NCBI GenBank assembly: GCA_963422345.1
Contig: OY729425.1
Location: 2,287,156-2,351,155 of the forward strand
Reading direction: 5' to 3'
Source: an uncultured Sphingomonas sp.
Lineage (GTDB): Bacteria > Pseudomonadota > Alphaproteobacteria > Sphingomonadales > Sphingomonadaceae
Length of the DNA stretch: 64,000 bases
In this document: positions 1 through 64,000 of the stretch, in pieces
Layout: each line of letters starts with the position of its first letter
How positions within the stretch are numbered: position 1 is the stretch's first letter
The notes under the pieces: model-generated
The model's database searches: none
Told to the model about the DNA's origin: nothing
The model's input: only the letters and a program-made list of their open reading frames with translations
Program-made: the position numbers and the translations under genes

Positions 1-467
1 ACGCCCTTTACCGATCCATCATCGTTGAACAGGATTTCCGCCGCAGCAAAGCCGGGGAAAATCTCAACGCCCAGTTCTTCTGCCTGCCCTGCCAGCCAGC
101 GGCACAGGTTTCCCAGGCTGCCTGTATAGGTGCCCTTGTTATGCATGAACGGCGGCGTGATGATGTGCGGCATCCCGAAGCGCTTGCGCTTGGTCAAAAT
201 CCAATGCTGGTTGTCGTTGACCGGTACCTCGGCCAGCGGGCAGCCCCGTTCCTTCCAGTCGGGAATCAGCTCGTCGAGCGCCCTGGGATCGATCACCGCA
301 CCCGAAAGGATGTGCGCGCCAATTTCCGACCCTTTTTCAAGCACGCACACCGACAATTCGGCGCCCACCTCATTGGCCAGTTGTTTCAGCCGGATCGCAG
401 CCGACAGGCCGGAAGGCCCGCCACCAACGACAACGACATCATACGGCATTGACTCGCGTTCGCTCAT
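1..467 (-). CDS. Electron transfer flavoprotein-ubiquinone oxidoreductase, N-terminal part (runs off the window)
   Basis: Manual translation from ATG 467 gives MSERESMPYDVVVVGGGPSGLSAAIRLKQ (FAD-binding Rossmann motif), followed by ..VCVLEKGSEIGAHILSGAVIDP. Not in the ORF track. Confidence 0.9.
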   Translation of the reverse strand, partial: MSERESMPYDVVVVGGGPSGLSAAIRLKQLANEVGAELSVCVLEKGSEIGAHILSGAVIDPRALDELIPDWKERGCPLAEVPVNDNQHWILTKRKRFGMPHIITPPFMHNKGTYTGSLGNLCRWLAGQAEELGVEIFPGFAAAEILFNDDGSVKG

Positions 468-583
468 CTTCGTCTCCCCATGGGACGCTCGCGAACCTGT
501 CGTCGCGTCCCAGCCACGGCTTGTCCATCTGCGAGTGCCAGCGAATTGACGGTCGCGTCAACATGCTAGTCAATGCAATCGCG

Positions 584-1336
584 ATGGGTGCGGATCAAAA
601 TCATTCCTGGAACGCTGTTGCAGCGAGCGCGATTGACTGGTGGATCGACGCCGGGGTCGATGCGTTGCTCGATGAGCAGCCCCGCAACTGGCTGATCACT
701 GTCCCGCCCCCGAACCAGCCGTCTGAACGACCGGCAGCCCGTGCTGTGGCAGATGCGCCGCAAGTCGAACCGCTGCCCGCCACACTCGACAGCTTTCTGA
801 TATGGCGCGAGGGGCCAGCGGCACCAGAGACGGCATGGCCCGGCGCCTTTGTTGCGAACCAGGGGCCGCTGAATGCGCCGATCATGATCCTGGTTGATGT
901 TCCCGAACGCGAGGATGTCGATGCCGGCATGTTGCTCAGTGGCGCGACCGGGCGGCTGTTTGACCATATGTTGGCGGCAATCGGCAGGGATCGTGGCTCA
1001 GTTCACATCGTTGCGATGTGCGCCAAACGTCCAACGACAGGCCGGATCACCCCTGAAATGGAAGAGCGGCTGGTTGAAGTGACACGCCATTATGTTGCCC
1101 TTGCCGGGCCGAAACGGGTCTTGTTGCTCGGCAATGCGCCAAGCCGTGCGCTGCTTGGGGCAGATGTTGCCCCGGCCAGGGGAAATATACACAGCGTTAA
1201 CCTTAACGACGGAAACAAGTCGGTGACGGTAGAGGCAGTGGCGAGCTTTCATCCTCGCTTCCTGCTCGACCGACCGGCGCAAAAGGCTGACGCATGGCGC
1301 GACTTGAAAATGTTGATCGGGGGTCTTGGGACGTGA
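584..1336 (+). CDS. Uracil-DNA glycosylase family 4-like protein with degenerate motifs
   Basis: GRLFDHMLAAIG and FHPRFLL match the family 4 UDG core, and the N-terminal DWWIDAGVD segment fits alphaproteobacterial homologs. ATG 584 chosen over the ORF-track start at 449. Confidence 0.75.
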   Translation: MGADQNHSWNAVAASAIDWWIDAGVDALLDEQPRNWLITVPPPNQPSERPAARAVADAPQVEPLPATLDSFLIWREGPAAPETAWPGAFVANQGPLNAPIMILVDVPEREDVDAGMLLSGATGRLFDHMLAAIGRDRGSVHIVAMCAKRPTTGRITPEMEERLVEVTRHYVALAGPKRVLLLGNAPSRALLGADVAPARGNIHSVNLNDGNKSVTVEAVASFHPRFLLDRPAQKADAWRDLKMLIGGLGT

Positions 1337-3096
1337 CTGCAAAGTTCATCATCGCCTGTTCGGTCGTGTTGACACCCTTTGCCGCACACGCCGCGCCGGC
1401 GGACTATGCGCCGGCGGCCATGTCGCCGTCCGTTCCCAGTCAGCTTGATGCAGGGCAACGTGCTGGCTATCGCGCTGTTTTTCAGAGCATTCGTGACCGA
1501 CGTTGGCAGGACGCACAGCTCCAGCTTGATGCGATGAAGCCCGGGCCTTTGCACGCCATTGCCCGGGCAGAATTGCTGACCGCCAAGGGGTCTCCAAAGG
1601 CTGACCTTGACCCATTGCTGAAGCTGCTCGCCGAGGCACCGGAGTTGCCACAGGCACAGCAGGTTGCCACCCTGGCCGCATCGCGTGGCGCGGTCGGCCT
1701 GCCAGCCTTGCCGGAAGCTCGTGCGCTAACCTGGATCAATGGTGCCCCAGCCCGCACTCGTGCCCGGGCAATCAAGAGCGATCTGGTCGGGGCCGAACTG
1801 GCGTTGCGGATGCAACCCTTTGTGAAGGCCGATGATGGCGCCTCGGCGCAGGCATTGCTGGAGAGCACGGCCAATCTGTCGCCCGAAGCGTTGACGGAAT
1901 GGCAGCAGAAAGTTTCCTGGATGTATTTCCTTGCCGGTGACGACGGCAATGCGCGCGCCATGGCAACCAAGGCAGCATCAGGGGTTGGTGAATGGTCGGT
2001 GCAAGGCAATTGGGTGGCCGGGCTAGCCGCGTGGCGCCAGCGTGACTGTGTCGCTGCCGGGGTAAATTTTGACGCTGTCGCAGCGCGGGCGAGTGATGTC
2101 GATCTGCGCGCAGCAGGGCTTTACTGGACGTCACGCGCCGATATGGCCTGCAACCACCCCGACCGCATTGAAGCGCGCCTGAAGAGCGCCGCACAATATC
2201 GCGAGACCTTTTATGGCCTGCTCGCGCGACAGGCGCTGGGCATGAAGGACGCCCCCCGCCCCTCCGCCGAATCTTTCATCGCAAGTGATTGGCAGTCACT
2301 GGCGCGTCGTCCCAATATTCGCGTCGCCGCGGCGCTGACTGAAATTGGCGAAGTCACGCTGGCGGATGCGGTGATCCGGCAGCAAGCCAGGATTGGCGAC
2401 CCGGCTGAATTTCCGTCGCTCGTGCGCTTCACCGAGGCACTGAGCCTGCCAGGTACGTTGGTATGGCTCTCACATAATGGCCCGGTCGGTGCCAATCCGC
2501 CGGTCGAAGCTCGCTTTCCGGCGCCCAACTGGACGCCGGACGGTGGCTGGCGGGTTGATCGCGCCCTGGTATTTGCCCATGCCCTGCAGGAATCGCGTTT
2601 TCGTACCGATGTTATCAGCTCGGCCGGTGCCTATGGGCTGATGCAGATCCGTCCGGGTGCGGCGTCGGATATTGCACGGAAACAAGGCCGCGCCTTTGAT
2701 CGTTCAGCGCTTAGCCGCCCCGGCACCAATTTCGAGGTAGGGCAGAGTTATCTCGAGCAGCTTCGCGATCAGCCCGGCACGGGCGGGCTGTTGCCGAAGG
2801 TCATCGCTGCCTACAATGCAGGCCCCGTGCCGGTCGAACAATGGAATGCCCAGTCCCGCGATGGCGGCGATCCGCTGTTGTACATCGAGTCGATTCCGTT
2901 TTGGGAAACGCGCGGCTATGTCGCCACGGTATTGCGAAACTACTGGATGTATGAGGCGCAAATCGGCCGCACTGAGTCTCCCAGCCGAACCGCATTGTCT
3001 CAGGGATTGTGGCCCCGCTTCCCGGGAATGCCCGGTGCAGCAGCAGTCCGTATGAGTGCAGCAAAGGTGCCATCCACGGTGACCAGTGCCGATTGA
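1333..3096 (+). CDS. Soluble lytic murein transglycosylase (SLT domain) with signal peptide
   Basis: SLT motifs QES, GLMQI, AYNAGP and ETRGYV. GTG 1333 overlaps the upstream TGA (GTGA) and is followed by a hydrophobic signal peptide. Confidence 0.9.
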
Positions 3097-3613
3097 CGAA
3101 AGCGCGGCGTTTCTGCCGGTTCGCATTGCCGTCCTGACGGTTTCTGACACGCGCAGCCTGGCTGATGATCGTTCGGGCGACACGTTGGTCGACCGGCTGA
3201 CACAGGCCGGGCATGTGCTCGCTGATCGAAAGCTGCTGCCTGACGACGCAGACACGATAGTCGCTGCGCTCCACGCCTGGGTCGATGATCCCGGAATTGA
3301 TTGCGTTATCTCGACCGGTGGGACTGGCGTCACAGGTCGCGATGTCACGCCCGAAGCGATTGAACGTGTCCAGGAAAAAGCGATCCCCGGTTTCGGCGAA
3401 TTGTTTCGCTGGCTCAGTTACAGCAGCATTGGCACATCTACGGTGCAATCACGCGCCTGTGCCTGTGTCACACGCGGCACCTATATCTTTGCCTTGCCCG
3501 GTTCGACCGGTGCCGTGAAAGACGGCTGGGACGGCATATTGCGCGACCAGCTCGACAGTCGCCACCGCCCCTGCAATTTCGTCGAACTGATGCCGCGGCT
3601 GCGCGAGCGCTGA
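3086..3613 (+). CDS. moaB: Molybdenum cofactor biosynthesis protein B
   Basis: [30 protein letters not shown] and ALPGS motifs. Confidence 0.9.
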
Positions 3614-3614
3614 G

Positions 3615-4105
3615 TTATTTCTTCACCGCCTCACGTTTGTCAGCGATGAACTTGGCAAGCGCACCATCCATCGATTTATACCAGTCGATCAAATCGGCAA
3701 AGTTCGCCTGGGTCAGCTTCCCCACGGTTGATACATCAAGATATTCGCGCAACCTGCCTTTGCTATCGACGCCAATGCGCAGAAAACGCTTCTCCGCATT
3801 CCATTCGTTGGTGAGTGCGGCGGTCCACATCGGGTCTTCCTTGTAAAAGCTGGAAAACGCGATCGATGAGCAATGCTTGTCCTTGCAGTCATAAAAATCG
3901 ATCGTGAACTCTTCGCCATTGGCCGAGCTGATAATATAGGGGTCGCCGTCATCTCCCGTTTTGATCACGGCCTTATAACCCGCTTCTTGCAGCGCTGCGG
4001 CGACACCCCCGCCGTCGTTGAAGCATTGATAAGCTAATCCTCGGCAAAAACCGGAGCCGCGAAGCCGAGAAGCGCAACTACCAAAGCCTACCTGATCAGT
4101 TTCAT
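3615..4105 (-). pseudogene. YbjN-family secreted protein with a disrupted 5' end (two TAG stops and one frameshift)
   Basis: From SD-preceded ATG 4105 the frame reads MKLIR*ALVVALLGFAAPVFAED*LINAS. The YbjN-like body (GGVAAALQEAGYKAVIKTGDDGDPYIISS..NEWNAEKRF) continues in another frame from about 4016. Confidence 0.65.
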
Positions 4106-4173
4106 CTTTACCCTGCGTTGTCGACAACAACTTAACTTCGTCAGTCACGGCGTCAACGCGTTTAAATATCACG

Positions 4174-4521
4174 CTATTCAACTGTGGTATCGGTCTGCAT
4201 CGCGGCCAGTTCATGCCCCGCTGGATCGCGGAAGTGGAACCGCCTGCCGCCGGGAAAGCCAAAGATCGGCAGTGTGACGACACCTCCGGCGGCGGTGACC
4301 CGCGCCAAGGCTGACTCGAGATCATTTACCTCGATCACCGGCAAAAGCTGTGCGGTCCATTGCGCTGAATCACCGTTCAAGCCGAGGTCGGTGTCACCCG
4401 TCATCGTCGCGGCATAATCTGGTCCGAAGTCTGCAAATGCCCAATCGAATGCCGCAGCGTAAAAGGTCTTTGCCGTCGCAACATCACGCACCGGCAGTTC
4501 GACATAGCTGATTCGTCCCAT
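4174..4521 (-). CDS. VOC/glyoxalase family protein
   Basis: RISYVELPV..AKTFY..FDW and FPGGRRFHFRDPAGHELA motifs. Start trimmed to ATG 4521. Confidence 0.85.
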   Translation of the reverse strand: MGRISYVELPVRDVATAKTFYAAAFDWAFADFGPDYAATMTGDTDLGLNGDSAQWTAQLLPVIEVNDLESALARVTAAGGVVTLPIFGFPGGRRFHFRDPAGHELAAMQTDTTVE

Positions 4522-4572
4522 GCGCCCTCCAATGTTCTTGCTATGTTCTATAGTCAGTGTTAGCGCCATGCA

Positions 4573-5646
4573 ATGGGCAAAATTCGTGCGGTCCGAGGCG
4601 CGACCATCAATACAGCAAGTGTCAGATTCAATCTGCCCATTCGCGAAGCGGATGGCGACTGGCTGGACGAACGCGCGCTCATGGACGAGGTGCCGACACC
4701 ACTGAAGACCAGCGTGACGGTCGAACATCCACGCACAATCATCACCCGCAACGCATCGCCCGACATCCCGTTTGACCGCTCGATCAATCCGTATCGTGGA
4801 TGCGAACATGGCTGCATCTATTGTTTTGCGCGCCCGTCACACGCCTTCCATGATCTTTCGCCGGGCCTTGATTTCGAAACCAGGCTGTTCGCGAAACCGA
4901 ACGCCCCCGCCCTGTTGCGTGCCGAGCTTGCCAGGAAGGGTTATGAAGTGGCGCCAATCGCGTTTGGCACCAACACTGATCCCTATCAGCCGATCGAGGA
5001 TCAATGGCGCATCACGCGCGGCTGTATTGAGGTATTGGCAGAGCATGATCACCCGCTGACCATCACCACCAAATCCGACCGCGTTACCCGCGACATTGAT
5101 CTGCTCGCGCCAATGGCTGCGAAGGGCCTTGTACTCGTCGTGCTCTCGATCACCTCATTGCAGCCCAAGGTCGCCGTGACGGTTGAGCCGCGGGCGCCGA
5201 CGCCCTTGCGTCGCCTTGCCGCCGTACGGAAGCTCAATGACGCTGGCATCCCGACCTATGTCTCCATTTCGCCGGTCATTCCGGGAATTACCGACATGGA
5301 GATCGAGCAGTTGCTCGCTGCCGCCGCTGATGCCGGCGCGCGCGCCGCCTTCTTCCTGCCGGTACGCCTTCCCTGGGAGGTCGCGCCCTTGTTCCGTGCA
5401 TGGCTCGACACGCACTTCCCTGATCGGGCCAGCAAGGTGATGGCGACGATCAATTCGCTGCGCGGCGGTCGCGACAACGATCCCGATTTCTTCTCGCGAA
5501 TGCGCGGCAGCGGGCCATGGGCAGACTTGCTTAGAACCCGATTCCGTATCGCCTGCCGCAAGTACGGGCTCAATGGTGAACGGGTAGAACTGCGAAGCGA
5601 TTTGTTCCACGCCCCTCGTGGACCGCAGGGAGAGCTGTTTGATTAG
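4573..5646 (+). CDS. PA0069/Rv2578c-type radical SAM protein (spore photoproduct lyase-like, COG1533)
   Basis: [19 protein letters not shown] (CX3CX2C), GTNTDPYQP and ITTKS motifs. Confidence 0.85.
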
Positions 5647-6716
5647 GCCGCTGTTATCCCGGCCCGACACTTCATCAACGGCTGGATACGTGTTCCAAAA
5701 TTCTCCACACCTTCAATAAAGTCATCAAAGGTCAGCAGCACACCGCCGGTATTGGGCACCTCGGCCATCTCGTCGAGCATCCGCGCGACGTTTTTATAGC
5801 TGCCGACCAGCGTGCCCATGTTGATGTTGACTGCGCCCTCGGGCGCAGCAAGCTGGCGGACGTTGGTGGTGGCATTGTGCTTGTCGGCCGCGCCCTGGTC
5901 CGCGAGCCAGGCGATCGCATCGATATCGACGCCGTCATTGTAGGATTTCCACTTGGCCATCGCGGCCTCGTCGGTTTCATCGGCGATGATCATCACCAGA
6001 ACGAACACCGACACGTCGCGGCCGGTCCTGGCAGTGGCGGCGGCAAGGCGTTCATTGTTGAAGGCAAAGGCCTTGGGCGTGTTGACGCCCTTGCCGAGAC
6101 AGAAGGCATAGTCCGCCCATTTGGCCGAGAAGGCGAGCCCGTCATCTGACGAGCCGGCACAGATGATCTTCATGTCGCCGGTCGGGGTCGGACGGACGCG
6201 GCAATCGTCCATCTGGTAGTATGTGCCTTTGAAGTCGCTCTCACCCGTCTCCCACAATTCGCGCAGGATATGGGCATATTCGTCGAGCACCTGGTAACGA
6301 TTGCGGAAATGCTCGTCGCCCGGCCACATCCCCATCTGGCTATATTCGGGGCGTTGCCAGCCGGTAATCAGGTTGAGCCCAAAGCGGCCATGGCTGATCG
6401 AATCGATTGTGTTGCACATCCGCGCCGCAAAGGCCGGTGGGATGATCAGCGTCGGGCAGGTGGCGTAGATCTTGATCTTCTCGGTGACGGCGGCGAGGCC
6501 GGCCATCAGCGTGAAGCTCTCCAGGCCATATTCCCAGAACTCGGTCTTGCCGCCAAAGCCGCGCAGCTTGATCATCGACAGCAGGAAGTCGAGCCCGTGC
6601 CTTTCGGCGCTCTGCGCGATCTGCTTGTTCATATCGAATGATGGCTTGTACTGCGGCGCGTTCTCCGAGATCAGCCAGCCATTGTTGTTGATGGGCACAA
6701 AAACGCCAACTTGCAT
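5643..6716 (-). CDS. rutA: Pyrimidine monooxygenase RutA
   Basis: [42 protein letters not shown]; luciferase-like fold; sits in a rut cluster. Confidence 0.95.
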
Positions 6717-6720
6717 GAGC

Positions 6721-7506
6721 TTAGCTCCTCAGGAAATCGAGAACGAGTTTGTTGAACTGCCCCGGCTCGGTGACATTGCAGGCGTGCCCGCCCCACGCCA
6801 TGGTCGCCAACGTCGCACCGGGGATCCCTTCCGCAAGGCGGTGCGAACAGGTTACCGGCACCAGCATATCGTCGGAAGAACCGATCACGAGCGTTGGCAC
6901 AGTAACGCTGTTTAACCGGGCATCGACATCGAACGCGCGCAGCGCGGCAATCCGCTTTTCATAGGCTTCGGCCCCGGCGAAATGCGCGAGGTGCACCTCT
7001 GCTTCCTCGTCGAGCAGGTCGGCATTGGTTGAACTCCAGGTCGCGGGGTACAGGAAAATTGGCTGGGCCTGGATATAGGCACGTGGCCCGCTGTCGCGCA
7101 GCAACGCCAACCGCGCGTCGAAACACCGCCCAAAATGGGGGTCACCGCGCGACCAGGCGTTGACAAGAACCATCCGCGCAATCCGTTCCGGCGCCTTGAG
7201 GGCCAGCGCCAGGGCCGCCACGCCGCCCGCTGCATGGCCAACGACATGCGCGCTCGGCACGTCGAGCGCATCGATCAGCGCCAGCAAATCCTCGCCCAGT
7301 TGCGCCACCGTGACATGGGCGGGCAGCGTCCTGTCACTGCGCCCGGTACCGCGATGGTCATAGAGGATGACACGGTGGTAGCGCGCCAGTGCATCAAGGT
7401 TGGGCGACCAATAGCTGCCAGAACCACCTAATCCGGCCGACAGGATCAGCGGGATGCCGTCCGCCCGGCCATGTTCTTCGTAATAGAGCCCGGCTGCTTC
7501 GGACAT
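6721..7506 (-). CDS. rutD: Putative aminoacrylate hydrolase RutD
   Basis: Alpha/beta hydrolase with [24 protein letters not shown] (Ala at the nucleophile elbow, as in RutD) and GGHACN. Confidence 0.9.
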
Positions 7507-7889
7507 CAGGCGATGTGGGCGACAGATGCGATTTCAACGAGGCAATCTGGCTTCACAAGGTCACACCTGATGCAATAGCGTGCCGGCTTGGCGCCCGGAA
7601 AATACTCGGCATAGACGCCGTTGAACGCTGCATAATCAGCCAGATCCTTGAGGAAGATGTGGTTCATCGCCACATCGGCCATTGTCGCGCCCGCTGCCTC
7701 CAATGTGGTCTTGATCACCTCAAGCACATGCCGCGTTTGTGCTGCCGCGTCGCCCACATGAAGGACGGCGCCACCCTCACCCAAGGCGAGCACGCCGGAG
7801 ACATAAACCGTGTTGCCAGCCTTCGCGCCCGCAGAATAGGGCGCAATCGGGGTCGGGAATTGGGGCGGATTGATTGGTTCGAACGGCAT
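7506..7889 (-). CDS. rutC: RidA/YjgF-family RutC
   Basis: [45 protein letters not shown]. Start trimmed to ATG 7889. Confidence 0.9.
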
Positions 7890-7893
7890 AAAA

Positions 7894-8625
7894 CTACTCC
7901 CTCGGCGACTGGCCAAAACTGCCGCAGAAATCGGCAACCGTCGACACCCAGCCGAAAAACTTTTCGACATTATAAACCGTTGCCTGCTGCATCAGCTCGG
8001 GACCGAGATGGTGCGTGGCATCCTCCAGCATCACGCCGAAATATTCGAGATGGAAGCCGTCGCGCAGCGTACTCTCGACGCAAACATTGGTCGCGATACC
8101 CACAAAGACGATGTTGCGGATGCCACGCGCGCGCAGCGTCGAATCAAGCTGTGAGTTGAAGAACGCTGAATAACGCGTCTTGTGCAGGCTGATGTCGCCG
8201 GGTTGCGGCGTCAGCGCATCGACCAAAGCATAATCCCACCCGCCCCGCGCGAGCAACTGGCCAGACAATTCGGGTCGCTGCCGCATCGTTTTGAGCGCGT
8301 TCGACTTGTGCCAGTTGGGCGAACCCGGTCCACCCGCCTCAACATAGCCGGGATCCCAGCCATTTTGCAGATAGATCACCTGTACGCCGGCTGCCCGCGC
8401 GGTCTGCAACACCGTCGCGATCTTGCCGATCACACCCGCTGCGCCGGCAATGTCAAAGCCAGCCAGATCAACATAGCCGCCTTCGGAGGCATAGGCGTTC
8501 TGCATGTCGATCACGACCACGGCGGTCTGTTCGGGCGCAAGGCACAGCGCCTCGGGACGTGCCGGCAACGTGACAGCGGCGGCGCTTGATGCGCCCGGCG
8601 TCATGATCGGATTGGCTTCAGCCAT
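7894..8625 (-). CDS. rutB: Ureidoacrylate amidohydrolase RutB (isochorismatase family)
   Basis: Catalytic D-K-C motifs [15 protein letters not shown] and ATNVCVES, plus [10 protein letters not shown]-like GAGGG precedes ATG 8625. Confidence 0.92.
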
Positions 8626-8687
8626 GCACCCTCGCTTCAATCAGCATTAAATCTGACGCCATAATGACGCGGTGCGCAAGCGAAAGC

Positions 8688-10289
8688 TCAGGCCGCACCC
8701 TCCAGTCGAAAGTCCTTATATTGCTCACGCAGTGCCGTCTTGAGCAACTTGCCGGTCGCCGTGTGCGGCAGCGAGTCGACGAACAGGATCTCATCGGGCA
8801 GCCACCATTTCGCGACATGATGGGCAAGATGGGCAGTGATCTCTTCTCCTGTCACCGCACTGCCCGGCTTGCGAACCACCAGCAAGATCGGTCGCTCGTC
8901 CCACTTCGGGTGATAAATCCCGATCGCGGCGGCTTCCCCGACGCCGGGACAGCCGACGGCGGCATTCTCCAGCTCCACCGAGCTGATCCATTCACCGCCC
9001 GACTTGATCACATCCTTCGCGCGGTCAGTGATCTGCATCGTGCCATCAGGATGCAGTACCGAGACGTCACCCGTGTCAAACCACTGGTCAGCATCGACTG
9101 CGTCGGCCTCGGCCTTGAAGTAACGCTTGATCACCCATGGTCCGCGCACCTGCAATCGCCCGGAGCTGACCCCGTCGCGCGGCTGTTCCTTGCCTTCATC
9201 GTCAATGATGCGCAGTTCGACCCCGAACGGGACCGCGCCCTGCTTGGCGACCAGGTCAAGCTTTTCCTCCATTGTCATGTCATGCCAATGCGGCGGCTCC
9301 ATGCCCGCCGTGCCGATGGGCGAGGTTTCGGTCATCCCCCACAGATGCTTCACCGTTACACCCATCTTCATGATCCGTTCGATCATCGCGCGCGGTGCGG
9401 CAGATCCACCGATCGTTACCTGTTGCAGATATTGCGGTGCTTCTCCCGTAGCGTCGATATGCTGGAACATTGCCAGCCACACCGTCGGCACACCGGCTGA
9501 ATGCGTCACCTTTTCCTGGTTCATCAACCGGCACAGCACCGCCGGATCATTCACCGCCGCATAGACAAACTTTGCGCCCGCCAGCGCAGCCGCAAAGGGC
9601 AATCCCCAAGAGGCCGCATGAAACATCGGCACAATCGGCAAGATCACGGCGCTCGACGAGATATTGAACACCGCCGGCGCCACCTCGGCCATCGCATGGA
9701 TCATCGTGGAGCGATGTTCGTAGAGCACGCCCTTGGGGTTCCCGGTCGTCCCGCTGGTGTAACAGAGCATACAGGGTTCGCGCTCGTCGCCCTCGACCCA
9801 GGTATAATCGCCGCTTTCGCCGGCAATCAGCGCCTCGAACCCGTCCGGGCCATCACTGTCGAACACCACATAATGCTCGATACTCGTCCATAACGGCTTC
9901 AGACGATCAACAATGGGTTGAAACTGCTTGTCATAGAACAGCACCCGGTCTTCGGCATGGTTGGCGATATAGACCAGTTGCTCGTCGAACAGCCGGGGGT
10001 TGATCGTGTGGATCACGCCGCCGAAGCCGATGGCGCCATACCAGGCAGCAAGATGGCGGCCGTGATTCATCGCCAGGGTGCCGACCCGATCGCCCTTTTT
10101 ACACCCCAGCCGTGTCAGCGCCTGTGCAAGCCTTTTTGCGTCATGCGCTATGCCGGCCCAACTGGTGCGGCTCTCGCTGCCATCACTCCAGCTTGTGACG
10201 ATTTCGCGCGCGCCATGTTCCCGTGCGGCATGATCGAGCAGCCGCGGCACGCGAAGTGCGAAATCCTGCATGGCACCCAGCATCGTCAT
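8688..10289 (-). CDS. Acyl-CoA synthetase / fatty-acid-CoA ligase (AMP-binding, DmdB-like)
   Basis: [38 protein letters not shown] and TATGK motifs. Confidence 0.9.
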
Positions 10290-10371
10290 TTCCCTCTCCA
10301 TGCACGGTGGCGCCATTTTCTGGCCCCTTGATCCGCGCCGCTATTGTTATCGGCGCACTGCGCCCGGCACA

Positions 10372-13300
10372 TCAGCTGACCAACGCAAGCCTCGTCTCAG
10401 AGGCTTTCAGTTCGACATTGCGCACATCCTGCAAGGCTTCAATGCGTCCGACAAGCTCTCCGTCGATCAGAAAGTCGCGACCGAGCAGCATTCGGGCTGA
10501 TCCTCCGTCCGGCAGTGCCGCATTGACCCATAGCTGCCCGCGCGCGCCACGCGCCTCGGCGACAAGGCTGGCCAGCGCCGCAATGCCCTCCGGGGAAACA
10601 ATATCGGCCTCCAGGACGAAACGGGCATTGCTGGCCAGTGCCTCAAAGGGCTGGAAGCGTTTGATCGAAACCCTGGGACTTTCCTCGCCCGGTCGCCGGT
10701 CAAGTTCGACGGTAATGATCCCGCAGGCGCCCGTCCGGGCGGCTTCCTCAAGGTCAGCCGCAACGGCATCATCAAAACAGGTTGCGACAAACTGCCCCGA
10801 CGGATCAGACAGGGTCGCCATCAGATAGCGACGACCGCGTGCCGATGTCCGCCAACGTGCATCCTCGATCAGCGCTGCCATGGTCGCACCGGCGCGCGTC
10901 CCATCATCGGGGATGTCCAGTTCACCCAGCGCGGCATAGCTGCGCGCGCCATGCATCCGTGCCAGATGGCCATGCCGGTCAACCGGGTGCGCGGAAAAGT
11001 AAAAGCCGAACGCCTCCTTTTCCTGCTCCATTCGTTGCGCCAGCGTCCAGCGTGCCGATGTTGGCAGCCGGATCGCCGGTTCAGCCGCGTCCTCGCCGCC
11101 AAACAGGCCATGCTGCCCGCTGATTTTCTGGTCATGCACCCGCGCCGCCGTGGCCAGAATCGTTTCGGCACAGGCAAAAATGCCGGCGCGATTGGCGTCA
11201 AAGCTGTCAAACGCCCCCGCCGCCGCCAGTGTTTCAAGCTGGCGCTTGTTCAACATCCGTGGGTCAACGCGGTGCGCCATGTCATCGATCCCGGCATAGG
11301 GGCCCTGGGCATCGCGCTCGGCAACCAGCCGCTCCATTGCCCCTTCACCAACGCTCTTCAGCGCAGCAAGGGCATAACGGACAGCAAAGCCATCGGCGGT
11401 TTCCTCGACCGAAAAATCGGCAACACTGGCGTTGATATCGGGTGGCAGGCAACTGACACCCATGCGCCGCATATCGTCGGTGAATACGCCGAGCTTGTCG
11501 GTCAGGCTCATGTCGTAACACATGGATGCGGCATAGAATTCGTGCGGGTAATGCGCCTTTAGCCACGCAGTATGATAGGCCAGCAGGGCATAGGCTGCCG
11601 CGTGGCTCTTGTTGAAGCCATAGCCCGCGAACTTGTCGATCAAGTCGAACAGCTCATTGGCCTTGCCTGCCTCGATACCGTTGACCGACTTGCAGCCCTC
11701 GACAAAGCCGGCGCGCTGCGCGTCCATCTCGGCCTTGATCTTCTTGCCCATCGCGCGGCGCAACAGATCGGCCTGTCCCAGATTGTATCCGGCGAGCACC
11801 TGGGCAGCCTGCATCACCTGTTCCTGATAGACGAAGATGCCGTAAGTCTCTGACAGGATACCTTCGAGCAGCGGGTGCGGATATTCGATCGGCTCGCGCC
11901 CGTTCTTGCGCGCACCGAACATCGGAATATTGTCCATCGGCCCCGGGCGATAGAGCGAGACCAGCGCGATGATGTCACCGAAGTTCGACGGCCGCACCGC
12001 TGCCAGTGTCCGGCGCATCCCTTCGGATTCGAGCTGGAAAACGCCGACCGTGTCGCCCTTCTGAAGCAATTTATAGACTGCCTCATCATCCCATTCGAGC
12101 GTGTCGAGATCGACAATCACGCCACGGTCAGCGAGTATTTCCAGGGCTTTTTTCAGAACCGACAGGGTCTTGAGGCCAAGAAAGTCGAACTTCACCAGAC
12201 CGGCGCTTTCGACATATTTCATGTCGAACTGGGTCACCGGCATGTCAGAACGCGGGTCGCGGTACAACGGCACCAGCTGCGCCAGTGGCCGGTCGCCGAT
12301 CACCACACCCGCCGCATGGGTCGAGCTGTGGCGGGGCAGGCCCTCAAGCTTCATCGCCAGGTCAATCAGGTGGCGGACACCGTCATCGTTGCGATATTCC
12401 TGTGCCAGTTCGCTGACCCCGTTCAGTGCGCGTTCCAGCGTCCACGGGTCAGTCGGATGATTGGGGATCAGCTTGGCGATGCGATCCACCTGGCCATAGC
12501 TCATCTGCAAGACGCGGCCGGTATCCTTGAGCACGGCGCGGGCCTTCAGTTTTCCGAAGGTGATGATCTGTGCGACCTGGTCGCGACCATATTTCTCCTG
12601 GACGTAGCGGATCACCTCGCCACGCCGCGTTTCGCAAAAGTCGATGTCGAAATCGGGCATCGACACGCGCTCGGGGTTGAGGAAGCGTTCGAACAGCAGC
12701 CCCAGTTTCATCGGGTCAAGGTCAGTGATGGTCAGCGCCCAGGCGACCACCGACCCCGCGCCAGAGCCACGCCCCGGCCCGACCGGAATGTCATGATCCT
12801 TCGCCCATTTGATAAAGTCGGCGACGATCAGGAAATAGCCGGGGAAACCCATCGAGATAATCACGTCGAGCTCGAAATCGAGCCGCGCAACATAACGCTG
12901 GCGCGCCTCATCGTCGGCGATTCCGGCCCGCTCCAGCCGCTTTGTCAGTCCGGCATGGGCATCGACCCGCAACGCGACCGCTTCAGCATCACGGTCTCCG
13001 GCAAGACTCGGCAGGATCGGCTTTCGGCCGGGTGCGGACACGGCGCAACGCTGCGCGACGACCAGGGTGTTGGCAATCGCCTCAGGCAGGTCCGCGAAGA
13101 GCAGCCTCATGTCCTTTGCCGGCTTCATCCATGCGTCGGGCGAGCTGCGCGGACGATCATCACTGGCCAGATAGCTTGAACTGGCGATGCACAGCAGCGC
13201 GTCATGCGCCTCGCCAAAGGCTTCATCAGCAAAGCAACACGGGTTGGTCGCGACCAACGGCAGGTCACGATCATAGGCCAGGTCGAGCAATGGCCCCTCT

Positions 13301-13854
13301 GCCCGTCCCTCAATTTCATCCAGCCGCCGCGTCAACTCGATATAGAGCCGATCAGGGAACAAGCGCTGCAGCCGGTCAGCATAGGCTGCGGCGCGGTCGG
13401 GCTGATCCTCGGCAAACAGCCGTGTCAGCCCACCCTCGCGGCCTGCGGTCAGCGCAATCAATCCATCGGTGCGCCCCTCAAGGGCGGCAAAATCAACATG
13501 CGGGGCGAGTTCCAGCGGGCGATCAAGATGCGCCTGCGACACCAGACCACAGAGGTTCTGATAGCCGAGCTCGTCCTGGGCATAGAGTGCCAGCCAGTCG
13601 ATAATCGGCTCAACCGAGTCAGGCATATCGGGCCGCGCCAGCCCAAGCATCGCCCCGATAACCGGCTGGACGCCCGCGCCCTTGCACGCATCGGAAAAGG
13701 CCATTGCGGCATAGAGGCCGTTGCGATCAGTCAGCGCCACTGCCGGGAAGCCCAGCTCCTGCGCGCGCTTGGCAATCGCCTTGGGCTCAATCGCCCCGTC
13801 GAGCATGGTGTAGGACGAAAAGACGCGGAGGGGCACGAAGCCGGAATGAGGCAT
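10372..13854 (-). CDS. dnaE: DNA polymerase III alpha subunit
   Basis: PHP domain, GPGRGSGAGS, MPDFDIDF, KFDFLGLKTL, YGFNKSHAAAY; 1160 aa. Confidence 0.98.
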   Translation of the reverse strand: MPHSGFVPLRVFSSYTMLDGAIEPKAIAKRAQELGFPAVALTDRNGLYAAMAFSDACKGAGVQPVIGAMLGLARPDMPDSVEPIIDWLALYAQDELGYQNLCGLVSQAHLDRPLELAPHVDFAALEGRTDGLIALTAGREGGLTRLFAEDQPDRAAAYADRLQRLFPDRLYIELTRRLDEIEGRAEGPLLDLAYDRDLPLVATNPCCFADEAFGEAHDALLCIASSSYLASDDRPRSSPDAWMKPAKDMRLLFADLPEAIANTLVVAQRCAVSAPGRKPILPSLAGDRDAEAVALRVDAHAGLTKRLERAGIADDEARQRYVARLDFELDVIISMGFPGYFLIVADFIKWAKDHDIPVGPGRGSGAGSVVAWALTITDLDPMKLGLLFERFLNPERVSMPDFDIDFCETRRGEVIRYVQEKYGRDQVAQIITFGKLKARAVLKDTGRVLQMSYGQVDRIAKLIPNHPTDPWTLERALNGVSELAQEYRNDDGVRHLIDLAMKLEGLPRHSSTHAAGVVIGDRPLAQLVPLYRDPRSDMPVTQFDMKYVESAGLVKFDFLGLKTLSVLKKALEILADRGVIVDLDTLEWDDEAVYKLLQKGDTVGVFQLESEGMRRTLAAVRPSNFGDIIALVSLYRPGPMDNIPMFGARKNGREPIEYPHPLLEGILSETYGIFVYQEQVMQAAQVLAGYNLGQADLLRRAMGKKIKAEMDAQRAGFVEGCKSVNGIEAGKANELFDLIDKFAGYGFNKSHAAAYALLAYHTAWLKAHYPHEFYAASMCYDMSLTDKLGVFTDDMRRMGVSCLPPDINASVADFSVEETADGFAVRYALAALKSVGEGAMERLVAERDAQGPYAGIDDMAHRVDPRMLNKRQLETLAAAGAFDSFDANRAGIFACAETILATAARVHDQKISGQHGLFGGEDAAEPAIRLPTSARWTLAQRMEQEKEAFGFYFSAHPVDRHGHLARMHGARSYAALGELDIPDDGTRAGATMAALIEDARWRTSARGRRYLMATLSDPSGQFVATCFDDAVAADLEEAARTGACGIITVELDRRPGEESPRVSIKRFQPFEALASNARFVLEADIVSPEGIAALASLVAEARGARGQLWVNAALPDGGSARMLLGRDFLIDGELVGRIEALQDVRNVELKASETRLALVS

Positions 13855-13986
13855 CGCGCGACTATGCCCGGCTCAGGTGATTCGCGAAACCGTCATCCTG
13901 CCGGATGGTGGCGAATTCGGTCGCAAAGCTTCCCGTCTTCATGCCAACGCAGGAGTCCAAGCTTGCCCAGCGGCAAAGCCATGACG

Positions 13987-14466
13987 CTACAGCAGTGCCT
14001 CAATATCCGCCTTGATCTCTTCCGGCTTGGTCGTCGGCGCATAGCGCTTGATCGTCTTGCCATTGCGATCGACCAGGAATTTGGTGAAATTCCATTTGAT
14101 CGACCGGGAACCCATCAGGCCCGGCGCTTCTTCCTTCAGCTTTTCAAACACCGGCTCGGCATTGCTGCCATTGACGTCGACCTTGGCGAACATCGGGAAG
14201 GTCACGTCATAGGTGAGCGAGCAGAAATTGGCGATTTCAGCGGCGTCGCCCGGCTCTTGCGCACCAAACTGGTTGCACGGAAAACCCAACACCTCAAAGC
14301 CGCGACCGGCCAGTTCGCGATGCAGTGCCTCAAGTCCGGCATATTGCGGTGTGAAGCCGCATTTTGACGCCGTGTTGACCACCAGCAACACCTTGCCGGC
14401 ATAGGCCGAAAGATCGGCCGTCGAGCCGTCAGCGGCCTTGACGCTCATCTCTGTGATCGCGGTCAT
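13987..14466 (-). CDS. Cys-type glutathione peroxidase (BtuE/Gpx family)
   Basis: VNTASKCGFTPQY, GFPCNQFGAQEPG and KWNFTKFL motifs. Confidence 0.93.
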   Translation of the reverse strand: MTAITEMSVKAADGSTADLSAYAGKVLLVVNTASKCGFTPQYAGLEALHRELAGRGFEVLGFPCNQFGAQEPGDAAEIANFCSLTYDVTFPMFAKVDVNGSNAEPVFEKLKEEAPGLMGSRSIKWNFTKFLVDRNGKTIKRYAPTTKPEEIKADIEALL

Positions 14467-15068
14467 GCTTTGCTCCCCTTGTGGCGTGCCAGCAGGAATT
14501 GCAGGTTTTGCCGTACACCGGCCCACTCATCGGAGATGATTGAGTAAACGACAAGGTCACGCACCCGTCCGTCCGGCATGATGCTGTGATTGCGTAACAT
14601 TCCATCGCGCTTTGCACCAAGTCGCTCGATGGCCGTTTGCGATCGTTTATTGAACCAGTCAGTGCGAATCTGCACGACATTACATCCCATCACGTCAAAG
14701 GCATAACCGAGCAGCAAAAGCTTGGCTTCGGTGTTGACGCCGGTGCGCTGCACGGATCGCGCGTAGAAAGTGCCTCCAATCTCCACCCGCTTGCTCGCCG
14801 GGTTCATCCGCATGAAGCGCGTCAGCCCGACCACACGCCCGTCTGGCGTTTCGACGGCAAAGGGCATCGCCCGCCCAAAATCACGTTCCCTGAGCAGCGC
14901 CGCCATTGCAGCATCGGGATCAACAAAGGTTGCGACGTTGGTGAAGAACAACGCCGTCAGGTCGCCATCGTCCGCTGCTGCGACAATCGCGTCGCGATCT
15001 TCGACGCATAACGGGCGCAACGTGACATGTTCACCACGCAGCGTCGGCGCATCGCGCCAGATATTCAT
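14463..15068 (-). CDS. RimJ/RimL-type GNAT acetyltransferase
   Basis: [43 protein letters not shown]. Confidence 0.85.
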
Positions 15069-15739
15069 GCCAACCGCCCTTCAGCCAGCCTCACAACCCG
15101 ATCCATCTTGTGCGCCAGCCGCTCATTGTGCGTCGCGACCAGTGCGGCTGATCCTTCGCCACGCACCAGCCTGAGAAACTCTGCCAGCACGACATCGGCC
15201 GTTGCCTCGTCAAGGTTGCCGGTCGGTTCGTCCGCCAGCACCAGCGCCGGCTTGTTGGCAAGCGCCCGCGCGACCGCAACGCGCTGCTGCTCGCCGCCCG
15301 AAAGCTGGCTCGGGCGATGCGTCAGCCGGTGACCCAGGCCAAGCGCCGTCAGCAGCGCGGTTGCGCGCGCATCCGCCTCGGCGCGGGTCCGGTCACGGAT
15401 CAGCTGCGGCAGAACGACATTCTCGGTCGCGTTGAAATCCGGCAGCAGGTGGTGAAACTGATAGACGAAGCCAAGGTAATCGCGCCGCAACAGCGTTCTC
15501 GCATGCGCATCAGCGCGCGACGCCTCTTCGCCTGCGATACGGATTGATCCCTGAAAACCACCCTCAAGCAACCCTACCGCCTGCAGCAAGGTTGATTTGC
15601 CCGATCCGGACGGGCCGAGCAGTGCAACAATTTCGCCCTGGCCGACGGTCAGGTCGACACCACGCAAGACCTCGATGGTTTCGCCGCCCTGGCTGAAACT
15701 GCGGGTAAGCCCGGTAACTTCCAAGATCGGGCTATTCAT
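15065..15739 (-). CDS. lolD: Lipoprotein-releasing ABC transporter ATPase
   Basis: Walker [34 protein letters not shown]; adjacent to lolE. Confidence 0.93.
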
Positions 15740-16982
15740 AGCGCAGCACCTGGACCGGGTCAGTACTCGCTGCTTTCCACGCCGGGTAAAGCGTGGCGAG
15801 GAAGCTGAACACCAGCGCCATCAAGGCGATCCCGACAATCTCGCCCGGGTTGCTCTTCGAGGGCAGCTCATCGAGAAACCGGATCGTCGGATCCCACAAA
15901 TTCTGCCCGGTCAGTTTCTGCACGATGTTCACAATGCCCTGGCGGTATTGCAGGAACAGAAATCCGAGGCACAGCCCTGCCACGACGCCCAGCGCACCAA
16001 TAGTCGTGCCAACCGTGATGAAGATTTTCATCAGCCCCCGGCGCGTCGCTCCCATCGTCCGCAGGATCGCAATATCGCGCGTCTTGGCCCGGACCAGCAT
16101 GATCAGCGACGACAGGATGTTGAATACCGCCACGAGGATGATGATCGACAGCACGGTAAACATCGCCACACGCTCAACGCCCAGCGCCTCAAATAATTGC
16201 GCGTTCATTTGCCGCCAGTCGATGACCACGGCCTGTCCGGCCACCCTGGCGCTCAGCGGCTGGAGGATCGCCTGGACACGGTCAGGATCAACCGTGTTGA
16301 CCTCGATCATCCCGACCGAATCGCCCATCAGCAACAAGGTTTGGGCATCCTCCATCGGCATCAGGATGTAGGATTTGTCATAGTCATAGACGCCAATCTC
16401 GAAAATCGCGCCGACCTTGTACGACACGATCCGTGGCATTGTTCCGAACGGCGTCGTCTGACCCTGTGGACTGATCAGTGAAATGTCGCTGCCAATCGTC
16501 GCACCAAGATTTTCGGCCAGGCGTGATCCGATCGCGATATTGTTGCTGCCAGCGGTTACCTTGGCGAGTGACCCGAGCACGATCTTGTCGCCGATACTGG
16601 CGTTGCGGCGCAGATCCTCAACCCGCATTCCCCGCAGCAGGACGGCTTCCACGCGACCATTGTAACTGGTCATCAATGGCTGTTCGATCATTGGGGTCGC
16701 GCTGGTCACGCCGGGTGTGGCATTGGCCACGTCGATCACGTGACGCCAGTTGGGCATCTGGCCGCCGATGCCCTGCACCACGGCATGGCCGTTCAGTCCG
16801 ACAATCTTGTCGAACAGCTCGGCGCGAAAGCCGTTCATGACGCTCATCACGATCACAAGGGCCGCGACGCCCAGCATCACCGCGAACCAGCTGATCATCG
16901 CGACGAGAAATATAAAGGCCTCGCCCTTGCCCGGCAGCAAATAACGCCGCGCAATCATGGCTTCATAGCGGGACAAGATCAT
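15732..16982 (-). CDS. lolE: Lipoprotein-releasing ABC transporter permease (LolC/E)
   Basis: [43 protein letters not shown]. Start trimmed to ATG 16982. Confidence 0.93.
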
Positions 16983-17175
16983 GCGGGCGCCGGCACCAAG
17001 GCTGGAGGATGTCGCTGCCTCTAGGCGCTGGCTTCGCCGGTGGCAACAGAAACGGCCTGTTGCGCAATCGCCACAGCTTCGCCGCAATCGCTTCAGTTTG
17101 GACATATTCCCGGTGACAAATCCAACAGCCCTGCCTAGCAATCAACGCGCTGAGACACAGGCAATGGCCGTGGTT

Positions 17176-17285
17176 CGGGGAAGGATTGAAGCCCCGCCTT
17201 GCAAAAGGTGCGCGGGCAACATCCGAAGGGGGCTGACGAGTGATCGTCACGCAGGCGCCCGGACTGGAAACGGTCCGGGCGTTTT
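17176..17285 (+). ncRNA. Candidate structured RNA (unidentified sRNA or cis element)
   Basis: Three GNRA-capped hairpins on the plus strand: CCTT-GCAA-AAGG, TGACGA-GTGA-TCGTCA and CCCGGACTG-GAAA-CGGTCCGGG followed by a T tract. No family recognised. Confidence 0.5.
17256..17285 (+). terminator. Rho-independent terminator oriented for a plus-strand transcript
   Basis: CGCCCGGACTG-GAAA-CGGTCCGGGCG followed by TTTT. Confidence 0.7.
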
Positions 17286-17374
17286 CCGTTTATGGTCGGT
17301 TGCCCGACGCACAATGTTGCGAACAGGCGCACGGCGCGGAAGACGGCCTTTGACCGCTCCCGCGCCGTCGTTCG

Positions 17375-19792
17375 TCAGAACCGCTTTGAGATTGTAGCGC
17401 CAAAGGTGCGCGGGTCGCCGGGTTGGCCGACGATCAGGCCCGTGCTGCCCGATTGCGCAGTCAATATCTCGAAATAGTTATGGTTGAAGGCGTTGCGCAC
17501 CCAGCCATAGATATTGAAGCCATCATGGCGGTATCCGAGCCGAAAGTTCGACAGTGAATAGCCGGCGATGTCCATATAGGCCGAACGCGACGGGTTCGAC
17601 GAAAATTTGGAACGGTAACTGCCGTCGTAGCCGAGATAGACCTCACCGTTCGCGACCGGCACGTTATACTCGGCGCCAAAGGAGAAAGCCCATTTCGAGA
17701 TACCGGGGAGCAATTGCCCCGAGATGTCGCAGGTCAGCGGGCTGAGCCCCGGCGTGCCGGCGGGCGCTGGCGTTGCACCGTTCAGGGCAGGATTGCCGCC
17801 AGACAGTTCCGGTGGGCATGGCGCGTTGGTGAAGCGCACATATTTGGCGTCAGTGAACGCGCCATTGACATAGACACTGAAGCGCTGATTCGGACGGAAC
17901 GAAGAATCAAATTCCACGCCACGCACGCGCACCTTGCCGGCATTGGCCAGATAACCCCGGATTACCGTGGTCTGGCCGTTGTTCACCGTCGCCTGATAGT
18001 CAGCGATCTCGGTCCAGAACCCCGCGAGATTGAGTGTCACGCGCCGGTCGAGAAACTGGGTCTTGAGGCCAAGCTCGAAGTGGTTGACCTTTTCCGGCTT
18101 CACCGTCTGCGTTGTGAGATCGACGGCGGTATTGGTCGCATTGAGCGGCAGGCCGGAGAGATTGATGCCGCCGGATTTGAAGCTGCGCGCATAGGTTGCA
18201 TAGCCATGAATGTCGGTGCTGAAGTCGTAGGACAAGGTCAGGTCGCCAGACACATTCCATGCGCTGAAGCGTGGCGCATAGGATTGCGGCGCAAGCGTGT
18301 TGAGCTGGTCCGCATTGAGTACATTGCTGCCCGTGCCGGTCGTGACCACCGACACATAGGAACCACTTTTGCGATCATAATTGACGCGCAAACCGGGCTG
18401 GATGTGAAAGCGATCAAGAACCTCCCAGTTCAGCTTGCCGAACACCGCGAAGCTGGTGTTGTCGAAATCGATCGTGTTGCGGCTGGTCAGGCCGTCAAGG
18501 ATTGCGGGGTTGCAGGCATTCGCCGTTACCGGCGCACAGGCGCTTGAACCTACCGCAACCGCCCCGCCAGGGTTGAGCAGCCAGCGACTGGCCGCCGGTC
18601 CCTGGACCTGCAGGCCGTCGGTGTGGATCGTCTGGTTGAAGAAGAAGGCGCCGAGCGTGTATTGCAATCGCGATTTGCCGTTCGATGCCAGGCGCAGTTC
18701 CTGTGAATATTGCGTCTGATGGGACGGATTGGCCGATACCGTGGTGATCGGCAGGCCGGTAAAGTCGCGGTCATTGGCGGGTTTCCAGTCCCAGTTGCGC
18801 CATGCGCTTACCGAGGTGATCGTCGCCAGACCAATATCCCAGTTACCGACCAGCGAAACACCGGCCATGGTCTGCTTCGAGTTCAGCTTGGCATCGACAT
18901 CGGTGATGCGATCGAACGGGTTGGTGCTTGGTGGCGTATAGTTGAAAGCTGCGGCTAGCGCGGCATATTGCCGGTTCAGCGGGCGCTGCGTCGCCCCGAC
19001 ACGCGCATAATATTGCACGCAACAGGTGGGATTCTGGATATTATAGTCACCTGCCAGGGTAAAATCGAGACCCGGCGCCGGTTTCCACAATAGCTGTCCG
19101 CGTGCGCTGAAATTGTCCTGCCGGTGGATGTCCTCGCCGGTCTTGACGTTAAAGATCGTTCCCTTGCGGCCGGTGCGCGAAACGGAAAGGCGCACCGCCA
19201 GCGCGTCGGCGATAATGGGTGCTGATGCGGAAGCCTTGATTTGCAGATAGCCATAGTTGCCGGTGCTGGCTTCGAACCGTGCCTCGGGAGTGAAGCTTGG
19301 CGCGCGGGTCGTCACGTTGATTGCCCCGGCAGTGGTGTTCTTGCCGTACAATGTGCCTTGTGGACCGCGCAGCACCTCGACCCGTTCGACATCAACAAAA
19401 TCGAACGTCGCCGCACCCGCGCGCCCGACATAGACACCATCAAGATAGAAACCGACGCCCTGTTCGATACCGTCATTGGTCAGGCCAAATGGCGCACCCA
19501 GGCCGCGAATATTGATCGCCGAATTGCGCGGGTTGCTTGAATAGAATTGCAACGATGGCTGGAGCTGTTGCAGCCGGCTAACGTTAAAGGCGCCTGTCTT
19601 GGCAAGTTCGCCACCGGTGATCACCGACAGGGCAATCGGCACATCCTGCGCCCTTTCCTGGCGACGCTGCGCGGTCACGACGATGTCGACCGGCGCGGCA
19701 GCCTCCTGCGTCACACTGGAGTCGGTATCTGGCGGCGGCGCTGATGTGATGGGCGCTGCGGATGCGAGAAGCACGGCAAAGGTCGAAAACAT
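17375..19792 (-). CDS. TonB-dependent receptor
   Basis: Signal peptide, TonB-box-like DIVVTAQRR, plug motif VEVLRGPQGTLYGKNTTAGAINV, C-terminal Phe. Confidence 0.95.
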   Translation of the reverse strand: MFSTFAVLLASAAPITSAPPPDTDSSVTQEAAAPVDIVVTAQRRQERAQDVPIALSVITGGELAKTGAFNVSRLQQLQPSLQFYSSNPRNSAINIRGLGAPFGLTNDGIEQGVGFYLDGVYVGRAGAATFDFVDVERVEVLRGPQGTLYGKNTTAGAINVTTRAPSFTPEARFEASTGNYGYLQIKASASAPIIADALAVRLSVSRTGRKGTIFNVKTGEDIHRQDNFSARGQLLWKPAPGLDFTLAGDYNIQNPTCCVQYYARVGATQRPLNRQYAALAAAFNYTPPSTNPFDRITDVDAKLNSKQTMAGVSLVGNWDIGLATITSVSAWRNWDWKPANDRDFTGLPITTVSANPSHQTQYSQELRLASNGKSRLQYTLGAFFFNQTIHTDGLQVQGPAASRWLLNPGGAVAVGSSACAPVTANACNPAILDGLTSRNTIDFDNTSFAVFGKLNWEVLDRFHIQPGLRVNYDRKSGSYVSVVTTGTGSNVLNADQLNTLAPQSYAPRFSAWNVSGDLTLSYDFSTDIHGYATYARSFKSGGINLSGLPLNATNTAVDLTTQTVKPEKVNHFELGLKTQFLDRRVTLNLAGFWTEIADYQATVNNGQTTVIRGYLANAGKVRVRGVEFDSSFRPNQRFSVYVNGAFTDAKYVRFTNAPCPPELSGGNPALNGATPAPAGTPGLSPLTCDISGQLLPGISKWAFSFGAEYNVPVANGEVYLGYDGSYRSKFSSNPSRSAYMDIAGYSLSNFRLGYRHDGFNIYGWVRNAFNHNYFEILTAQSGSTGLIVGQPGDPRTFGATISKRF

Positions 19793-19820
19793 GAAGCGTC
19801 CCCCGTTTGAGTCGGCTTTA

Positions 19821-19843
19821 ATTCCCCCTAATTTGGTGGGAGT
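19821..19843. promoter_or_regulatory. Imperfect palindrome upstream of the TonB-dependent receptor, candidate regulator site
   Basis: ATTCCCCCTAA-T-TTGGTGGGAGT; 16 of 22 positions are symmetric; 28 bp from the ATG. Confidence 0.45.
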
Positions 19844-19911
19844 TTAATCCCAGCGCTTCTTTTTCGGTTGCAAGCGGAACTTTAGCCCCACGCTTTTCCG
19901 CCATTTTGCCT

Positions 19912-19939
19912 CTTGAACCGGCGACGAGACGCACCAGAT
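19912..19939 (+). promoter_or_regulatory. RpoH (sigma32)-type promoter of ibpA
   Basis: CTTGAA-N14-CACCAGAT resembles the alphaproteobacterial RpoH consensus and precedes an Hsp20 gene. Confidence 0.65.
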
Positions 19940-20013
19940 TTGCGATGTTCGGCGCCTGACGGGCCGAACAGACAACGGTGTCGCACCCCGGTGGACACCC
20001 CTTTTGACGACCA

Positions 20014-20040
20014 ACTCGCTTCAATGGAGGATTTGACATG
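20014..20040 (+). promoter_or_regulatory. ROSE-type RNA thermometer, SD-sequestering hairpin
   Basis: UCGCU (20016-20020) can pair with SD AGGA (20028-20031) with a bulged G, the ROSE signature upstream of sHSP genes. Confidence 0.7.
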
Positions 20041-20508
20041 CGTCAGTTTGATTTGACCCCCTTCCGCCGTTCCGCAATTGGCTTTGACCGCCTGTTCGAC
20101 ATGCTCGAAACCAGCGCGCGTCAGTCCGCCGTGGACAACTACCCTCCCTTCAATCTCGAGCGTCTCGCCGAAGACCGCTACCGCACCACCATCGCGGTTG
20201 CCGGCTTCAGCCGCGACGAGATTGAAATCACCGCACAACAGAACCTGCTGCAGGTGCGCGGCAAGAAGGCTGACCAGACAGGTGACAACGGCGCCTTCCT
20301 GCATCTCGGCATCGCGACGCGCAGCTTCGAGCGCCGGTTTGAACTGGCTGATTTTGTGCGGGTTGATGACGCGCGGCTCAATGACGGCCTGTTGACCGTC
20401 GAGCTTGTCCGCGAGGTGCCGGAGGCGATGAAGCCGAAGACCATCGCGATCAAGACCGGCGCACCGCTGATCGCTGTCGATGATGCGGACAAGGCAGAGG
20501 CGGCCTGA
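20038..20508 (+). CDS. ibpA: Small heat shock protein (Hsp20/IbpA)
   Basis: IGFDRLFDML, NYPPFNLE, AVAGF, HLGIATRSFERRFELAD, GLLTVEL. Confidence 0.95.
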   Translation: MRQFDLTPFRRSAIGFDRLFDMLETSARQSAVDNYPPFNLERLAEDRYRTTIAVAGFSRDEIEITAQQNLLQVRGKKADQTGDNGAFLHLGIATRSFERRFELADFVRVDDARLNDGLLTVELVREVPEAMKPKTIAIKTGAPLIAVDDADKAEAA

Positions 20509-20535
20509 GCTGCGGCTTTACGGCTGAATGAGTTG

Positions 20536-20567
20536 GGGCGTCCGGAGCAATCCGGGCGCCCTTTTTC
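20536..20567 (+). terminator. Rho-independent terminator of ibpA
   Basis: GGGCGTCCGGA-GCAA-TCCGGGCGCCC followed by TTTTT. Confidence 0.85.
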
Positions 20568-20576
20568 TTCTTCTTT

Positions 20577-20603
20577 AATTCCTCCCCGTTCCGGGGAGGA
20601 ATT
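20577..20603. terminator. Perfect 12-bp hairpin between the convergent ibpA and pyrG
   Basis: AATTCCTCCCCG-TTC-CGGGGAGGAATT. Confidence 0.55.
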
Positions 20604-20660
20604 TTCGCCGCGATTCAATCAATCGCAATGCAGTGCATGGTTCGCCGCATGAACGCGACC

Positions 20661-20774
20661 ACCCTGCCCGCCCAAAACCGGCGATCAAGCTGGCACCGCA
20701 ATCCCTGCCACACGAGCAAAAAACATTCGAAATTCCCTGCCAAATTCCCTGCCGAACCCAATCGACAGGGAATT
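20661..20774. repeat. Cluster of direct and inverted (AAAT)TCCCTGCC motifs
   Basis: AATCCCTGCC at 20700; tandem AAATTCCCTGCC at 20730 and 20742; inverted ACAGGGAATT at 20765; partial ACCCTGCCC at 20661. Confidence 0.7.
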
Positions 20775-20795
20775 CTCACAGGCGCCCCGGTCGCT

Positions 20796-22433
20796 TCAGA
20801 CCAGCCGGCTCTGCCGTACCGCCGCCGCAATGAAGCTCGCGAACAGCGGGTGCGGCTCAAAGGGCTTGGACTTGAGCTCCGGGTGGAACTGCACGCCGAC
20901 AAACCATGGATGATCAGGGCGCTCGACGATTTCCGGCAACATCCCGTCGGGCGACATGCCGGAGAAAACAAGCCCGCCCTTCTCCAACGCTTCCTGATAG
21001 GCGGTGTTGACCTCGTAACGATGGCGGTGCCGCTCGGAGATGTGGGTGCCGCCATAGATCGACGAGACGACGCTGTTGCCGTCGAGCGTCGCGTCATAGG
21101 CGCCGAGGCGCATCGTGCCGCCCAGGTCACCACCGGCCTCGCGCGTCTGGATACCATCGGCACTCATCCATTCGGTGATCATGCCCACCACCGGTTCGCT
21201 GGTCGGGCCAAACTCGGTCGAGCTGGCATTGGTGACCCCGGCCAGATCGCGCGCGCCCTCGACGCACGCCATCTGCATCCCGAAACAGATACCGAAATAG
21301 GGAATTTCGCGCTCACGGGCAAAGCGCACACTGGCAATCTTGCCCTCGGCGCCACGCTCGCCGAATGCACCGGGCACAAGGATCGCATGACACGGCTCAA
21401 GCCGCGCGGCGATCTGCGCGTCGTCGTCGCTTTCGAACAGTTCCGCGTCGATCCAGTCGATATTGACCTTCACGCGATTGGCGATACCGCCATGGACCAG
21501 CGCCTCGTTGAGCGACTTGTAGGCGTCTTGCAGCCCGACATATTTGCCGACCACGCCGACCGTAACCTCGCCTTCGGGGTTGGTCAGCCGGTCGACAATC
21601 TCGACCCAGCGCGACAGGTCCGGCGCGAGGCCCGGCAGGATGCCGAACGCCTTCAGCACCTCGGCGTCAAGGCCCTCGCCATGATATTGCAGCGGCACAG
21701 CATAGATGCTCTTGGCATCGAGCGCGGGGATCACCGCTTCCTTCGGCACATTGCAGAACAAGGCGATCTTGGCGCGCTCGCCATCCGGCAAGGGTTGTTC
21801 ACAACGGCAGACCAGCACGTCCGGTTGCACACCAAGCGCAGCAAGCTCACGCACCGAATGCTGGGTCGGCTTGGTCTTCAGTTCGCCTGCCGCAGAGATA
21901 TAGGGCACCAGCGTAACGTGGATGCTGATCGAGTTTCCACGGCCAAGGTCATTCTTGAGCTGGCGGATCGCCTCGATAAAGGGCAGCGATTCGATATCGC
22001 CAACAGTCCCGCCGATCTCGCACAGCACAAAATCGAGATCCTCGGTCTCGGCCTGGGCGAATTCCTTGATCGCGTCAGTGACGTGCGGGATGACCTGCAC
22101 CGTCGCGCCGAGATAGTCGCCGCGCCGCTCGCGCTGGATGATCTGCTGATAGATACGACCAGAGGTGATGTTGTCCGACTGACGCGATGCCACGCCGGTA
22201 AACCGCTCATAATGGCCGAGATCGAGATCGGTTTCCGCCCCGTCATCAGTCACATAGACTTCACCGTGCTGATACGGGGACATCGTTCCCGGATCGACGT
22301 TCAGATAGGGATCGAACTTCCGGATACGCACGCGATAGCCACGCGCCTGCAACAGGGCCGCGAGGCTCGCTGCCATGAGACCTTTGCCGAGCGAGGAGAC
22401 CACGCCGCCGGTAATGAAGATAAACCGCGCCAT
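20796..22433 (-). CDS. pyrG: CTP synthase
   Basis: [51 protein letters not shown]. Confidence 0.98.
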
Positions 22434-22535
22434 GGGAGGAAACGCCTAACGTGTCTTGGCGCCATGCGGCAAGCGCACGACTCCAATAAATTTGTGGGTA
22501 ACGTGAAATTGGTGCCGTGCGGCGACCGTCCCGGT

Positions 22536-22916
22536 CTATTTCTGGACCGGCAGGGTGCTGTTGCTGGCAGGCATCGTGGCGTTCGCCGCACCGGCTGCCA
22601 GGCCGCCGCTGTCCGGCGACAGAGGCTGCCCTGCGGTCGGCGCACTGCCAGCGACCGGCTTGAGCGCAAGCGTCGGGTCAATTTTCGTGCTGCCACCACG
22701 CGCCGCATAGACCGCCAGACCAATGCTCAGCAGCACGAACAGGGTCGCCAGGATGGTGGTCGCCCGGGTCAGGAAATCAGCCGCGCCGCGCGCCGACATC
22801 AGCCCGGACGGGCTTCCGCCCATGCCAAGGCCGCCCCCTTCAGAGCGCTGAAGCAGAATCACGACCACGAGGCCGAAGGCGACAATCCCGTGAACAACGA
22901 GCAGAAACTGGAACAT
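22536..22916 (-). CDS. secG: Preprotein translocase subunit SecG
   Basis: VILLQRSEGGGLG..RGAADFLTRATTILA; secG-pyrG adjacency. Confidence 0.9.
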   Translation of the reverse strand: MFQFLLVVHGIVAFGLVVVILLQRSEGGGLGMGGSPSGLMSARGAADFLTRATTILATLFVLLSIGLAVYAARGGSTKIDPTLALKPVAGSAPTAGQPLSPDSGGLAAGAANATMPASNSTLPVQK

Positions 22917-23000
22917 GGAAAATTGGTAATCCCGAACGGCGAAGGCGGGCACATAGGCGAGCTGCCGCTTTCGATCAACCGCGCTCGTCAAACTGCGCTG

Positions 23001-23358
23001 TTGGTTCGCCATCGCGAACGGCCAGGGACTGGTGATCTGTTGCCGCTGATCGGTCAGGTCTGCCAGGGCAAACCGGACCGGGCCAGATCGACAGATGGCG
23101 CGGCTTTGGCCGGCATATTGCAGCATCACCCCTTGCCGGGTCCACGGATTGGCCAATGTTCTCAACACCTCAGGGCCGGTCGCGACGCGCGCCTTGAACA
23201 GACTTGCCTCGCTGGGCTATCTGCGCCGCCAGCGAGACGAAACGGGCGACGATGGCGTTTTCGTGATACGTGCGACGGAAGGGGCAGATTTTCTTGCAGA
23301 ATTCGGACAATTCACCAGTGGCACCAGGCAACAAGCTGTCCGGCGTGTTGCCACGTAG
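23001..23358 (+). pseudogene. Frameshifted, eroded MarR-family winged-helix regulator
   Basis: Frame A LIGQVCQGKPD shifts near 23085 to frame B RQMA..VHGLANVLNTSGPVATRALNRLASLGYLRRQRD..EGADFL. The 5' boundary is approximate. Confidence 0.55.
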
Positions 23359-23665
23359 CAGCTTTTCGCTGCTCGGACGCTCTGTGACTCTCGATCCCCG
23401 CACCCATGCCGTCCGCCGTGACCTCGCCGATGTACGGCTCGCTGATTGCGTATTCGCGCCGCATTACGCGGCGCCACGGCTGATGACAGTAACATGCAGC
23501 ACCATGCTGCGCGCTGGCCCCGAGGCTGAAACCGAAGTTGTCGCCACGCTTGAAAAGGGCGATTCATTTGAAGTGCTCGAGCTGGCGGGTGGCAATGCCT
23601 GGGGCAAGGCACCGCGCCTTGACCTGGTCGGCTACCTCGACGCCGCCGCGCTGGAGCTGGCATGA
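23318..23665 (+). CDS. SH3b-domain protein resembling the N-terminus of alphaproteobacterial NlpC/P60 peptidases
   Basis: LDPRTHAVRRDLAD..FAPHYA..LEKGDSFEVLE..GNAWG..VGYL. Start uncertain. Confidence 0.65.
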   Translation: MAPGNKLSGVLPRSSFSLLGRSVTLDPRTHAVRRDLADVRLADCVFAPHYAAPRLMTVTCSTMLRAGPEAETEVVATLEKGDSFEVLELAGGNAWGKAPRLDLVGYLDAAALELA

Positions 23666-24591
23666 CGGTATCGGTCTTCATTGACGGCGGCGCTGGCACG
23701 ACCGGCCTGGAGATCCGTGACCGGCTCACCGGCCACGCCGATGTTGCGCTGATTGAATTGCCAGAGGCGAAGCGCAAGAACGAGGGCGCGCGCGCTGAGG
23801 CGCTGAATGGTGCCGACATTGTTGTCCTGTGCCTGCCAGATGACGCCGCTCGCGAAGCAGTCGCCTTGATTGACAATGATCACACGCGCGTGATCGACGC
23901 CTCGACCGCACATCGCACTGCCGATGGCTGGGCCTATGGCTTCGCCGAACTGGAACCCGGACAGCAGGCCGCTATTGCCGAGGCGAAGCGCGTGTCGAAT
24001 CCGGGCTGTTACCCAACTGGCTTTCTTGCGCTTGTCAGGCCGCTGATCCGTGCTGGCCTTGTCCCCGTCGACTGGACATTTTCGATCAATGCCATTTCGG
24101 GCTATTCCGGCGGCGGCAAGAATATGATCGCCGAGTTTGAGGCGGCAGCGGCCGCGCCTGCTGCAAGAACCTATGCACTTGGCCTGGCGCACAAGCATGT
24201 CCCCGAGATGCAGAAGCACGCCCGGCTCGAGCATCCGCCGATTTTCATGCCGTCGGTGGCCAATACCTATCGCGGGATGATCGTCGAAGTACCGTTGCCG
24301 TTGCAGCACTTTGTCCGCCGGCCGACATTGGCTGCCTGCGAGGCGGCGCTGCGCGATGCCTATAAGGATTCGCCAATCGTGCGGGTGGTTGAAGCCGAAA
24401 GCGATACCGTGGCAATCGAGAGTGATGCCATGACTGATCGCCTGACGTTGCGGGTTTGCGGCAATGCCGACACCGGCCAGGCAAGGCTGATCGCCACGCT
24501 CGACAATCTCGGCAAAGGCGCTGCAGGGGCAGCAGTACAAAATCTCAATATCATGGCAGGGTTTGATCCTGTGGCGGGATTGACCCTTTAG
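23662..24591 (+). CDS. argC: N-acetyl-gamma-glutamyl-phosphate reductase (type 2)
   Basis: FIDGGAGTTGLEI, IDASTAHR, SNPGCYPTG, DNLGKGAAGAAVQNLN. Confidence 0.95.
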   Translation: MTVSVFIDGGAGTTGLEIRDRLTGHADVALIELPEAKRKNEGARAEALNGADIVVLCLPDDAAREAVALIDNDHTRVIDASTAHRTADGWAYGFAELEPGQQAAIAEAKRVSNPGCYPTGFLALVRPLIRAGLVPVDWTFSINAISGYSGGGKNMIAEFEAAAAAPAARTYALGLAHKHVPEMQKHARLEHPPIFMPSVANTYRGMIVEVPLPLQHFVRRPTLAACEAALRDAYKDSPIVRVVEAESDTVAIESDAMTDRLTLRVCGNADTGQARLIATLDNLGKGAAGAAVQNLNIMAGFDPVAGLTL

Positions 24592-24679
24592 CGGCCAGCC
24601 TGACGACGTATTCACATGGCAGCACATTGCAGCCACTGTTAGGTGCCTGACGGCAATCACGATTGGGGTGGTTTGAACA

Positions 24680-26140
24680 ATGCGCAATCCGGTAGGCAAG
24701 CTGCTGCTGTTCGGCGCGACCGGCGACCTTGCGCAGCGCATGTTGCTTCCGTCGCTATACGGCCTCCATGCCGACGGATTGCTGCCGCCCGGGCTGACGA
24801 TCACCGGAACCGCGCGCTCTGCCAACACGGACGAGGCCTATCGCGCCTTTGCCCGAAAGGCGTTTGATCAGTTCCTTCCCGAAGATCGCAAGGACGCGCA
24901 GGCGGTCGAGACATTTCTGGCGCGAGTGCAATATCAGGCACTCGATGCAACCGACCTTGCCCATTATGATGCGTTGGCCGAGAAGGTTGGCGATGTCGCC
25001 GGAGGGCTGGCGATCTTCCTGTCCACGGCGCCATCACTGTTCGAGCCGGTAATCCGTGGCCTTGCATCAGCCGGGTTGGCAGGGCCGACCGTTCGCATCG
25101 GCCTTGAGAAGCCCCTGGGTTATGACCTCGCTTCGAGCCGCGAGATCAATGATACGGTCGCAACCGCCTTCCCCGAGGACCGCACGTTCCGCATCGACCA
25201 TTATCTCGGCAAGGAGACCGTTCAAAACATCCTTGCGCTGCGCTTTGGCAACTCGTTCTTCGAACCGGTGTGGAACGCGCAGGGCATCGACAATGTCCAG
25301 ATCACCATTGCCGAGACGGTCGGCCTGGAAGAACGCGCAGGCTATTACGATACTGCGGGCGCGCTGCGTGACATGGTGGCTAATCACATGCTCCAGTTGC
25401 TGGCCCTTGTCGCCATGGAGCCCCCTGCCCGTTTTGACGGTACGGCGATCCGTGATGAAAAGGCCAAGGTGTTCCGTTCCTTGCGGCACATCGCCCCCTC
25501 CGATGCGCCAAATGTCACGGTTACGGGGCAATATGCTGCCGGCGCCTCGCGCGGTGAAATCGTCAATTCCTATGTCGATGAACTGGGCAAGCCATCAAAC
25601 ACTGAAACCTTTGTCGCCGTAAAGGCACATGTTGATAACTGGCGCTGGCAGGGCGTGCCTTTCTATCTGCGGACCGGCAAGCGCATGACGACCCGGCGCA
25701 GCGAGATCGCCATCCAGTTCAAGGCCGTCCCGCACTCAATGTTTGCCAATCGCGGTGGCCTGCTTCAGCCCAACATGCTGATTATCCGGCTGCAACCGGA
25801 GGAGTATATCCAGTTGCTGGTAATGGCCAAGGAACCCGGCCTTGATCGTGACGGCGTGCGCCTGCGCGAAGTGCCGCTCAACCTGAGCCTCGATTCCGAG
25901 TTCGCCGGTACGCGTCGCCGCATCGCCTATGAGCGCTTGTTGCTGGATCTGATCGAGGGTGATCAGACCCTGTTCGTTCGTCGCGACGAGGTTGAGGCAC
26001 AATGGGAGTGGGTCGACGCGATCCGTGCTGGCTGGACGGCCAACGACATGAAGCCGAAAAGCTATGCCTCCGGCACCTGGGGACCATCGGCAGCCATTGC
26101 GCTGACTGAACGCGATGGTGTGACCTGGCAGGACGACTGA
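24680..26140 (+). CDS. zwf: Glucose-6-phosphate 1-dehydrogenase
   Basis: FGATGDLA, RIDHYLGKE, RDMVANH, PFYLRTGKR. Confidence 0.97.
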   Translation: MRNPVGKLLLFGATGDLAQRMLLPSLYGLHADGLLPPGLTITGTARSANTDEAYRAFARKAFDQFLPEDRKDAQAVETFLARVQYQALDATDLAHYDALAEKVGDVAGGLAIFLSTAPSLFEPVIRGLASAGLAGPTVRIGLEKPLGYDLASSREINDTVATAFPEDRTFRIDHYLGKETVQNILALRFGNSFFEPVWNAQGIDNVQITIAETVGLEERAGYYDTAGALRDMVANHMLQLLALVAMEPPARFDGTAIRDEKAKVFRSLRHIAPSDAPNVTVTGQYAAGASRGEIVNSYVDELGKPSNTETFVAVKAHVDNWRWQGVPFYLRTGKRMTTRRSEIAIQFKAVPHSMFANRGGLLQPNMLIIRLQPEEYIQLLVMAKEPGLDRDGVRLREVPLNLSLDSEFAGTRRRIAYERLLLDLIEGDQTLFVRRDEVEAQWEWVDAIRAGWTANDMKPKSYASGTWGPSAAIALTERDGVTWQDD

Positions 26141-26193
26141 GATTGCCCATGTCCGCGCGCGGGCAAGGCTCACGAAAAAAAGCGAGAAGATGA

Positions 26194-26901
26194 ATGAACG
26201 AAGAAATCGAATGGTGGGACTATGATGACGCCGAGGAGATGGCCGAGGCCGTCGCGGGCGACATCGCCTTTATCATCGAAAGCGCGATTGATGCGCGTGG
26301 TGGCTGTGTCATCGCCCTGTCGGGTGGCAGGACGCCGGTCCCGATCTATGCCAAGCTGGCGCAGGCCAAGCTCGACTGGAAGCGCGTCACCATTGTGCCG
26401 ACCGATGAACGGATTGTGCCGCTTGGCGATCCGCTGAGCAACGTCACGATGATCGCGAAGACTTTCCTGCCAAAAGGCGCGCGGGTCATGCCGATCGTCC
26501 CGACGGCAACAGCGGACTATAAGGCGGCAGGGCGCTCGGCTGATGCGTTGATGCAAGACCTGCATTGGCCACTGGACCTGTGTCTGCTCGGCGTTGGTGC
26601 CGATGGTCACACAGCCTCAATCTTTCCTGGCCCCGACTTTGACGAGGCACTGAGCGGACCGAACGAACGGCGCGCGCTTGGTGTCATGCCAGAGCCGATG
26701 CCGAATGACGCGCCGGTAGCGCGCGTGTCACTGTCGCGTGCAGCAATCGTCTCGGCACGCGCCTTGCTGATCGCAGTGACCGGTGACGCCAAGAAAAAGG
26801 TCATCGAGGCGGCGATCAAGCAAGGACCGTCCTCAGCCTATCCGATCGGTCGCGTCCTTGCCGATGCCGAACTGCCCGTCGATATTCACTGGGCACCGTA
26901 G
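26194..26901 (+). CDS. pgl: 6-phosphogluconolactonase
   Basis: ALSGGRTP, TDER, LGVGADGHTAS; follows zwf. Confidence 0.93.
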   Translation: MNEEIEWWDYDDAEEMAEAVAGDIAFIIESAIDARGGCVIALSGGRTPVPIYAKLAQAKLDWKRVTIVPTDERIVPLGDPLSNVTMIAKTFLPKGARVMPIVPTATADYKAAGRSADALMQDLHWPLDLCLLGVGADGHTASIFPGPDFDEALSGPNERRALGVMPEPMPNDAPVARVSLSRAAIVSARALLIAVTGDAKKKVIEAAIKQGPSSAYPIGRVLADAELPVDIHWAP

Positions 26902-26921
26902 GGATGTCGAACACACTCCTG

Positions 26922-27009
26922 CCCGTTCGTGCTGAGCCTGCCGAGGCATTGTTCTTTCTTCGTTTTGGCGAAAGGAAGAGCAGCCCTTCGACAAACTCAG
27001 GGCGAGCGG
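26922..27009. repeat. REP-like alphaproteobacterial palindromic element between pgl and edd
   Basis: CCGTTCGTGCTGAGCCTGCCGAGG ... CCTTCGACAAACTCAGGGCGAGCGG form inverted arms. Confidence 0.7.
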
Positions 27010-27025
27010 TTGTGGAGAAAGGCAC

Positions 27026-28843
27026 ATGAGTCTCCACCCCGACATCGCGGCAGTCACTGATCGGGTGATCGAGCGCTCACGGCCGACGCGCGAGGCATAT
27101 CTGGCATTGATCCGGCGCGAGCGCGACCAGCATGTCGCACGTCCGGCGCTGGGCTGCGCCAACCTCGCCCATGGCTATGCCGGGACCGAGGAAGATCGCG
27201 ACACGATGAAGACCGGCAAGGCGATGAACATCGGCATCGTCAGCGCCTATAACGACATGCTATCGGCGCACGCCGTCTATTATCGCTACCCGGAACAGAT
27301 GAAGGTCTGGGCACGCGAAGTGCGCGCAACAGCACAGGTCGCCGGGGGCGTACCCGCGATGTGCGACGGCGTGACGCAGGGTTATGCCGGCATGGAGCTG
27401 TCGCTGTTCAGCCGCGACACCATCGCCCTTTCAACCGCCGTGGCGCTGAGCCATGGCATGTTTGAGGGCGCGGCATTGCTCGGCATCTGCGACAAGATTG
27501 TACCGGGCCTGTTGATGGGCGCCTTGCGCTTTGGACATTTGCCGATGGTGCTCGTGCCGGGTGGTCCCATGCGGACCGGCACGCCCAACAAGGAAAAGGC
27601 CGCAGTCCGCGAAGCCTTTGCCGAGGGCAAGGTTGGACGCGACGCCCTGCTCGACGCCGAGATCGGCGCCTATCATTCCAAGGGCACCTGCACTTTTTTC
27701 GGCACGGCCAACTCCAATCAGATGATGATGGAGGTCATGGGGCTGCATATGCCCGGCGCCGCATTTGCCAATCCGGGGACAAAGCTGCGCCAGGAGCTGA
27801 GCCGGGCCGCCGTCCATCAGCTTGCCAGGATCGGGTGGGACGGCGAAGACTATCGCCCGATCGGCCTGTGCGTGGATGAGAAGGCAATCGTCAACGCGGC
27901 GATCGGCTTGCTGGCAACCGGCGGCTCAACCAACCATCTCATCCATCTGCCGGCAATTGCTGCCGCTGCCGGCATCCTGATCGACTGGGATGATGTGGAC
28001 CGGCTGTCACGCGCGGTTCCCCTTGTTGCGCGGGTCTATCCGAACGGCGCCGCAGATGTGAACGGCTTCGAGGATGCAGGCGGAATGCCCTATGTTATCC
28101 GCGAACTGCTTGGCGCCGGGTTGCTTCACCGCGACCTGCTGACGGTCGGCGGCGGTGACCTGACAGACTATGGCAAGCGTCCGATCATCATCGATGACGC
28201 GCTTTCCTGGGAAGATCCGGGCGAAAGCGGGGATGACTCGATCCTGCGTCCGGCGGCCACGCCTTTCGCACCTGAGGGTGGTTTTCGAATCCTGGCTGGT
28301 AATCTTGGCCGAAGTTGTATCAAGGTGTCTGCCGTAGATACTGACCGCTGGGTCATCGAGGCACCGGCGCGGGTCTTCCATGACCAGCTTGACGTGCAGG
28401 CCGCATTCAAAGCCGGGGAACTCGACCGGGACGTCATTGTCGTGGTTCGCTTCCAAGGGCCGCGCGCCAACGGGATGCCGGAACTGCACAAGCTTACTCC
28501 GCCGCTGGGCGTTCTTCAGAACCGGGGATTCCGCGTTGCACTGGTCACCGACGGGCGCATGTCGGGCGCGAGCGGCAAGGTGCCTTGCGCGATCCACGCC
28601 AGCCCCGAAGCCTTGGGCGGCGGACCTTTGGGCAGGGTCCGCGATGGTGACCTGATCCGGCTAGATGCCGTAACCGGCACGCTGGATGCGCTGGTCGATC
28701 CGGAGGAATGGGCTGCGCGCGCGCCGGTAACCGCACCACCTGCGGCGACGGGCATGGGGCGGGAATTGTTTGCGCTGTTTCGCGGCGCCGCAAGTGAAGC
28801 GGAAAAGGGTGGTTCGCCCCTTCTCGCGGCGATGGGATGGTGA
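27026..28843 (+). CDS. edd: Phosphogluconate dehydratase
   Basis: [49 protein letters not shown]. Confidence 0.97.
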
Positions 28844-28845
28844 CC

Positions 28846-29814
28846 ATGGAACTCGTGGCTGTTGATATTGGAGGAACCCACGCCCGTTTCGCCATTGCCG
28901 AGGTTGCGCATGGCAACGTCATTTCACTGGGCGAGGCGGTTACGCTGAAGACCGCCGAACACGCATCGCTGCAAACCGCCTGGCAGGCATTTGGCGAACA
29001 ACTCGGCCGCCCGACACCCCGCGCCGCCGCAATCGCCGTTGCCTCGCCCATTGGTGGCGACGTGATCAAGCTGACCAACAACCCGTGGATCATTCGCCCC
29101 GCGCTCGTAAAGGAGCGCCTCGCCGTGGACGATTTTGTCCTGATCAACGACTTTGGCGCGATTGGTCATGCGGTAGCGCAGATGCCGGATGATGCGTTCC
29201 TGCATCTGTGCGGCCCCGACGTCCCCTTTGCGGCTGAAGGGGTGCTGACCGTTTGCGGCCCCGGCACTGGCCTTGGTGTGGCGCAGGTCTTGCGCACCGG
29301 GCACGGCTATCACGTGCTGGAAACCGAAGGCGGCCATGTCGATTTTGCGCCGCTCGACACACTTGAAGATGCGATGCTCAAACGCCTGCGCATGACCTTT
29401 AATCGCGTTTCTGCAGAGCGGATCGTTGCTGGTCCCGGGATCGTCGCGATCTATGAGACATTGGCTGAGATAGAAGGCCGCGCCGTTCAACGACTGGATG
29501 ACAAGGCAATCTGGTCACGGGCCTTTGACGGTGAGGACAGCCTGGCACTCGCGGCGCTTGACCGCTTCTGCCTGTGTCTTGGGGCCGTTGCAGGTGATCT
29601 GGCGCTCGTCCACGGTGCCAAGGGTGTGGTGATTGCCGGTGGCCTCGGCCTGCGGCTCAAGGACCATTTTGCCCGCTCCGGCTTTGGGGAGCGTTTTAAC
29701 GCCAAGGGTCGTTTCCAGTCGTTGATGGCAGGATTGCCCGTCAAGCTCATTACCCACCCCCAGCCGGGCCTCTACGGCGCAGCCGCCGCCTTCGCCCAGG
29801 AATTCAGCCAATGA
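28846..29814 (+). CDS. glk: Glucokinase
   Basis: [26 protein letters not shown]. The start may be 28837 or 28846. Confidence 0.95.
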
Positions 29815-30416
29815 CCGATATTGTCGACATCATGCGTACCAGTGCCGTCATACCCGTGCTGGTGATTGACGACGCAGCGACGGCACGCCCCTTGGCCGAG
29901 GCACTTGTTGCTGGCGGCCTGCGCGTTCTTGAAGTGACGATGCGCACTGCGGCTGCGCTCGACGCGATCCGCGAGATGAAGGAGGTTCCCGGCGCCATTG
30001 TCGGTGCCGGAACAGTGGTCAACAGCAATCAGTTCCAGGATGTCATGGATGCCGGCGCCGAGTTCATTGTCTCTCCCGGTCTGACCGAAAGGCTTGCCGA
30101 CCCCATCATCGCCAGTGGCGTTCCCTTTTTGCCCGGGATCGCCAACGCCGGAGACATCATGCGTGGCCTTGATCTCGGCCTCACCCATTTCAAATTCTTC
30201 CCGGCAGAAGCCAATGGCGGACTGAAGGCCTTGAAGGCACTCGCCGCCCCCTTCTACCAATGCAATTTCTGCCCCACCGGCGGCATCACCGAAGCGAGCG
30301 CACCGGAGTGGCTGGCGTTTGCGCCAGTGCTGTGTGTTGGTGGCAGCTGGGTGACCGGCGGCCCAATGGCGGAGGTTGAAGCGAAGGCGCGTGCGGCGGC
30401 GGCGCTGCGTGGTTAG
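29811..30416 (+). CDS. eda: KDPG/KHG aldolase
   Basis: VIPVLVI, LEVTMRT, GAGTV, KFFPA, FCPTGG, VGGSW. Confidence 0.96.
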
Positions 30417-30515
30417 CAACGCCATCAACATCGAAGCCCTCTGATACATTTCCTTGCGCGGCGCTTTCGCTTGCCTAAAGAGAGGGAATTGCATCAGTTA
30501 CAGGCGGGGGCTTGA

Positions 30516-32057
30516 ATGCGACATCATCATTTCGGCGGCGGACTGTTGCCTGCATTGGCATTTCTCGCCTCCAGTGCTGCCGCGCAGACCGCTGCGCCAC
30601 CGGAAAAGTCTGTGTCTCCCTTTATTCTGTGTGATGGCCACACCGGGCATGTCGGGCTGGCCGCGTCACTCGGCCGACTCGTGTTGCTGACTGCTACCGC
30701 CGGTCTATCCGAAACCGCTACTGCCACCGACGATGAAATGCGCCGCCTCAAGGGTGCGGCGGCAGCCGATGCGTGCGACACGGCGTTGACACAGGAACAT
30801 GACAATCTGCGCCGGGCTCAGCTTGCGACCGCCAAGGCCATCCATTTGATGGAGGCGGGCCGCATCGACGATTCTCTCGTCGCCGTTCATGCGGTACCGG
30901 CAGCAGCGGGGCCGCTCGCCCAGGAATGGGGCTACAAGCACACCTTCGCACCGCGACTACTCCTGCTCGAGGCGGCGATCCAGGCACGGCGCAAGGATGC
31001 CGAAGCAGCCCAGGCCGCCGCAGTGCGGGCGGTGACCCTGTCGCCCTATGATCTAGCGCTGGCACACCGCGCACTGCGCTACATGGTTCTGACCTCACGT
31101 CTAGACCCCGACCGGGACCGTGCACTGATCCAGCTCGGCAAGGTGATGTCGGAACATATTCCGGCACGCGCAGGGGCGCTTACCATGACCGGGCGCTTCG
31201 CAGAGGCGTACGATACGCTGACCGCGGCCGAAGAAATCTACATACCATTTTACGACGACTTCCATCCACAGGAGTTTAGGGCCCATCGCGCTTTGCTGCT
31301 TGCCCTAGCCGGCCGCGACGTGGAATCGGATGCGCTCGCAAAGAAGGTGCAAGATGACATCTCGTCACTCACCGGGACCGGCTTCATGGTGCAGCAAGCC
31401 GCGATCGTCGCAAGCGCTTCAGAATATCTCGGCTTGCGTGGCGTCCTTCGCGACCTCGCCAACGGACGTGGCAAGGAAGCGCGCGCAACGTTTCGTGCGC
31501 ACGGTCCGTGGCTTCTTGCCTCGGCCGAGGTCGTTCCGGCAGTCGTTGATCGGTTACGGACAGGCGCGCCAGCAGAGGAACTGACCGGAACGCTCGCGGA
31601 GCCGGGCGAGGTCTTGCGCGCGCGCCACCAAGCTGAGCAACTTGCCGCGCTTGCGGACCCGAAACTGGTCCCATCCGAGTATCAGCAACCTTTCCTGTAC
31701 GCATCGACCAGCGACTTTGCCCGCATCGCGGGAGCGACTTGGAAAGTCGGCGACAAGCCGCGATTCCTGCTGAAACACGAGAAGGAACAGTTGCCATCGA
31801 CCGACGTGCTCGACGGCGAGGCTTATGCCACCGGCCTCGCGGCGGGAGAGGCCATATTGCTTCAGGCGGCACTAATCGCCAAGAAGCGCGGACTGAACGG
31901 TTTCGTCCTAAAACCCGTCCGCAGATACGCCTATCTCACCGGGTTACGCTTCGGCAATATCGGCGACCCCGGCATCCCTTCATTGTTCGCATATGATGCC
32001 AATGCCGTGATCGCGGACATCGCGCCTCATATCCCGGAACCGGCGCCTATACGGTGA
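30516..32057 (+). CDS. Hypothetical secreted helical (TPR-like) protein, 513 aa
   Basis: Long ORF filling the gap, with signal peptide (LAFLASSAAAQ) and Ala/Leu-rich helices. No recognisable catalytic motif. Confidence 0.7.
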   Translation: MRHHHFGGGLLPALAFLASSAAAQTAAPPEKSVSPFILCDGHTGHVGLAASLGRLVLLTATAGLSETATATDDEMRRLKGAAAADACDTALTQEHDNLRRAQLATAKAIHLMEAGRIDDSLVAVHAVPAAAGPLAQEWGYKHTFAPRLLLLEAAIQARRKDAEAAQAAAVRAVTLSPYDLALAHRALRYMVLTSRLDPDRDRALIQLGKVMSEHIPARAGALTMTGRFAEAYDTLTAAEEIYIPFYDDFHPQEFRAHRALLLALAGRDVESDALAKKVQDDISSLTGTGFMVQQAAIVASASEYLGLRGVLRDLANGRGKEARATFRAHGPWLLASAEVVPAVVDRLRTGAPAEELTGTLAEPGEVLRARHQAEQLAALADPKLVPSEYQQPFLYASTSDFARIAGATWKVGDKPRFLLKHEKEQLPSTDVLDGEAYATGLAAGEAILLQAALIAKKRGLNGFVLKPVRRYAYLTGLRFGNIGDPGIPSLFAYDANAVIADIAPHIPEPAPIR

Positions 32058-32121
32058 CGACCGCGACGGAACGAAATGATCTGCCAATGCCCGCTACAGA
32101 TAAACCCACGAGGCATTGGGC

Positions 32122-33093
32122 CTATTGCATATCGCCGCGTGCGCGCCTGATCGCGCGCCATTTCTCGACATTGGCGTTGTGCTGCTCGAGCGTGTCGGCA
32201 AAGGCATGGCCGCCGGTGCCGTCAGCGACGAAGTAGAGCGCGTTGGACTGCGCCGGGTTGAGCACCGCATCGATCGACGCGCGCCCCGGGTTGCAGATCG
32301 GTCCCGCCGGTAGGCCCGTCATGGCATAGGTGTTATAGTCGTTCTTCGCGTCGATCTCGGAACGCAGAATACGGCGACCCAGCGGGCGGCCTTGGGTGAT
32401 CGGGTAGATGATCGTCGGATCGGCCTGGAGCATCATGCCGCGTTTCAGGCGGTTCGAATAGACGGCGGCAACCAGCCGGCGTTCCTCCGATTTTCCGGTT
32501 TCCTTCTCGATAATCGAGGCAAGGATCAGCGCCTCGCGCGGCGTCGATACGGCGATGCCGGGCTGGCGCTTGTCCCAGGCCGCAGCGAGATAGGCGACCA
32601 TCGCGTGCTGCATGCGCTTGAGGATGAAATCGCGCGTGTCGCCGCGCTGGAAGGCGTAGCTGTCGGGCAGCACCGTGCCCTCGATCGGCACCGCCACGGT
32701 ACCGCTGAGCCCCGACTCCTTCATCAGCGCGTCCTTGACCATCACCGAGGGCCAGCCCTCGGGAATGTTGACCAAACGCTGCACGGTCCGAGTGCCTTGC
32801 AGCCTTTTGAGGATGTCAGCCTGACTGAGATGGGCCGGGATACGATACTCACCCGCCTTGATCGCCGCGCTGCTGCCGAGGAACTTGGCAAAGAGCCGGA
32901 ACCGGTTGGCGGACGGAATCGCACCAGCCTTCTCGAGCTGCTCTGACACGGTCGCAAGGCTGCTGCCCGGCGCTACGGTAATCGTGATGTTACGCGCCAG
33001 CGGGCCGCGACCACCCCACATGTGCAGCACGCCGAAGCCGGCGGCGACGGCGAGCAGAATCGCGATCAGGCCGAAGCAACCGAGCCGACGCAT
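32122..33093 (-). CDS. mltG: Endolytic transglycosylase MltG (YceG)
   Basis: IKAGEY, LASIIEKET, NRLKRGMMLQADPT, YNTY..GLPAGPICNPG. Confidence 0.95.
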   Translation of the reverse strand: MRRLGCFGLIAILLAVAAGFGVLHMWGGRGPLARNITITVAPGSSLATVSEQLEKAGAIPSANRFRLFAKFLGSSAAIKAGEYRIPAHLSQADILKRLQGTRTVQRLVNIPEGWPSVMVKDALMKESGLSGTVAVPIEGTVLPDSYAFQRGDTRDFILKRMQHAMVAYLAAAWDKRQPGIAVSTPREALILASIIEKETGKSEERRLVAAVYSNRLKRGMMLQADPTIIYPITQGRPLGRRILRSEIDAKNDYNTYAMTGLPAGPICNPGRASIDAVLNPAQSNALYFVADGTGGHAFADTLEQHNANVEKWRAIRRARGDMQ

Positions 33094-33099
33094 GTGCCG

Positions 33100-34359
33100 C
33101 TAGACCGCCTTCATCACGAGGCTGGCATTGGTGCCGCCAAAGCCAAAGCTGTTGTTGAGCACCGCTTTGACCGACCGCTTCTTGGCGACATGCGGCACGA
33201 GATCGACGCCAGCGCAATTCTCGCTCGGATTGTCGAGGTTCAGCGTCGGCGGCACGATCTGGTCACGCAGGGCAAGAATGCAGAAAATGCTCTCAACCGC
33301 ACCCGCGCCACCGAGCAAATGCCCGATGGCCGACTTGGTCGAGCTCATCGACAAGGTGTCGATGTTGTTGCCGAACAATCGACGCACAGCGTTTAGTTCA
33401 AGCTCGTCACCGAGCGGCGTCGAGGTACCGTGTGCGTTGATGTAATCGATATCCGACAACGCCAGACCGGATTTGCGCATGGCCATTTCCATCGAACGGA
33501 ACGCGCCTGAACCTTCAGGATGCGGTGCCGTGACATGATAGGCATCGCCTGACAGGCCGTAGCCAATCACCTCGGCGTAAATTTTTGCGCCGCGTGCTTT
33601 GGCATGCTCATATTCCTCAAGACACACAACGCCCGCGCCCTCGCCCATCACGAAGCCGTCACGATCGACATCATAAGGGCGGCTACCGCGTTCCGGTGTG
33701 GCATTGAAATTGGTCGACAAAGCCCGCGCCTGGGCAAATCCAGCGATACCCAGCGGGCAGATCGCGCCTTCTGCGCCACCGGCCAGCATGACGTCAGCAT
33801 CGTCCATTGCAATCATCCGCGCGGCATCGCCAATCGAATGTGCGCCGGTCGAACAGGCTGTAACGACCGCATGGTTCGGACCCATCAGGCCATATTTGAT
33901 CTGCACTTGTCCGGTGATAAGGTTGATCAGGCGACCATGCACGAAATGCGGTGAAACGCGACGCGGCCCCTTTTCGTGGAGTATGATCGACTCACTGGCG
34001 ATGCCCGGGAGCCCCCCGATACCGGCACCGATCGAACAACCAGCGCGAAAACGCTGTGCTTCGGTCATCTCGGTAAGACCGGCATCCTCAAGCGCCTGAC
34101 CGGCCGCATCAATGCCAAAGATGATGAACGGATCGACCTGCCGCTGAACCTTGTGATCAACCCGTTTGCCCGGATCAAATCCATAAGGATGATCGGCCGG
34201 CTTGACCTCACACGCGATGGTGCAGGCATAATCAGTCGCATCGAACCGGGTGATTGTTCCAGCACCCGACTTTGCGGCGAGGATATTGGCCCAGGCAGTT
34301 TCGACATCCGCACCCAGCGGCGTCACCAGTCCGAGGCCGGTTACCACGACACGACGCAT
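33100..34359 (-). CDS. fabF: Beta-ketoacyl-ACP synthase II
   Basis: RRVVVTGLG, VTACSTG, INAHGTST, KSAIGHLLG, NSFGFGGTN. Confidence 0.97.
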   Translation of the reverse strand: MRRVVVTGLGLVTPLGADVETAWANILAAKSGAGTITRFDATDYACTIACEVKPADHPYGFDPGKRVDHKVQRQVDPFIIFGIDAAGQALEDAGLTEMTEAQRFRAGCSIGAGIGGLPGIASESIILHEKGPRRVSPHFVHGRLINLITGQVQIKYGLMGPNHAVVTACSTGAHSIGDAARMIAMDDADVMLAGGAEGAICPLGIAGFAQARALSTNFNATPERGSRPYDVDRDGFVMGEGAGVVCLEEYEHAKARGAKIYAEVIGYGLSGDAYHVTAPHPEGSGAFRSMEMAMRKSGLALSDIDYINAHGTSTPLGDELELNAVRRLFGNNIDTLSMSSTKSAIGHLLGGAGAVESIFCILALRDQIVPPTLNLDNPSENCAGVDLVPHVAKKRSVKAVLNNSFGFGGTNASLVMKAV

Positions 34360-34385
34360 GGCATTCTCCACTCTCTCAAACGGAA

Positions 34386-34429
34386 ATCGGCTCCCCGCCC
34401 CGTGCTATGCCCTGGGACGGGGAGCCGAT
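34386..34429. other. Strong hairpin in the acpP-fabF intergenic region
   Basis: ATCGGCTCCCCG (34386-34397) pairs perfectly with CGGGGAGCCGAT (34418-34429). Confidence 0.7.
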
Positions 34430-34487
34430 CCTGATCATTCAACCCTGTTCAGGGCACGGGTCCGCAACATGGCGTTCCCGCAGGCAC

Positions 34488-34724
34488 TCAGGCCTTGTGT
34501 TCGTCGATAAAGGTAATCGCATCCTTCACGGTGCCGATCTTTTCAGCAGCATCGTCAGGGATCTCGACCCCGAATTCTTCCTCAAACGCCATCACCAGCT
34601 CAACGATGTCGAGGCTGTCGGCGCCCAGGTCATCGATGAAGCTCGCATCTTCGGTTACCTTGTCAGCATCGACACCGAGATGCTCGACAACGATCTTCTT
34701 TACGCGATCCGCAGTCTCGCTCAT
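34488..34724 (-). CDS. acpP: Acyl carrier protein
   Basis: [20 protein letters not shown] phosphopantetheine site. Confidence 0.98.
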
Positions 34725-34806
34725 GTTAATTCCCTCTCTGCTTGGGGGTCTATGTGTTGCCCCATGCACCTAGAGCGCGCGTGTGACTGACGCAAGGGGG
34801 GCTTTG

Positions 34807-35382
34807 TCACGACCGTGCCGCATAGTTGGCCTCAGCCTCTTGCTGGACAATGATTCCGGTCACGCCTTGTCCCAGGAGCTCACCCAATCGCGTCATGTCC
34901 TCCGGTGCAAGCGCATCAACCCCCATCCCAGCGCCCTTAAGATAGACAACCGCCGCGCGGTTAAGTTCGGGCGTTGGTTGCCCTGCTACATAGGCAGCAC
35001 GGCCAGCCGCATCGAGCGTTGCAACCAGCCCGGCCAGCATCTCGTCGGTCAGCCCGAATTTTTTGCCGTGGAAGCTCGCGTCCTCAAGTAGCACCCGTGC
35101 GCTCATGTAGCGCACCGCGATTCCCTGGCGCTTTTCCGACCAGCCATTTTGCACGCGACACGCTGCGACAGCATCGCCGAGCGACATCATTGCTTCTTTC
35201 TCTTCACTGCCAGTGGGCGTGAACCCGCTGCGCACCAGCGCGACAAGCTGGTTACGCTTGATCCGGCTCGCCTTGGTATAAACACAGGCCACAGGCCGAT
35301 CGTCACGCGCCATTGCCCGGGTCTCGGCAAGCCCAGCGATCATGACGGCTGCCGCCACGGAAAATGCTGTCAGTTTATGCAT
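34807..35382 (-). CDS. Hypothetical secreted protein between fabG and acpP
   Basis: 191-aa ORF filling the gap, with a signal-peptide-like N-terminus and two Cys. Confidence 0.65.
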   Translation of the reverse strand: MHKLTAFSVAAAVMIAGLAETRAMARDDRPVACVYTKASRIKRNQLVALVRSGFTPTGSEEKEAMMSLGDAVAACRVQNGWSEKRQGIAVRYMSARVLLEDASFHGKKFGLTDEMLAGLVATLDAAGRAAYVAGQPTPELNRAAVVYLKGAGMGVDALAPEDMTRLGELLGQGVTGIIVQQEAEANYAARS

Positions 35383-35412
35383 TCATTGCCCCCTGCACTG
35401 GTAATTTGGCGT

Positions 35413-36150
35413 TCAGATCATCGCCATGCCGCCATTCACATGCAGGGTCTGGCCGGTCACATAGCCAGCTTCCCTGCTCGCCAGATAAACTACCGCCGCG
35501 CCAATATCCTCGCCTGTGCCAAGGTCGCCCGCTGGGATCCTGGTCAGCAAGGCTGTCTTTTGCGCTTCAGGAAGAACGTCTGTCATCGCCGAACGAATGA
35601 AGCCCGGTGCGACGCAATTGACCGTAATGTTGCGGCTCGCCAGTTCCTGCGCCAGTGCCTTGGACATGCCAACAAGCCCGGCCTTGGAGGCGGCGTAATT
35701 GGCCTGGCCGGGATTGCCGGTTGCGCCAACGACCGAGGTGATTGAGATGACGCGGCCGAAGCGGGCCTTCATCATCGGCTTGGCCGCTGCCCGAATCAGG
35801 CGAAAGGCCGCCTCCAGATTGACGCGGAGGACGGAATCCCATTCCTCATCCTTCATCCGCATCGCGAGATTGTCTCGGGTGACCCCGGCATTGTTGACGA
35901 GGATGTCGAGCTTGCCGAGTGCCTCGACCGCGCGCGGCACCAACCCGTCAACTGCCGCACCGTCGGACAGGTCACACGGCAGCGCAACATGGTCGCCACC
36001 AAGCGCGGCGAGAAACGCCTCAAGCTTTTCGGCGTTTGACCCTGATATGGCAAGCCGCGCGCCCTGCGCGGCCAGCGCCTGGGCAATCGCCGAACCAATC
36101 CCGCCAGAAGCACCGGTGACGAGCGCGGTCATGCCTGAAAGGTCGAACAT
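35413..36150 (-). CDS. fabG: 3-oxoacyl-ACP reductase
   Basis: TGASGGIG, NNAG, YAASK, VAPGFI; SD AGGAG before ATG 36150. Confidence 0.97.
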   Translation of the reverse strand: MFDLSGMTALVTGASGGIGSAIAQALAAQGARLAISGSNAEKLEAFLAALGGDHVALPCDLSDGAAVDGLVPRAVEALGKLDILVNNAGVTRDNLAMRMKDEEWDSVLRVNLEAAFRLIRAAAKPMMKARFGRVISITSVVGATGNPGQANYAASKAGLVGMSKALAQELASRNITVNCVAPGFIRSAMTDVLPEAQKTALLTRIPAGDLGTGEDIGAAVVYLASREAGYVTGQTLHVNGGMAMI

Positions 36151-36222
36151 CTTATTCACTCCTGAAACCTGCGCCGGTGAAATGGCGAAAAGTGGTTGGT
36201 CGGGTTTATGTTTGCGAAGCGC

Positions 36223-37158
36223 TCAGAGGTTTTTTGCCAGCGCTTCGATGTCGTCCATTGTGACAACGCTGAGCGCGTCAACATCTGGCGCGATGCGTTT
36301 TACCATCGGTGCAAGTACCTTGCCGCCGAATTCGATGAAACGCTCTACGCCGGTCTCAGCCATAACCAGCACCGATTCGCGCCAGCGGACCATGCCGGTC
36401 ACCTGTTCAACCAGTAGCCGGCGAATCGTATCGATATCGCTTACTGGCTGTGCGGTAACATTGGAAAAGACCGGAACAAGTGGCGTGTCGATACGCGCAT
36501 CGGCCAATGCCTTCGCCATGGCATCGGCGGCCGGCTGCATCAGTGGACAATGGAACGGGGCGGACACCGGAAGTGCAATGGCGCGCTTTGCACCGTGGTC
36601 CTTGGCAATGGCGATCACCCGGTCAATCGCGCCCTTGGCGCCGGAAATGACCACCTGAGACGGGTCATTGTCATTGGCGACAGTGCAAACCTCACCTTCA
36701 GCCGCAGCGTCTGCAATCTTCTGTGCCATGGCAATATCGGCGCCGAGCAAGGCGGCCATGCCGCCCATCCCCACCGGCACCGCCGCCTGCATCGCGAGGC
36801 CACGGTGTTTGAGCAGCAGCGCAGTTGTCGCGAGATCGAGGGCACCGGCTGCACACAGCGCGCTATACTCACCCAGTGAGTGACCCGCGACGTAGTCGGC
36901 CTTGTCTGCGAGGCGGATACCGCCCTCTTTTTCAAGGACGCGCAATGTGGCGATTGCATTCGCCATGATGGCGGGTTGCGCATTTTCCGTCAGGACGAGT
37001 TCTTCCCCCGGCCCCTCGAACATGAGACGGGAGAGGTGCTGGCCAAGGGCGTCATCAACTTCCTGAAACACGGCGCGCGCCGTAGCGCTGGCCTCCGCAA
37101 GGGCTTTGCCCATACCAACCGCCTGGCTGCCCTGGCCGGGAAAAATGAACGCGCGCAT
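36223..37158 (-). CDS. fabD: Malonyl-CoA:ACP transacylase
   Basis: FPGQGSQ, GHSLGEY, VSAPFH, EQVTGMVRW. Confidence 0.97.
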   Translation of the reverse strand: MRAFIFPGQGSQAVGMGKALAEASATARAVFQEVDDALGQHLSRLMFEGPGEELVLTENAQPAIMANAIATLRVLEKEGGIRLADKADYVAGHSLGEYSALCAAGALDLATTALLLKHRGLAMQAAVPVGMGGMAALLGADIAMAQKIADAAAEGEVCTVANDNDPSQVVISGAKGAIDRVIAIAKDHGAKRAIALPVSAPFHCPLMQPAADAMAKALADARIDTPLVPVFSNVTAQPVSDIDTIRRLLVEQVTGMVRWRESVLVMAETGVERFIEFGGKVLAPMVKRIAPDVDALSVVTMDDIEALAKNL

Positions 37159-37330
37159 CATCGTCTCCACTGCAAACTGGCATCGGCCTAGAAAGCCCGA
37201 CCGGGTAAGGCAAGACGCACCGCGCAATGCGCCACCGCGCCGGAGATGTACGGTGATCGTCAACCGCACGGCAGCGCGCGCCGGCTTCGTAACGGGTGCA
37301 AGGGGTAGCGGCTCGATTTGTGACGCGCCG

Positions 37331-37635
37331 ACCGACGCGCTGGGCAACCTCGTGCGCTTCATCCTGCTGCCGGGAAACCGCTATGACACGATCGGCGTCG
37401 CCCCACTGATCGACGGCATCGAATTCGACGCCCTCCTCGGCGACAAGGCCTTTGACGCCAACTGGATCGTCGAAGAGATGTGCAAATGGCGGCATCTGAC
37501 CGAAACCTTCTTGCGCAAACGCAAAGAGTTAAAGAGGATCGCCATGCGCGCTTGTAAAACCGGCCAGAACTTTGAAGCGATGATCTACCTCACCGCTGCC
37601 GTCCTCAATTCGCGATGAATTCCCGCAAACCCTAA
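37331..37635 (+). mobile_element. IS5-family (IS427-group-like) transposase C-terminal remnant with internal deletion
   Basis: TDALGNLVRFILLPG..GDKAFD..KWRHL..KRIAMRACKT..AAVLNSR, ending near AAACCCTAA. The N-terminal part is absent. Confidence 0.8.
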
Positions 37636-37750
37636 ACCAAAATATACGAAGTTGCCGTACACAAGCCGTGAGTGGTGCGTTGCGCGCGCGCTTTTGTTCG
37701 GTCTAACGACGACCAACCATATGGCGAGCGAGTCGGGGACGGAGACGGCG

Positions 37751-38536
37751 ATGAAAATGACAAAACGAGCCTGGGTGTTGGCTGGCGCCCTCTCCATCGC
37801 GGTCCCGGCATTGTTGTTCGGGCAGCAACAACGCGCCGGGTATCTTCCGTCGGGTACAATTGACATCACGCAGATATTGCCGCCAGCGCCGCAAAAAGGC
37901 GACGCCCGGTATGCCGCCGACCGGTCAATTTTCAAGGCAACCCGACACTGGCTTGGTACTCCGCGCGGTGATCTTGCGACACGGGATGTCGATTTCAGCG
38001 TGCCCTATATGTTGCATGCCTATAGCTGCTCGATCGGCGTCGCCCTGACCCCCCAAAACGCCCCTGCCACCGTCAAGCTCATTGGCAAGGCCGGTGTGGA
38101 TACCGCGACGCAGTCGGCAATCGGGAAGAATTTTTTCAAGCGTGAGCGACCGTTCCTGATCGACAAGGGAGCAACCTGCCAAAAGCCTGCTGAACTGGCC
38201 GGAAGTTTCGATTATCCGTCAGGCCACGCAATGTGGGGCTGGACATGGGCTACATTGCTTGCCGAACTGGCACCGGATCGCTCAACCGCGATCATGGCGC
38301 GAGGCATTGCCTATAGCGAAAGCCGCGTGGTTTGCGGCGTCCACAATATGACAGCCATCGAAAGCGGCAGGAACGCGGCGTCTGCCACGCTTGCTGCGGT
38401 GCACGGGCAGGCGGCATTCCAGGCCGATATGGCAGCCGCGCGTGCTGAGATTACGGCATTGCGGTCTGACGCGACAACACCAAGACCCGAAAATTGTGCT
38501 GCCGAAACGGCTCTGGTGCACCAGCCAATCCTGTGA
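37751..38536 (+). CDS. Class A non-specific acid phosphatase (PAP2 superfamily, PhoN-like), secreted
   Basis: Signal peptide plus KX6RP (KNFFKRERP), PSGH and SRVVCGVH motifs. Confidence 0.9.
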   Translation: MKMTKRAWVLAGALSIAVPALLFGQQQRAGYLPSGTIDITQILPPAPQKGDARYAADRSIFKATRHWLGTPRGDLATRDVDFSVPYMLHAYSCSIGVALTPQNAPATVKLIGKAGVDTATQSAIGKNFFKRERPFLIDKGATCQKPAELAGSFDYPSGHAMWGWTWATLLAELAPDRSTAIMARGIAYSESRVVCGVHNMTAIESGRNAASATLAAVHGQAAFQADMAAARAEITALRSDATTPRPENCAAETALVHQPIL

Positions 38537-38680
38537 GGAAGCATTCAGCTGGCGCTCTGATGAGTGAACGTGACGGGTAAGCGGATCGGCAAGGCTTGCC
38601 TTTCGCCGTGTTTGCGCTAAGGGACCGCGCTCCGGGGTGAATGGCCTTGCGCTTTTCGCCCCTGATTTATTGAGACGACA

Positions 38681-38720
38681 GCCGGAGGGGCGTCCGCATT
38701 GGGCGGCGTCAGCGATCGGC
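38681..38720 (+). promoter_or_regulatory. Possible S6:S18 autoregulatory leader structure
   Basis: Nested stems GCCGG/TCGGC and CGTCC/GGGCG just upstream of rpsF. Such leaders are known for rpsF-rpsR operons, but this one is not verified against a covariance model. Confidence 0.35.
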
Positions 38721-38739
38721 CAAGAGAAGGTAAGACAAC

Positions 38740-39144
38740 ATGGCTCTTTATGAGCACGTGTTCCTTGCGCGCCAGGATCTGGCACAGGCGCAAGTGGACG
38801 CGATGGCGGAAGCCGCCACCCAGATCATCAAGGATCACAATGGCACGGTCGTAAAGACCGAAAATTGGGGCCTGCGCAGCCTGGCCTACAAGATCGCCAA
38901 GAATCGCAAGGCGCATTATGTCATGCTCGAAATCGACGCGCCGGCCGGCGTGGTCGCCGAGCTGGAGCGCCAGACGCAGATCAACGAAGACGTGATCCGC
39001 TACATGACCGTCAAGGTTGATGGCCATGAAGAAGGCCCTTCGGTGATGATGCGCAAGCAAGAGCGCGACCGCGAGCGTCGCGGTGACCGCGAAGGTCGTG
39101 GCGATCGTGGCGACCGCCCGCGTCGCGATTTCGACGGCGAATAA
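38740..39144 (+). CDS. rpsF: 30S ribosomal protein S6
   Basis: [31 protein letters not shown]. Confidence 0.98.
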
Positions 39145-39157
39145 GGAGCGATAGACC

Positions 39158-39382
39158 ATGGCACGCCCATTTTTCCGCCGCCGCAAGAGCTGCCCCTTTT
39201 CCGCCAAGGATGCTCCCCGGATTGATTACAAGGACGTCCGTCTGCTGCAGGGCTTTGTGTCCGAGCGTGGCAAGATTGTCCCCTCGCGCATCACCTCGGT
39301 GAGCGCGAAGAAGCAGCGCGAACTCGCCCAGGCGATCAAGCGCGCCCGTCATCTGGGCCTGCTGCCCTACATCGTTAAGTAA
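39158..39382 (+). CDS. rpsR: 30S ribosomal protein S18
   Basis: [31 protein letters not shown]. Confidence 0.98.
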
Positions 39383-39394
39383 GGAGAGGCAGAC

Positions 39395-39994
39395 ATGGAC
39401 ATCATTCTGCTCGAGCGCGTCGAGAAGCTCGGCGCCATTGGCGATGTCGTCACGGTCAAGGACGGCTATGCGCGCAACTATCTGCTGCCGAACAAGAAGG
39501 CGCTGCGCGCCAACGAAGCCAACCGCAAGGTCTTCGAGGCCAACCGCGAACGCATCGTTGCCGACAACGCATCGCGCCGCACGGTAGCCGAAGCTGAAGC
39601 CAAGACAATTGACGGCACATCGGTGACGCTGATCCGCCAGGCATCGAACACCGGCCAGCTCTACGGCTCGGTCGCAGTACGCGATCTGGTCGAGGCACTT
39701 GAGGCCGCTGGCCACAAGGTCGGCAAGTCGGCGATTGTCCTCAACAAGCCGATCAAGTCGATCGGCGTCTATGAGGTCAAGGCCGCGCTGCACCCTGAAG
39801 TGTCAGTGACGATCAAGGTCAATGTTGCACGCTCGCCTGAAGAAGCCGAGATGCAGGCCAAGGGCGTCGACGTCATGGCCGCCATGTTCGAAAAGGACGA
39901 GGCAGGCTTCGTTGAGGCTTATGACCCCAATGCCGAGCCGGGCGCTACCGCCGAGGTTCAAGCCGAGGAAGCAACTGAAGCCAGCGAAGGCTGA
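39395..39994 (+). CDS. rplI: 50S ribosomal protein L9
   Basis: LGAIGDVVTVKDGYARNYLLP, GQLYGSV; acidic tail. Confidence 0.98.
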   Translation: MDIILLERVEKLGAIGDVVTVKDGYARNYLLPNKKALRANEANRKVFEANRERIVADNASRRTVAEAEAKTIDGTSVTLIRQASNTGQLYGSVAVRDLVEALEAAGHKVGKSAIVLNKPIKSIGVYEVKAALHPEVSVTIKVNVARSPEEAEMQAKGVDVMAAMFEKDEAGFVEAYDPNAEPGATAEVQAEEATEASEG

Positions 39995-40015
39995 TCGGTT
40001 GCACCCAAAAGATCA

Positions 40016-40052
40016 GGGTCGTCCGGAGCAATCCGGGCGGCCCTTTCCTTTT
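40016..40052 (+). terminator. Rho-independent terminator of rpsF-rpsR-rplI
   Basis: GGGTCGTCCGGA-GCAA-TCCGGGCGGCCC followed by TTTCCTTTT. Confidence 0.85.
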
Positions 40053-40149
40053 GCGAGAATGGCGTGCTTTCAGAACGCAAGAACATCGCGACTGGCCGTG
40101 GCCTTCATTCGAACCTGGTCCCGGCCTGCGCCGGAGAACCCGGCCGGCC

Positions 40150-40479
40150 TTACCCACTGATGCTAGTCTCAGCGCCGTCGCTGTCAAGGAAGCGCGCGAC
40201 GTTCCGACCGTGAACATTGCGCGGCGGATCGGTGAAGATAATCCCGGTAGTATCGCGCCCGGCATAAAGGGCCGGGAGATCGTCGCTGGAGAAGCCGAGT
40301 TGGACACTCCCCGCCGGGTGAGTTTCCGAGGCGCCATGCAGTGCCAGCGTTGTACTTCCGGTGAAAAACTCGCTCCAGACAGGTGACTGACATTTGAGTT
40401 TCAGGCCGAGCACGTCGCGGTGAAACGCCACCGCCTTCTCCATGTCGCCGACATATTTGATCGCATAAGCCAGTTCCAT
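40150..40479 (-). CDS. VOC/glyoxalase family protein
   Basis: IKYVGDMEKAVAFHRDVLG..WSEF..LALH..ARFLDSDG. Confidence 0.8.
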   Translation of the reverse strand: MELAYAIKYVGDMEKAVAFHRDVLGLKLKCQSPVWSEFFTGSTTLALHGASETHPAGSVQLGFSSDDLPALYAGRDTTGIIFTDPPRNVHGRNVARFLDSDGAETSISG

Positions 40480-40492
40480 CAGCGGCTCCCCC

Positions 40493-42280
40493 TCACCGTC
40501 TCCCGAAAAGCTTTTCAATGTCGCCATGCGCGAGCTTGATCCAGGTTGGGCGACCATGATTGCATTGCCCGCTGTGCGGTGTGACTTCCATTTCGCGCAG
40601 CAGGGCATTCATCTCCGCGACCGAGAGCACACGCCCGGCGCGGACCGAGCCGTGACACGCCATGGTTGCGGCAACATGGTCGAGCCGTTCCTTGAGGCTC
40701 AGCGCCTCGTCATAAGCGGCGAGTTCGTCGGCGAGGTCGGCAAGCAGCCCGCGCACATCGCTTTGTCCGAGCATCGCCGGGACGCTGCGCACCAGCATTG
40801 CCTGTGGGCCGAAGCGTTCAAGTTCGAGCCCGAAGTCGGACAGTTCGCCAGCTCGCGCCTCCAGCCGGTCACAGGCGGGTTCATCGAGTTCAACAACTTC
40901 CGGCAACAGCAATGACTGGGCCGCGACCCCGCCCTGTGCCATCGCCTTGCGCATTCGCTCAAGCACGAGGCGTTCATGGGCGGCATGTTGGTCGACGATG
41001 ACCAGGCCGTCTTCGGCTTCGGCAACGATATAGGTGCGCGCGACCTGCCCGCGCGCAACGCCAAGCGGGAACTGTGTTGTATCCGGCGTCGGCGCATAGG
41101 CAGGTTCGGCTCTTGCCTGGGGCGGTGGCGCCGCGAAGTACGTTGGGCGCGACTCCCGGACATAGTGCTGCGCGAGCGCAGATTGTCCTTCTCCACGGTC
41201 TGCTGCCCAGAATTGGGGTGATGCCGAAGACGTGGACCCTCCTGGCTCACTTTGCCACTGTGCCATCGCGTCAGCTGCGGGGCGCTGAACGCTGCGGTGC
41301 CCTGCCTCATCGAGCGCCCGGCGCAATCCGCTGACGATCATGCCGCGCACCAGGCTCGGTTCGCGAAAACGAACTTCGGTTTTCGCAGGATGAACATTGA
41401 CGTCCACTGCGTCAGCCGGGACGTCGAGGAACAGCGCCACGACAGCGTGACGATCCCGTGCCAGCAGTTCAGCATAGGCGCCGCGCACCGCACCGATCAG
41501 CAGGCGGTCCTTGACCGGCCGGCCGTTGACGAAGAGATATTGATGATCTGCCACGCCCCGGTTGAAGGTCGGCAAGCCGGCAACCCCACCCAGTCGAAAC
41601 CCTTCACGCTCAAGATCGACCGCAATGCCATTGTCGATCAACCCGCGGTCCGTCAGCGCGGCAACGCGATCCGGCAGCGCCTCACCCGGCGGGACAGACA
41701 AGGTGCGACGGCCATCATGCTCGAGTGAAAAAGCGATGTCGGGTCGTGCCATGGCGAGACGTTTCACCACATCGAGCGCGGCGGCATATTCGGCACGCGG
41801 CGAACGCAGGAACTTGCGGCGGGCGGGCACCCGCGCGAACAGCTGTTCGACACGAACCCTTGTCCCGGGGGGAATCGCCGCGGGGCCCTCCGCTGCCAGC
41901 GCGCCATTATCAACGACGCGGCTCCAGCCCTCCGCTCCCCTTACCCGGCTTTCCAGTGTCAGCCGCGCAACACTGGCGATCGAGGGCAGCGCTTCGCCGC
42001 GAAATCCGAGCGTTACAACGCTTTCAATTGCCTCATCGGGGAGCTTCGATGTCGCGTGACGCTCGAGCGCAAGCGCCATTTCAGGCGGCGCCATCCCGCA
42101 CCCGTCATCAGTGACCTCAATCAGATCAACGCCGCCACCCGCAAGGCGAATGTCGATGCGGTGCGCACCGGCATCAATGGCATTTTCGACCAGCTCCTTG
42201 AGCGCACTCGCGGGGCGTTCAACCACCTCACCGGCGGCGATGCGATTGATCAAATGTTCGGGCAGGCGCCGTATTGACAT
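40493..42280 (-). CDS. mutL: DNA mismatch repair endonuclease MutL
   Basis: IAAGEVVERP, ELVENAIDAG, GFRGEAL; endonuclease motif DQHAAHER; CHGS and CNHGRP. Confidence 0.98.
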   Translation of the reverse strand: MSIRRLPEHLINRIAAGEVVERPASALKELVENAIDAGAHRIDIRLAGGGVDLIEVTDDGCGMAPPEMALALERHATSKLPDEAIESVVTLGFRGEALPSIASVARLTLESRVRGAEGWSRVVDNGALAAEGPAAIPPGTRVRVEQLFARVPARRKFLRSPRAEYAAALDVVKRLAMARPDIAFSLEHDGRRTLSVPPGEALPDRVAALTDRGLIDNGIAVDLEREGFRLGGVAGLPTFNRGVADHQYLFVNGRPVKDRLLIGAVRGAYAELLARDRHAVVALFLDVPADAVDVNVHPAKTEVRFREPSLVRGMIVSGLRRALDEAGHRSVQRPAADAMAQWQSEPGGSTSSASPQFWAADRGEGQSALAQHYVRESRPTYFAAPPPQARAEPAYAPTPDTTQFPLGVARGQVARTYIVAEAEDGLVIVDQHAAHERLVLERMRKAMAQGGVAAQSLLLPEVVELDEPACDRLEARAGELSDFGLELERFGPQAMLVRSVPAMLGQSDVRGLLADLADELAAYDEALSLKERLDHVAATMACHGSVRAGRVLSVAEMNALLREMEVTPHSGQCNHGRPTWIKLAHGDIEKLFGRR

Positions 42281-42420
42281 GAATGTTGCTCTAGCCCAAG
42301 CGAACGCATCCCGCGACCCGCATATACAGGTAACCAGAGCGTGGCATTCCAGGCTTTCGGGTGGCGGAATATGGCGATGTGCGACGGGCCGGATTTTCGG
42401 CCAGGAACGGAAACGAATAA

Positions 42421-43467
<1,047 letters not shown>

Positions 43468-43519
43468 TCGATTTCGCGCCGCTGTCATAGGGACAAGGCG
43501 CCGGGGATGAAGGGAAGAG

Positions 43520-44398
43520 ATGGCGCCGCCACGTAACCGGCGCCCGGGTTTTTCGCGTCGGGCGCAATATACCTATTTTATCGGTTATGTGATCGCCGTC
43601 GCCGGCTTGCTGGTCGGCGCGATCATGCTCGCGCTCGCCACCCTGGATCCCCCGGCCTTTGCCGCATTGCGGGCAACGCTGGCCGAGGTAACGACGCCGG
43701 TTTCGACGGGCATCGCCGGTGCCGGGCGCGGCATGGCGGCCATTCCGCAGGCAATTTCAGACTATACCGCTGTGCATGACCAGAATGTCGCGCTGCGCAA
43801 GCAGCTTGACGACGCAAGGGGCTTGCTGATGCGCGCGCGGGCAATTTCCTATGACAATCGCCGGTTGAAGGCGATGCTTGGGTTGCGCGAGCGGATCAGT
43901 GACCCGGTGGTGACGGCCCGACTGGTAAGCAGCACGGCATCCAGTACTCGACGCTATGCCGTGCTCAATGCGGGAAGCTGGCAAGGCGTGAAAAAGGGCC
44001 AGCCAGTGCGCGGGCCGGAAGGGCTGATCGGTCAGGTTGTCGAAACCGGCCCGAACACCGCCCGGATCCTGTTGTTGACCGATCCGGAGAGTCAAATTCC
44101 GGTACGCCGCACGCGTGATGGCATGTCAGCACTGGCAATCGGTCGGGGGGACGGATTGCTCGACATCAAATCGGCGGCATCAGCGACAGCGGATTTTCTG
44201 CCGGGCGACGTGTTCGTAACCACCGGCACCGGTGGCATCTATGCCCCCAATATTCCCGTAGCTCAGATATTGAAGCGATTCCGGGGTGATACGGGCCTCG
44301 GGCGCAGCTTCGCACAGCCCGACACGCTCGATTTTGCGCTGGTGCAACAGGCATTCATGCCAATGGCTCCGGCCTCGCCAACGGCAAAAGCCCCGTGA
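43520..44398 (+). CDS. mreC: Rod shape-determining protein MreC
   Basis: TM segment and coiled coil, then GLIGQV, LLLTD, VTTGTGGIY; operon position. Confidence 0.92.
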   Translation: MAPPRNRRPGFSRRAQYTYFIGYVIAVAGLLVGAIMLALATLDPPAFAALRATLAEVTTPVSTGIAGAGRGMAAIPQAISDYTAVHDQNVALRKQLDDARGLLMRARAISYDNRRLKAMLGLRERISDPVVTARLVSSTASSTRRYAVLNAGSWQGVKKGQPVRGPEGLIGQVVETGPNTARILLLTDPESQIPVRRTRDGMSALAIGRGDGLLDIKSAASATADFLPGDVFVTTGTGGIYAPNIPVAQILKRFRGDTGLGRSFAQPDTLDFALVQQAFMPMAPASPTAKAP

Positions 44399-44907
44399 AC
44401 ACCCCGTTAAAGGGCGCCTTTGACGACGAGCCGAACACGGGCTGGCGCAAGTTGGTGCCTGCGGCATCGATCATGCTTGGCTCGCTAATAACAATCTGGC
44501 CCCTGATCGCTTCGGTTCCCTTTCTTCCGCCACTTGGCCTGTTGATGCTGCTTGGCTGGCGCATGGCGCGGCCTGGCGTACTGGCGATCTGGGCACCGCT
44601 GCCACTTGGCTTTTTCGACGACCTGCTCAGCGGACAGCCGCTCGGCAGCGCCATCCTGCTATGGCAGGTTTGCTTTATCGTCATTGATTTGATCGACCAG
44701 CGCCTGGTGTTTCGCGACCTGTGGCAGGACTGGCTGATTGCAGGTGGCTCGCTTGCCTTTTGTCTTATCGCCGGCCGTCTGGTTGCTACGCCGCTCAGCG
44801 CCCATGTTGACACCCCGCTGGTCTTGCAGATTGCGGTTTCGGTCTTGCTGTTCCCGCTGGCGGCTCGCATCGCAATGTGGCTGGATCGAAGGCGCGCGGT
44901 CACATGA
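44395..44907 (+). CDS. mreD: Rod shape-determining protein MreD
   Basis: Multi-TM protein with LGFFDDLLSGQPLG; sits between mreC and mrdA with ATGA/GTGA overlaps. Confidence 0.88.
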   Translation: MNTPLKGAFDDEPNTGWRKLVPAASIMLGSLITIWPLIASVPFLPPLGLLMLLGWRMARPGVLAIWAPLPLGFFDDLLSGQPLGSAILLWQVCFIVIDLIDQRLVFRDLWQDWLIAGGSLAFCLIAGRLVATPLSAHVDTPLVLQIAVSVLLFPLAARIAMWLDRRRAVT

Positions 44908-46997
44908 ACAGCCCTCGGCCGAAAGTCACCGAGGCTGCACAAAGTTACAGCTTTTCCCGGCGCGCGATCTTGCTTGGTACGGTCCAGGGCGCGGTCGGGC
45001 TTGTCCTTGCCGGCCGCATGGCGTGGATCGCGGTTGCGGAAAATCAGCGGTACAGCCTGTTGAGCGAGAGCAACCGCGTCAACATGACCCTGGTACCACC
45101 CCGGCGTGGCTGGATCATCGACCGCAAGGGCGTGGCAATTGCCAATAATCGCACTGATTTTCGCGTCGACATCATCCCTGACCGGATGGAAAAGGACTCG
45201 CAGGAACGCGTTCTTGGATTGCTTCAGCAGATTCTGGGCCTGCCGCCTGAACAAGTTGACCGGATCCGCACCGACCTCAAACATGCCGCCGGATTTCAAC
45301 CCGTGCAGGTCGCAGAGAACCTTGACTGGGAACGCTTTGCTGCGGTCAGCGTGCGCATGCCCGATCTGCCCGGCGTGGCGCCAACACGCGGCTTTTCACG
45401 CAGCTATCCGGCGGGCGCCGCAGTCGCCCATCTGACAGGCTATGTCGGTGCAGCCAACGCCGAACAGTTTCAGAAGAGCCATGACCAGCTTCTGGTGACG
45501 CCCGGCTTCAAACTGGGCAAGGATGGCCTGGAAAAGGCCCTGGAGGGTCAGCTGCGCGGCAAACCCGGTGCCAAGCGCGTCGAGGTAACCGCTCGGGGCA
45601 AGCTGGTGAAGGAACTCGACACCCATGCCGACACACCCGGCACCAATGCGAGGCTGACGATTGACGCCGGGTTGCAGGAATATGCCGCGCGGCGGCTTGG
45701 CACCAATTCCGGATCAGCCGTGGTATTCGACTGTCTGACCGGCGAGATGCTGGCGATGGTCTCGATGCCGGCATATGACCCAAACCAGTTTTCCGACGGA
45801 ATCAGTCATCTTGAGTGGAAAATGCTCAGCGACGACGATCATGTTCCGTTGATGAACAAGGTGTTGCAGGGGCTTTATCCGCCGGGATCGACGGTAAAGC
45901 CAATGAACGGGCTGGCATTGCTTGAGGCGGGCGTCGATCCCGGCGCGCGGGTCAATTGCACCGGGGCGCTGCGCGTCGGGAGCGGCGTGTTCCATTGTCA
46001 CAAGAAGAGCGGGCACGGTGCGCTCGATCTCAAGAATGCGATCATGCAGAGCTGCGACATCTTCTTCTACCAGATGGTGCGCGAGGTCGGGTATGATGCG
46101 ATCGCGCCGATCGCGCGGATGCTCGGACTGGGGCAGAAATTCGACCTGCCGTTCACGACACAGCGTTATGGCACCGTGCCTGACCCGGCCTGGAAGCTGC
46201 GGCGCTATCACCAGCCATGGACGGTGGCGGATTCGCTCAATGCCTCGATCGGACAGGGCTATGTGCTGGCCAATCCGTTGCAACTGGCCGTGATGGCCTC
46301 ACGTATCGGCTCGGGACGGTTGATCCAGCCGACCTTGCTAATGGGACAAAGCAAGCCCGCCCCAGCCATGCCGCTGAAGCCGGAGTATCTCACGATGATC
46401 CGCGAGGCGATGTTCGGCGTCGTCAATGGCGGCGGTACGGGCGGCGCGGCGCGGATGGCGGTGCCGGGCGTCAGCCTCGCCGCCAAGACAGGTACCGCCC
46501 AGGTGCGACGGATAACGATGAACGAGCGCGCGGGCGGCGTGCTCAAGAATGCCGCGCTGCCGTTCAAATTGCGCGATCACGCGCTGTTCGTATGCTTCGC
46601 GCCCGCCGACAATCCGCGCTATGCTGCGGCGATCGTGCTTGAACATGGCGGACATACGGTGCGCAATCTCGACACCCCGGGAATCGGCCGGGACATCATG
46701 ACCTATCTTTTCGATCGTGACCGCGCATTGGCCAGCCTTGCCGAAGTTGAGCCAAGTTGGGGCGGCGACATCAGGACGCGCATGGCGGCGCAAACGGCGG
46801 CTTATCGTACCGCGGCAGGCGCGCCGACCGCCGTCGCCGCAGCGCAGACCCAGGCTGATGCGGACGCCGCCACCAATGCACCAGCAGTGGCCGCAGCAAC
46901 CAACGCTGCCGATGCCAGTGCCGAGGCGCAGGCAAATGCCACGGCAACGGGTGGTGGCGTGGCGACACAGGGATCGCCGGATCCGACGACACCATGA
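44904..46997 (+). CDS. mrdA: Penicillin-binding protein 2
   Basis: PPRRGWIIDR; transpeptidase motifs STVK, SCD and KTG; Ala-rich C-terminal tail. Confidence 0.95.
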   Translation: MNSPRPKVTEAAQSYSFSRRAILLGTVQGAVGLVLAGRMAWIAVAENQRYSLLSESNRVNMTLVPPRRGWIIDRKGVAIANNRTDFRVDIIPDRMEKDSQERVLGLLQQILGLPPEQVDRIRTDLKHAAGFQPVQVAENLDWERFAAVSVRMPDLPGVAPTRGFSRSYPAGAAVAHLTGYVGAANAEQFQKSHDQLLVTPGFKLGKDGLEKALEGQLRGKPGAKRVEVTARGKLVKELDTHADTPGTNARLTIDAGLQEYAARRLGTNSGSAVVFDCLTGEMLAMVSMPAYDPNQFSDGISHLEWKMLSDDDHVPLMNKVLQGLYPPGSTVKPMNGLALLEAGVDPGARVNCTGALRVGSGVFHCHKKSGHGALDLKNAIMQSCDIFFYQMVREVGYDAIAPIARMLGLGQKFDLPFTTQRYGTVPDPAWKLRRYHQPWTVADSLNASIGQGYVLANPLQLAVMASRIGSGRLIQPTLLMGQSKPAPAMPLKPEYLTMIREAMFGVVNGGGTGGAARMAVPGVSLAAKTGTAQVRRITMNERAGGVLKNAALPFKLRDHALFVCFAPADNPRYAAAIVLEHGGHTVRNLDTPGIGRDIMTYLFDRDRALASLAEVEPSWGGDIRTRMAAQTAAYRTAAGAPTAVAAAQTQADADAATNAPAVAAATNAADASAEAQANATATGGGVATQGSPDPTTP

Positions 46998-48106
46998 GCG
47001 GCCTTGATTTTGTTCCCGCACCGCTCGCGCAGCTCCCGTGGAAGATCATCACGGTGGTGCTGATCATCGCCTGCTTTGACCTGCTCGTGCTCTATTCTGC
47101 CGCAGGGGGCAGCATGCGCCCATGGGCACTGTCACAGGGCGTTCGCTTCCTCGTCTTCCTCGCCGGTGCCATTGTGCTGTCACGGGTGAAGGAAGATGTC
47201 TGGAATTTCGGTGCGCTGCCGGTTTACGGCGTCTTGATGGTCATGCTGATCCTGGTCGAGCTGATCGGCGCGGTGCGCGGTGGTGGCCAGCGATGGCTCG
47301 ATCTCGGGTTTATCAGGCTACAGCCATCCGAATTGATGAAACCCTGCATCGTGCTGGCCTGTGCCAAATTCTACGACATGCTGCCGGGCGGCGAGACGCG
47401 CAAATTTGGCGGCGTATGGCCAGCCGCGGTGCTGATCCTGCTGCCGGCAGCGATCATCATGAAGCAACCTGATCTCGGCACGGCCCTGATGGTGGTGATT
47501 GGTGGGGTGACCGTCATGTTCCTGGCTGGTGTACCGATCAGGTTGTTTGTGGGCGGCGCGCTGGCGCTGGGTGCGGCGATACCGCTGGCGATCAACTTTC
47601 TGCTGCATGGCTATCAGAAGAACCGCATTCTCGTCTTTCTTGACCCGGAGAGTGATCCGCTCGGCATTGGCTATCATATCAGCCAGTCAAAGATCGCCAT
47701 TGGGTCGGGCGGCATTTTCGGCAAGGGCTTCCTCAATGGGACACAAAGCCATCTCGACTATCTCCCTGAAGGTCAGACTGACTTCGCGCTGGCGACAATG
47801 ATGGAAGAATGGGGTTTGGTCGGCGGGGTCGGGCTGATCCTGCTGTTCGGGGTGATCGTGCAATGGGGCATCGGCGTCGCGCTGCGCGCGCAATCACGCT
47901 TTGCCAAGCTGACGGCGGCAGGACTGGCCGCGACAATCTTCTATTATGTCTCGATCAACATGGCGATGGTGATGGGATTGGCACCCGTGGTCGGCGTGCC
48001 CTTGCCGCTGATTAGCTTCGGGGGTTCCGCCCAGATGACAGTGATGATCTGCATCGGCATCCTGATGTCGATTGATCGCCAGAACCGGAATGTGGTGCGC
48101 TGGTAG
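46994..48106 (+). CDS. rodA: Rod shape-determining protein RodA (SEDS)
   Basis: RWLDLGFIRLQPSE, QPDLGT, GYHISQSKIAIGSGG, LPEGQTDF, PLISFGGS. Confidence 0.95.
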   Translation: MSGLDFVPAPLAQLPWKIITVVLIIACFDLLVLYSAAGGSMRPWALSQGVRFLVFLAGAIVLSRVKEDVWNFGALPVYGVLMVMLILVELIGAVRGGGQRWLDLGFIRLQPSELMKPCIVLACAKFYDMLPGGETRKFGGVWPAAVLILLPAAIIMKQPDLGTALMVVIGGVTVMFLAGVPIRLFVGGALALGAAIPLAINFLLHGYQKNRILVFLDPESDPLGIGYHISQSKIAIGSGGIFGKGFLNGTQSHLDYLPEGQTDFALATMMEEWGLVGGVGLILLFGVIVQWGIGVALRAQSRFAKLTAAGLAATIFYYVSINMAMVMGLAPVVGVPLPLISFGGSAQMTVMICIGILMSIDRQNRNVVRW

Positions 48107-48220
48107 CGTGCGATTGACGCGCTGCGGCAAAAAAGGGTTTGCATGTCGGCCCGGTTTTGCTAACCGGCGCGCTCCCGACGCGGTCGCGCTTTTCCAAGGC
48201 GCCTTCGACATGCCGGTCAT

Positions 48221-48296
<76 letters not shown>

Positions 48297-48387
48297 CTTT
48301 CTGTATATAGCGCAGTATATTGTACTCCCTCAATATCTCGCCTGCCGACTGTGCAAAGTGGCCAGATAGTTCTTTAGGTAGCTGGAA

Positions 48388-48777
48388 ATGGACATCTCAT
48401 CCGATCCCGCCTCTTCCGGAAGCAACAGGCAGCCAATACACGATGGCTCCACGGCGTTAGGTTATCTCGAGAAACGGTGCCCCGTTCGTGCTGCAATCGA
48501 CGTGATCGGTGGGCGATGGAAGCCGTCAATTCTGGAGTTGATCCACAAAGGCCCGCGTCGGCACGGAGAACTGAAGAACGCAATCGATGGCATCTCTTCT
48601 CAGGCTCTTTCGTTGCAACTGCGTCAGTTAACCGCCGATGGCGTGGTTGAGAAAGCAGGAAGCGTCTCACCCACTTATCACCTTACGACACGGGGTGAAC
48701 AGCTGGCCAATGTAATGGAAGAGTTAGCCATATGGGGCAGTGATTATCTCCAATGGCGCGCGCACAACCCCGCATGA
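48388..48777 (+). CDS. HxlR/DUF24-family winged-helix regulator
   Basis: CPVRAAIDVIGGRWK, RHGELK, L..QLRQL..DGVV, Y.LT.RG..L. Confidence 0.88.
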   Translation: MDISSDPASSGSNRQPIHDGSTALGYLEKRCPVRAAIDVIGGRWKPSILELIHKGPRRHGELKNAIDGISSQALSLQLRQLTADGVVEKAGSVSPTYHLTTRGEQLANVMEELAIWGSDYLQWRAHNPA

Positions 48778-48873
48778 ATATGTCAGTCACAATATTTTTC
48801 CTATCGCCTGCTGCCTAAGGCTGCTGAACTTTCCGCATGGAAGCTTGCGGAGATGGTGATGAAGAATGTTCTA

Positions 48874-49927
48874 GAGCGCGCTGCGAATAGGTGGAATCGA
48901 ATGTGGATTCCCAAGGGTGCCTGGATGTGATTCAAGCTTTGGGCTGGGTTTGGAGGCCAGCCCTTATGCCACGAGCCTATTCTCAGGATTTGCGTGACCG
49001 GGTGATCGATGCGGTGGTCCGGGGTGGCGAGAGCCGCCGCTCTGCGTCGCGACGATTTGGCGTGAGCGAGGCATCGGCGATCAAGTGGGTTCAGCGCTAT
49101 GAGCGCGCCGGCGACCGGTGCTGTGCGGGTACCGGCGGCCACCGGCCATCAAAGGTGAAGCCGGAGCGCGACTGGTTACTGGCGGTGATCGCTGCTGAGC
49201 CCGACATCACGCTGGCGGCGTTGTCGGCACGGTTGCTCGCCGAACGCGGCGTGCGGGCCGATACCGGCATGTTATCGCGCTTCTTCGTCGGTGAGGGCAT
49301 CAGCTTCAAAAAAAAGCGTGCTGCCCTCAGAACAGGATCGGCGCGACGTGGCCCGACGGCGGGCGAGCTGGAAGCGCTATCAGGGCCGGCTTGATCCGCG
49401 GCGCCTCGTCTTCATCGACGAAACCTGGGCGAAGACCAACATGACGCGCACCCATGGCCGCTGTCGCCGGGGCGAGCGGCTGCGCGCCAAGGTACCGCAT
49501 GGCCACTGGAAGACGCTGACCTTCCTCGCCGCACTCCGCTGTGACCGGATCGACGCGCCGGCCGTGATCGACGGCCCGATCAACGGGCAAAGCTTCCTCG
49601 CCTATGTCGAGCAGTTCCTGATCCCGACGCTCAAGCCGGGTGACATCGTCATCCTCGACAATCTCGGCAGCCACAAGGGTGAGGCGGTGCGCAACGCCGT
49701 TCGGGCGGCTGGCGCAAGGATCCTGTTCCTCCCGCCCTACAGCCCCGACCTGAACCCCATCGAACAGGTCTTCGCCAAGCTCAAAACGCTCCTGCGTAAA
49801 GCCCAGGAGCGATCCGTCGAGGCAACCTGGCGGCGCATCGGATCGCTCCTCGATGCCTTCTCACCTCAGGAATGCGCCAACTATCTCAGAAACTCAGGCT
49901 ATGCGTCAATCTAATCACAAAATGCTC
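48874..49927 (+). mobile_element. IS630-family insertion sequence (1054 bp) with TA target duplication
   Basis: TA at 48872-48873 and at 49928-49929. The 17-bp imperfect IRs GAGCGCGCTGCGAATAG / GAGCATTTTGTGATTAG match at 11 of 17 positions. Confidence 0.92.
48966..49914 (+). CDS. IS630 transposase in two frames joined at an A8 run (49308-49315)
   Basis: ORF1 starts MPRAYSQDLR (HTH). ORF2 carries the DDE motifs FIDET, ILDNLGSHK and PPYSPDLNPIE. Confidence 0.9.
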
Positions 49928-50623
49928 TAATAGTGACGGCCAGCGCGCGTAGCTACACCGGCGTATCCCATGCGCTTGCTTCGGCTTTCAGCGATAGTTC
50001 GGTCGTAAATGGCAACAACGTGGTGCACACCGATCTTGCATTGAATCCACCACCAGCGCTCAATGCATTGTTCGTTGAAGCCGCATTCACATCACCCATG
50101 CAACGCACGCCGGCGCAAGTGGCATCCCTGGCGTATAGCGACGAAGAGATCAGCCGATTGCGCACTGCCGATGTTTTGCTGATCGCGACACCTATGTACA
50201 ATTTCGGGGTGCCTGGTTTGCTCAAATCCTGGTTTGACCAGATCATCCGCCCGGGCGAGACGTTCCGATCAACCGGTGATCTGGCCAACCCTTATGAGGG
50301 ATTATTGGAACTACAACAGTGCATCGTGGCGACCGTTCGTGGCAGCGGAGCATTTGCACCAAACGGACCAGCTGCCGAATGGAATTTCCTGGACCGTCAT
50401 CTGACCGCGATGCTGGGATTGATCGGCGTCGCCGACCCCACATTCATCGACCTGTCCGGTGTCGATGAAAATCCTGCCCTGACAGAGGTCCGTAAGAATG
50501 AGATCATGGCGCGCCTTCGGGGTCTGGCGTAACCTGATCCGCCTGATTCACCTGGTCTCTGTATCATGTGGAGTGGACGATGCTGTCCAATGCTCCACTC
50601 GCACCCTTAGCGGTTCGCAATGT

Positions 50624-51484
50624 TCAGGCAGCAAGTGCCTCACGCGGCAGCACCGCTGCGGCATAGGCACTCTCGGCGAGCCCGATCAGCTTGCGGTCGT
50701 CATGGTTCCACGGATGAAAGCCGGGCAGGAAATAGGCCAGCCATGCACCCATTATCTTGCGCGCCATGCCGGGGCGGCCAAGCGTGTACCACAGGATACC
50801 GCGATGCGCGCGCCAACCGGTGATGCCGTCCTGTCGCAACAATTCAACCATGCCCTTGTAGCGCCCGGAAAAAAAGCGTTGCGTCACGGTGAGCATGACC
50901 AGCGACTTGACCATCCAGCGCTTGCGCCGTGACCAGTCGCGGGTTGCATGTAGCCAGGTGTCATAGGCAACACCCTTGTGTTCGATTTCCTCTGCCGCGT
51001 GCCAGCGCCACAGCGCGACTGCCTGCTCATCACCACCAGCAAGATGGCGTGGATTGGCGATCAGTTGATGCGCCAGCATCGCGGTGAAATGCTCAAGCCC
51101 CATCGTCGCCGCAAGGCTGCCAATGGGTGGCTTGCCCTTGGTCAGCGCCAGCGCCTCGTCGATATGGCGCTCCAGCAAGGTGATGTCATAGCCCTGGTCG
51201 GTAACATGGCGATTGAAGGCGACATGTTCGCGCGTGTGGATGACTTCCTGCTTGATGAACGCCTGAATCTCGTCGCGCAAACGCGGCGGCGTCCCTTCAC
51301 GGAAATTGCGCACACTGTCAATGAAATAGCCTTCTCCCTTGGGGAAGGTCACCGAAAGCGCGTTGTAGAATGCCGTAGCGAACGGATCATTGTTCAGCCA
51401 CCAGCGCCGCATCAACGCCCCGCGCCCAAAGCGCAGGTCGCGCGGAGTGATGGTCAGATCTGGCGGGGTGGCGGTCTTGGTCAC
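50624..51484 (-). CDS. Predicted metal-dependent hydrolase (Metal_hydrol-type family)
   Basis: NALSVTFPKGEGYFIDSVR, QEVIHTREH, LEHFTA, WHAAEEIEHKGVAYD. Confidence 0.85.
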   Translation of the reverse strand: MTKTATPPDLTITPRDLRFGRGALMRRWWLNNDPFATAFYNALSVTFPKGEGYFIDSVRNFREGTPPRLRDEIQAFIKQEVIHTREHVAFNRHVTDQGYDITLLERHIDEALALTKGKPPIGSLAATMGLEHFTAMLAHQLIANPRHLAGGDEQAVALWRWHAAEEIEHKGVAYDTWLHATRDWSRRKRWMVKSLVMLTVTQRFFSGRYKGMVELLRQDGITGWRAHRGILWYTLGRPGMARKIMGAWLAYFLPGFHPWNHDDRKLIGLAESAYAAAVLPREALAA

Positions 51485-51541
51485 GATTGAATTCTCCGAG
51501 GCCCGATACGGGTTGGTGCGTCATCGCATCGCTAGATAATA

Positions 51542-51563
51542 TTACTGACATCAATGTCAATAA
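51542..51563. promoter_or_regulatory. Palindromic operator candidate between the divergent hydrolase and SGNH genes
   Basis: TTACTGACA-TCAA-TGTCAATAA, one mismatch from perfect symmetry. Confidence 0.6.
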
Positions 51564-51794
51564 GTGATGACCGCAGCCGAAACGCGCCGTTTGCCGCGAC
51601 CCAATCTGCCAATCGCCCGGCACTCCTCACCAAAGACCTTGCCCGAAGCCCCTGTTACAAACTCCGAACTCCCACCGCCGCGCCGGGCAAAAATACGCCT
51701 GTGTCCCGTTTGGCAAATGCCCTTAGATCGCCACATAATGCCTCCAACGGGAAAATAACCTTTTCCAGATCGGCAAGCGCTTCTGAGGACGGAC

Positions 51795-52670
51795 ATGGCA
51801 TTAAGGTCGATACGAAAACTGACCCTGGCGGGAAGTGCCGCGCTTTCATTGCTCATTGCGGCGGCGGCTCCGGCGAAGACAATCCTGTTTATCGGCAACA
51901 GCTTTACCCAGGGCGCACACTCCGCGGTGCGTGCCTATCGGCCTGATCTGGTTACCGATCTCAATGGCACACGGATTGGTGGCGTGCCGGCATTGTTCAA
52001 GACCTTTGCCGACGAGGCAGGGCTGAACTTTACCGTCAGTCTTGAAACCGATGGCGGAAAGGGGCTGGAGTTCCACTATGCCACAAAGCGGCAGGTGATC
52101 GATCGCGCCTGGGATGTTGTCGTGTTGCAAGGCTTCAGCACCCTCGACCGCAAAAACCCCGGCGACCCGACGATCCATGTTGAAAATGCTGCGCTGCTGG
52201 CCGCAATGTTCAAGCGCGCCAACCCGGCAGCAGAGATCAACCTTGTATCGACCTGGTCACGCGCCGACCTGACCTATCTCTCCACCGGGCACTGGTACGG
52301 TCGGCCGATCACCGCCATGGCCGATGACCTGTCGGCCGCGACGCGGCTCGCGCTTCGGACATCCGCCAATATCAAACAGGCGGTTCCGGTTGGCGCGGCA
52401 TGGAACAGGGCCTTTGCTGAAAAGGTCGCTGATCCGAACCCCTATGATGGAACCAGCTTTGGCCAGGTCGATCTGTGGACCTATGATCAATATCACGCGA
52501 GTGCCGCAGGCTATTATCTTGAGGCGCTGGTGTTGTTTGGCAGGATTACCGGTGTTGACCCGGTCATGCTTGGCAAGCAGGAAAAGGCCGCCGACGCGCT
52601 GGGGCTTTCACCAACACTGGCCGCAGACCTGCAACGGATAGCGCGCGACACGCTGGCGGCGGAACGCTAG
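51795..52670 (+). CDS. Secreted SGNH/GDSL-like hydrolase (DUF4886-like)
   Basis: Signal peptide, ILFIGNSFT, WDVVVLQG and DQYH (DxxH). Confidence 0.7.
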   Translation: MALRSIRKLTLAGSAALSLLIAAAAPAKTILFIGNSFTQGAHSAVRAYRPDLVTDLNGTRIGGVPALFKTFADEAGLNFTVSLETDGGKGLEFHYATKRQVIDRAWDVVVLQGFSTLDRKNPGDPTIHVENAALLAAMFKRANPAAEINLVSTWSRADLTYLSTGHWYGRPITAMADDLSAATRLALRTSANIKQAVPVGAAWNRAFAEKVADPNPYDGTSFGQVDLWTYDQYHASAAGYYLEALVLFGRITGVDPVMLGKQEKAADALGLSPTLAADLQRIARDTLAAER

Positions 52671-52927
52671 ATTTCGTCATCATCCTCGATCATGATGCCA
52701 TCGCGGCGACAGGTTGCGTGACACCCCCCTTGGCAATCATGCCGGTCGCGTTGGCCGGGGTGACCGGGTATCTCGATCAGGACGTGATGACCGAGACAGC
52801 TTTGCACGACCAGCCAATCGCTGGTCATTGGCAGGGCTTGCACCCCACCGGCAAAGGCGAACCCGATGCCGCCCAGCGCCCCGGCGATGATGTTGCGGGA
52901 CGACCTAGCCAACATGTTCATTGTCAT
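52667..52927 (-). CDS. Small exported Cys/His-rich protein overlapping the ccoS 3' end
   Basis: Hydrophobic N-terminus ending GVQA, then SCLGHH, DCQGGCHATC and an acidic tail. It fills the gap on the cco strand; the start may be 52927 or 52915. Confidence 0.6.
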   Translation of the reverse strand: MTMNMLARSSRNIIAGALGGIGFAFAGGVQALPMTSDWLVVQSCLGHHVLIEIPGHPGQRDRHDCQGGCHATCRRDGIMIEDDDEI

Positions 52928-53060
52928 CGTCGATCAGGATGCGGATCGCCGCCCCGTCAAGATCATCAAACTGCGCGGACCGTACCGCCCAGAAAAATGC
53001 CGCGAGGCCTGCTAACCCCAGGGCAAGTGCAATCGGGATAAGAAAGGCAACGCCAGTCAT
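52905..53060 (-). CDS. ccoS: cbb3-type oxidase maturation protein CcoS/FixS (51 aa)
   Basis: Manual translation: MTGVAFLIPIALALGLAGLAAFFWAVRSAQFDDLDGAAIRILIDDDNEHVG. ATGA overlap with ccoI. Confidence 0.93.
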   Translation of the reverse strand: MTGVAFLIPIALALGLAGLAAFFWAVRSAQFDDLDGAAIRILIDDDNEHVG

Positions 53061-55201
53061 CGCGCCGCGCTCCGCAACCGCAGGGCGTTGGCGACAACCA
53101 GCAGGGAAGAACCCGACATCGCCAATGCCGCAATCAGCGGTGTCACCATGCCAGCCATCGCAAGCGGCACGGCAAGGAAGTTATAGACAATCGCCAGCGC
53201 GAAATTCTGCCGCACCACCCGCATGGTCCGCCGCGCCGCAACGACGGTCAGCGGCACTGGCATCAACGCGTCACCAAGGAACACGGCGTCTGCCGCCATC
53301 TGCCCGACATCGCTGGCCGATGCCGGCGCCATCGCAACCGAGGCGCGGCGCAATGCCGGTCCATCGTTAAGGCCATCACCGACCATCAGCACATGATGCC
53401 CGGCCTGCTCCAGCGCAGCGACCGCCTCATGCTTTTCCGCCGGTGACATGCGGGCGGATCCGGGAATGCCAAGGTCGGTTGCGAGTTGGTCGACCACCGC
53501 AATGCTGTCGCCCGAGACAAAACGCGGCGACAACCCGAGCGCTGACAACTGTTTGATCGCCGCGTGCGCATCCGGTCGCACGGTGTCACTGAATTCGACG
53601 CGAAAGACCGGCCCCGTGCCAATGCGAAAGACCGCTTCGGTCGATTCCGCATGGTCCGGCTCCGTGACTCGATTGACCCAGTCGGCGCGGCCAAGCCTGA
53701 TCTGATTGCGACCAAACATTGCCTCGATCCCAAGACCTGGCCGCTCATTCACGCTGCTCACCGCCACCGGGACGACCGAGCCATCCAGCGCCCTTGCGAT
53801 CGCGCGGCTCAACGGATGCCGGCTCACCCGGGCAAGGGAAAGCAACAGGCCGCGTGCGGTAGCATCACTTGGTAATCCACGGGTCGGGTGGAGCTGGCCG
53901 AGCGTCACGGTGCCGGTCTTGTCGAGCAGTACCCGGTCAACCACAGCAAGCCGTTCCAGGGCCGCGCCGTCCTTGATCAATACGCCGACACGCATCAGCG
54001 CTCCTGTGGCCACAACCTGCGCGATCGGGACGGCAAGCCCCAGCGCGCAGGGGCAGGTTATGATCAACACCGCCACCGCCGTCATCAGCGCAGCATGAAG
54101 CCCCGCCCCGGCCATCAACCAGCCAACCAGGGTCAGCGCCGCCAGTGTATGGACCGCCGGCGCGTAAAGCCGCGCAGCGCGGTCGGCGATCCGGACATAG
54201 CGCGACTTGCCCTGCCCCGCGCTCTCCATCAGCCGGGCAATATCGGCAATCGCGGTGGAAAGCCCGGTAGCCGTTGCCCGCACGACCAATGGCGCGGCCA
54301 GATTCACTGTGCCCGCAAGAACAGCAGAGCCCGTCGCAACGCTCTCGGGCAAACTCTCGCCTGTCACCAGCGCCCGATCGACGCTGCTGTCACCCTGTTC
54401 AACAATGCCATCAACGCCAATGCGCTCACCAGCCGCGATCAACACACGCATCCCCGGTGCCAGTTCTTCGGCAAGGCGCCGCTGCGTGGTACCATCTGGC
54501 AACAAGACCAGCGCATCACGCGGAACGCGCCGCAACAGCGCGGCAACACCATCTCGCGCTTTTGCCCGCATCACACTGTCAAGGGCACGTCCGGCAAGCA
54601 GGAAAAACAACAACATTACGGCGCCGTCGAAATAGGCATGGGCGCCGCCCGTCACGGTCTCATACAGGCTCATTGAAACGGTCAGCACCACGCCGATTGA
54701 AATTGGCACATCCATGTTGGTGGTACCGTGTCGAAGCGCGCGCCACGCACTCCGGAAAAACGGCTGACCGGCATAGGCAACTGTCGGCAGGGCGATGAGC
54801 GCAGAGAGCCAGTGGAACAATGCGCGCGTGCTGCCTTCGGCGCCCGACCAGATCGATACCGACAACAGCATGATGTTCATTGCGGCGAACCCGGCCACTG
54901 CCAACGCCAGCAACAACCCGCGACTTTCAGCATCCGCTGCGCCATCCGCTTCACCTGCGAAAACATGCGCGCGAAACCCCAACCCATCAATTGCGGCGCG
55001 AAGTGCCTCTTCATCGGGCACGTCGAGATGTTCGATCACAATGCGGCCAGCGCCGAAATTTACCCGCGCCGCAATCACGCCGGGCAAGGCGACCAGTGCG
55101 CCTTCCAGCTTCGCGATACAGCCAGCGCAACGCATCCCCTCAACAACAAAGGTTGAGCGTATCGCCGCCACCCCCGGGCCGATCGCGCCGAGTGACGTCA
55201 T
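53057..55201 (-). CDS. ccoI: Cu-type P1B ATPase CcoI/FixI
   Basis: HMA motif CAGC, TGES, CPCALG, DKTGT, GDGLND. Confidence 0.93.
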   Translation of the reverse strand: MTSLGAIGPGVAAIRSTFVVEGMRCAGCIAKLEGALVALPGVIAARVNFGAGRIVIEHLDVPDEEALRAAIDGLGFRAHVFAGEADGAADAESRGLLLALAVAGFAAMNIMLLSVSIWSGAEGSTRALFHWLSALIALPTVAYAGQPFFRSAWRALRHGTTNMDVPISIGVVLTVSMSLYETVTGGAHAYFDGAVMLLFFLLAGRALDSVMRAKARDGVAALLRRVPRDALVLLPDGTTQRRLAEELAPGMRVLIAAGERIGVDGIVEQGDSSVDRALVTGESLPESVATGSAVLAGTVNLAAPLVVRATATGLSTAIADIARLMESAGQGKSRYVRIADRAARLYAPAVHTLAALTLVGWLMAGAGLHAALMTAVAVLIITCPCALGLAVPIAQVVATGALMRVGVLIKDGAALERLAVVDRVLLDKTGTVTLGQLHPTRGLPSDATARGLLLSLARVSRHPLSRAIARALDGSVVPVAVSSVNERPGLGIEAMFGRNQIRLGRADWVNRVTEPDHAESTEAVFRIGTGPVFRVEFSDTVRPDAHAAIKQLSALGLSPRFVSGDSIAVVDQLATDLGIPGSARMSPAEKHEAVAALEQAGHHVLMVGDGLNDGPALRRASVAMAPASASDVGQMAADAVFLGDALMPVPLTVVAARRTMRVVRQNFALAIVYNFLAVPLAMAGMVTPLIAALAMSGSSLLVVANALRLRSAAR

Positions 55202-55656
55202 GAATGCACTTCGTCGGCAAAGCGCGCATGGTCAGCGCCAGAAACTATGTCGATGTTGAGCAACCACCGCCCTGCCGGCAGCGCCTGCACGCTGGCATAT
55301 TGGCCGTTACCGCTGTCCTGCAAGATCAACACGCGTGCGGGCACCCGGCCGAGCGGATGGCTTGCCTCGATCGTCACATACGCGCCAGAAACCGGGCGAC
55401 CCACACGCGCCAGGGAGAGTGTCACCGTACCACCCGGGCCATTCCCCGGCTGGGCACTCCAGCCTTGATGCTTCTGCGCGCGTGCCTGTGCCAACCAGCC
55501 ATTATATTGCTGGCTAGCGACATAGCTGTTGTCGACCACCGTGCCGCCAAAAGTACGGATCGCGTCCGTTGCCATCAGCACATTCACGGCAATTACCACG
55601 CCAAAAAAAGCGCACATGATGGCTGTCATGTGCCAGCCAGTGAAGCGGCGCGTCAT
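55198..55656 (-). CDS. ccoH: FixH/CcoH family protein
   Basis: FTGWHM..FFGVVIAVNVLMA..GTVVDNSYVASQQYN. Confidence 0.9.
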   Translation of the reverse strand: MTRRFTGWHMTAIMCAFFGVVIAVNVLMATDAIRTFGGTVVDNSYVASQQYNGWLAQARAQKHQGWSAQPGNGPGGTVTLSLARVGRPVSGAYVTIEASHPLGRVPARVLILQDSGNGQYASVQALPAGRWLLNIDIVSGADHARFADEVHS

Positions 55657-57161
55657 TGGTGATCCTCCTCAGGCCGTTCAAAATAACTGGCATCACTCGC
55701 CGAGCCACCTTCAGCGTCGAGTGCGCGCGCGGTAAAACGCATTGGCACGCGCTCCTCCCCAACCCCGCTTGCCACGACGAACAGCTGGACCCGCGCCACC
55801 TGATCGGTCCCAACAGACACGTGAATGGTGCTCCCGGCATGATCGCGCCGATCATTTTCCTCCCACATCACACCATCGACGCCAGACAGGGCGAGCTCAA
55901 CCTCGCGGGGCCGCTCCTCCATGTTACGGATCTTCACGACATAGCCGTTACGGATGCTGCCATCTGACAGGCGAACCCATTGCGGATTGCGCGCCTGCGT
56001 CACGCTCAGGTCGATCCGCGTGCGATTGCCGAGCGCAAACAACATCGCCAGTCCGATGCTGGCCCAGACGGAGAAGTAGATGATGGTGCGCGGGCGCAAC
56101 AGGCGGCGCAGCGGCGACAGCGGCAACTCGCCGCGGATCGCCCGGCGCGCATCCAGGTCTGTCGTATAGCCGATCAACCGCGCAGGACGACCAACCTTCG
56201 CCATAATGTCATCACAGGCATCGATGCACAGCGCGCAGGTAATACACCCGATCTGCGGCCCCTCCCGAATATCGATGCCTGTCGGACACACCGCAACACA
56301 GGCGTTGCAATCGATGCAATCACCAACCCTGGCCGGATCGTCGGCGCCCGCAGCCATCGCCGCCAGATCAACCGAACCGCTCTTCGCGCCGGTTTCGGCC
56401 CGCTTCAGACCATGGGTGCGGGGTTCGCCACGCCAATATTTGTAGGTTACGTTCAGCGATTGCTCGTCGAGCATCGCGCTCTGGATCCGCGGCCAAGGGC
56501 ACATATAGACGCACACCTGCTCACGCATCAGCCCGCCAAGGGTGAATGTCGTGAAGGTCAGTACGGCAACAGTTGCATAGGCGACGTAGGGCGCTGTGCC
56601 TTCGACGAAAGCGCGCGCCAGGGTTGGTGCATCGGCAAAATAGAAAATCCATGCACCGCCGGTCAGTACCGCAATAAGCAGCCAGATCGCAAACTTCACG
56701 CCGCGCCGGGCGACCTTTCCGGCACTCCACGGTGCTGCCAGCAACCGCATTTGCGCATTGCGGTCCCCGTCGATCAGCCGTTCCACATGGACGAAAAGAT
56801 CGGTCCACACTGTCTGCGGGCAGGCATAGCCGCACCACGCCCGCCCGAAAGCCGAGGTAACGAGGAACAAGCCGATCGCCGCCATAATCAACAGACCGGC
56901 AACATAATAGAATTCGTGCGGCCAGATCTCGATGGCGAACATGTAGAAGCGGCGATGTGCCAAATCGACCAGCACAGCCTGGTTGGGCGCATAAGGGCCA
57001 CGATCCCACCGAAGCCAGGGCGTGATGTAATAGATCGCCAAGGTGACCGCCATGATCGCCCATTTCAAGCGACGAAACGACCCCTTCACGCTCTTCGGAA
57101 ATATTTTTCGTCGGGCCTCAAAAAAATGTTCCGGCTCTGTCAGGTCGATGGGATGGGTCAT
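55653..57161 (-). CDS. ccoG: Cytochrome c oxidase accessory protein CcoG/FixG
   Basis: GRAWCGYACPQTVW, QVCVYMCPW, CIDCNACVAVCPTGIDIR, CITCALCIDAC. Confidence 0.95.
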   Translation of the reverse strand: MTHPIDLTEPEHFFEARRKIFPKSVKGSFRRLKWAIMAVTLAIYYITPWLRWDRGPYAPNQAVLVDLAHRRFYMFAIEIWPHEFYYVAGLLIMAAIGLFLVTSAFGRAWCGYACPQTVWTDLFVHVERLIDGDRNAQMRLLAAPWSAGKVARRGVKFAIWLLIAVLTGGAWIFYFADAPTLARAFVEGTAPYVAYATVAVLTFTTFTLGGLMREQVCVYMCPWPRIQSAMLDEQSLNVTYKYWRGEPRTHGLKRAETGAKSGSVDLAAMAAGADDPARVGDCIDCNACVAVCPTGIDIREGPQIGCITCALCIDACDDIMAKVGRPARLIGYTTDLDARRAIRGELPLSPLRRLLRPRTIIYFSVWASIGLAMLFALGNRTRIDLSVTQARNPQWVRLSDGSIRNGYVVKIRNMEERPREVELALSGVDGVMWEENDRRDHAGSTIHVSVGTDQVARVQLFVVASGVGEERVPMRFTARALDAEGGSASDASYFERPEEDHQ

Positions 57162-57167
57162 GTGGCG

Positions 57168-58103
57168 TCAAGGTCTCGCAACGGGTGTCGCCGGTGTCAC
57201 CAGCGCGCTTTCAGCGACTTTCGTCGGGGAAGCCTCACCACCCCCGCGCGAGTGAACATAGACCGCGAGCATCTTGATCGTGATCGGATCAAGCCGTCGC
57301 CCCCAGGCCGGCATGATACCATAACGCGCATTGGTGATGGTCTGGGTCAACGTCTCCCGATTGCCACCATAAAGCCAGATCTGGTCGGTCAGGTTCGGGG
57401 CACCAAGCGAGCGGTTACCGCGCGCATTGTCACCATGACACACCGCGCAATTGGCGGTGAACAGTGCCGCGCCGCGCCTTGCCGATGCGTTGGCCGCATC
57501 CTGACGGGAAACAAAACGAACATAAGATACAAGGTCACTGATCTCAGCGGGCTTCAGGATACCGTCGCGACCAAATGCCGGCATTTGCGACATGCGCGTC
57601 GCGTCATCACCCGGCTGACGCACACCGTGCAGCAAGGTCTGCTGGATCGTGGCAATATCCCCGCCCCACAACCAGTCATCATCGTTGAGATTGGGGTAGC
57701 CCTTGCCTCCAGCGGCGCCCGATCCATGGCATTGCACACAATGAAGGCTGAAAGCGGAATGACCGCCCTCCTCCGCCGCGCGCTGCAAGGCCGGATTCTT
57801 CGAGATCGCCTCAATCGGCGTCTGCGCCAGCGCCTGCATTATCGGTGCCTTGCGCTGTCGATCAGCGGCCAGCTCCTTTTCAAGCTGTCCATGGCTCGTC
57901 CAGCCCAATGTCCCTGGCGTCGCCGAATTCAACCCGGGCAACGCCGGATAGAGCACACAATAGACGATGGCGAATATGATCGTCGCATAAAGAATATACA
58001 GCCACCAGCGCGGCATCGGCGTATCGAGTTCCTCGATCCCGTCCCATTCATGCCCGACGGTTTTTGTGCCGGTCGGCTGGTCGATCCGAACGCCATCAGC
58101 CAT
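57168..58103 (-). CDS. ccoP: cbb3-type cytochrome c oxidase subunit III
   Basis: GHEWDGIEELDTPMPRWW; two haem motifs, CVQCH and CAVCH. Confidence 0.96.
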   Translation of the reverse strand: MADGVRIDQPTGTKTVGHEWDGIEELDTPMPRWWLYILYATIIFAIVYCVLYPALPGLNSATPGTLGWTSHGQLEKELAADRQRKAPIMQALAQTPIEAISKNPALQRAAEEGGHSAFSLHCVQCHGSGAAGGKGYPNLNDDDWLWGGDIATIQQTLLHGVRQPGDDATRMSQMPAFGRDGILKPAEISDLVSYVRFVSRQDAANASARRGAALFTANCAVCHGDNARGNRSLGAPNLTDQIWLYGGNRETLTQTITNARYGIMPAWGRRLDPITIKMLAVYVHSRGGGEASPTKVAESALVTPATPVARP

Positions 58104-58257
58104 CGATCTGCTCCTCTTCGAAGATGCTGGTCGCAGCACGTTGATGGTCGTGCGGCGCCTGGGGCCGGAAGGTCCAGCCTATGAATGTGAGGAACGAGAC
58201 CCCCATCAGGACCAGGCCCCAGCTATCGGCAAAGGTGCGCAATGATTCGTAGATCAT
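58096..58257 (-). CDS. ccoQ: cbb3-type cytochrome c oxidase subunit CcoQ (53 aa)
   Basis: Manual translation: [53 protein letters not shown]. Lies between ccoO and ccoP. Confidence 0.92.
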
Positions 58258-58988
58258 TTGCTGCGCTCGCGCGGCGCCGCCGCCTTGAAATCGACCTCAG
58301 TGCCAAGCACCTGCAGATAGGCGACCAAGGCATCCATCTCGGTCAGCCGGGACGGGTTACCATCATAGTCGCGTGAAGCGGCCTTGGGATAACGTCGTGC
58401 CAGATCTGCCGCATTGCCATCACCGCCAGCCTGCCCCGCCAGATCTGCAGACGCCTTGCTGATGTCCTCGTCGCTGTAGGGAACACCGACGTGGCGCAGC
58501 GCTTTCAGATGATCACCGATATTGGCGACATCAAGATCGCGTTCCGCCAGAAAGGCATAGCGCGGCATGATCGATTCAGGCACCACCGCGCGCGGATCGA
58601 GCAAATGCTGGACGTGCCATTCATCGGAATAGCGCCCACCCACCCGCGCCAGATCTGGCCCGGTGCGCTCGGAACCCCATTGGAACGGGTGGTCGTACAT
58701 GCTTTCGGCGGCGAGGCTGTAATGGCCGTAACGCTCCACCTCGTCGCGGAACGGGCGGATCATCTGGCTGTGACAGCCATAACATCCCTCGCGGATGTAG
58801 ATGTTGCGGCCAGCCAGCTCGAGCGGCGTGTAGGGCCGCACGCCATCGACCTTGGTCACGGTCGAGTCGATCCAGAACAGCGGTGCAATCTCGACAATCC
58901 CGCCAATGGCGACGACCAGTAAAGCGAGGACAGCGAGCAATGTGACGTTGCGTTCAATTGCCTTGTGGCGGTGCAGGAAGGAAGCCAT
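58254..58988 (-). CDS. ccoO: cbb3-type cytochrome c oxidase subunit II
   Basis: [31 protein letters not shown]. Confidence 0.97.
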
Positions 58989-58998
58989 TGCGCGCTCC

Positions 58999-60663
58999 TC
59001 AGTTGGTGGTCGCGGCGGCGAGCGGCATCACGGGCCGGTCGTGCTCGGGATCATAGATGGTCGTGGCGAGCGGTGCTTCGGCGCGCAGCTTGCCGGCAAT
59101 GGTCATGGCGACGTTCCAGACCATGAACAGGGCGCCGACGAAGTAGAGCAGTCCCCCGCCGATGCGCATCACATAGTATGGATGCAGCGCGGCCACGACC
59201 TCGGCGAACGAATAGACCAGGTAACCGTCCGACCCATATTCGCGCCACATCAGGCCCTGGGTAATCCCCGCCACCCACATCGAGGAAGCGTAGAGCACGA
59301 TGCCGAGCGTAGCGCACCAGAAATGCCAGTTGATCATGCGCAGCGAATAGAGGCGTTCACGGCCCCACAGACGCGGCGTCATGAAGTAGATCGCGCCGAA
59401 GGTGATCATGCCGTTCCAGCCGAGCGCGCCCGAGTGAACATGGCCAATCGTCCAGTTGGTATAGTGGCTGAGCGAGTTGACGCTCTTGATCGACATCATT
59501 GGGCCTTCGAAGGTCGACATGCCGTAAAAGGCGAGCGCGAAAACCATCATGCGGATGATCGGATCAGTCCGAATCTTGTCCCAGGCGCCGTTGAGCGTCA
59601 TCAGGCCGTTGATCATGCCACCCCAGCTCGGCATCCACAGCATCACCGAGAAGACCTCGCCCAGCGTCTGCGCCCAGTCGGGCAGCGCGGTATAATGGAG
59701 GTGATGCGGACCCGCCCAGATATAGAGGAAGATCAGCGACCAGAAATGGATGATGGACAAGCGGTAGCTGTAGATTGGTCGCTCAGCCTGCTTCGGCACG
59801 AAATAATACATCATGCCGAGGAAGCCCGCAGTCAGGAAAAATCCGACGGCGTTGTGGCCGTACCACCACTGGGTCAGGGCATCCTGTACTCCGGCAAAGG
59901 CAGAATAGGATTTCGAACCGAGCCAGGACACCGGCAACGAAATATTGTTGACCAGATGCAGCATCGCAACGGTGATGATGAAGGCGAGGTAAAACCAGTT
60001 GGCAACATAGATATGCGGTTCCGAACGCTTCACGATCGTCCCGACAAACACTGCCAGGTAACTGACCCAGACAATTGTCAGCCAGATGTCGACATACCAT
60101 TCCGGCTCGGCATATTCCTTGCCCTCGGTGACGCCCATCAGATAACCGGTGGCGGCCAGGACGATGAACAACTGATACCCCCAGAACACGAAGCGAGCCA
60201 GCGCCGGTGCAAACAGGCGCGCGCGACAGGTGCGCTGGACGATATAGAAACTGGTACAGATCAGCGCGTTGCCACCAAAAGCAAAAATCACGGCTGAGGT
60301 GTGCAACGGCCGCAAGCGACCAAAGGTTGTGAAATCATAGTTGAGATTGAGCAGCGGGAAGGCCAACTGCGAGGCGATGACGATGCCGACCAGGAAGCCA
60401 ACCACGCCCCAGAAAACCGTGGCGATCACGCCCCACCGAATGACATCGTCATAATAACGGCTCTGTACCGCCGCCCTGCCGGCAAGCGCGGCCGCCGGCT
60501 TTCCGAATTGTCGCGCGGTTACAAGACCGGCCAGCAGCGCCGCACTGGCGCAGATGGCCATATGAACGGCAAAGGCATGATCGACGGCCAGTGCCGCTGC
60601 AATCGTGCAAGCGAGGAAAAGGGCGAACCAAAGTCCACCGCGCAGTGCAATATCGTCGTCCAA
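58999..60663 (-). CDS. ccoN: cbb3-type cytochrome c oxidase subunit I
   Basis: [43 protein letters not shown]; TTG start. Confidence 0.97.
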
Positions 60664-60742
60664 CCGGCCCTCCCGCCATTCCCGTAGCGTGGAGGTGCTA
60701 TCTTATTGGCGGCGGACCGAGCCTATGCGTATTTACCCTTAG

Positions 60743-60756
60743 TTGCGCTGCATTCC
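60743..60756 (-). promoter_or_regulatory. Degenerate FNR/FixK-like box upstream of ccoN
   Basis: The minus strand reads GGAAT-GCAG-CGCAA against the consensus TTGAT-N4-ATCAA, 80 bp upstream of ccoN. Confidence 0.35.
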
Positions 60757-60766
60757 CCGGCACGCA

Positions 60767-61342
60767 TCAGCCGCGCAACCGGGTGACATAGGCCATCACA
60801 ACAGCGCGCGCCTGTTCAAAGCTCAATTGCTGTTCGCCCCGCAGTCTCTGCCAGGCAGCAAAACTCGTCACAAGATCAAGCAATTCAAAGACTGTTGAAT
60901 TTTCCGACAAAGTTTCCGGAACAAGCGAAACCAGCCGCGCCCGCATCAGGGCGAGCATTCGATTATTCTCTTCCTGGATTGCCGGTGAGATATGGCGATG
61001 CGCATCACCGGCGCGGCGGAACGGCAACAGCCGCTCATAGGTTGCGATACGCCGCTCAACCGCCTCGATCAGTTGGCCATTCCAGTCCTGTGCGGCAAAG
61101 GGTGCCAACCAATCCTCATACTGCCGCGCCAGCACAAGGGTCATCGCGGCATAGAGCGATTCCATATCCTTGAAATGGCGAAAGACCGTTCGCAAACCAA
61201 CCTGCGCCCGGGCGGCAACCTGTTCGGCGCTCGGGGTGATGGCCCCTTCCTCGACCAGTGAGAGCATCGCCGCAACGATGCTGTCACGACTGGTCCGCGA
61301 ACGCTTGCGCCGGCCATCCTCCGGCGCCTTGGCTGACGTCAT
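60767..61342 (-). CDS. TetR/AcrR-family regulator
   Basis: N-terminal HTH: SRDSIVAAML..PSAEQVAARAQVGLRTVFRHF.DMESL. Confidence 0.9.
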   Translation of the reverse strand: MTSAKAPEDGRRKRSRTSRDSIVAAMLSLVEEGAITPSAEQVAARAQVGLRTVFRHFKDMESLYAAMTLVLARQYEDWLAPFAAQDWNGQLIEAVERRIATYERLLPFRRAGDAHRHISPAIQEENNRMLALMRARLVSLVPETLSENSTVFELLDLVTSFAAWQRLRGEQQLSFEQARAVVMAYVTRLRG

Positions 61343-61354
61343 GACATTTCGACC

Positions 61355-63049
61355 CTAATTCGCCCAGTAAATATAGGTTTCACCCGGGCGTGGTTTCGTG
61401 CCCAGCGGTCGGTCGATAGCGATGGGCGAACGAATTAGCGATGGCCATGCTGGCTTAACGCTGTCTTTGTCATGCTGCGCGAGCAAACCGGTCAGCCGGG
61501 CAACAACATCGGGATGCTGGGCCGCAACATCACGATGCTCGGCAGGATCGGCTTTCAGGTCATACAGCAACGACACATTCGGCAATCCGAGCACCTGCAA
61601 CTTCCAGTCGCCATCGCGCACCACGCGATAGGCACCGTCACGCCAGAACAATGTCTGGTGCGGCAACCCGGCACCGCGCCCTTCCGCCCAGGGGATCAGG
61701 TCGACACCATCAATCGTCCGGTCCTTCGGCAGCGACGCTCCGGCAACGCTGCTCGCCGTGGCAAAGACATCGAAATGACTCACCGGCCCGGTTATGGTCG
61801 TGCCCGGTTTGATCTGCGCTGGCCAGCGCATGAACATCGGCACCTTTACGCCACCTTCAAAGAAGGTTGCTTTCCACCCGCGATACGGCTTGTTGATGTC
61901 GGGCAGGCCAATATAGTGCGCACCACCGTTGTCGCTGGTGAAGATCACCAACGTGTTCTGATCCAACCCTTCCGCGTTCAGTGACGCCATCACTTGACCA
62001 ACGCCACGATCCAGCGCGCGGATCATCGCCGCATAAACACGCGTACGATGGTCCTTGATCTGTGGCAGCGCGTCGTAATCAGCCTTTGACGCCTGCAACG
62101 GTGTGTGTGGGGCATTATAGGCGAGGTACATGAAGAACGGTCGATTGCGATTGGCATGGATTGCGCTGACGGCCTGCGTCGTCAGATAGTCAGTCATGTA
62201 GCGATCCGGGTGAAACCGCTCGCCACCATTATACTGCACACTGAAGGGCAGATTGGCCCACAGGAAACGGTCAATCGGGTCAAAATCTTGCTTGGAATTG
62301 ACCACATCGGGGCTGCCCTCAGGCATATACATCTGGCCACCGATCATGAAGCCCAGGCTTTCATCAAAGCCATGTTTCTCAGGCCGCATCCCCGGGCCTT
62401 CGCCAAGGTGCCACTTGCCCAGATGGACGGTGTGATACCCCTTGCCTTGAAGGAGTTGCGCCACCGTTACCTCGTTGGCGGGAACACCCTTTTCAGCCGT
62501 GGTTGCAGGCTGGCGCGCCGCCTCTTCATCAAAGATCGACTTATGTTCCCACTCGGTCGGGAAACTGGCAATATTGCGCGCAAAGCGGACCTCCGGCCGT
62601 ATCAGGCTGGAGGGGAACCATGCCGGCGGATGGGTCTCGGCCGGCGTATATTCATAGCCAAAGCGGGTCGGATAGCGGCCAGTCATCAAGGCAGCGCGGC
62701 TTGGAGCGCACGTGGCATTGCCGGCATAACCATCGGCAAAATTCACCCCCTCACGTCCGATGGCATCGATATTGGGCGTCTTGAGCAAACCCCCGGCCAC
62801 GCCGCCGCCGTTAAAGCTGATGTCGTTATAGCCCAGATCGTCACCCACGATCAGAATGATGTTTGGCGGACGTTGCCCGGCTGGCAATGACGCCGTGGCC
62901 GGGCCTTGTTGCCAGGTTACGGGGTGATTGGCACCAACGCTTGGCCCCAGCCAGCCTGGCAAGTGTAACAGCACATAGTCTTTCGACAGGAACACACCGG
63001 CAGCAAGCGTGGCGATGGTCCCGAGCGTGACTTTCGCCCAGTGTTTCAT
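61355..63049 (-). CDS. Cys-type (formylglycine) sulfatase with N-terminal membrane anchor or signal
   Basis: PNIILIVGDDLG, TCAPSRAALMTG (CxPxR), GKWHLG, YNAPH, SDNG, GDWK. Confidence 0.92.
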   Translation of the reverse strand: MKHWAKVTLGTIATLAAGVFLSKDYVLLHLPGWLGPSVGANHPVTWQQGPATASLPAGQRPPNIILIVGDDLGYNDISFNGGGVAGGLLKTPNIDAIGREGVNFADGYAGNATCAPSRAALMTGRYPTRFGYEYTPAETHPPAWFPSSLIRPEVRFARNIASFPTEWEHKSIFDEEAARQPATTAEKGVPANEVTVAQLLQGKGYHTVHLGKWHLGEGPGMRPEKHGFDESLGFMIGGQMYMPEGSPDVVNSKQDFDPIDRFLWANLPFSVQYNGGERFHPDRYMTDYLTTQAVSAIHANRNRPFFMYLAYNAPHTPLQASKADYDALPQIKDHRTRVYAAMIRALDRGVGQVMASLNAEGLDQNTLVIFTSDNGGAHYIGLPDINKPYRGWKATFFEGGVKVPMFMRWPAQIKPGTTITGPVSHFDVFATASSVAGASLPKDRTIDGVDLIPWAEGRGAGLPHQTLFWRDGAYRVVRDGDWKLQVLGLPNVSLLYDLKADPAEHRDVAAQHPDVVARLTGLLAQHDKDSVKPAWPSLIRSPIAIDRPLGTKPRPGETYIYWAN

Positions 63050-63435
63050 GATCGCACCCCTGCATCAAAGCTGCGCCAGCCAAGTGCGAGCAGGGCAATC
63101 ATCACCGCCTCAACCGCCATGGGCGGATACGCCGTGGCAGCGGCGCCATCCAGCACCAATGACAGCGCGCGGACACAGATTGTGATCGACAGCAAAACAA
63201 TCGGCACCAGCAACGGCGTGCGCCAACCGCGCCACGCGCCGACCAACGCAAAAACCGCCCCGGTCATGAAGAAGGCGGTGAAATCCGCGCGCATCGTTGC
63301 CAGGCCCTGCGACCCGATCGGGCTCAGAAAGAACCGCTCGGCGCCCTTCACCGGATCAAGGAGAAAGCTCAGCGCCAACCCGACATTGAACAGGCCGACC
63401 AGCGCAATCACGCCACGCATCACATTTCTCATCAT
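63046..63435 (-). CDS. Small four-TM membrane protein (DUF4345-like)
   Basis: Four hydrophobic segments and RADFTAFF; ATGA overlap with the sulfatase. Confidence 0.7.
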   Translation of the reverse strand: MMRNVMRGVIALVGLFNVGLALSFLLDPVKGAERFFLSPIGSQGLATMRADFTAFFMTGAVFALVGAWRGWRTPLLVPIVLLSITICVRALSLVLDGAAATAYPPMAVEAVMIALLALGWRSFDAGVRS

Positions 63436-63518
63436 TTCCCCTCCTGCTTTCCCCGGAGCGCATCTACCTCGCCCACGAGCACGATATTGCCAAAGCACCT
63501 ATGTTATTGGATCAACTT

Positions 63519-63531
63519 GTAAAACTTTTAC
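63519..63531. promoter_or_regulatory. Perfect palindrome upstream of the membrane protein-sulfatase-tetR genes
   Basis: GTAAAA-C-TTTTAC in an AT-rich intergenic stretch. Confidence 0.45.
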
Positions 63532-63565
63532 GTGATCGACGCCGTGTGTTCTAGCGCCCCCTGTC

Positions 63566-64000
63566 TTATTGCGCTGCGCGCGGCTTCAGGCCCTTTTGTT
63601 CCATTCTCCAGACGAGCTGATCGAAGCGATCCTGCCCGAAAAAGGGTTCATTCTCGAACACCATCAGGGGCACACCATAATGGCCCCCGGCGCGTTGCGC
63701 GGTCTGGTTATCGGCCACCACATCACGAAGGCGCGCTTCGTCCTGGACAATGGCGGCATCAAGCTCGGCAAGGTCGAGTCCGGCACGCGCCGCAGCCTGC
63801 GCCAGATGGTCGCCAAGATGCCAGTCCGTCACCGTCCCGCCCCAGATCATCCTGCTGACTTCATCAAGAAACGCCAACCCACGCCCGCGTTCCGCCGCTG
63901 CAACGCCAAGATGTGTCAGCCGATATATATAGGGTTGCTCGGCGGGATAGGTCCGGGTGGCAAAGTCCATCACCACAGGGTCTGGCGAGGGCCAGCGTAA
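63566..64000 (-). CDS. DsbA-family / 2-hydroxychromene-2-carboxylate isomerase-like protein, C-terminal part (runs off the window)
   Basis: The frame is open to the window edge (LRWPSPDPVVMDF..); C-terminal GHYGVPLMVFENEPFFGQDRFDQL motif. Confidence 0.8.
   Translation of the reverse strand, partial: LRWPSPDPVVMDFATRTYPAEQPYIYRLTHLGVAAAERGRGLAFLDEVSRMIWGGTVTDWHLGDHLAQAAARAGLDLAELDAAIVQDEARLRDVVADNQTAQRAGGHYGVPLMVFENEPFFGQDRFDQLVWRMEQKGLKPRAAQ

Follow-up and report, generated by a model that had tools for sequence, protein, structure and literature searches.

What is encoded in the interval between lolE and a TonB-dependent receptor gene in an uncultured Sphingomonas, where both flanking genes lie on the minus strand and a terminator-like hairpin reads on the plus strand? 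Here, we address this question for a 64,000-nt stretch of DNA, referred to as the window. A first-pass annotation had proposed an unannotated plus-strand sRNA gene in this interval, divergent from lolE. Homologs, a covariance model and covariation support a gene of ~140 nt, and we are highly confident that ~17148–17290 on the plus strand is a real gene for a structured sRNA. The locus has the following features.

15732–16982, minus strand: lolE, a lolC/E-type lipoprotein-release permease (NCBIfam TIGR02212 lolCE, 417 bits; Pfam MacB_PCD and FtsX); divergent neighbor of the sRNA gene.
17019–17046, minus strand: promoter-like elements of lolE, −35 TTGCCA (17046–17041) and −10 CTAGAG (17024–17019).
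17057–17076, no strand assigned: imperfect inverted repeat CTGTTGCG-CAAT-CGCCACAG, with GCAATCG at 17084–17090, between the two divergent promoters.
17113–17118, plus strand: GTGACA, predicted promoter-like −35 hexamer of the sRNA gene, kept as (G/A)TGACA.
17135–17141, plus strand: CTAGCAA, promoter-like −10 box with a conserved TA core, C(C/T)TA(G/A)C.
17148–17290, plus strand: the sRNA gene, ~140 nt; 5′ end predicted to ~3 nt, 3′ end in the U-tract 17282–17291.
17256–17291, plus strand: intrinsic terminator, with an 11-bp stem (17256–17266/17271–17281), GAAA loop (17267–17270) and U-tract UUUUCCGUUU (17282–17291).
17375–19792, minus strand: TonB-dependent receptor (Pfam Plug and TonB_dep_Rec_b-barrel), convergent on the 3′ end of the sRNA gene.

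The orientation of the two flanking genes is as first described, and lolE starts at the ATG at 16982, not at the listed TTG at 17141. Direct reading likewise places GCAA at 17201–17204, GTGA at 17240–17243, AGCCCC at 17190–17195, GGGGCT at 17229–17234 and CGGGG at 17176–17180, all as in the first-pass annotation; the terminator tetraloop GAAA had been given one nucleotide too far downstream, at 17268–17271.

The evidence for a gene is largely comparative. First, the sequence is conserved in place, in Sphingomonas and in soil bacteria related to it. A blastn search, which had been proposed as a check, recovered conserved syntenic loci beside lolE, and of the ~150 homologs, 75 lie beside lolE in Sphingomonadaceae, 79 come from metagenome contigs and one belongs to the isolate “Sphingomonas segetis”. 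The sRNA was found upstream of lolE in 75/80 Sphingomonadaceae loci, with covariance-model scores of 69–167 bits, and in 79/80 metagenome contigs among the matches listed (at least 120 fitted the pattern). Three Novosphingobium-like loci lacked it. The sRNA gene is always divergent from lolE or, in other genera, from proS-lolE-lolD; in the proS-linked lineages it lies 134–214 nt from proS, and Sphingomonas proper has kept the sRNA although proS no longer adjoins it. The TonB-receptor ortholog adjoins the sRNA in 51 of 80 loci and is absent from others that retain it. A single copy is present in the 64-kb window, in every locus and in the assembly (GCA_009720245.1) of the isolate “S. segetis”; together with S. 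echinoides and S. glacialis, this isolate is among the cultured carriers. Homologs are 135–171 nt long, and indels are confined to hairpin P3 (see below). By contrast, ~45 nt are virtually invariant across genera in which LolE is only 62–70% identical, implying that the RNA has an important, conserved partner.

Second, the RNA has a conserved structure. Taken by itself, the single-sequence fold (−63.2 kcal/mol; z = −2.70) is only modestly above chance, with 3/200 shuffles equaling it. Among homologs, however, covariation is present, as the first-pass annotation had called for: in an alignment fitted to the covariance model, which leans towards the structure of that model, 94.9% of cells are paired and 29/45 pairs have compensatory double changes. 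None of 500 shuffles reached the observed values, and slid controls had 30–46% paired cells. Thus, the comparative data support the structure far beyond chance. RNAalifold applied to a plain MAFFT alignment failed to find P3, as its right arm was misaligned in two registers; seeding the covariance model from 31 in-register sequences restored this hairpin. Third, 273 G-U cells stand against 37 A-C mismatch cells on the plus strand, which places the RNA on this strand, and paired cells drop from 94.9% on the plus strand to 87.3% on the minus strand. The covariance model matches 17145–17292 on the plus strand with 143.5 bits (E = 4e-35) and the reverse strand with 20 bits.

This sRNA is previously uncatalogued and lies outside Rfam 15, in line with the initial statement that no known family was recognized. 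At the gathering threshold, the 64-kb window contains only a tRNA at 48221, and in the region 16900–17450 the best match at E up to 10 is RT-15 (RF03018), with 19.6 bits versus a threshold of 82. Across 22 homologous loci, tRNAs alone pass; SorX (RF02784) reaches 21.4 versus 46.6 bits in 1/12 loci. Families below the gathering threshold include ncS037 (RF02868), suhB (RF00519), tmRNA, 6S and SRP, and even with E relaxed to 5–10, neither the window nor the 22 homologous loci had a suhB match. Searching papers for the core sequence as a string gave no match, and the literature on sphingomonad sRNAs yielded only SuhB and the Zymomonas Zms RNAs.

How is this RNA built? According to the covariance model, it is a row of helices, P1/P2, P3, an AAGGGGG tract, P4 and the terminator, with the following elements upstream of the terminator.

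17150–17178, plus strand: 5′ domain, P1 enclosing hairpin P2.
17150–17153/17175–17178, plus strand: P1, CUGA with UCGG; one-sided changes only (UG/CG/UA, AU/GU) opposite an invariant GUUCGG.
17156–17172, plus strand: P2, CAC(A)GGC (17156–17162), loop AAUG (17163–17166) and GCCGUG (17167–17172); 4/6 pairs with compensatory changes.
17173–17181, plus strand: invariant GGUUCGGGGA motif, the first G-tract, ending the 5′ domain; at least 97% identical in 72 synteny-derived homologs.
17183–17224, plus strand: P3, a long imperfect hairpin with loop GCAAA (17201–17205), variable in sequence and length.
17226–17232, plus strand: AAGGGGG, the second G-tract, unpaired in the consensus except for G17232-C17252 at the base of P4.
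17232–17252, plus strand: P4 hairpin GC-UGACGA/UCGUCA-(C)-GC with GNRA loop GUGA (17240–17243) and a nearly invariant stem.

Members of the proS-linked group have the same 5′-domain architecture, in the form CCGAAC...GUUCGG. P3 is one single hairpin in all 71 homologs folded, with compensatory changes in all 16 modelled pairs. The GGGGG of the second tract is invariant in 72/72 synteny-derived homologs, and within the P4 stem a compensatory change occurs at C17233-G17251 in two sequences. The nearly invariant module thus reads AAGGGGG-CUGACGA-GNRA-UCGUCAC, and its AAGGGGG tract is a candidate seed or binding site.

This architecture differs from the one first proposed. Of three supposed GNRA loops, those of P4 (57/72) and of the terminator (at least 51/72) are conserved, but GCAA in the middle hairpin is not. 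A three-way junction closed by AGCCCC and GGGGCU finds no support: AGCCCC varies (AGCGCC, AGCUCC, AACGCC and others) without compensation while GGGGGCU is invariant, and in all 71 homologs folded, a single long hairpin spans the stretch from one G-tract to the other. The CGGG-CAACA-TCCG string (17213–17225 by direct reading), proposed as a hairpin of its own, is the 3′ strand of P3. Because the C-run is not conserved, neither is its alternative pairing, and with it falls the suggestion of two mutually exclusive folds and a switch. A hammerhead reading of CUGANGA...GAAA was also rejected, as there was no Rfam ribozyme match and CUGACGA is paired within P4.

The two ends of the gene rest on different grounds. 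Its 3′ end is formed by the terminator, for which the original claim was borne out: the GC-rich hairpin GCCCGGAC...GTCCGGGC (17257–17280) is followed by TTTT (17282–17285), with the U-run on the plus strand only. Compensatory changes affect 8/11 pairs, a scan also predicted a terminator-like site here, and blastn conservation stops at 17284 in about 73 loci. Overall, sequence conservation spans from the promoter-like GTGACA-N17-CTAGCA to the terminator U-tract. At the 5′ end, sequence comparison suggests that transcription starts at this GTGACA-N17-CTAGCA, a putative sigma-70-type promoter divergent from that of lolE. These hexamers directly precede the sRNA in every lineage compared, and in Sphingomonas as well as the proS-linked lineages, (G/A)TGACA keeps a constant distance from both the −10 box and the start of the RNA. 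No indels occur in the 17-nt spacer, whose sequence is not conserved, and the TA core of the −10 box lies 16–17 nt after the −35 box and 8–11 nt before the conserved RNA start. A simple scan with an E. coli-type consensus found no promoter at the sRNA gene. A sigma-54 reading of TGGCAAC...TTGCG was discarded, given a GG-GC spacing, judged by eye, of 15–22 nt versus 12.

Upstream, the promoter-like elements of lolE are kept as CTCTAG...CTGGCAAC (plus strand) before lolE or proS in all lineages. Every lineage also keeps the inverted repeat, in the form (C)TGTG-N10-CACA(G) with GCAATC or GCAAAAGC after it. Its inner positions change without compensation, and so it behaves as a DNA site rather than as an RNA helix. 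The repeat at 17057–17090 is therefore a probable regulator-binding site, and its conservation suggests that transcription of the sRNA is regulated.

What, then, does the RNA do? The best explanation, which we consider probable, is that the locus is a single-copy gene for a structured sRNA of ~140 nt that acts in trans via its G-rich 3′ module. We suggest that the RNA would be transcribed from a sigma-70-type promoter and end at the intrinsic terminator, and that the near-invariant G-rich 3′ module (AAGGGGGCUGACGA and the hairpin) would be its business end. Cleavage immediately before the G-tract may first detach this module from the variable 5′ portion, as happens in ArcZ and other processed sRNAs; the module would pair with C/U-rich partners, either mRNAs or C-rich seeds of other sRNAs. 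We hold the role of a trans-acting regulator with moderate confidence; base-pairing through the G-rich module is a more tentative proposal that may well not hold. Conserved unpaired AAGGGGG and GGGGA motifs are present in the homologs, G-tracts are barely enriched (2.2 per RNA versus 1.7 in shuffles) and, according to thermodynamic folding, accessible only in part. An RNAduplex target search over all ORF starts of the window remained at chance level, such a search being uninformative in GC-rich sequence. A search for seed complements gave 6 matches versus 6.07 expected, and the translation-initiation regions of lolE and the receptor had no specific complementarity to the sRNA.

The invariant sequence of the P4 stem is no less consistent with protein recognition than with a seed. 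In a possible, if rather unlikely, alternative, P4, its flanking G-tracts and the extra (A)CUGGGGA loops of other lineages are protein recognition sites and the sRNA titrates or delivers a conserved protein, like CsrB/RsmZ or 6S. In a specific version that would fit the ancestral place beside proS, the partner could be ProRS or TrmD, because (C)UGGGGA and UUCGGGGA presumably resemble tRNA-Pro anticodon loops (U33-NGG-G37-A38). That the P4 stem is invariant rather than covarying and carries a mostly GNRA loop argues for protein binding, as do the ACUGGGGA(C/A) in hairpin loops of proS-linked members and the short distance to proS in these lineages. However, each RNA has just 2–3 G-tracts, weakly enriched over shuffles, and Sphingomonas proper retains the sRNA away from proS. 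Moreover, two of the three motif types carry a single additional G relative to the anticodon loop. The tRNAs near the sRNA locus are tRNA-Met and tRNA-Lys, and none is tRNA-Pro.

Public RNA libraries bear mainly on the 5′ end. The locus is present in many RNA-labelled runs, as unstranded contigs that may contain DNA, and metatranscriptome contigs cover the flanks as well as the sRNA; for the window's own organism, RNA runs of the related sample yielded nothing. In four RNA-labelled runs, contigs end −8 to +25 nt from the equivalent of the predicted 5′ end, and several contigs reach 60–140 nt upstream of it. Adapter-flanked fragments of ~137 nt occur with the same two ends in two runs, each from a different strain. 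Their start lies ~50 nt upstream of the predicted one, immediately behind the conserved GCAATC, and their end precedes GGGGG, exactly at the P3/G-tract junction. These contigs leave the 5′ end ambiguous, and the promoter assignment may be incomplete. The conserved block could accordingly be the 3′ part of a longer or differently bounded, processed RNA that starts at least ~50 nt upstream (~17090 or beyond), with the “promoter” hexamers inside the primary transcript. We regard this as unlikely. The shared upstream ends of the ~137-nt fragments and the coverage of the upstream region by contigs in X46, X47, X50 and X55 speak for it. Yet a spacer of unconserved sequence but fixed length is the behavior of a promoter, and the hexamer region has neither a hairpin nor covariation: a hairpin presenting GUGACA, which would turn the “−35 box” into an RNA element, was rejected because a stem of at least 4 bp forms in 60/129 sequences, about chance level. 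In addition, the upstream end has no promoter-like sequence before it, four other runs terminate at the predicted start, and the upstream coverage could also stem from opposite-strand read-through out of the receptor gene.

Two further readings keep the conserved structure but assign it another role. In the first, which we consider quite improbable, the sRNA would be no ordinary antisense regulator but a decoy whose invariant G-rich elements mimic the local Shine-Dalgarno (SD) sequence or the tRNA-Pro anticodon loop (CUGGGGA/UUCGGG(G)A) and titrate a partner, which would be either C/U-rich anti-SD seeds of sRNAs or a tRNA-Pro-recognizing enzyme (ProRS, TrmD). The enzyme version, if true, would explain why the gene has stayed at the proS-lolE-lolD promoter across genera. 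Beside the anti-SD version, we mention as a separate observation that SuhB-like RNAs repress TonB-receptor mRNAs in Sphingomonadales.

In the second, which we judge very unlikely, the sequence would be a cis element: a riboswitch or attenuator leader of a plus-strand gene, or a terminator/insulator blocking read-through from the receptor into lolE. Its final terminator does resemble an expression platform, the sRNA lies between two co-directional genes in Sphingomonas, and a Cys/Met PLP-enzyme gene follows on the same strand in the proS-linked group, at 39–1263 nt and in two cases at just 39–64 nt. However, in the window and in about 51 relatives the sRNA faces a convergent gene downstream, and elsewhere 400–1260 nt with other ORFs intervene. 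A riboswitch for the PLP-enzyme gene was rejected because the association is restricted to one lineage and the distance is variable. More generally, there are no conserved terminator/antiterminator pairings and no constant same-strand downstream gene, and that the downstream neighbor varies while the position relative to lolE is constant argues against any riboswitch. As for an insulator, the terminator hairpin lacks a minus-strand U-tract and is thus not bidirectional, and a simple terminator needs neither 110 nt of covarying upstream structure nor its own promoter.

Finally, although high-GC sequence folds easily and a 37-aa ORF (17240–17353, GTG start) overlaps the sRNA, a repeat or mobile element, a small protein gene and chance GC-rich hairpins have a negligible probability and are refuted by copy number and conservation: no second copy, as of a REP/MITE family, occurs in the 64-kb window, any locus or the isolate contigs; at 17240, most homologs have GCG or GCA in place of GTG, and no start codon or reading frame is conserved over the stretch, agreeing with the initial view that it holds no credible protein ORF; indels occur only in P3; and about 150 genomes or contigs share the syntenic position.

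Sphingomonads abound in soil and in the phyllosphere, as well as in water systems and laboratory reagents; to our knowledge, almost none of their regulatory RNAs are known. The sRNA described here is among the best-conserved noncoding features of these bacteria and makes a clean new Rfam family of about 150 members in which covariation is strong. As one gene with cultured carriers, it is also a defined experimental target. Its fixed place beside an operon for lipoprotein sorting and prolyl-tRNA synthetase suggests that it is linked to homeostasis of the envelope or of translation.

A characterized RNA for comparison is SuhB, described in a 2025 preprint as the only sRNA characterized so far in Sphingopyxis granuli TFA. 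SuhB is a 61-nt Hfq-dependent trans-acting RNA, is activated by a LysR-type regulator via a T-N11-A box upstream of its promoter, and has TonB-dependent receptors among its targets (PMC6563040; bioRxiv 10.64898/2025.12.09.693200). Its host belongs to the same order, its size is similar to that of the present 3′ module, and the conserved inverted repeat upstream of the present gene also contains T-N11-A. However, the pairing of SuhB around SD sequences and start codons implies that its seed is C/U-rich, and the present sRNA is G-rich. With CsrB/RsmZ, the sRNA shares G-rich, GGA-containing motifs in loops and linkers between hairpins and a terminator at the end; it differs in having 2–3 motifs of the form GGGG(A/G) as opposed to 5–20 of the form A(N)GGA. 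CsrA is not known to be widespread across Alphaproteobacteria.

AbcR1/2, alpha-r14 “cuckoo” and CcsR are trans-encoded alphaproteobacterial sRNAs of 100–150 nt with their own promoter, a Rho-independent terminator and a row of hairpins, in which a short motif is repeated at unpaired positions and the most conserved bases are unpaired. The present sRNA resembles them in size, predicted promoter, terminator, hairpin row and repeated unpaired motif. Their Rfam models do not match it, and their motifs are C/U-rich and anti-SD while its motifs (GGGGA, AAGGGGG) are G-rich and SD-like; the SD sequence of the neighboring TonB receptor itself is GGGGGA. The processed enterobacterial sRNAs ArcZ, RprA and MicL have a variable 5′ portion and a conserved 3′ seed portion directly before the terminator, and cleavage in a single-stranded A/U-rich linker frees the active 3′ fragment. 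The present sRNA has no sequence relationship to these RNAs, and its suggested processing is drawn from two contigs that end upstream of the 3′ fragment. Nevertheless, the end of these fragments at the P3/G-tract junction is where the likeness to ArcZ, RprA and MicL lies.

Here, we show that a single-copy gene for a conserved and structured RNA, ending in a terminator of its own, lies between lolE and a TonB-dependent receptor gene, and that its 3' module is its most constrained part. The 131-nt stretch alone folds only modestly better than shuffled sequences (z = −2.7), and the case therefore rests on comparison between genomes. Across 80 loci encoding LolE relatives, on contigs representing one genome per species, blastn comparison of the spacer identified a segment, window ~17132-17284, common to ~73 loci. 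Without exception, the similarity is located 5' of lolE, on the strand opposite to it, and ends at 17284, in the terminator U-tract. In the alignment of homologues, an invariant 5' block (CACAGGC-AAY-GGCCGUGGUUCGGGGA) is followed by a middle segment whose sequence and length differ from species to species, a nearly invariant 3' block (AAGGGGGCUGACGA-GNRA-UCGUCACGCAGG), a GC-rich hairpin and GUUUGC(U)n. A covariance model of the RNA found no match in three more distant, Novosphingobium-like loci (L063, L064 and L067). A single copy of the gene occurs in the window, per locus and among the contigs of the source isolate. Two sequencing runs (X2 and X3) contain, over window 17166-17291, a second diverged copy on another contig with different depth and a different downstream arrangement, most likely from a second Sphingomonas strain rather than a paralogue.

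Several lines of evidence support the RNA structure. First, when the middle segment of 71 homologues was folded one by one, a single long imperfect hairpin (P3) was obtained in 71/71 despite very different sequences. Second, because plain MAFFT set the P3 right arm in two registers, the covariance model was built from 31 one-register sequences with a structure that we specified, and all hits were realigned to it. In the resulting 72-sequence alignment, which is itself fitted to the model, 94.9% of cells are standard pairs versus 86.7% in shuffles and 30-46% with slid partners; 29 of 45 pairs change on both sides, and 0/500 shuffles reach any observed measure. The independent folds and the slid controls argue that this covariation is not circular. 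Third, compensatory changes occur in 4/6 pairs of P2, 16/16 of P3 and 8/11 of the terminator. In P1, opposite an invariant GUUCGG, changes are one-sided only and pairing is kept. P4, the GNRA-loop hairpin of the 3' module, is almost invariant; two sequences have a double change at one of its pairs.

The first-pass annotation had listed motifs that are all present as described, except that the terminator loop GAAA lies at 17267-17270, one nucleotide off; its observation is confirmed. The core of its interpretation, a gene on the plus strand, is supported by conservation and covariation and by strand asymmetry. G-U cells exceed A-C mismatches in the model alignment (273 vs 37), so that the structure is 94.9% paired on the plus strand and 87.3% on the other; the U-tract is found solely on the plus strand; and the model scores 143.5 bits on the plus strand of the window versus 20 bits on the minus strand, the latter from the palindromic terminator alone. 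The proposed three-way junction and the alternative, switch-like pairing of its C-run find no support: GGGGGCU is invariant, whereas its suggested partner AGCCCC varies freely, and the bases assigned to a CGGG/UCCG hairpin belong to the 3' strand of P3.

The gene is flanked by the following features.

Features flanking the RNA gene
16982 (ATG) to 15732, minus strand: lolE
17019-17046, minus strand: lolE promoter-like elements TTGCCA-N16-CTAGAG, preceding lolE
17057-17090: imperfect inverted repeat CTGTTGCG-CAAT-CGCCACAG plus GCAATCG, between the predicted, divergent promoters of lolE and the RNA gene
19792 (ATG) to 17375, minus strand: TonB-dependent receptor gene

The spacer between lolE and the receptor gene is 392 bp. 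A listed lolE ORF of 469 aa starting at TTG 17141 is a spurious over-extension, the conserved start being ATG 16982. The window derives from a Sphingomonas genome, as its LolE shares 86% identity with that of Sphingomonas MAGs and isolates. Upstream of the RNA, every lineage has (G/A)TGACA, 17 unconserved nt without indels and C(C/T)TA(G/A)C, followed by 8-11 variable nt before the first conserved RNA base. Conserved hexamers around an unconserved spacer of fixed length are promoter-like, and predict that the RNA starts near 17148 and is ~140 nt long. Placing GUGACA inside an RNA hairpin was rejected; stems of 4 bp or more flank it in 60/129 sequences, approximately chance given the freedom allowed. 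TTGCCA-N16-CTAGAG is <15 nt from the ATG in several species, and lolE or proS may thus lack a leader altogether or carry only a minimal one. The inverted repeat (consensus CTGTKGCG-N4-CGMCACAG, including TGT-N10/12-ACA and T-N11-A) is kept in all lineages, proS-linked ones included. Because its inner positions vary without compensation, it resembles a protein-binding DNA site rather than an RNA helix, and looks like a putative regulator operator.

On the minus strand, the receptor 3' flank (17292-17374) contains a GGCGCGG...CCGCGCC hairpin that no U-tract follows. As the RNA gene terminator also lacks a minus-strand U-tract, read-through from the receptor gene, antisense across the RNA gene and into lolE, is plausible. 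Elsewhere in the window, two terminator-like hairpins (GGGNCGTCCGGAGCAATCCGGGCGNCC plus a T-run) at 20535-20569 and 40016-40050, 19.5 kb apart, are 89% identical and may be a shared terminator module.

RNA runs of the window's own organism were not informative on the RNA. Homologous sequences are present in contigs of many RNA-labelled runs, among them metatranscriptomes of soil, peat, wastewater and sludge as well as host transcriptomes. For X49, X51, X52 and X62, four of these runs, a contig ends −8 to +25 nt from the predicted 5' end and extends 32-97 nt beyond the terminator; in four others (X46, X47, X50 and X55), contigs reach 60-140 nt upstream of the predicted start. X53 and X54, from different strains, share an adapter-flanked ~137-nt fragment with both ends identical (L027:3752-3889, equivalent to window ~17090-17226), and in X54 the 3' module has no coverage. 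One end of the fragment maps ~50 nt 5' of the predicted RNA start and the other precisely where P3 meets the G-tract; that both runs have these ends in common points to a naturally occurring RNA species and to cleavage immediately ahead of GGGGG. The upstream end is not accounted for by the predicted promoter; it may stem from a second start, from a longer precursor that is processed or from a lolE-sense read-through fragment of the receptor gene. Because run contigs are strandless, could include contaminating DNA and come from a genus that often contaminates reagents, we treat expression as likely and the 5' end at ~17148 as tentative.

A metagenome scan for the P4 core yielded at least 120 contigs, and the model matched 79 of the 80 listed. 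In many members, the 5' two-thirds are much more divergent while the 3' module is kept essentially letter for letter, its P4 core by construction, as the scan pattern demanded it; the unbiased evidence is the synteny-derived set. Some members have (A)CUGGGGA(C/A) in hairpin loops. The RNA of these divergent members is located 134-214 nt upstream of proS (440-aa class II prolyl-tRNA synthetase), in divergent orientation; this proS gene overlaps lolE and lolD. Sphingomonas proper has no proS at this position, and lolE itself is 128-212 nt from the RNA. The divergent group's ProRS shares 92-93% identity with proteins of Sphingomicrobium MAGs and of 'Sphingomonas segetis', by which measure the proS-linked group is Sphingomicrobium-like. 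The cultured 'S. segetis' (GCA_009720245.1, WJSQ01000002.1) carries an unannotated homologue (L201:2170-2315, minus strand, 65.7 bits) 186 nt upstream of proS; Stakelama and Allosphingosinicella MAGs are further named carriers. Several proS-linked contigs (L104, L145, L156, L093, L111 and L139) carry an identical tRNA-Met (CAT) gene on the opposite strand, ~0.4 kb to several kb downstream of the RNA. Downstream of the RNA the neighbours differ: 51 loci have an orthologous receptor gene in convergent orientation, the Sphingomicrobium-like group has a Cys/Met PLP-enzyme gene 39-1263 nt away, and other genes are found elsewhere; this variation rules out a riboswitch or leader.

The RNA defines a new family within an ordinary class of elements. 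As the first-pass annotation had indicated, it matches no Rfam 15 family: at gathering thresholds nothing was found for it in the window or in 10 divergent loci, and permissive scans gave sub-threshold chance matches only (RT-15, 19.6 of 82 bits, in the 17292-17374 flank; ncS037; SorX, 21.4 of 46.6 bits, at one locus). ARAGORN found no tRNA or tmRNA at the locus, and the core sequence had no match in the searchable literature. The RNA is unusually well conserved, taxonomically broad within Sphingomonadaceae and tied to the promoter region of an essential operon, and is of solid rather than exceptional interest.

The unpaired AAGGGGG, possibly extending into CUGACGA, is a candidate seed, and would pair with C/U-rich partners; searches for targets across the window and adjacent genes gave matches at chance level. 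The receptor Shine-Dalgarno (SD) region (19793-19810, minus strand, upstream of ATG 19792; ACGGGGGACGCUUCAUG) has GGGGGA, meaning that this organism uses G5 tracts as SD sequences. The G-tracts of the RNA thus look SD-like, making the anti-SD seeds of other sRNAs an attractive partner class; such pairing would make the RNA a sponge. Invariant in both its strands, P4 fits a protein partner equally well. A tentative further lead combines the likeness of CUGGGGA and UUCGGGGA to tRNA-Pro anticodon loops with the ancestral linkage to proS. Enrichment of G-tracts is weak.

In its layout, in which a variable 5' part precedes an invariant 3' part adjacent to the terminator and a cut may occur at the junction, the RNA is reminiscent of processed base-pairing sRNAs such as ArcZ. 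Among sphingomonads outside Zymomonas, literature searches surfaced SuhB alone as an experimentally characterised sRNA. SuhB of Sphingopyxis granuli is a 61-nt Hfq-dependent RNA annotated via the Rfam suhB model (PMC6563040; bioRxiv 10.64898/2025.12.09.693200), a model that fails to match the present RNA. SuhB pairs around SD sequences and hence must be C/U-rich, whereas the RNA described here is the opposite, G-rich.

Follow-up and report, generated by a model that had tools for sequence, protein, structure and literature searches.

The window, a 64,000-nucleotide stretch of Sphingomonas sp. DNA, carries on its minus strand a ccoNOQP-ccoGHIS cluster that is followed by a small ORF, here called X. 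The ccoN, ccoO, ccoQ and ccoP block spans 57168..60663 upstream of ccoG; ccoN (58999-60663, with the ORF taken from its first start codon), ccoO (58254-58988), ccoQ (58096-58257) and ccoP (57168-58139) were named from their translations, by CxxCH motifs and position. Downstream of this block on the same strand lie ccoG (FixG; 55653..57161; PF13746 and PF11614), ccoH (FixH; 55198..55656; PF05751, E 2.8e-34), ccoI, which encodes a P1B-type ATPase with an HMA domain (53057..55201; PF00122, PF00702 and PF00403), and the 51-aa ccoS (52905..53060; PF03597, E 2.3e-19; TIGR00847, E 1.9e-20), the last 23 nt of which overlap the start of X. X itself occupies 52667..52927 (−), with an ATG at 52927 and a stop at 52667-52669; it encodes 86 aa and matches its family profile with an E value of 4.5e-19. 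Alternative in-frame ATGs are present at 52921 and 52915 (−), and a start at 52915 would shorten the overlap with ccoS to 11 nt; the ORF and both overlaps are as described in an earlier note on this DNA. The next gene (51795..52670, (+)), coding for a 291-aa DUF4886/SGNH-like protein (PF16227, E 3.4e-8), is convergent and shares 4 nt with X at their stops, which makes X the final gene of the operon in the window. No promoter-like site was found before X on its own strand, and no FNR box (TTGAT-N4-ATCAA, at most one mismatch) was found upstream of ccoN in the window, the whole of which contains three matches to this pattern versus 1.4 expected. The source genome has one PCuAC gene and one Sco gene, both located elsewhere from X.

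As read from the translation, residues 1–31 of X (52835..52927, (−)) consist of a basic MLARSSR segment, the hydrophobic stretch IIAGALGGIGFAFAGG, and VQA, and resemble an N-terminal export signal. Cleavage after VQA, the probable site, would leave a mature protein of 55 residues containing four Cys and five His. The sequence after VQA includes SCLGHH, HPG, RHDCQGGCHATC, which contains the C-x3-C-H-x2-C pattern, and a DDDE tail; each of the features that the earlier note had listed, from the signal-like N-terminus to the Cys and His content, is thus present. The Cys44 codon lies at 52796..52798 (−) and the core motif, C65-QGG-C69-H70-AT-C73, at 52709..52735 (−), the successive cysteines of the window protein being separated by 20, 3, and 3 residues. 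The distinction already drawn between this motif and that of haem attachment also holds: X has C-x3-C-H, and CXXCH does not occur in it.

X is more than a chance ORF; it is a genuine, conserved gene. Comparison with its closest genomic homologue (locus L067 of genome G862) gives a dN/dS of 0.30, and its GC content by codon position (0.64/0.47/0.72) is similar to that of ccoI (0.70/0.51/0.71). A search of 1.84 billion representative proteins with a seven-sequence profile identified 74 X clusters at 50% identity (E ≤ 0.001), almost all of 60–100 aa, and the only name given to family members in the source databases is “hypothetical protein”. That X is short, overlaps two genes, and has no obvious Shine-Dalgarno sequence could be taken to indicate a spurious, untranslated ORF in GC-rich DNA; the dN/dS value, the 74 clusters in the global protein library, and the recurrence of the same frame and motifs in 69 of 112 genera sampled make this explanation extremely improbable.

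Alignments of X were built at 7, 73, 97, and 117 sequences, the 97-row set comprising 96 distinct sequences. The family layout is a hydrophobic N-terminus, a Cys-containing hairpin, an “I-x-I-P” strand, a charged loop, and the C-terminal Cys/His motif “D-C-P-x-G/A-C-H-A-x-C-x-R-R/K”. In the 117-sequence alignment, the members of which were gathered partly by profile similarity so that the counts partly reflect their collection, Cys44, which closes the first strand and is usually followed by Gly, is the sole invariant residue (117/117), followed by Cys69 (115/117), His70 (114/117), Pro54 (112/117), Arg75 (103/117), Cys65 (101/117), and Cys73 (85/117). A small residue (Gly or Ala) precedes Cys69 in 109/117, and a hydrophobic 12-residue window (Kyte-Doolittle mean ≥ 1.5) is present before Cys44 in 112/117. 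Among the 96 distinct sequences, Cys73 is present in 80, and all 16 members that lack it carry a later Cys, either at the next residue or in a C-terminal CC; Cys65 is absent from eight; seven of these have no more than three Cys, and the eighth carries a C-x2-C at its C-terminus. Four Cys after residue 15 are found in 69/117 members and three in 11/117, an odd number which means that in the latter not all can be paired in disulfides. One subgroup (13/117) has a CC-x3-C arrangement, and CC-x3-C-H is among the variants seen in the family. The C-H pair is replaced by C-R or C-Q in 3/117 members and by C-A-H in 2/117; with copies outside this alignment included, six in all carry an Ala between Cys and His (L057/L080, L085/L141, L121, L135, L144, and L146). 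Hence the proposal that the Cys and His residues are conserved stands for the Cys framework and for His70, but it fails for the other four histidines (H47, 21/117; H48, 2/117; H56, 4/117; H63, 9/117). Two further assignments were rejected from the alignment: the residues before Cys44 form no lipobox, as would be required of a lipoprotein, and there is no conserved twin-arginine motif of the kind expected for a Tat-exported Fe-S protein.

The AF2 model of X, obtained with the 97-row alignment, has a mean pLDDT of 69.5. Within it, a hairpin formed by residues 6–11 and 17–22 of the mature protein is predicted at a block pLDDT of about 92, with Cys44 in the turn; the helix bearing the Cys motif, which starts at Cys69, has a pLDDT of only 61–67. 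A Foldseek comparison of the model with the PDB yielded no similar structure (best E 1.6), and a wide VIA-align comparison gave no chain at Z ≥ 2. Scans of X against Pfam and NCBIfam returned no match, and when 73 members were scanned against Pfam, none shared a family with another and none (0/73) matched a cytochrome family. A sequence search of the PDB likewise produced no match to the motif, the alignment with cytochrome c554 (E 0.23) covering the signal region only. The ESM Atlas neighbors of X are “hypothetical protein” clusters (0.92–0.93) and DUF2946 (0.79), the last being used as a lead only.

The observed distribution of X varied with the search employed. A tblastn-like scan with the single sequence found two credible homologues in 61 genomes and is too insensitive, and a word-indexed protein search gave five matches with X alone and 15 with a profile. 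A narrow profile detected X in 42/301 genomes of the same bacterial family, a count that understates the family; at the 32 narrow-profile loci inspected, X lies directly after ccoS in 22, with hemN then following X in nine of these, and after hemN in 10. Since many ccoS-containing genomes seemingly lacked X, the DNA 3′ of ccoS was examined in 20 of them: in 14, ccoS is immediately followed by an X-like ORF of divergent sequence, with hemN next in 11 cases, and in one further genome X is found after hemN. These 14 copies, identified from their position without recourse to similarity, retain the Cys framework. On this basis a broad profile was built, which identified X in 132/301 genomes of the family, representing 69/112 genera. 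With this profile X is found in 126/159 genomes that have ccoS, the other 33 giving no match, and in 6/142 of those without ccoS, four of these six matches being weaker than 1e-5.

The predicted linkage of homologues to ccoS was thereby borne out, as 126 of the 132 X genomes carry ccoS and 111 have it within 5 kb. By best match, the distance between the two genes is less than 400 nt in 90 genomes and 0.4–5 kb in 21, where X is mostly located just after hemN; it exceeds 5 kb in four, the genes are on different contigs in five, and in 12 ccoS is absent or its position unlisted; in four of these 12 X adjoins a gene for a ccoI-type ATPase. X most often overlaps ccoS directly, by 23 nt in the window, 20 nt at locus L002, and 4 nt at locus L032. 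Beyond the family nothing credible was found in a sample of 401 alphaproteobacterial genomes: the broad profile matched 3/401, namely the window's own genome, a genome of the same genus and family (G018), and one in which the match has an internal stop, and the earlier narrow profile had matched 4/401. As X has no match in 33/159 ccoS genomes and no credible one outside the family, cbb3 assembly does not generally require it. X is a ninth, family-specific member of the ccoNOQP-ccoGHIS cluster, and we found no published description of a gene of this type in the literature searched.

The tie of X to hemN is about as tight as that to ccoS, which places it in a low-oxygen cco/hemN/fnr neighborhood. 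The larger context reads ccoGHIS, ompW (with or without usp), hemN, and X, and then fnr/crp-like, usp, or FixLJ-like genes, and hemN-X pairs are located away from ccoS in genomes G065 and G298. In the genus to which the window belongs, X is present in 31/151 genomes, and in 30 loci it lies after hemN in 16, after ccoS in nine, beside ompW in three, and beside a tyrosinase gene in two. X-like copies beside a tyrosinase gene occur in four genomes of two genera; the two tyrosinase N-termini that were read have no signal peptide, so these enzymes are probably in a different compartment from X. The idea of a ninth coupled cco gene is thus upheld insofar as X is real, conserved, linked, and on the same strand, but requires amendment in that X is equally tied to hemN and not to ccoS alone. 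In Sphingopyxis granuli TFA, an FNR-activated operon comprises SGRAN_2449-2458, with ccoHIS as 2454-2456 and hemN2 as 2458, according to the available text of PMC7713065; SGRAN_2457, the unnamed gene that this numbering leaves between ccoS and hemN2, is probably an X homologue.

Among known systems, X may be compared with the CutF-like/DUF2946 proteins (PF11162), which include CutF, CruR of Bordetella, and CopL, and with which it has in common a small size, an apparent N-terminal signal, and copper-related neighborhoods. CutF of Rhodobacter capsulatus and its relatives are described, in the available text of two studies, as small, Sec-exported proteins with a central CxxHC or CXXXC and a role in copper sensing, their defining features being a PP stalling motif at the C-terminus and a regulated gene downstream (PMC8456105, PMC9973294). 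X, at 86 aa and with a hydrophobic N-terminus in 112/117 members, falls within the CutF-like limits of less than 150 aa and an N-terminal signal, and its C65-x3-C69, present in 101/117, corresponds to the central CXXXC; in CutF itself the motif is C69xxH72C73, compared with C65xxxC69H70 in X. Both also have a local ‘V-x-I-C-x-G’ hairpin. In hhalign comparisons of X with DUF2946 proteins of the same genomes the similarity is weak and local (probabilities of 31% across 26 columns and 43% across 15), and the X profile picks up two DUF2946-type ORFs (E 5e-9 and 2e-7), on account of which a remote relationship between X and DUF2946 is possible, although no PF11162 match was obtained in a Pfam scan of X and 73 members. 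Unlike the CutF-like proteins, X has no second hydrophobic segment, and the PP stalling motif occurs in only 1/117 members and is absent from the window protein. A downstream gene of the CutF-like kind is missing at the window X, where the neighbor is convergent, but is present in the ccoS-X-hemN and hemN-X-fnr loci; neither cco nor hemN appears among the neighbors of CutF-like genes that the main texts of PMC8456105 and PMC9973294 list.

With the copper chaperones of cbb3 and aa3 oxidases, Sco/SenC and PCuAC/PccA, X would have its proposed compartment and pathway in common, and its C-x3-C plus His constitutes a Sco-like ligand set. In contrast to Sco/SenC, however, X lacks PF02630 and a thioredoxin fold, its AF2 model comprising a hairpin and one helix in 55 residues; and unlike PCuAC, it has neither PF04314 nor the conserved Met pattern of H(M)x10Mx21HxM in its alignments. 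Mature X, at 55 residues, is also much shorter than Sco and PCuAC (roughly 150–200). Given that its own genome encodes one of each elsewhere, X would be an addition to these proteins and not a replacement. Cox17 of the mitochondrial intermembrane space is, like X, tiny, soluble, and Cys-rich, and acts on the outer side of an energy-transducing membrane. Its copper site is CCxC, and the CC-x3-C subgroup of X has a comparable trait. X nevertheless differs from Cox17 and other CHCH proteins in having no twin Cx9C and in being predicted as a hairpin plus helix in place of a helical hairpin, and no sequence relation was found between them. Extra small genes of restricted lineages beside cco are not without precedent. 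CcoM of Pseudomonas stutzeri is a lineage-specific extra cbb3 factor, and CcoX, CcoY, and CcoZ of Campylobacter jejuni are either required by the oxidase or associated with it. As proteins, CcoX/Y/Z and CcoM differ from X, and the available descriptions mention no Cys/His motif in them; CcoZ is said there to resemble a supercomplex factor (PMC8267372).

The explanation that we tentatively favor, while rating it somewhat below an even chance, is that X binds Cu(I) through thiolates in the periplasm and takes part in cbb3 biogenesis at a step after export by CcoI. X would be translated by coupling to ccoS and exported via its Sec-type signal, and the mature protein of about 55 residues would fold into a β-hairpin carrying Cys44, a loop, and a helix that opens with C65-x3-C69-H70 and bears Cys73 or a later Cys. 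The thiolates of Cys44, Cys65, and Cys69, with or without the help of His70, would then bind Cu(I) in the periplasm, and the additional Cys may serve either as a metal ligand or as a disulfide partner. In this capacity X would accept or buffer copper leaving the CcoI ATPase on its way to the CuB site of CcoN, either alongside the Sco and PCuAC chaperones or at a step before them. That X is exported, that it binds a metal, which metal this is, and with which proteins it interacts are all inferred, and a role in copper handling is plausible. Consistent with it are the position of X after ccoI, the gene for a Cu(I) exporter, the ligand set reminiscent of Sco and CutF, the two DUF2946-type ORFs matched by the X profile, the X-like copies beside tyrosinase genes, and the members with three Cys. 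Against it count the location of X after hemN, which encodes a cytoplasmic haem-synthesis enzyme, in 16 versus nine of the 30 loci in the genus, the hemN-X pairs away from ccoS, the 33/159 ccoS genomes without a match, the weak and local nature of the DUF2946 similarity, the presence of Sco and PCuAC genes in the same genome, the absence of a visible signal peptide from the neighboring tyrosinases, the low pLDDT of the Cys-motif helix, and the lack of a structural match to the model; the link of X may be to the low-oxygen regulon in general. The interpretation advanced in the earlier note thus survives as regards an extra, conserved, coupled gene with a Cys framework and His70, but not as regards the other four His or an exclusive tie to ccoS. 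A more specific proposal, which we view as doubtful, is that X is a periplasmic acceptor taking Cu(I) directly from CcoI (CopA2-type) and passing it towards the cbb3 CuB, which would make it a functional counterpart of Cox17 in bacteria, evolved within a single alphaproteobacterial family and with relatives redeployed beside tyrosinase genes. Direct transfer from a CcoI-type ATPase to SenC/PccA is not established, and prokaryotes are without Cox17, according to the available text of PMC7558416.

In a rival reading, X is a metal-free, disulfide-stapled periplasmic peptide: an additional subunit of cbb3 or of CcoH/CcoG, a partner in their assembly, or a thiol-redox partner. Periplasmic Cys are usually oxidised, the Cys number is even in most members (four after residue 15 in 69/117), and Cys44 never occurs without a Cys following the CH motif, as expected of a hairpin-to-helix disulfide; lineage-specific cbb3 factors also exist, e.g. 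CcoX/Y/Z in Campylobacter, according to the portion of PMC8267372 available. The 11 members with three Cys do not conform to such pairing, the near-invariant His beside Cys69 and the C-x3-C that opens the helix are features typically seen in metal sites, and X resembles no known subunit, such that we judge the metal-free peptide unlikely. The same grade seems appropriate for a low-oxygen periplasmic function apart from cbb3 copper, concerned with another metal or with reactive species, in which X would be co-located as part of an FNR regulon: the hemN, ompW, usp, fnr/crp-like, and FixLJ-like flanking genes, the hemN-X pairs away from ccoS, and, as far as described in PMC7713065, FNR activation of the cco-hemN2 region in Sphingopyxis granuli are all in keeping with it, but the layout seen most often is one in which X overlaps ccoS, ccoS is present in 126/132 X genomes, and matches in genomes without ccoS are confined to the 6/142, mostly weak, noted above.

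Were the C65-x3-C69-H70 motif instead to carry haem, with His70 as axial ligand, X would be a mini c-type cytochrome, serving cbb3 as an electron or haem carrier. A CX3CH motif may be able to accept haem, and in the family the adjacent Cys-His pair is kept almost without exception (115 and 114 of 117), more strictly than the first Cys of the motif (101/117); the Gly or Ala before Cys69 (109/117) and the predicted export of X also fit. The His is, however, replaced by Arg or Gln in three members and separated from the Cys by an Ala in six copies, two of them within the 117-sequence alignment, there is no conserved Met or second His as a distal ligand, and the motif sits where a helix begins, close to the C-terminal end of a peptide of 55 residues. 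Together with the 0/73 matches to cytochrome Pfam families and the off-motif position of the sole PDB sequence match, cytochrome c554, on the signal region (E 0.23), this renders the cytochrome quite improbable. Highly improbable, in our view, is a CutF-like cis-acting sensor, in which copper-modulated co-translational export of X would control the next gene, hemN or fnr. The apparent signal peptide and central CXXXC that X and the CutF-like proteins have in common, the frequent occurrence of hemN or an fnr-like gene immediately downstream of X, and the weak profile similarity to DUF2946 all point in this direction; on the other side stand the occurrence of the defining C-terminal PP stalling motif in 1/117 members and the lack of a same-strand gene after X in the window and at several other loci. 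The ‘..FDPAQ’ tail of one X subgroup does not help such a sensor, as it is explained by an FNR-like box, TTGA-N6-GCAA, which is centered 42–43 nt before the hemN start in 9/11 loci; the tail is an in-frame reading of this box and therefore reflects a DNA constraint from hemN's own promoter.

The copper route to cbb3 runs in outline from CcoA via CopZ to CcoI, then to SenC/PccA, and then to CcoN. The hand-off from a CcoI-type exporter to a periplasmic acceptor is the step not established, according to the available text of PMC7558416. An exported-looking, coupled Cys/His mini-protein encoded behind ccoI-ccoS makes X an obvious candidate for this hand-off in sphingomonads. If direct acceptance from CcoI were true, X would constitute a bacterial functional analogue of Cox17 from one alphaproteobacterial family. 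X extends a well-known gene cluster by a member that has so far gone undescribed and is restricted to one family; unannotated or labelled “hypothetical”, it merits a family model and a name of its own. Whether or not it carries copper, X is present in about four in five of the ccoS-containing genomes of a large and environmentally important family.

X, the 86-residue Cys-rich ORF that follows ccoS (52667..52927, minus strand), converges with a DUF4886-like gene on the plus strand such that the two stop codons overlap in the palindrome CTAG (52667-52670); there is thus no space for a terminator between these two genes. At the other end of the cluster, no TTGAT-N4-ATCAA site was found upstream of ccoN (60664-60900) with up to one mismatch allowed. 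The same search of the whole window gave three matches, at 39017, 44156, and 59486, which is near the 1.4 expected by chance. Two overlapping plus-strand ORFs (167 and 207 residues, 48891-49914), of which we considered only the translations, read like the halves of a putative IS-type transposase split by a frameshift.

X-like copies remote from cco genes adjoin a tyrosinase gene (PF00264) at loci L057/L080 (genome G018), L085/L141 (G030), L135 (G254), and L136 (G201). Three genomes of the window's genus (G018, G030, and G254) have in common the order DJ-1/PfpI, tyrosinase, X-like, with the latter two genes in opposite orientations, and in the X-like copies of these loci C-A-H replaces C-H; in two of them, G254 and G030, an ArsC-family gene follows the X-like gene. 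In one genome from another genus, the X-like gene is followed by a 141-residue ORF and then by the tyrosinase gene. No signal peptide was visible in the two tyrosinase N-termini that were read.

The nearest described kind of protein to X, DUF2946 (PF11162), is encoded twice in the window's own genome, both times outside the window (contig C1, 1594495-1594845 and 1825051-1825386). The DUF2946 genes of relatives encode a C-terminal LRPPLRGPP or similar Pro-rich tail, and at two loci (L137 and L142) TonB-dependent receptor genes lie downstream, with a PepSY_TM gene also present at L137. A DUF2946 gene with a Pro-rich tail preceding a TonB-dependent receptor gene is the layout described for copper-regulated uORFs. 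At L045, in a 1.5-Mb alphaproteobacterial genome (G679), two short ORFs of 75 and 103 residues lie in tandem and encode secreted proteins rich in Cys. They are weakly X-like by the narrow X family profile (E 1.1e-4), and the broad profile did not match either ORF; their likeness to X is probably convergence.

Survey of relatives' DNA 3' of ccoS (loci L112-L129, outside the window) identified an FNR-like box, TTGA-N6-GCAA, which in ccoS-X-hemN loci coincides with the final codons of X ('..FDPAQ*' and variants). The box is centered 42–43 nt upstream of the hemN ATG in 9 of 11 loci, a spacing that is independent of where X stops. A study of S. granuli places a box at −42.5 for hemN2 (PMC7713065). 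Together, these positions suggest that hemN in ccoS-X-hemN loci has its own FNR promoter, located within X, and the hemN mRNA of these loci is possibly leaderless.
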